This document shows, one piece after another, positions 1 to 18,388 of a DNA stretch of 18,388 bases. Position 1 is the first letter of the stretch, and each line of letters opens with the position of its first letter. The notes beneath the pieces were generated by a model. The model was not told the origin of the DNA and searched no databases. It was given only the letters and a program-made list of their open reading frames with translations. Made by a program: the position numbers and the translations under genes. The stretch is from the NCBI GenBank assembly GCA_015523565.1, contig WAKA01000054.1:1-18388 (forward strand), written 5' to 3'. This stretch comes from Candidatus Heimdallarchaeota archaeon. GTDB lineage: Archaea; Asgardarchaeota; Heimdallarchaeia; Heimdallarchaeales; Kariarchaeaceae.

Positions 1-44
1 AACTCATTCAATTCCCACTCTCTATTGATAAATTTGGTTTTCAT
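1..44 (-). CDS. 5' end of a probable archaeal AAA-type ATPase (ATPase_2-like), running off the window edge
   Basis: Not in the ORF track. ATG at 44 on the minus strand gives MKTKFINREWELNE, matching the F-x-(N/D)-R-E-x-E-L N-terminal motif typical of archaeal ATPases. An A-rich BRE-like stretch plus TATAATA lies about 25-35 nt upstream. Only 14 codons are visible. Confidence 0.5.
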   Translation of the reverse strand, partial: MKTKFINREWELNE

Positions 45-50
45 AATATA

Positions 51-107
51 GATTATTATAATTTGGATTATTATATTTCTTTTCCCTTTATTATAGTTAA
101 TAGTTAA
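51..107. promoter_or_regulatory. AT-rich direct repeats over the putative ATPase promoter
   Basis: GATTATTATA at 51-60 and 66-75 (15-bp period), TTATTATA again at 88-95, and TAGTTAA twice at 94-107. Confidence 0.35.
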
Positions 108-329
108 AATGTACAATAATAGGGTTTGAAAAATCATCTTCAAACACTCATTTATATTTCCACGTTATGTATAATGCTGACGAATAAAGAAAACACCAAC
201 TGACAACTCTTGCAGGAACCAACTTGTGTGTTTTTAATTCTTTCTTGATAACAAGGAGTATATTTTCCCTTCTTTCCATATAAATTGGCATTATCATACC
301 AACTTCTATGGGGATAAGAAGAGTAAGAT

Positions 330-803
330 CTATTTCCTTTTCTTGCTCAATTCCTTGATTTTATCTAGGATTCTACTGTTGGTAAGTTCCTTTACCAAGA
401 ATGATCTCGTAGGTTGCAATCCTCTTGATATTTTTGCTATAATTGCTTGCACAGGTTCGTCTCCTTCACTATGTGACAGACTTATTTTCTCAATCAGCTC
501 TTCAAATGCTGTTTGTTTCAATATCGTGTATGAAAACTCTATGTTTGAAAATGCGATGAGATAATCGGGGGTTCCTATTTTCGACATTGTTTCCTCCATT
601 GTCTTCAATATCCCCTCATCTGGGGATTTCAAGGTACCATATGCAACAGTTCCCAGATTCTCAATTTCAAATCTCATCAATTCCATTACTTCCTCATCTG
701 GATCTATCATTGCAATTCTGTATCCATTCAACGCTAACTCCATTATTATTGAATATGCTGTTCTTGTTGACGAATGTATCACCATTATCAACTCATTTGC
801 CAC
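330..803 (-). CDS. Degenerate, short SDR/Rossmann-fold-like protein
   Basis: LIMVIHSSTRTAYSIIMELALNGYRIAMID and TMSKIGTPDYLIAFS follow the SDR beta1-alphaA-beta2 and 'fGriDvLvnnAG' patterns. The TGxxxGxG glycines and NAG are lost, no YxxxK is seen, and it is only 157 aa. GTG start. Confidence 0.5.
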   Translation of the reverse strand: MANELIMVIHSSTRTAYSIIMELALNGYRIAMIDPDEEVMELMRFEIENLGTVAYGTLKSPDEGILKTMEETMSKIGTPDYLIAFSNIEFSYTILKQTAFEELIEKISLSHSEGDEPVQAIIAKISRGLQPTRSFLVKELTNSRILDKIKELSKKRK

Positions 804-810
804 AAAATTA

Positions 811-829
811 TCCTAGAAATATTCTAGGA
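811..829. promoter_or_regulatory. Palindromic operator-like site
   Basis: TCCTAGAA-ata-TTCTAGGA is a perfect 8-bp inverted repeat with a 3-bp spacer, starting 8 bp upstream of the GTG at 803. Confidence 0.4.
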
Positions 830-873
830 AAATGTTTCTTTTTTGTCTCGTCTCCAATGGTTGTTTAGGCAAT

Positions 874-891
874 CCGTTATTCCCCATAAGG
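874..891. repeat. 18-bp intergenic motif, copy 1 (CCGYTATTCCCCATWAGG)
   Basis: ccgttattccccataagg is 16/18 identical to 10356-10373. Confidence 0.45.
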
Positions 892-977
892 TTTCAGAAT
901 ATCCCTTCCTTGACTCATTGTGTGGGGAATTAATGCGCTAATATTTATACATTGAAAAAGGAATTAAATCAGGATCA

Positions 978-2339
978 ATGTCTGCTTACAAGAACAAGGA
1001 GGATGTATCCGCAATAATAAAAATCGCTGTAGTGAGTGGTCTAAGCGGGTTTATCAAAGTTGTCTATCCGTTTTTGATCCGATTTTTCTTTGGTTTGGAG
1101 ATATTGGGTGTTTACTCCGTCTACTTCCATACAATTCTTCTTATCGCCCTTCCCGTGGAACTCGGTTTGGCAATCTCTGCCCTGAAATTCGTCTCTGAAA
1201 GCTTGAACAGTCCGTCAGTATATATCTGGAACTCTATTGCAATTTTTATTTCATACTATATTTTGACTTTTATCTTCTATTTTTTCATACCCGTTTCTCC
1301 TTCAGTAAAACCAATCATATTCCTCGGAATTCTTCTCTTTGGGTTTCACCTATTGCTTAGGCACATCCTTTGGGGAATGAACCTATATGACTTGGCAATT
1401 AAATTGGAATTGATTTCATTTGCATTGGGGGTTTTGGGCTTTGCCATCATGAATTCATATTTAAAAATTTCACCCCTAATGCTGCTTTCTTTTCCGATCA
1501 TCTTCAATGTGGTCTATGTCTCTGCAGTCTCATATTGGCTTATCAGGCACGTGCCATTTTCCCCCATCAGCCGTCCTGTAATTTCAAGAATAGTTCACCA
1601 TGCAATATTTTTGGGAATTGCAAACATTCTTGGTTTTGGTTTGACTTATCTTCAATATGTCATTGCTTCATTATGGTTCACAGAAAAACAAGTTGGAACC
1701 CTCACATTTTGGACTGTAATGGTTCTGCCGCTATCGCTTATCTCCTATCCTTTCTCTGTAAGACTAATCAACAAACTTTCTTCAGTGCGCATTAAGGAAA
1801 AAATGATGGAGGGGTATCAACAGAGCCTCTCCACGATAAATGGGGTATTGCTTATTGTTACGGGCATTTCATTTGTATTTTATTTCTTCAACAATGGATA
1901 TGTCTCATCCTATGAAATCACAATACTTTTTGTTTCTATTCTTGTTGCCGTACTTGGATTTGCAAATACAATTGCATCAATTTACTTTTTGATAGAAGAT
2001 GTCAAATATAATACACTTTCCGCAATCCTTGGTGCTTTTCTTTCAATTTTTACTTGGATTGCATTCCATTCAACTTTGGGTATCCTCTCATTTCCTGTAG
2101 GATTGCTTGTAAACATGATCTTTGTCTCTGTTTTCTTTACACTTGCCTTCTACCATTTGGAAAGAAAAGTCCTTGTCTCCAATATTCTGCTGATCCTGAG
2201 TTCGCTTGTTCCTGCATATTCTATCATTTCCGGTAATCCTATTCTTGCAAATTTCAGTCCAATTGTGTTGGTTATTGGAGGAATTTCAATTCTCAGATGG
2301 TCTAATGATATCCAACAACGCGTGGAGGACGTCTCTTGA
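978..2339 (+). CDS. Wzx-like oligosaccharide flippase / polysaccharide biosynthesis membrane protein (MOP superfamily)
   Basis: 453 aa, about 12-14 hydrophobic segments. 'LIRFFFGLEILGVYSV', 'ELGLAISALKFVSE' and 'FTEKQVGTL' match the two-fold 'r.lg.e.yG.y' / 'lGl..a..k.is' / 'l....vG.y' pattern of flippases. TTTATA at 944-949. Confidence 0.7.
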   Translation: MSAYKNKEDVSAIIKIAVVSGLSGFIKVVYPFLIRFFFGLEILGVYSVYFHTILLIALPVELGLAISALKFVSESLNSPSVYIWNSIAIFISYYILTFIFYFFIPVSPSVKPIIFLGILLFGFHLLLRHILWGMNLYDLAIKLELISFALGVLGFAIMNSYLKISPLMLLSFPIIFNVVYVSAVSYWLIRHVPFSPISRPVISRIVHHAIFLGIANILGFGLTYLQYVIASLWFTEKQVGTLTFWTVMVLPLSLISYPFSVRLINKLSSVRIKEKMMEGYQQSLSTINGVLLIVTGISFVFYFFNNGYVSSYEITILFVSILVAVLGFANTIASIYFLIEDVKYNTLSAILGAFLSIFTWIAFHSTLGILSFPVGLLVNMIFVSVFFTLAFYHLERKVLVSNILLILSSLVPAYSIISGNPILANFSPIVLVIGGISILRWSNDIQQRVEDVS

Positions 2340-3172
2340 CCTCAAGGGAAATATTGAACAATTCCACAAATCCATATTATAATCTTGCTCTGGATCATGC
2401 AATTTTCCTATCATACAATGATTCCAATCCTTGGGTACGTTACTGGCAAAATAAACCAAGTGTAATTCTTGGAAAAGGTCAAGAACTTTCCAAAGAAGTG
2501 AACATAAAATATTGTCAAAGGGAGAAGATTGTAATTTGTAGGAGGATTAGCGGTGGTGGTGCGGTATACCATGATTTGGGAAATCTTAATGTCTCTATTT
2601 TCTTGAATACTAAATACTTGCCTTCAAATTCGATCAAAGAAATCCATGACCTTATTTTGGGTCGAATGCTTCTTGCTTTCAAAAACCTTGGATCTGGCTA
2701 TTCAAAAAAAGAGAATGCCATTTTCTACAATGGCAGGAAAATCAGCGGCACTGCGGCTTATAGGCAATCAAATAAGCTTCTCTATCATTTTACAATCCTT
2801 TTTGACGCAAACCTAATTCATCTGGAAAATGCACTTCTTGCAAAGGATCAAATGCCGAAATCAAAAAGAGCAAGCAGATATGCCCCCACTATAAATATCC
2901 CAAATTTTGACTTTCATCAATGGAGAAAAGTATTCTTGAAACAATTCAGTATAACAACATCAAAAGAAGATTTTGAAGTTGACCTTGCAAAAGCCCAATG
3001 GATACCCCATTCAAAATATGTGGATTTTCCAACCATTTCAGAAAGAAACCTTGCAAAAGATTTGGAAAAGGAAATCTATTCCGACAAGGAATGGATAAAC
3101 ACTGGACGATGGGCGAAATTCATAAACAAATTCAACCAAGTAATGCAGAAACAGGTCCAAATCCCATTCTAA
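2336..3172 (+). CDS. lplA: Lipoate-protein ligase A family protein (catalytic domain only)
   Basis: Motifs PYYNLALD, RYWQNKPSVILGKGQ, RRISGGGAVYHDLGNLN, GRKISGTA and LLYHFTIL. TTG start overlaps the upstream TGA (TTGA), with GGAGG upstream. No LplA C-terminal accessory domain. Confidence 0.9.
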   Translation: MTSREILNNSTNPYYNLALDHAIFLSYNDSNPWVRYWQNKPSVILGKGQELSKEVNIKYCQREKIVICRRISGGGAVYHDLGNLNVSIFLNTKYLPSNSIKEIHDLILGRMLLAFKNLGSGYSKKENAIFYNGRKISGTAAYRQSNKLLYHFTILFDANLIHLENALLAKDQMPKSKRASRYAPTINIPNFDFHQWRKVFLKQFSITTSKEDFEVDLAKAQWIPHSKYVDFPTISERNLAKDLEKEIYSDKEWINTGRWAKFINKFNQVMQKQVQIPF

Positions 3173-4031
3173 TTGCCGCGATCAATGCAACAATCCAGAA
3201 CAAGTCTTTCAATGTCTTTGACTGGATCTTCTTTGCCTTTGTGGAACCTATCCGAGCACCAATCACTGAACCTATTGCCAGAGGTATGCCAAAACTTACG
3301 ATATTCAATAGGTCACCATTGTATAAAGAAAATCTTGTTATTAATACAAAGGTTACAACAAAAAATATCATGAATGAAGATGTTGCCGCAGCAATATGGA
3401 ATGGCAACCCAGAAATGCCGCTAAGTGTCGGGACATATACTATTCCACCACCAACACCCAACATTCCCGCAATCATTCCCCCTATAAAAATCGCAACAAT
3501 GCCAATACCCAATTTCACTTCGTATTCAATAATATCCCCATCACTGTCCTTGAACTTTCTGACATCCCTTTTCAGTTTAGTCATGAAACCATCATTCTCA
3601 TCTACAGGCTTGATTTCAGTCTTTTCTTTTTCTATCTTTTCTGTTGGTTGTTTCCTATTTATCCTGTATAAATTGAAAATGGCAGTGAACCCAATAAGGA
3701 ATGCAAAAAGCATCTTTACAAATTCATCGTTTGTGATAACCCTTTGAGCTATATAACCTCCAAGTATCCCCCCAGGAATTGCAACCGCGGCAAAAATGAT
3801 TCCTGACCTGATGTCAAGTCTCTTCTTCTTATAATAATTAATGCTGGCGCTGAGTGACGTAAACCAGACGGATATTGATGAGATCAATGTGGCATCCGAT
3901 GAAGAGGAAACACCAATGACAAAAATGAGCAATGGCACATTCAATAACCCTCCTCCAATTCCAATCATAGGAGCTATTGTACCTATCAGTAAGCCAGAAA
4001 TTATTAAAATGACTATAGTTAATGGTTCCAC
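3132..4031 (-). CDS. TSUP family (TauE/SafE sulfite exporter-like) membrane protein
   Basis: Duplicated G(I/V)GGG motifs (IGIGGGLLNVP; LGVGGGIVYVP), AAATSSF, GSVIGARIG, about 8 TM segments. The 3' end overlaps the convergent lplA by 41 bp. Confidence 0.9.
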   Translation of the reverse strand: MEPLTIVILIISGLLIGTIAPMIGIGGGLLNVPLLIFVIGVSSSSDATLISSISVWFTSLSASINYYKKKRLDIRSGIIFAAVAIPGGILGGYIAQRVITNDEFVKMLFAFLIGFTAIFNLYRINRKQPTEKIEKEKTEIKPVDENDGFMTKLKRDVRKFKDSDGDIIEYEVKLGIGIVAIFIGGMIAGMLGVGGGIVYVPTLSGISGLPFHIAAATSSFMIFFVVTFVLITRFSLYNGDLLNIVSFGIPLAIGSVIGARIGSTKAKKIQSKTLKDLFWIVALIAAIRMGFGPVSALLG

Positions 4032-4165
4032 ATGCTCAACTTCCTATTTTCTTTTTATTTGTTGATGAAGTTCCCAAAAAATAAAGAAACAATTTGATAA
4101 TTTTTCATGGGTTAATTCAATGTCAACTCAATAAGGTTATATTGTTCATACAAATTTTGATGGAG

Positions 4166-4429
4166 ATGGAAACTGAAATTGATGCTTATGAGGAAGGAAA
4201 CAGGGTAATTGTTGAAGTTGAATTCAACGGAGTTACATATTCTGAGGAATTTCCCAAGGAAGGAAATATAGATGAAATCAGAAATGCCGTCGGAAACCTT
4301 CTGCAGGAAATTCATGAGGATTCAAACATCCCGCCATCACGTCGAGGCAAGATAGAAAACCAAATTTTCAAGTATCTTCATTCAAAAAAATACATTACTG
4401 ACGACGACATCCTTGCATTGATTTCTTAA
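4166..4429 (+). CDS. Small acidic hypothetical protein
   Basis: Track ORF is 4094..4429. TTATAT at 4137-4142 favours the ATG at 4166 (or 4160). Natural composition. Shares the TTAA stop site (4426-4429) with the convergent gene. Confidence 0.6.
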   Translation: METEIDAYEEGNRVIVEVEFNGVTYSEEFPKEGNIDEIRNAVGNLLQEIHEDSNIPPSRRGKIENQIFKYLHSKKYITDDDILALIS

Positions 4430-5328
4430 CGTCTAAGATACCGTAAAATTATGGGGAGAGCAATCAAGACCAGAAATATGCCTGTGATTGAGTAAAATAT
4501 TAGGTTTTGAGAAAGACTGTTCCCCAATTCAAAGACCAATGTTTGGGTTCTCTTGATCAGCATATCCAAATCCAGAAAAGATGGGGATATCGTTTGATTA
4601 TCTAAAGTTGAATTGAATTGGAATCGTATGCTGTCCAATCCCCCATCAGTTAGGTTATAATTTATCGAAATGCCCAATGTTGTATTCGTTAAAGATGTGG
4701 TGTTTATGCCAACAGTTGTCAATGTACTGGCATTTAACAAATTTGCAAGATTTATGGATGTCAATCCAGCTTTTGCATTCAACAAAAATTCATTTCCTGT
4801 TGTCTCTGAAGAGATTGTGAGGTCATTTACCGTAAAATTCAATGTTGTTTGAACAATGCCTCCTATTAAACCACCCATTAAATCTGTAATTGATTCCAAA
4901 TAAGAAAAATAATCGCTGTAGTCTGGAGTTGAAAATGGAAGCAGGTATGGTGTTGAACCATTTGGAAGCAAAAAGCTTTGACCTGCAACCGTTCCCTTTC
5001 TGATCTCATATGAAAAACTCTGGTTCAAATTGACAGTCAATTTCTGCAAATCATTGGCAGTTGTTGTATCATTGACCCTAGTTTGCTGTATCTGAAAATA
5101 TTCAACTTTTGATTCATTAATGCTCTTGAAAACAATAATTGTTGTACGATTTGCGTCTGTCATCAAAGGGGCAATATCAATTCCACCTTGTATCACTGAA
5201 CTTTCCAATCTGTCCAACCAATAAACAAATGCATCACCTGCTTTTCTTCCCCATTCATAATCCTGTGCATTGACCATCGGCATGATGAACAATGACAGAA
5301 CCAGCATTCCTGCCGCAATTTTTTTCAT
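4426..5328 (-). CDS. Secreted, C-terminally membrane-anchored cell-surface glycoprotein
   Basis: Signal peptide MKKIAAGMLVLSLFIMPMVNA, a 'WG..AGD...Y' start of the mature chain, a Thr/Asn-rich body with 12 N-x-S/T sequons counted, and a C-terminal TM helix with basic tail (LRYLRR). Confidence 0.75.
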   Translation of the reverse strand: MKKIAAGMLVLSLFIMPMVNAQDYEWGRKAGDAFVYWLDRLESSVIQGGIDIAPLMTDANRTTIIVFKSINESKVEYFQIQQTRVNDTTTANDLQKLTVNLNQSFSYEIRKGTVAGQSFLLPNGSTPYLLPFSTPDYSDYFSYLESITDLMGGLIGGIVQTTLNFTVNDLTISSETTGNEFLLNAKAGLTSINLANLLNASTLTTVGINTTSLTNTTLGISINYNLTDGGLDSIRFQFNSTLDNQTISPSFLDLDMLIKRTQTLVFELGNSLSQNLIFYSITGIFLVLIALPIILRYLRR

Positions 5329-5360
5329 ATTATGATATGCCGTTCTTTCAATTATTTAAC

Positions 5361-6524
5361 CTATTGATTTAGGGGCTTTTTTTTGTAATTGGAGATTATC
5401 ACTTCTGATTGGACAATGGGAATGCATTTCCTTAAAATCTCATCAGGGTCTATGCCATTCATTGCTTGGATTGAGCCATCAAAGTTTTGTATCTGGTTTT
5501 CAAAATGCTTGTAGAATTCCCTGATAAAATAACGCATTGATCTCCTGAGAATCTGTGCGGATCTGTCCGCTTGAATGATAACCTGAACCTCATTCAACTT
5601 TTCCAGAAGGACAACCCCTTCGTCATACAGATAGCTTTTCATGATAATGTTTTCATTGCCAACCAGTTCACCAATCAATGAATTTACTGATGCAAAAATG
5701 GGGGCAACAAGAAATTCTCTTGAGCCCTTTGTTTCTGTGATCTCTACAGCATACAGAAGTTCACCATTATCTGAGATCAATTGCAGAAATTTAATTCTCG
5801 TAGGTGCCAAATATACAAAATTTGGATATCGAATATAAAATACCGCAAGAATTATAAATGTGGGAAGAATCGTTGTAAACCCATTGACATCCCCTATTGG
5901 AAGGAAATGCTCTGCAATCTCTATCAAATTCCCGATATTGAACATGACCAACGCAAGATTAAGAACTATAAGATATCGCTTGATTATTGGGGCTGATGAA
6001 ACCTTGTATTGCTTATAGTATACATACTGCAATAATATTGATATTTCCATCCCCATTAAATCAAACAACACTCCATCAAGGGTGGTTGGTTGAGCAAAAT
6101 GAAAAACTTCATTTGTATAGATGAGCTTGCCCGTTGAAACGTACAAAAGAGCCAAAATAACTTGTCCACCAATCAATCCTGATAAAATCCCCAAACGTAT
6201 GGAATTGGGTCTTTCATTCAGGAAAAATTCTGCCATAAAGTACAGGATCAGTAATGCAATCAAATGCACAAATCGAACAGGATTGACAATCAGGGAATGC
6301 ACATCACTGCTATACTTGAACAACCCCCATTCTCCCTCAAAAAATAGCTTGAACAACTGTAAAATCCCCATGAGCGTTGTGGAGCTAAATATTGCAATGA
6401 ACCAATCCAATGCATTAACACCACTTTTCCTTCGAGAAATGAAAAAATAGGATGCAAGAAATCCACTTAAAATTACTAGGATAATTGGAGGAATAAGGTC
6501 TCCTGACGGAACTTGATTTACCAC
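5361..6524 (-). CDS. 7-transmembrane protein with C-terminal longin/roadblock-like domain
   Basis: Seven hydrophobic helices in about aa 1-235. The soluble tail IKFLQLISDNGELLY...LVAPIFASVNSLIGEL...VVLLEK..VQVIIQAD...MRYFIREFYKHF..QIQNFDG fits the longin-like beta-beta-alpha-beta-beta-beta-alpha pattern common in Asgard archaea. GTG start; TTTAAA about 25-30 nt upstream. Confidence 0.65.
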   Translation of the reverse strand: MVNQVPSGDLIPPIILVILSGFLASYFFISRRKSGVNALDWFIAIFSSTTLMGILQLFKLFFEGEWGLFKYSSDVHSLIVNPVRFVHLIALLILYFMAEFFLNERPNSIRLGILSGLIGGQVILALLYVSTGKLIYTNEVFHFAQPTTLDGVLFDLMGMEISILLQYVYYKQYKVSSAPIIKRYLIVLNLALVMFNIGNLIEIAEHFLPIGDVNGFTTILPTFIILAVFYIRYPNFVYLAPTRIKFLQLISDNGELLYAVEITETKGSREFLVAPIFASVNSLIGELVGNENIIMKSYLYDEGVVLLEKLNEVQVIIQADRSAQILRRSMRYFIREFYKHFENQIQNFDGSIQAMNGIDPDEILRKCIPIVQSEVIISNYKKKPLNQ

Positions 6525-6583
6525 AAATGAAAATATGTTTTTTTATAATTTAAATCATTTGAACACTTATGGCTATATTTTCA

Positions 6584-7171
6584 CTAAAAAAAATCTTCAA
6601 GGTTTCTATGAAGTTCCCTAATTCTCGCAATTTCACCCTCTAATATTTTGATATAATAGGCATCAAAGTCCCGTCCCACCGTCAACAATTGTATTTCAAT
6701 TCTCGCATTCTCAAGCGTATAATACTTTCCTGTTCCAGGGAGATATCCAACTATCAGATTATCATCCTCCCACAAAATGCCTGTAGCGGCATCCTTAAAC
6801 AGTTTAATGTAATTGTCCAAGTCTGGGCGCTTGATGGGTCTGTAATGTTCTGTCACAACAAAAGGGCGATCCCGCTTTCGTATCGATTTAGGGACACTCC
6901 GATAAAATTTCATGCCTAAAAGAGCCGCCTTGGAAATAGGACGTTCTGGCTTTTTCTCAATGTTCATCAATAACCTTCGAATAACATCCTCATCATCTTT
7001 TGACGGGTTCACTCCATGAATTTTTCCTCCCCTATGGTACACCCTGACCCTTTTTTTCGGAACTGGCTCTATAGGCAATGAAAATTCCAGAAAAAAAGAA
7101 GGTTCATCAAAATTGTCCCTTAGCTGACGCTTATTTGAATAGGTCAATTTCTTCTCTGTCTCATCAGTCAT
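6584..7171 (-). CDS. rusA: RusA family crossover junction endodeoxyribonuclease
   Basis: FSLPIEPVPKKRVR N-terminus and an intact catalytic motif KRPDLDNYIKLFKDAATGILWEDDNLIV (DxDN..K...D....W.DD). Confidence 0.88.
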   Translation of the reverse strand: MTDETEKKLTYSNKRQLRDNFDEPSFFLEFSLPIEPVPKKRVRVYHRGGKIHGVNPSKDDEDVIRRLLMNIEKKPERPISKAALLGMKFYRSVPKSIRKRDRPFVVTEHYRPIKRPDLDNYIKLFKDAATGILWEDDNLIVGYLPGTGKYYTLENARIEIQLLTVGRDFDAYYIKILEGEIARIRELHRNLEDFF

Positions 7172-7177
7172 TGGTCT

Positions 7178-7747
7178 TCACGGATGGAAAAAATCATCAA
7201 TGGCAATACCCAATCCACTGAGAATAAAGGGATCAAATGTCTCGTATGCCTTGATCACAAATGAATCCTTGAAATCAAATGTCCGTTTGTCTATTGTAAA
7301 AACAATATGTCCGCCCATTCCTTTGAAATCAAAAGATTTCCCTGCATCTATGGTTTTTGCGGATAACGATTTGTTACCAATCTGCAATACAACATCTGTC
7401 CCAATCTGTTCACTCTTTATAAACTCAATTTGTGCAACTTTGTCCTCCTTAGATCCAATTAATGTGTATGAACGAAGTATTGGATAGTTCTTCAAGAGTT
7501 TTCCAACGTAAACATTGTTTCCCGTTCGAAATTGAAACTCCCCTTTTGTAGTCACTAATTTTGATTCTACATAAAACATGACTGTCTTGTTCCTTCTGTC
7601 CGTAATAACATACCGATTTTGTTCCTGTTTCAACAATAATTCTTGTTCTGCATCACTTTTGAATAAGGATGGCATCGATTCCCTTTCTCCAAATTTTTCA
7701 TAAACTTTCCCAAACAATGACCCGTATTTGAGAAATAATTTCCCCAT
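7178..7747 (-). CDS. LURP-one-related / scramblase (Tubby-C-like fold) protein
   Basis: Repeated beta-hairpin units (YVITDRRNKTVMFYVE; YTLIGSKEDKVAQIE; FDFKGMGGHIVFTIDKR; DSFVI) followed by a buried C-terminal helix DPFILSGLGIAID. 6-bp gap to rusA. Confidence 0.65.
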   Translation of the reverse strand: MGKLFLKYGSLFGKVYEKFGERESMPSLFKSDAEQELLLKQEQNRYVITDRRNKTVMFYVESKLVTTKGEFQFRTGNNVYVGKLLKNYPILRSYTLIGSKEDKVAQIEFIKSEQIGTDVVLQIGNKSLSAKTIDAGKSFDFKGMGGHIVFTIDKRTFDFKDSFVIKAYETFDPFILSGLGIAIDDFFHP

Positions 7748-7827
7748 TCATTTATTTTTCATTTATTTTTCTTTCCAAGAATATGTAAGATAAAGAGTTA
7801 TATTCAATCAATATGATTTAAACTTGA

Positions 7828-8919
7828 ATGTCTGACGACGTGGCAAATCAATTATGGACAGAGGTGGCTACAAAATCCTTTGTAATGGAAATAATAGAGG
7901 AAATTGCCCATATTTTCATTGGAAAGGATACTGAAGGAGGCAAAACTCGCTATATATCTGTCCAAGACGTTGTATTTGAGGGAAAACAAATTAATGATGT
8001 GCTCCATATTGAGGCATCGGCAAAACTTCTTTCCGATCAAGGAAGCTGGAATCAACCAATGATCTTGCGTATCCACAAGAATTTGTCCAGGTTCAATTCA
8101 GAAAGAAGACTTTATGACGTGCTTGTTGACAGAACCTCTAAATTCGAGGATATCCACCCCACAAAATTGATTTACCTAAATCCACAACAACTCTTGATGG
8201 TTTATGAATCCATCGCAAGCGATTTACTGCTTAACCTTGACCCATTACTTATTGACTTCTCACTAGGCAGGATTGCAAGCGTCATGCATGGAAAGGATGT
8301 CAACAATTACAGGGTCGAGAACCTAATCAATAATATTATCTATATTTTGGAATACCTTCCCTTCCCAGAAGATATTTCAAAATCACTTAAAGAATTGCTT
8401 ACTCAAAAAGCTGAAAAAGTCCCTTTCACTCAAAGCGCATTTCTCCCTTGTACTGCTTTCACTCCTTCACTGCTTAAAATCAAATATAGAACCTCCAACC
8501 CAAGTTCAATAGACCTATTCACTGTTGCAAAAGGAAAGGGATTTGACACTTATATCCCAATGGGGGTTGTCGACGAGGACTTTCATGACAGATTCGAGGA
8601 CATTGCAAACTTCTACGCCATTGACGCTTTCGAGGAATACATAAGAACAGGAAAAATAGAAGAAACAAAAGAAAGGATTGAACGTTTCCTAACCGGATAT
8701 AACATGATTTCTCAAAACTCCTTCCATCTTGAATTGGAAAAGTTCTACCCTGTCGGATACATTCTTGACTTACAACTTATCCTTTCCATTTGGCTTCAAG
8801 AAGTATCCTCAATAAACATTTCCAACCCTGATTATGAACGGATCAATCAACTTGGCATGTTCTCGATCCATTTATTGTCTGAAGGTGTCTTGGATGAATT
8901 CCAGATCGAAACATTTTAA
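7828..8919 (+). CDS. APH/choline-kinase-like fold protein, probably catalytically degenerate
   Basis: PMILRIH...FNSERRLY...HPTKLIY...LLMVYESI...LGRIASVMHG and DRFEDIANF follow the APH-family layout. HGDxxxxN and DFE/DWE motifs are not found. TTATAT at 7798-7803. Confidence 0.5.
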   Translation: MSDDVANQLWTEVATKSFVMEIIEEIAHIFIGKDTEGGKTRYISVQDVVFEGKQINDVLHIEASAKLLSDQGSWNQPMILRIHKNLSRFNSERRLYDVLVDRTSKFEDIHPTKLIYLNPQQLLMVYESIASDLLLNLDPLLIDFSLGRIASVMHGKDVNNYRVENLINNIIYILEYLPFPEDISKSLKELLTQKAEKVPFTQSAFLPCTAFTPSLLKIKYRTSNPSSIDLFTVAKGKGFDTYIPMGVVDEDFHDRFEDIANFYAIDAFEEYIRTGKIEETKERIERFLTGYNMISQNSFHLELEKFYPVGYILDLQLILSIWLQEVSSINISNPDYERINQLGMFSIHLLSEGVLDEFQIETF

Positions 8920-8943
8920 CTTTTGAACTGTAAAATGCAATCC

Positions 8944-9372
8944 CTATCGTGTACTCCAATATGTCCCCCCATTCTTTTTCCATTTTAAATAATCTTCCAA
9001 TATCTTTCCATGATCAAATGCAAATTCTGATGTATCATCAAGATCAACCCATTCAAAATCACTTGCATCATCCCCCGCTTGTGGATTTTCTTCCGTATCT
9101 GCAATAAAAACAATGGAAACTATATGTTTACGGGGGTCTCTTTCAGGATCCGAATACACACCCAATATTTCCCTTAACCCAATATCGACATTCAATTCCT
9201 CTTTTGCCTCTCGAATTGCCGCATGTTCCACTGTCTCCCCATAATCAACAAATCCCCCTGGCAACGCCAAATAATTATGAAAGGTTTTTCCTTTCCTTCG
9301 TATCATTAGGATTTTCCCTTCACGTTCGATGATTATGTCCACCGTTAGTGATGGAACCTTATACTCTGTCAT
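8944..9372 (-). CDS. NUDIX hydrolase, ADP-ribose pyrophosphatase-like
   Basis: Full Nudix box GGFVDYGETVEHAAIREAKEELNV plus VYSDPERDPRKH, AGDDA and AFDH. ATG at 9372 is preferred over the track start 9384 because TTTATA lies 26-31 nt upstream. Confidence 0.92.
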   Translation of the reverse strand: MTEYKVPSLTVDIIIEREGKILMIRRKGKTFHNYLALPGGFVDYGETVEHAAIREAKEELNVDIGLREILGVYSDPERDPRKHIVSIVFIADTEENPQAGDDASDFEWVDLDDTSEFAFDHGKILEDYLKWKKNGGTYWSTR

Positions 9373-9496
9373 AGTATTCCACACATCTCCAAATTCCTAT
9401 AAAAATTTTACATAAACCATTGTGCCAATCAGCTTTGCTAATAAAAACCGTTGATACACCCTTTTTTTCTTTTTCAAAATCATTTGCATATCAAAA

Positions 9497-10321
9497 TCAT
9501 AAAAATTCCATCAATCCATTGATGAAAAGAGATATTGCTACCACAAACAAAACAAAAACAATCAAACGTGAAAGCTGTGCTGAATTCATACGAGGTTTCA
9601 TTGAATTGCCAATGATCGATCCAATTCCCAATCCAGTAATAAGAACTCCCGTCAATACTGGGTCAAAATTACCCGCCAGAAGGTGTGTAATTCCACCTGC
9701 CAATGCTGTGAAAAGTATCATGAATATCGCTGTTCCCGTAGCAATAACTGGTGGAACAGAAAAGGCAATGACAAGAAGAGGCGTCTTTAACCATCCCCCA
9801 CCAACACCCAACATACCAGAAAGCAAACCGATGATAAAACCACCACCAATAAGGGATGTCAATGAAATCCGATATGTAGCCCCTTTTTTATGCAAAATCA
9901 TGAATGGGGGTATTTCTCCAATCTTTTGCCAAAATTTACTTTTGTAGTGATCATCACTGTTTCCCTTATTCTTTTTTCTCATCTCGTTTGCTAAGACTAT
10001 TGCAATCACTGAAAAGAGAATTTTCAGGAATCCCTCATTTAAGCTGACTGTAAGTCTAGCTCCTGTTACTGCACCAATTGCCGTGGGTACCTCAAACATT
10101 ATCGCCAACTTAAAATCTATTTCACCACGTCGAAATGCACCAATAGATCCGACCAGCGCAGGAACAGTAATGCTAATCAATACAGATCCAACAATGAGTG
10201 GAAAAGGAAACCCCCCCATCAAGGCCAAAATTGGAACCATCAGAACTCCTCCCCCTAATCCCGCCGTTACGCTCAAAGAAGCAACAACTATTGCCAATAA
10301 AAAAACGAGCAAATATTCCAT
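9497..10321 (-). CDS. TSUP family (TauE/SafE sulfite exporter-like) membrane protein, second paralog
   Basis: GLGGGVLMVP and SGMLGVGGGWLKTP motifs, ATGTAIF, about 8 TM segments. Confidence 0.9.
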   Translation of the reverse strand: MEYLLVFLLAIVVASLSVTAGLGGGVLMVPILALMGGFPFPLIVGSVLISITVPALVGSIGAFRRGEIDFKLAIMFEVPTAIGAVTGARLTVSLNEGFLKILFSVIAIVLANEMRKKNKGNSDDHYKSKFWQKIGEIPPFMILHKKGATYRISLTSLIGGGFIIGLLSGMLGVGGGWLKTPLLVIAFSVPPVIATGTAIFMILFTALAGGITHLLAGNFDPVLTGVLITGLGIGSIIGNSMKPRMNSAQLSRLIVFVLFVVAISLFINGLMEFL

Positions 10322-10355
10322 TAATTACCAGTCATTTCCATTCATAAAAAGAATA

Positions 10356-10373
10356 CCGCTATTCCCCATTAGG
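10356..10373. repeat. 18-bp intergenic motif, copy 2
   Basis: ccgctattccccattagg is 16/18 identical to 874-891. Confidence 0.45.
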
Positions 10374-10518
10374 GTAATCCCTTTTTACATTTCAATTTTT
10401 CTTTGAGTTATTTTGTATTTAGATGTTTTATTGCAAATAATCACAGATACCTATTGAAACACTCAATTGAGATACTGAAAATAAAAAATATTATATTTTT
10501 GTGAATTTGATATTATCT

Positions 10519-11454
10519 ATGGCTTACGATGCTTCATTCAAGGATATGTTTGGATCATTGTTACGAGAAAAAAACTTCAAATGCAGAACGTCTGTTGAAG
10601 TGGGAAAGCTTCCTTTGCAAATTGACATAGTATTGGAAAGGAATCAAAATTCTGACTTCTCAATTATCAGACCATTGGAAACTGTAATGAAAAACATGAA
10701 CGCAAATCGATTGATAGTTGAGTTCAAAAGTATGAGAGATCAACTAAAATTAGAACATATTAGGAAGCTAATTGCATATAAACAATTATTCCTGATTTTA
10801 GAGGATCTTAATGACAATGCTGGTACTGCTATGCTGATTTTTTGCGTTTCTACCCCTAGAACCATTTTACAAAATATGGATGTGAAAGAAGAAAGAATGG
10901 GTCTCTACAAGCTAAAATTTGAACGAAATCTGATATACATTGTTGTTGCAAACGAAGTCCCAATAATGAAATCCACTTTGGGAATTGCCACTTTTGCAAG
11001 CTCTTTCACGCAATTGAGAAAACTTGTCCCATACATATCGAGACATCCCCATGCACAAAGATTTTTATCTTTCTCCATAGTAATGAATTATAAGAGAACC
11101 CTGAAAGTCATGAGGGAAGCAGGCATGAGCACATCATCAATCATCATGAGAAACATCAAGCTGGCAATAAATGATTTGGGGCTGGAAAATGTGATTAAGG
11201 AAATCGGGCTGGAGAATGTGATCGAGCAGGTCGGGCTGGAAAACGTGATTGAGCAGGTCGGGCTGGAGAACGTGATCAGGCAGGTCGGGCTGGAAAACGT
11301 GATTGAGCAGGTCGGGCTGGAGAACGTGATCAGGCAGGTCGGAAAAGAAAAAACATTCAAGATTTTGTTGGCTGACAGAGAGGAACTACAACAAATTATC
11401 CAGAAACTTTCTGATGAAGAACGAGACCTCCTTAGATATCTATTGGAAAAATAA
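10519..11454 (+). CDS. PD-(D/E)xK nuclease-fold protein, Rpn/YhgA-like architecture, with C-terminal 9-aa tandem repeats
   Basis: N-terminal YDASFKDMF (cf. 'hD..FK.l' in Rpn-like proteins), EVGKLPLQIDIV and LIVEFKS catalytic-type motifs, and six GLENVI(K/E/R)(E/Q)(I/V) repeats. ATG 10519 is preferred over GTG 10501 because TTATAT lies at 10491-10496. Confidence 0.65.
   Translation: MAYDASFKDMFGSLLREKNFKCRTSVEVGKLPLQIDIVLERNQNSDFSIIRPLETVMKNMNANRLIVEFKSMRDQLKLEHIRKLIAYKQLFLILEDLNDNAGTAMLIFCVSTPRTILQNMDVKEERMGLYKLKFERNLIYIVVANEVPIMKSTLGIATFASSFTQLRKLVPYISRHPHAQRFLSFSIVMNYKRTLKVMREAGMSTSSIIMRNIKLAINDLGLENVIKEIGLENVIEQVGLENVIEQVGLENVIRQVGLENVIEQVGLENVIRQVGKEKTFKILLADREELQQIIQKLSDEERDLLRYLLEK
11179..11340 (+). 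repeat. Intragenic tandem repeat, 6 x 27 bp with higher-order 54-bp period
   Basis: Unit gggctgga(a/g)aa(t/c)gtgat(t/c)...gtc. Units 3+4 (11233-11286) are identical to units 5+6 (11287-11340). G+C is 15/27 and 17/27 in units 3 and 4, far above background. Confidence 0.97.
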
Positions 11455-11924
11455 AAATGATTTGATTTTTGAAAACATTCCATCTGCCAAACCGCACATT
11501 AGGCTTATAGCGTTTTCTACATCGTTTATCTGTTGAATAAGAAATTCAAAAATCCATAACTTTCAAACAAAATGTAACTATTGCTATGAATTTGACAAGA
11601 TTGTTTGTCACTGATTTGTTGAACATGCGAGCAAATGCGACAAGGGGCGACAATACCAACTATACAATTTCATTTCAACGAATGATGTTTCATTTGCATG
11701 GGCATTGCAAACAGTGCCTGTTTCACATATTGTATCAACTAGTGTTTACATTTAGTCCGAGATAAACGCAAAAAAACACATGCAGCAAGTCCTTTCTCAG
11801 TTCGTGGATCTTGTAAATTCTGCAAGAATAACTGAAAAACACCAAGATATATGACCAATGCATCTCATGGAACGAATGCATTACTTGCTTCTCATTGAAT
11901 TGTTACCAAATATCATTAGATAAA

Positions 11925-12761
11925 TTATGCTACAGTTACTCCATAGGCCAAACCAATGAGATAGCTTACTCCACCGCCGATCATGCCAATGAACAGGTGT
12001 TCCAAGCCTTCTTTGATTGGATTGGTTTTTGTCATCAGTGTTTTCAATGCTCCAGTTGCAAACAAAGTCAAGGATGTCAATCCTGTTGCCCAATAGAGTC
12101 CAACGATTGCGTCCGTGACAAAGAAAAATGGAAGAACCGAAGGAAGGGACCCTGCAATGAAAAGGAATGCAACAGTTGCCATTGCCTTCCAAGGACTGCG
12201 TCGGGATATGTCTGCAACTCCAAGTTCCATTGTCATCATTACCTTCATCAATTTATCGTCATCCTCTGCAATCTTTTCCACTAATTCCTGCAATTGTTTG
12301 CCCCGTAATCCTAATTCCCCAAACATGTCAAATAGTTCGTTGATCTCGTGATTGCGGAAATACTTGAAATGAAGCTTCTCTTCCTCTATAATTGCGTCAA
12401 AAACCTGCTCTTGGCTTTTTGTGGAAATGAATTCTCCTGCCATCATTGAAATGGCCCCTGCTATTGCCCCCACAATCCCTGCAAGCAGGACATTTTTCAC
12501 GGGGCTGTTTGCTCCCGCGACACCTGCAACAAGCAAATAGATGGAAACGAGTCCATCATTCACTCCGAGGATTATGTCACGCATATAGTTTCGAATTTTG
12601 TCATCATGTTCCTTGAATTCGATTTCTTTCCCTTCCAAATCCTCTGGATATCTATAGATATCATATTTTGGGTCATAGATCCTTCCGTCTTCATTGACAA
12701 CATGCTCTATAGTGCTTTCCTCTTGAGTCACCTTGCTTTCTTGGGTTTCCATAGGTGTCAT
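11925..12761 (-). CDS. VIT1/CCC1 family Fe2+/Mn2+ transporter
   Basis: YMRDIILGVNDGLV, AGAISMMAGEFISTKSQ, an acidic cytoplasmic metal-binding loop (EEEK, HEINEL, MELG), SPWKA and GSLPSVLPFFF. The start could be 12752. Confidence 0.92.
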   Translation of the reverse strand: MTPMETQESKVTQEESTIEHVVNEDGRIYDPKYDIYRYPEDLEGKEIEFKEHDDKIRNYMRDIILGVNDGLVSIYLLVAGVAGANSPVKNVLLAGIVGAIAGAISMMAGEFISTKSQEQVFDAIIEEEKLHFKYFRNHEINELFDMFGELGLRGKQLQELVEKIAEDDDKLMKVMMTMELGVADISRRSPWKAMATVAFLFIAGSLPSVLPFFFVTDAIVGLYWATGLTSLTLFATGALKTLMTKTNPIKEGLEHLFIGMIGGGVSYLIGLAYGVTVA

Positions 12762-12839
12762 TTGTTTCTTATTATAAAAGACCTATTGGAACAGTCTATA
12801 TCTAAAAGTTATTTTCCCAAATAAAACATGATAATTATT

Positions 12840-13952
12840 GTGAATTTGCTTATTGATATTGGAGGTACTTATGTAAGGCTCGCAAAAGAATCAGAAGGCA
12901 AATTATATGACTTCAAAAAGGTGGAATACAAACATGGGTCAGCATTCCACTCGATTGTACTTGATTATATGGATGGGGAGGCAATAGACACCGTCTGCCT
13001 CTCTGTTGCAGGTCCCGTCAACTCAAATGTGGTAAAGCTTACAAATTCCGATACCACCATTGATCTTGATAAGCTGAAAGAAAATCTAGGTGCAAGAAAT
13101 GCCGTTGCAATGAATGACCTAGTCGCATTTGGATGGTATGCAAGCACATTAAGCAATTCAAAAACCATTGCCTGTATTGGAATGGGTACGGGATTTGGTC
13201 TCGCTTTTGTCTCCAACGCAGAAGTTCCAATAGTATACCCTAGTGAGTATGGTCATAGACTCGCCATTTATGACAGGAACTTTGCTTTGTTCAAATTCCT
13301 CGACATCATTGAAGAAAATCCAAGCGTAGAATTCTTTCTTTCTGGATCAGGCATTGCCAAACAATTCACATACAAAATATATTCCATTGCCAATCGAATA
13401 CAGAATTCAATGTCACAGGAAATGGTAATTGACAGCATTTTAAGAAACCTACTGGTCAATTCAACAGCATATACTGAATTGGTGATGAACCTTGCAGAAA
13501 TTATGGGATCTGAATGGCTGAAAGATACAGGAAAACGAGGTCTCGAACATAACGAAAAGATATTGGCAATGCAGGAGATACTCAACCACTTTATCTTCCT
13601 ATTGCAAAAAGATGGTGGGCTTGGAGCTCCCCTCATGCAGGTCACAAGCTCAGATGAATTGGCAGAAATATCCATGAAACTGGTGGATAACCTTGTAAAG
13701 AACTTGAAGGAAGAACTGGCAAATATCATGCTGTCATACTTGCCTGAAAAGATATATGTAACAGGAGGATTTGCCGCCAGATTTGATTGGGAAAAAATAA
13801 GACATTCCTATAATGAAAACCCCCCGTTAAGACATGATAAAATTGTCGGGCAATATGCCCCCATCAATATTGTCCACGTCAATGACAATTATGCATCAAT
13901 AAAAGGATTGCAACAATACCTCCGTTTTTTGGCAGATAATGCCAACCTATAA
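12840..13952 (+). CDS. glk: Glucokinase (Glk-type ASKHA sugar kinase) with a long internal insertion
   Basis: LLIDIGGTYVRLA, VAGPV, LTN, MNDLVA, GMGTGFG, PSEYGH, EFFLSGSG and IYVTGGF motifs. GTG 12840 is the likely start (track start 12828). Sugar specificity is not determinable. Confidence 0.75.
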   Translation: MNLLIDIGGTYVRLAKESEGKLYDFKKVEYKHGSAFHSIVLDYMDGEAIDTVCLSVAGPVNSNVVKLTNSDTTIDLDKLKENLGARNAVAMNDLVAFGWYASTLSNSKTIACIGMGTGFGLAFVSNAEVPIVYPSEYGHRLAIYDRNFALFKFLDIIEENPSVEFFLSGSGIAKQFTYKIYSIANRIQNSMSQEMVIDSILRNLLVNSTAYTELVMNLAEIMGSEWLKDTGKRGLEHNEKILAMQEILNHFIFLLQKDGGLGAPLMQVTSSDELAEISMKLVDNLVKNLKEELANIMLSYLPEKIYVTGGFAARFDWEKIRHSYNENPPLRHDKIVGQYAPINIVHVNDNYASIKGLQQYLRFLADNANL

Positions 13953-13989
13953 CAGAGAATGTTTTGAATGAGCTTGATTTTTCCCAATT

Positions 13990-14985
13990 ATGGAATTGGG
14001 ATTGACAGTCAGCGCAGATTACCTACCCGTGCATGAAATCCTGAAATTGGCACCATTGGCGGAAACCCTTGGATTTTCCCAGTTTGCAGTCCCTGAGATT
14101 TGGGGACATGATGCAGTTACCCTTCTGGCGAATCTTGCCACAAGAACCAAGAAAGCAATCCTTTCATCAGGCATCATGAATATGTACAGCAGAACGCCAG
14201 GAACCATGGCAATGACTGCCGCAAGTCTAGATGAATTGTCGCAAGGAAGATTTACATTAGGCTTGGGATTGAGTGGTCCAGCAGTGATTGAGAATTTCCA
14301 TGGCAAAAAATTCTCCAAACCGCTTGCCCATACAAGAGACTTTGTGTCAATGACAAAGCTCCTGCTTTCGGGAAAAAGAATGAACTACAATAGTGAAACC
14401 CTTGGCAATGTGAAAGGATTTAAACTATCCCTCAAACTAACTAGACCCAAAATCCCCATACATATTGCCGCATTGGGTCCAAAAAACGTCAAGCTTACTG
14501 CTGAAATCGCTGACGGATGGATACCTGTAATCATGCCATTGGACGCCTTCAAGCAGGAAGTGAAAAAGATACACCGACATTTGGAAGATTTCGGTAGGAA
14601 CATCAATGAATTCGAAATAACCCCATTTGTCCTTTCTTTGACAGGAACAGACGATCAAGTCGAATCACTTCTCAGAAAACACCTCGCATATTATTTCGGT
14701 GGAATGGGCACTTTTTACAACAATATGCTCAAACGGGTCGGCTTTGAAAATGAAGCAAGGGAAATCAAGCTAAGGTGGACAAATGGGGACAGAGAAGGTG
14801 CCGCAAAGGCAATTTCGGACGATTTGCTTCAACAGACCTGTGTATTCGGAAACAAACAGGAAGCTAAAACTAAATTGAAAAAAATTGTCGAGGCTGGTGC
14901 AACTAGACCATTGATCTCACTTCCGTTTGGAACACCCAAGGAATTGGCAATGCAGACCATTCAAACACTTGCACCCGCTACATGA
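13990..14985 (+). CDS. LLM-class flavin/F420-dependent oxidoreductase
   Basis: PEIWGHDA, GIMNMYSRTPGTMAMTAASLDELSQGRFTLGLGLSGP, IHIAALGPKNVKLTAEIADGW and YYFGGMG. F420 dependence is an inference from the subfamily pattern. Confidence 0.9.
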   Translation: MELGLTVSADYLPVHEILKLAPLAETLGFSQFAVPEIWGHDAVTLLANLATRTKKAILSSGIMNMYSRTPGTMAMTAASLDELSQGRFTLGLGLSGPAVIENFHGKKFSKPLAHTRDFVSMTKLLLSGKRMNYNSETLGNVKGFKLSLKLTRPKIPIHIAALGPKNVKLTAEIADGWIPVIMPLDAFKQEVKKIHRHLEDFGRNINEFEITPFVLSLTGTDDQVESLLRKHLAYYFGGMGTFYNNMLKRVGFENEAREIKLRWTNGDREGAAKAISDDLLQQTCVFGNKQEAKTKLKKIVEAGATRPLISLPFGTPKELAMQTIQTLAPAT

Positions 14986-15403
14986 GATTATACATCAAAA
15001 CTCCAAAATAATACATCGAATATAATGTTCCCAAAAAAAAGACAAATACAAAAATGGATATCAACCTCCTTGCATTTGTCCCAAAATTGCCATAATTATT
15101 CAGGAAATCCAAAAACGGTTTCACTTTCAAAACTCCCACGAATATTAAAATTGAGATAACCATAATCATCAGATATGCAATCATATCCATTGGCTCCACT
15201 TGCCCATTTGTGTTGAAGAATGGAAAAAATATCATTAATGGCCAAACCGTTATCAATGAAAAAACAATATAGCCAACCATCAACTGGAAAACAAGTCCCA
15301 TCTCCAGTTCAACCCGAAACGAAAACCAAATGCTAACCAATAATGAAACAATCACATAAAAAAGACCTGCATACAAAATTTCCATGAACCACATTAAAAC
15401 CAA
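14978..15403 (-). CDS. Hypothetical membrane protein (about 4 TM)
   Basis: Four hydrophobic segments. The true start may be ATG 15394. 8-bp convergent overlap with the LLM gene. Confidence 0.65.
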   Translation of the reverse strand: MVLMWFMEILYAGLFYVIVSLLVSIWFSFRVELEMGLVFQLMVGYIVFSLITVWPLMIFFPFFNTNGQVEPMDMIAYLMIMVISILIFVGVLKVKPFLDFLNNYGNFGTNARRLISIFVFVFFLGTLYSMYYFGVLMYNLM

Positions 15404-15606
15404 TAAAAAATTAACTTTTGTATACCAAACCTTTGTTTCCTCTCTAATCAGGGTTCTTGTCAGTCCTGAATTCCATCACTATTTCTGTTCCAAAGGAATT
15501 TTCAATCAATACAAAACCAAATACAAGCTACACGATCTTGCATTCACTTGTCTGCTTGACATTTAAATTCTATTTAACAATGATACACCACTTTAACCAG
15601 TTGACT

Positions 15607-15631
15607 AAAAGATATCCCCTCTGTATCTTTT
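15607..15631. terminator. Inverted repeat downstream of the coiled-coil gene (terminator- or operator-like)
   Basis: AAAAGATA-tcccctctg-TATCTTTT is a perfect 8-bp arm pair about 40 bp past the stop at 15669. Confidence 0.25.
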
Positions 15632-15668
15632 CTCAAAAATTTCAATCACTGCAAGCCTGAAGCAATTT

Positions 15669-16064
15669 TTATAGTTTGTCAATGATCTTGGAAACTAGAT
15701 TTCTAAAATCAGACTGTTGTTTTTCAATGGCATCAGTTTGACTCATTATGATTTTTTCAAGTTTTTGAGTCACATCAGCAATATCTTCCATCTTTTCCTC
15801 GATTTTTTCGATTCTTCCAACCTTTTCCTCGATTTTTTCAATCCTTTCCTCAATGGCACCTATATCATCGGTGAGGCTTTTTATTTCTGCTTTTAAGTTT
15901 TCCATCAACAAAATCCTTTCTTCCTCGCTCTGTAAGATGTCCTCAAATTCCGTCTTACTTATACTGATCAAATCCTCGTCTGGATCCAAATAACTTCGGA
16001 CACTTTCTGCTACTTCTGAAGCAATCACTTCATCCGCCTTTTCCTCAAGTTCACTTCTTGACAC
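15669..16064 (-). CDS. Acidic coiled-coil hypothetical protein
   Basis: Heptad-rich LKAEIKSLTDDIGAIEERIEKIEEKVGRIEKIEEKMEDI. GTG at 16064 (MSRSELEEK) is preferred over 16139 because a TTATTAATATA box lies about 30-40 nt upstream. Confidence 0.7.
   Translation of the reverse strand: MSRSELEEKADEVIASEVAESVRSYLDPDEDLISISKTEFEDILQSEEERILLMENLKAEIKSLTDDIGAIEERIEKIEEKVGRIEKIEEKMEDIADVTQKLEKIIMSQTDAIEKQQSDFRNLVSKIIDKL
15792..15839. repeat. Intragenic direct repeat, 30-bp period
   Basis: cttttcctcgattttttc at 15792-15809 and 15822-15839, encoding EKIEEK twice. Confidence 0.8.
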
Positions 16065-16239
16065 AAATATCCCTATAGTAGGCAATATTCTTTCGTATAT
16101 TAATAAAATATTCGTCTTGTGTTGCCGTACGACGAACAAGCGTAATAAACAACAAGTGAGTCAGGTTCTTTTTTTCCATTCGGTTTTTCGTTTGCCTGAA
16201 GGCTCGCAAAACAAGTCCTTTTACCTCGAAAATCACGAA

Positions 16240-16677
16240 TATGAACTTAATCTCAATTTTACATTCCTCATTTGAAAAATGCTCTGCTATTACATCAACC
16301 CTTTGCTCAGCTTCAAACCTGAGATTGGTGAAGAGAAGATTTGTAAAAAGAATTTGACCTGCTTCCTAGCTTCTGTACAAAAGGATCTTGGGCGGTTTCC
16401 TTCCGAATTTGGTGGTCTCTTCATTGCAGATCTTGTGAACATCCACAAATCATTCAGAAAACGGAGAGTTATTTATTTTCCTGTCTACTTTGGGAAAAAT
16501 TGGACGGATAATAATTGAGTTTCATGGAATAACATTGTAAATGTCAGAATACATCCAATCAACTATAATACCAATCCCTGCAACACTAACTGAAACATAT
16601 GAATAATGAAACAATGCAGTTCCCAACATGAAAGATAAAACAAAACCATAAGGTTCAGAGAATAACCCAGTATCCAT
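16240..16677 (-). pseudogene. Possible decayed paralog of the membrane protein at 17772-18388
   Basis: One frame from ATG 16677 with stops at 16522-24, 16450-52 and 16366-68. Ordered short matches: GTALFHY vs GASLFHF, ICNEETTKFGRK vs IVNEEFLRYSSK, and RFE vs RFE. Confidence 0.3.
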
Positions 16678-16713
16678 TTCAATTAAGTCTACTATTCAAT
16701 AGGAATTCATGAT

Positions 16714-17715
16714 TTAGGTTTCATTCATTTCAAATTGATGTTTTTCAATGCATGCATTCTCAGAATACGCAATGGCTAGTGCAATGGACAACATCATGAG
16801 GTCTTTTGTCCTTTTCTCCAATGAACTAGTAAATATTTCCAAGCATTTTTCCCAAACTAAAACTATCTTTTCTTCTTTTCCTAAGTCATAAAAGAACCCA
16901 TCCCAATGTTTCCACTCTTCCTCCTTTATCCATTGCTTCTGTTCCTCACTTGGTCGAAAACCAATTTGATTTTCAATTTTTTCACTTGCAACCTCCAGAT
17001 GTTCAGTATCACTTAAAATAAACAATCTTGGATGATAGATATCATGGGTGGAATGCTTTTTCACAAAGGGATTATCCAAATAGTTAATTGCCACGAAATC
17101 ATATTCTCCTTTCCTCTTATTCATTAATCTTAATGCATGCTCTTTTGTAATCCAAGTTTCTTCAAGACGATTTCCTGCCAAGTCAATGATGCAAACATTT
17201 GCTGGAACCTTTTCCAACCAATCACTTGGAAGCGAATACAAATCGAGCTCAGTCAGGTTCAGCACACCGTGTCTAATCATGAGGACAGAGAAAGTCCTGG
17301 AGGTCAATTTTTTGCCTTTCAGTGGAAATGAGGGAAGGTAGGCTGTCCTGCCAATATGTTGAAAAAACCTGCTGAGTGCCATGTAAGGTTCATATAGCTC
17401 ATGATTCCTGAACAGAAGGTGGAGAAACCTGTATTTGACAAAGAAATAGCCGAAAGTAAACAGGAGAACCGGAATGTCAACAGGATCAAATACATTGTAT
17501 ACCCCAAGAACCGAAAAGAAGAGATAGCCCCCAAGGCAGAGCAGGTAGCCTTTCAGCACCTTTTTCATGGAAATTTCTATGATGAGTCTGTCCTTATGCA
17601 AAAAAATAAGGTATAACGGAACCAAGGTCAAATAATACAGCCACCAAATCGTTTCTTGGATATACCTTCTATCTGCATACCGAAATGCTATCGGGAAATA
17701 AAGGAATCCCATCAA
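16714..17715 (-). CDS. Membrane protein with LRR-like repeats
   Basis: About 4 N-terminal TM segments, then VLNLTELDLYSLP, IIDLAGNRL and INYLDNPF (LxLxxNxL / LxxNP LRR patterns). The frame stays open upstream, so the start may be CTG 17775. Confidence 0.6.
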   Translation of the reverse strand: MMGFLYFPIAFRYADRRYIQETIWWLYYLTLVPLYLIFLHKDRLIIEISMKKVLKGYLLCLGGYLFFSVLGVYNVFDPVDIPVLLFTFGYFFVKYRFLHLLFRNHELYEPYMALSRFFQHIGRTAYLPSFPLKGKKLTSRTFSVLMIRHGVLNLTELDLYSLPSDWLEKVPANVCIIDLAGNRLEETWITKEHALRLMNKRKGEYDFVAINYLDNPFVKKHSTHDIYHPRLFILSDTEHLEVASEKIENQIGFRPSEEQKQWIKEEEWKHWDGFFYDLGKEEKIVLVWEKCLEIFTSSLEKRTKDLMMLSIALAIAYSENACIEKHQFEMNET

Positions 17716-17771
17716 TTCCCACGAATACGGGGATTTCTTCGCGATGTTCCACCACAGCGCAAGTCTTCTTT

Positions 17772-18388
17772 TCAGTCCATCAACTCTCCTGCCAATGATG
17801 CATAAAGATAGCTCACGACTAGATGATACACCACCAACCCGAAATAAATAATTAATCTTTGATTTAAGTTATTTTCCTCTACTTCTTTTATCATTTGACG
17901 TTCGAATCTATCGGATGTTTCTGAAAAAAAATTCCTTTCCTGTCTTGAATATCGTTTCTGCCTTCCTAAATGTTCTAGTTTAGAGGAATATCGTAAAAAT
18001 TCTTCATTTACGATCTCAATAGTTTGATAAACTGTTTTTCGATCAATTATTACATGTTTGCAACCTGCCATGAATAAGGCAAAATAGGTTAAAATATTCG
18101 TCAAAATTCCTATCTCCATCAAAGGTTTGCCAGTAATCCATTCAAACCAAGCAGGAAAGAAATTCTTCACAATATCAAGCAATGGCGCTAAAATCAATAT
18201 TTCAAAGATTGGATTCATTTTGGGAAACATAAACAGTATCCCCAACTGCAACAGCGAGATGCCTAGAATGAAATGGAAGAGCGATGCCCCAGCCAGATGG
18301 AGCGCAACAGTTTCTGCATCCTCATTCCCTCCAGTCAAGGTGCTGGCACCCACGAAATTCAACACTAGGTTTATGACCAAGCTCCCCA
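17772..18388 (-). CDS. Hypothetical multi-pass membrane protein, 5' end beyond the window
   Basis: Frame is open to the window edge. Several hydrophobic segments, a charged helical loop and a C-terminal TM. Confidence 0.65.
   Translation of the reverse strand, partial: GSLVINLVLNFVGASTLTGGNEDAETVALHLAGASLFHFILGISLLQLGILFMFPKMNPIFEILILAPLLDIVKNFFPAWFEWITGKPLMEIGILTNILTYFALFMAGCKHVIIDRKTVYQTIEIVNEEFLRYSSKLEHLGRQKRYSRQERNFFSETSDRFERQMIKEVEENNLNQRLIIYFGLVVYHLVVSYLYASLAGELMD

Follow-up and report, generated by a model that had tools for sequence, protein, structure and literature searches.

Among the closest described systems are the TRAPP longins Bet5/TRAPPC1 and Trs23/TRAPPC4 (Pfam Sybindin) and the first longins of Mon1-Ccz1 and Fuzzy-Inturned, which are soluble subunits of multi-protein Rab exchange factors. 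The longin SNAREs (Sec22, VAMP7, Ykt6), with which the SRX domain of the SRP receptor alpha subunit is grouped as a close known system, carry their longin domain at the N terminus, ahead of a SNARE motif and one tail anchor. On the membrane side, HisKA_7TM kinases (PF16927) consist of an N-terminal seven-helix module followed by PAS, HisKA, and HATPase_c domains, and eukaryotic proteins of the GPCR fold (TAS2R14, Ste2, adhesion and class C GPCRs) are also counted among the closest known systems. The outputs of 7TMR-DISM-type receptors are kinases, cyclases, phosphatases, and the like; we know of no longin among them. Anantharaman and Aravind, in 2003, reportedly described 7TMR-DISM and its relatives as prokaryotic seven-helix receptors with varied intracellular modules.

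The available part of the preprint of Liu et al. (2020) lists 130 Roadblock/longin asCOGs along with numerous unusual fusions, among them longin joined to two-component domains; the word "transmembrane" is absent from that part. In the accessible text of PMC10933270, soluble Asgard GTPase, roadblock, and longin proteins are described, and the Asgard proteins tested in human cells did not target membranes. The terms "transmembrane," "membrane-spanning," and "7TM" are absent from that text, in which "fused" and "fusion" refer to vesicle fusion, GTPase-longin/roadblock fusions, and GFP fusions. A 2026 preprint, as far as its accessible portion goes, names "7TM proteins" as one of the previously reported eukaryote-signature families and presents four GPCR-labeled Asgard-eukaryote structural clusters, and the available part of the main text of Eme et al. 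(2023) makes no mention of a seven-helix/longin fusion. Full-text searches of the literature gave no description of such a fusion; preprint supplements or asCOG tables may list the family. A first-pass annotation of the locus analyzed here had considered the fusion uncharacterized, in agreement with the literature and with the labels of the named relatives ("hypothetical" or "membrane protein of unknown function").

The window, i.e., the whole stretch of DNA analyzed, comprises 18,388 nucleotides of a heimdallarchaeal genome (3.57 Mb in 233 contigs, ~90% complete). Open reading frame listing and translation place the gene at 5361..6524 (-), where 387 codons run from a GTG start at 6524 to a TAG stop at 5361-5363. 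The start position matches the aligned ATG starts of the closest orthologues. An A/T-rich, TATA-like box can be read off the sequence at 6537..6553 (-), 13-29 nt ahead of the start codon. It may be an archaeal promoter of the gene's own, with a very short leader. No match to the protein was found in a scan of Pfam and NCBIfam, and hence it contains no kinase, cyclase, or other known domain; PHROGs gave no match to the gene either.

Hydropathy analysis of the 387-residue protein revealed seven hydrophobic segments, in the places named by the first-pass annotation, and the AlphaFold2 model contains seven long helices there. The seven-helix membrane domain (residues 1-236; 5817..6524 (-)) begins outside the cell. 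In the model, helix 1 spans residues 7-34 (6423..6506 (-)); helix 2, residues 39-62 (6339..6410 (-)), with an invariant A38-L39-D40 at its cytoplasmic start; helix 3, residues 82-102 (6219..6281 (-)), with E99 at its cytoplasmic end; and helix 4, residues 108-131 (6132..6203 (-)), with R110 at its cytoplasmic start. Helix 5 follows at residues 149-175 (6000..6080 (-)), with D155 near its outer end, helix 6 at residues 179-204 (5913..5990 (-)), with E202 and E205 at its outer end, and helix 7 at residues 215-232 (5829..5882 (-)). Loops assigned to the cytoplasm contain 12 lysines and arginines compared with two in those assigned to the outside, and across 17 aligned relatives the corresponding ranges are 7-13 and 0-4. 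This excess indicates an N-out, C-in topology, as anticipated for the C terminus. Seven helices, with the N terminus out and the C terminus in, are also the layout of GPCRs.

Several functional classes were considered and rejected for the membrane domain. A microbial rhodopsin does not fit, since helix 7 (residues 215-232) contains no lysine. The same holds for a kinase or a cyclase: Pfam is blank, there is no HisKA or HATPase_c domain, and the protein stops at residue 387. On these points (no retinal-binding lysine, no histidine kinase, no cyclase), the earlier reading stands.

The C-terminal part (residues 243-378; 5391..5798 (-)) was predicted to form a cytoplasmic longin-fold domain. AlphaFold2 modeling of the full-length protein from a 17-sequence alignment gave a mean pLDDT of 81.5 and a pTM of 0.79, with the seven helices followed by beta-beta-alpha-beta-beta-beta-alpha-alpha; a tail-only model based on 60 sequences (pLDDT 89.8, pTM 0.84) reproduced this order of elements. 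In both models, DSSP assigned strands at residues 244-251, 256-262, 297-300, 303-310, and 313-319 and tail helices at 273-288, 324-346, and 360-373. The resulting order, beta1-beta2-alpha1-beta3-beta4-beta5-alpha2-alpha3, is that of the longin (SNARE-like) fold. Indeed, the tail is structurally similar to solved longin domains over its whole length. Its nearest structural matches are TRAPP Bet5 and Trs23, Sec22, VAMP7, and the AP mu and sigma subunits, and all 10 Foldseek matches with E<=1e-3 are longin proteins, including AP-1 and AP-2 sigma, Trs23/TRAPPC4, MON1A-CCZ1, and CPLANE. The longin-like C-terminal domain put forward in the first-pass annotation is therefore borne out by the tail model and Foldseek.

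Sequence models gave fainter signals. None of the Pfam longin models (Sybindin, Longin, Intu_longin_1, Fuz_longin_1, Clat_adaptor_s) scored above its cut-off in the query, its relatives, or its paralogues. Sub-threshold matches were obtained in six of 50 distant relatives (Intu_longin_1, Sybindin, Fuz_longin_1), in five of the 60 members of the tail alignment (longin models), and in five of 19 proteins of the genome (Fuz_longin_1, Sybindin, Longin, Clat_adaptor_s, Robl_LC7, MAPKK1_Int); by profile sequence similarity, all of these point to one clan. The best PDB sequence match of the family profile was Trs23 (E 0.25), and ESM Atlas searches with the tail alone returned weak leads (0.81-0.83). 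With a fold match and no curated model above cut-off, longin membership rests on fold rather than on a sequence model. We also considered and rejected a Roadblock/LC7 (PF03259) identity of the tail: roadblocks have an N-terminal helix before beta1 and lack the C-terminal helix pair, and the tail stays below the Pfam cut-off. In structural comparisons with the tail, roadblocks rank below longins, with ~100 residues aligned (MglB, 8.5; Asgard roadblocks, 8.4-7.8).

A profilin-like fold of three layers is common to PAS, GAF, longin, and roadblock domains, and the tail could in principle be a PAS/GAF-like cytoplasmic small-molecule sensor or transmitter of that fold class, which would not dock GTPases at all. 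Its position would suit such a role, as the longin sits directly after helix 7, exactly where PAS is found in Asgard HisKA_7TM kinases. However, neither the 50 best VIA-align rows nor the Foldseek matches listed include a PAS or GAF domain, no PAS or GAF model of Pfam matches even below threshold, and the protein offers no downstream output domain for a transmitter to control. We regard this explanation as very improbable.

The origin of the membrane domain was examined with sequence profiles. HisKA_7TM (PF16927; cut-off, 28.6 bits) does not match the query, nor does it match anything in its genome at E<=1. Three of 60 relatives match below threshold, with nearly the whole model aligned; L078, a family member with a clear longin tail (tail E 3.7e-23), reaches 18-21 bits, under the cut-off. 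Conversely, the family profile of the membrane part matches a true HisKA_7TM protein, L072 (domain E 2.6e-4, positions 9-211). When the membrane part of the family (46 sequences) was compared by hhalign with nine Asgard HisKA_7TM domains, the probability was 83.3% (E 8.6e-6), with 184 collinear columns over helices 1-6 at 9% identity and helix 7 left unaligned. Controls gave 1.9% (reversed) and 0.1% (TauE and VIT1), and hhalign with the 11 paralogous membrane parts of the genome as query gave only 4.5%. A 7TMR-DISM_7TM match was seen, below threshold, in one of 60 relatives only (E 0.085). From these profile comparisons, the seven-helix part is likely a distant relative of the prokaryotic HisKA_7TM sensor module, and it looks at least as similar to that module as to a eukaryotic GPCR. 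An iterated profile of the membrane part detected no seven-helix-only relatives in the source genome.

HisKA_7TM matches at E<=1 occur in 12 of 121 sampled Asgard genomes. Three longer Asgard proteins of this kind that we scanned are classic kinases with seven helices, PAS, HisKA, and HATPase_c. Separately, two Asgard proteins (L072, 123-1424; L081, 1450-2754) combine a true HisKA_7TM module (49-59 bits) with an ENT-domain-like tail (E ~1e-7) and have no kinase, and L074 joins HisKA_7TM to a 140-residue tail with no assigned family. As judged from their domain content, these three are apparently further swapped outputs on the HisKA_7TM sensor module.

The bundle might also be the working part itself, whether as channel or transporter or as a PAQR/alkaline-ceramidase-type membrane hydrolase, in which case the longin tail would serve only for dimerization or autoregulation. 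Seven-helix hydrolases of that type have a conserved histidine-rich zinc site in the bundle. No histidine is found among the invariant or near-invariant columns (H206 is histidine in 10/17 and 25/46 sequences), and a PAQR-type hydrolase was rejected on this ground. We judge the explanation as a whole improbable.

Conservation was assessed in a 46-sequence alignment. The most conserved window, residues 230-241, lies where helix 7 passes into the longin domain, in a junction (residues 230-243; 5796..5837 (-)) that carries the motif Y-I-R-Y-P-N-F-V-Y-L-A-P, with P234 kept in 45/46 and P241 in 42/46 sequences. The start of longin helix 2 (325-334), the C-I-P motif, and the start of longin helix 1 come next; the C-I-P motif belongs to a C-terminal P-D-x-x-L-R-K-C-I-P-I-V (residues 360-371; 5412..5447 (-)) in which P369 is kept in 42/46. 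G254 is invariant. Within the bundle, charges are retained at ~20% overall identity: E99 in 41 of the 46 sequences, E202 in 40, E205 in 38, D155 in 37, R31 in 35, and R110 in 34. External loops are the least conserved part. Together, the kept charges and the conserved junction argue for a working bundle that is rigidly coupled to the longin tail, as far as sequence conservation can tell. The outer and inner helix halves are equally conserved (0.43 versus 0.45), and the receptor pattern of a variable pocket with a constant inner face is absent from this comparison.

These data bear on another explanation, in which the helices do nothing but fix the longin to the membrane or mark a region of it, and the longin recruits trafficking or remodeling partners at all times, with no sensing. 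Lipidated LAMTOR1 anchors Ragulator roadblock dimers in such a way, and a tail anchor does so in longin SNAREs. A constitutive anchor or scaffold is consistent with the even conservation of the helix halves, with closest structural matches that are structural or platform longins (from TRAPP Bet5 and Trs23 through Sec22 and VAMP7 to AP mu and sigma), and with a gene that stands alone, having no conserved partner gene. Yet a plain anchor needs no seven helices with charges such as E99, D155, E202, and E205 preserved among highly divergent sequences, a rigid and near-invariant junction would be superfluous to it, and the bundle resembles a known sensor module. We consider this explanation rather unlikely.

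The family extends far beyond the source genome. A word-indexed search returned 16 full-length relatives (382-405 residues, 36-72% identity); the named close relatives belong to Heimdallarchaeota and Kariarchaeaceae and are all annotated as "hypothetical." When 1.84 billion cluster representatives were searched exhaustively with phmmer, 62 proteins matched at E<=1e-3, of which 34 reached E<=1e-10 and 14 reached E<=1e-30; most have 340-400 residues and align end to end. Of 10 distant relatives looked up, five were named, all of them Asgard proteins labeled "hypothetical" or "membrane protein of unknown function." A profile built from the 46 members matched (E<=1e-5) 295 of 301 genomes sampled across the Asgard phylum, including 90/90 high-quality genomes and 69/70 genera, usually with at least six matches per genome. 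Among the matches listed, profile rows mostly span ~1-375 of 381 positions, from which the full-length span is read. These profile matches place the family throughout the Asgard phylum: nearly every genome searched carries it, and carries many copies of it. In the ESM Atlas, the nearest clusters (score 0.97) consist 100% of archaeal proteins, most often from Promethearchaeota, and one of them had been automatically named after the histidine-kinase 7TM region. A metagenome scan with a narrow alignment yielded six loci, mostly short. No fusion of the family to a GTPase was seen among the six longer matches listed, which is weak evidence.

The tail profile also matched 37 open reading frames in the source genome. 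Thirteen of these have at least five hydrophobic segments ahead of the longin domain, and eleven of the 13 are 319-436 residues long with 6-8 segments; 23 others have no multi-helix membrane part. Other architectures include a 565-residue, 10-helix membrane protein ending in the same longin profile (C137:1642-3339, L049) and TPR-repeat proteins with the profile at the C terminus (C180, C159, and C193; L055, L056, and L058). In the product of G000:C208:255-1661 (L061), a signal peptide is followed by propeller repeats of the FG-GAP type (Pfam E 3.5e-19), a lone membrane helix, and a domain matching the longin profile (E 3.4e-7); by this predicted domain order it is a single-pass, receptor-like longin fusion. 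A 1671-residue FG-GAP protein (P0084) also weakly matches the family profile. The occurrence of the longin profile on such varied architectures is consistent, to judge from profile matches, with a longin that serves as a portable adaptor or output module in the cytoplasm.

Neighboring genes were compared around the query and its relatives. Directly upstream, a RusA-like Holliday-junction resolvase gene (6584-7171 (-); Pfam RusA E 1.5e-18, PHROG 140 E 1.2e-27) is preceded by a gene for a 189-residue protein with no family match (7178-7747 (-)), and the two are kept together in five of 38 related loci, the window included. Because phages and prophages typically carry RusA, the pair may be the remnant of a mobile element in the Asgard genome. 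On the other side, a 300-residue surface protein with no family match (4426-5328 (-)) starts 33 nt past the stop codon; its N terminus resembles a signal peptide, N-x-S/T sequons are numerous, and at the C terminus a hydrophobic anchor precedes basic residues. Its gene lies beside the orthologue in only three of 38 loci, the window included. NUDIX genes recur in five of 38 loci: in L009 (7256-7759) and L010 (3458-4036), as well as L021 and L024, the orthologue is followed immediately, on its own strand, by a NUDIX hydrolase gene, while the NUDIX gene in the window (8944-9384) is 2.4 kb upstream. A malate/lactate dehydrogenase gene was found in 11 of the 38 loci, 10 of them from one genus. This clustering covered loci other than the short or partial L013, L014, L017, and L018 and the L001-L006 of the source genome. 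Synteny around the gene is lineage-limited and holds among close relatives only. No signaling partner emerged from the neighbor families of the 38 loci, and there was no GTPase, roadblock, or further longin gene among the neighbors examined. Elsewhere in the window, two TauE/SafE-family exporter paralogues (3132-4031 (-) and 9497-10321 (-); Pfam E 9e-46 and 2e-40) lie less than 6 kb apart, and 15669-16139 (-) encodes a predicted 156-residue coiled-coil protein with weak Rad50, arcadin-4, and SMC-like matches far under the cut-offs.

Linkage to small GTPases was examined at two scales. Arf, Ras, and RagA profiles defined 31 small-GTPase loci in the source genome. Of the 14 multi-helix longin genes, none has one of these loci within 5 kb, and the 13 described above share no contig with a GTPase locus in that genome; with an expectation of only about one (~1.2), the 0/14 result is uninformative rather than negative. 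For the remaining longin-profile frames, four of 23 are within 3 kb of a GTPase (1.36 expected, P ~0.05). Across the phylum, 40 family loci on large contigs, drawn from the profile matches listed, were compared with 40 equal-sized control stretches from the same contigs: a GTPase gene was found within ~6 kb in 12 family and six control loci (Fisher p 0.18), many of the loci being close kin. In three genomes of two genera, a small-GTPase gene of 183-194 codons lies 21-36 bp from a paralogue, in convergent orientation (L128, 5405-5956; L139, 7078-7629; L107, 5378-5962). We conclude that phylum-wide proximity of the family to GTPase genes is a trend, with no demonstrated link. Four polytopic membrane proteins of the source genome with 6-9 hydrophobic segments are encoded 66-117 bp from small-GTPase genes (G000:C46:14069-15454, C120:11654-12913, C232:32588-33661, and C122:28229-30064), and one of them adjoins the best RagA-like match of the genome (a 529-residue frame on C120). 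The membrane-part profiles of the family do not detect these four proteins.

Our leading explanation, which we hold tentatively and at a little less than even confidence, is that the gene product is a one-piece membrane signal transducer, acting from bundle to longin to partner contact. The bundle would sense something at or in the membrane, with the outer-side acidic cluster D155, E202, and E205 as a candidate sensing site, and a change in the bundle would be passed through the rigid, proline-bearing junction to the longin domain. Having no catalytic output, the longin domain must then act by protein-protein contact. By analogy with all well-studied longin platforms, the contact would most likely consist in pairing with another longin or roadblock domain and in docking or regulating an Arf-, Rab-, or Rag-type small GTPase; candidate partners in the genome are the ~31 GTPase loci and the 23 longin-profile frames that are not multi-helix. 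The first-pass proposal of a one-polypeptide sensor that regulates small GTPases, as a functional analogue of a GPCR, is plausible, but none of the tests made here lent it support. Longin-type GAPs (of the NPRL2, FLCN, and SMCR8 type) have a conserved catalytic arginine. In the query family, R321, R328, and R331 are invariant in 17 close relatives, and no arginine is conserved family-wide in the 46 sequences (R321 is arginine in 25/46 and lysine in 12/46; R328 is arginine in 20/46).

A stronger version, in which the family members act as platforms, gated by a ligand, for the Arf-, Rab-, or Rag-like GTPases of Asgard archaea and the state of the bundle toggles longin binding and release or (in)activation, we consider unlikely. 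If true, it would make the family a pre-eukaryotic, single-polypeptide counterpart of receptor-to-G-protein signaling and of the lysosomal membrane-sensor/Ragulator/Rag axis, and a prokaryotic HisKA_7TM-type sensor carrying a eukaryote-type output.

Asgard archaea have many small GTPases and longin/roadblock proteins, and to our knowledge it is not known how these connect to membranes and outside signals. With its sensor-type bundle of seven helices linked to a longin, and its presence in many copies in nearly every Asgard genome searched, the family provides a concrete and assayable candidate for the missing membrane link. The longin is the fold that eukaryotes use to dock small GTPase switches, and here it is found on a receptor-shaped membrane protein of an unannotated family, a eukaryote-type module plugged into a prokaryote-type receptor chassis. 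Should the tail bind a GTPase, the origin of receptor-to-GTPase signaling would become directly testable; should it bind none, the family would still represent a new type of output for prokaryotic seven-helix receptors.

Compared with the described systems, the query differs from the longins of TRAPP, Mon1-Ccz1, and Fuzzy-Inturned in that its longin is covalently joined to a seven-helix bundle; unlike TRAPP-type longins, it reaches no Pfam longin cut-off and has no partner subunits encoded nearby. In contrast to the longin SNAREs, its longin follows seven helices at the C terminus, and a SNARE motif is lacking. MglB, Roadblock/LC7, and LAMTOR proteins, including the solved Asgard roadblocks, lack the two C-terminal helices present in the query tail. 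With HisKA_7TM kinases the protein shares an N-terminal seven-helix module of equal length and a cytoplasmic domain placed directly after helix 7, but it has no kinase, and its output is a longin. With the 7TMR-DISM receptors it shares the logic of its design, in which a seven-helix sensor carries a single output module on the cytoplasmic side.
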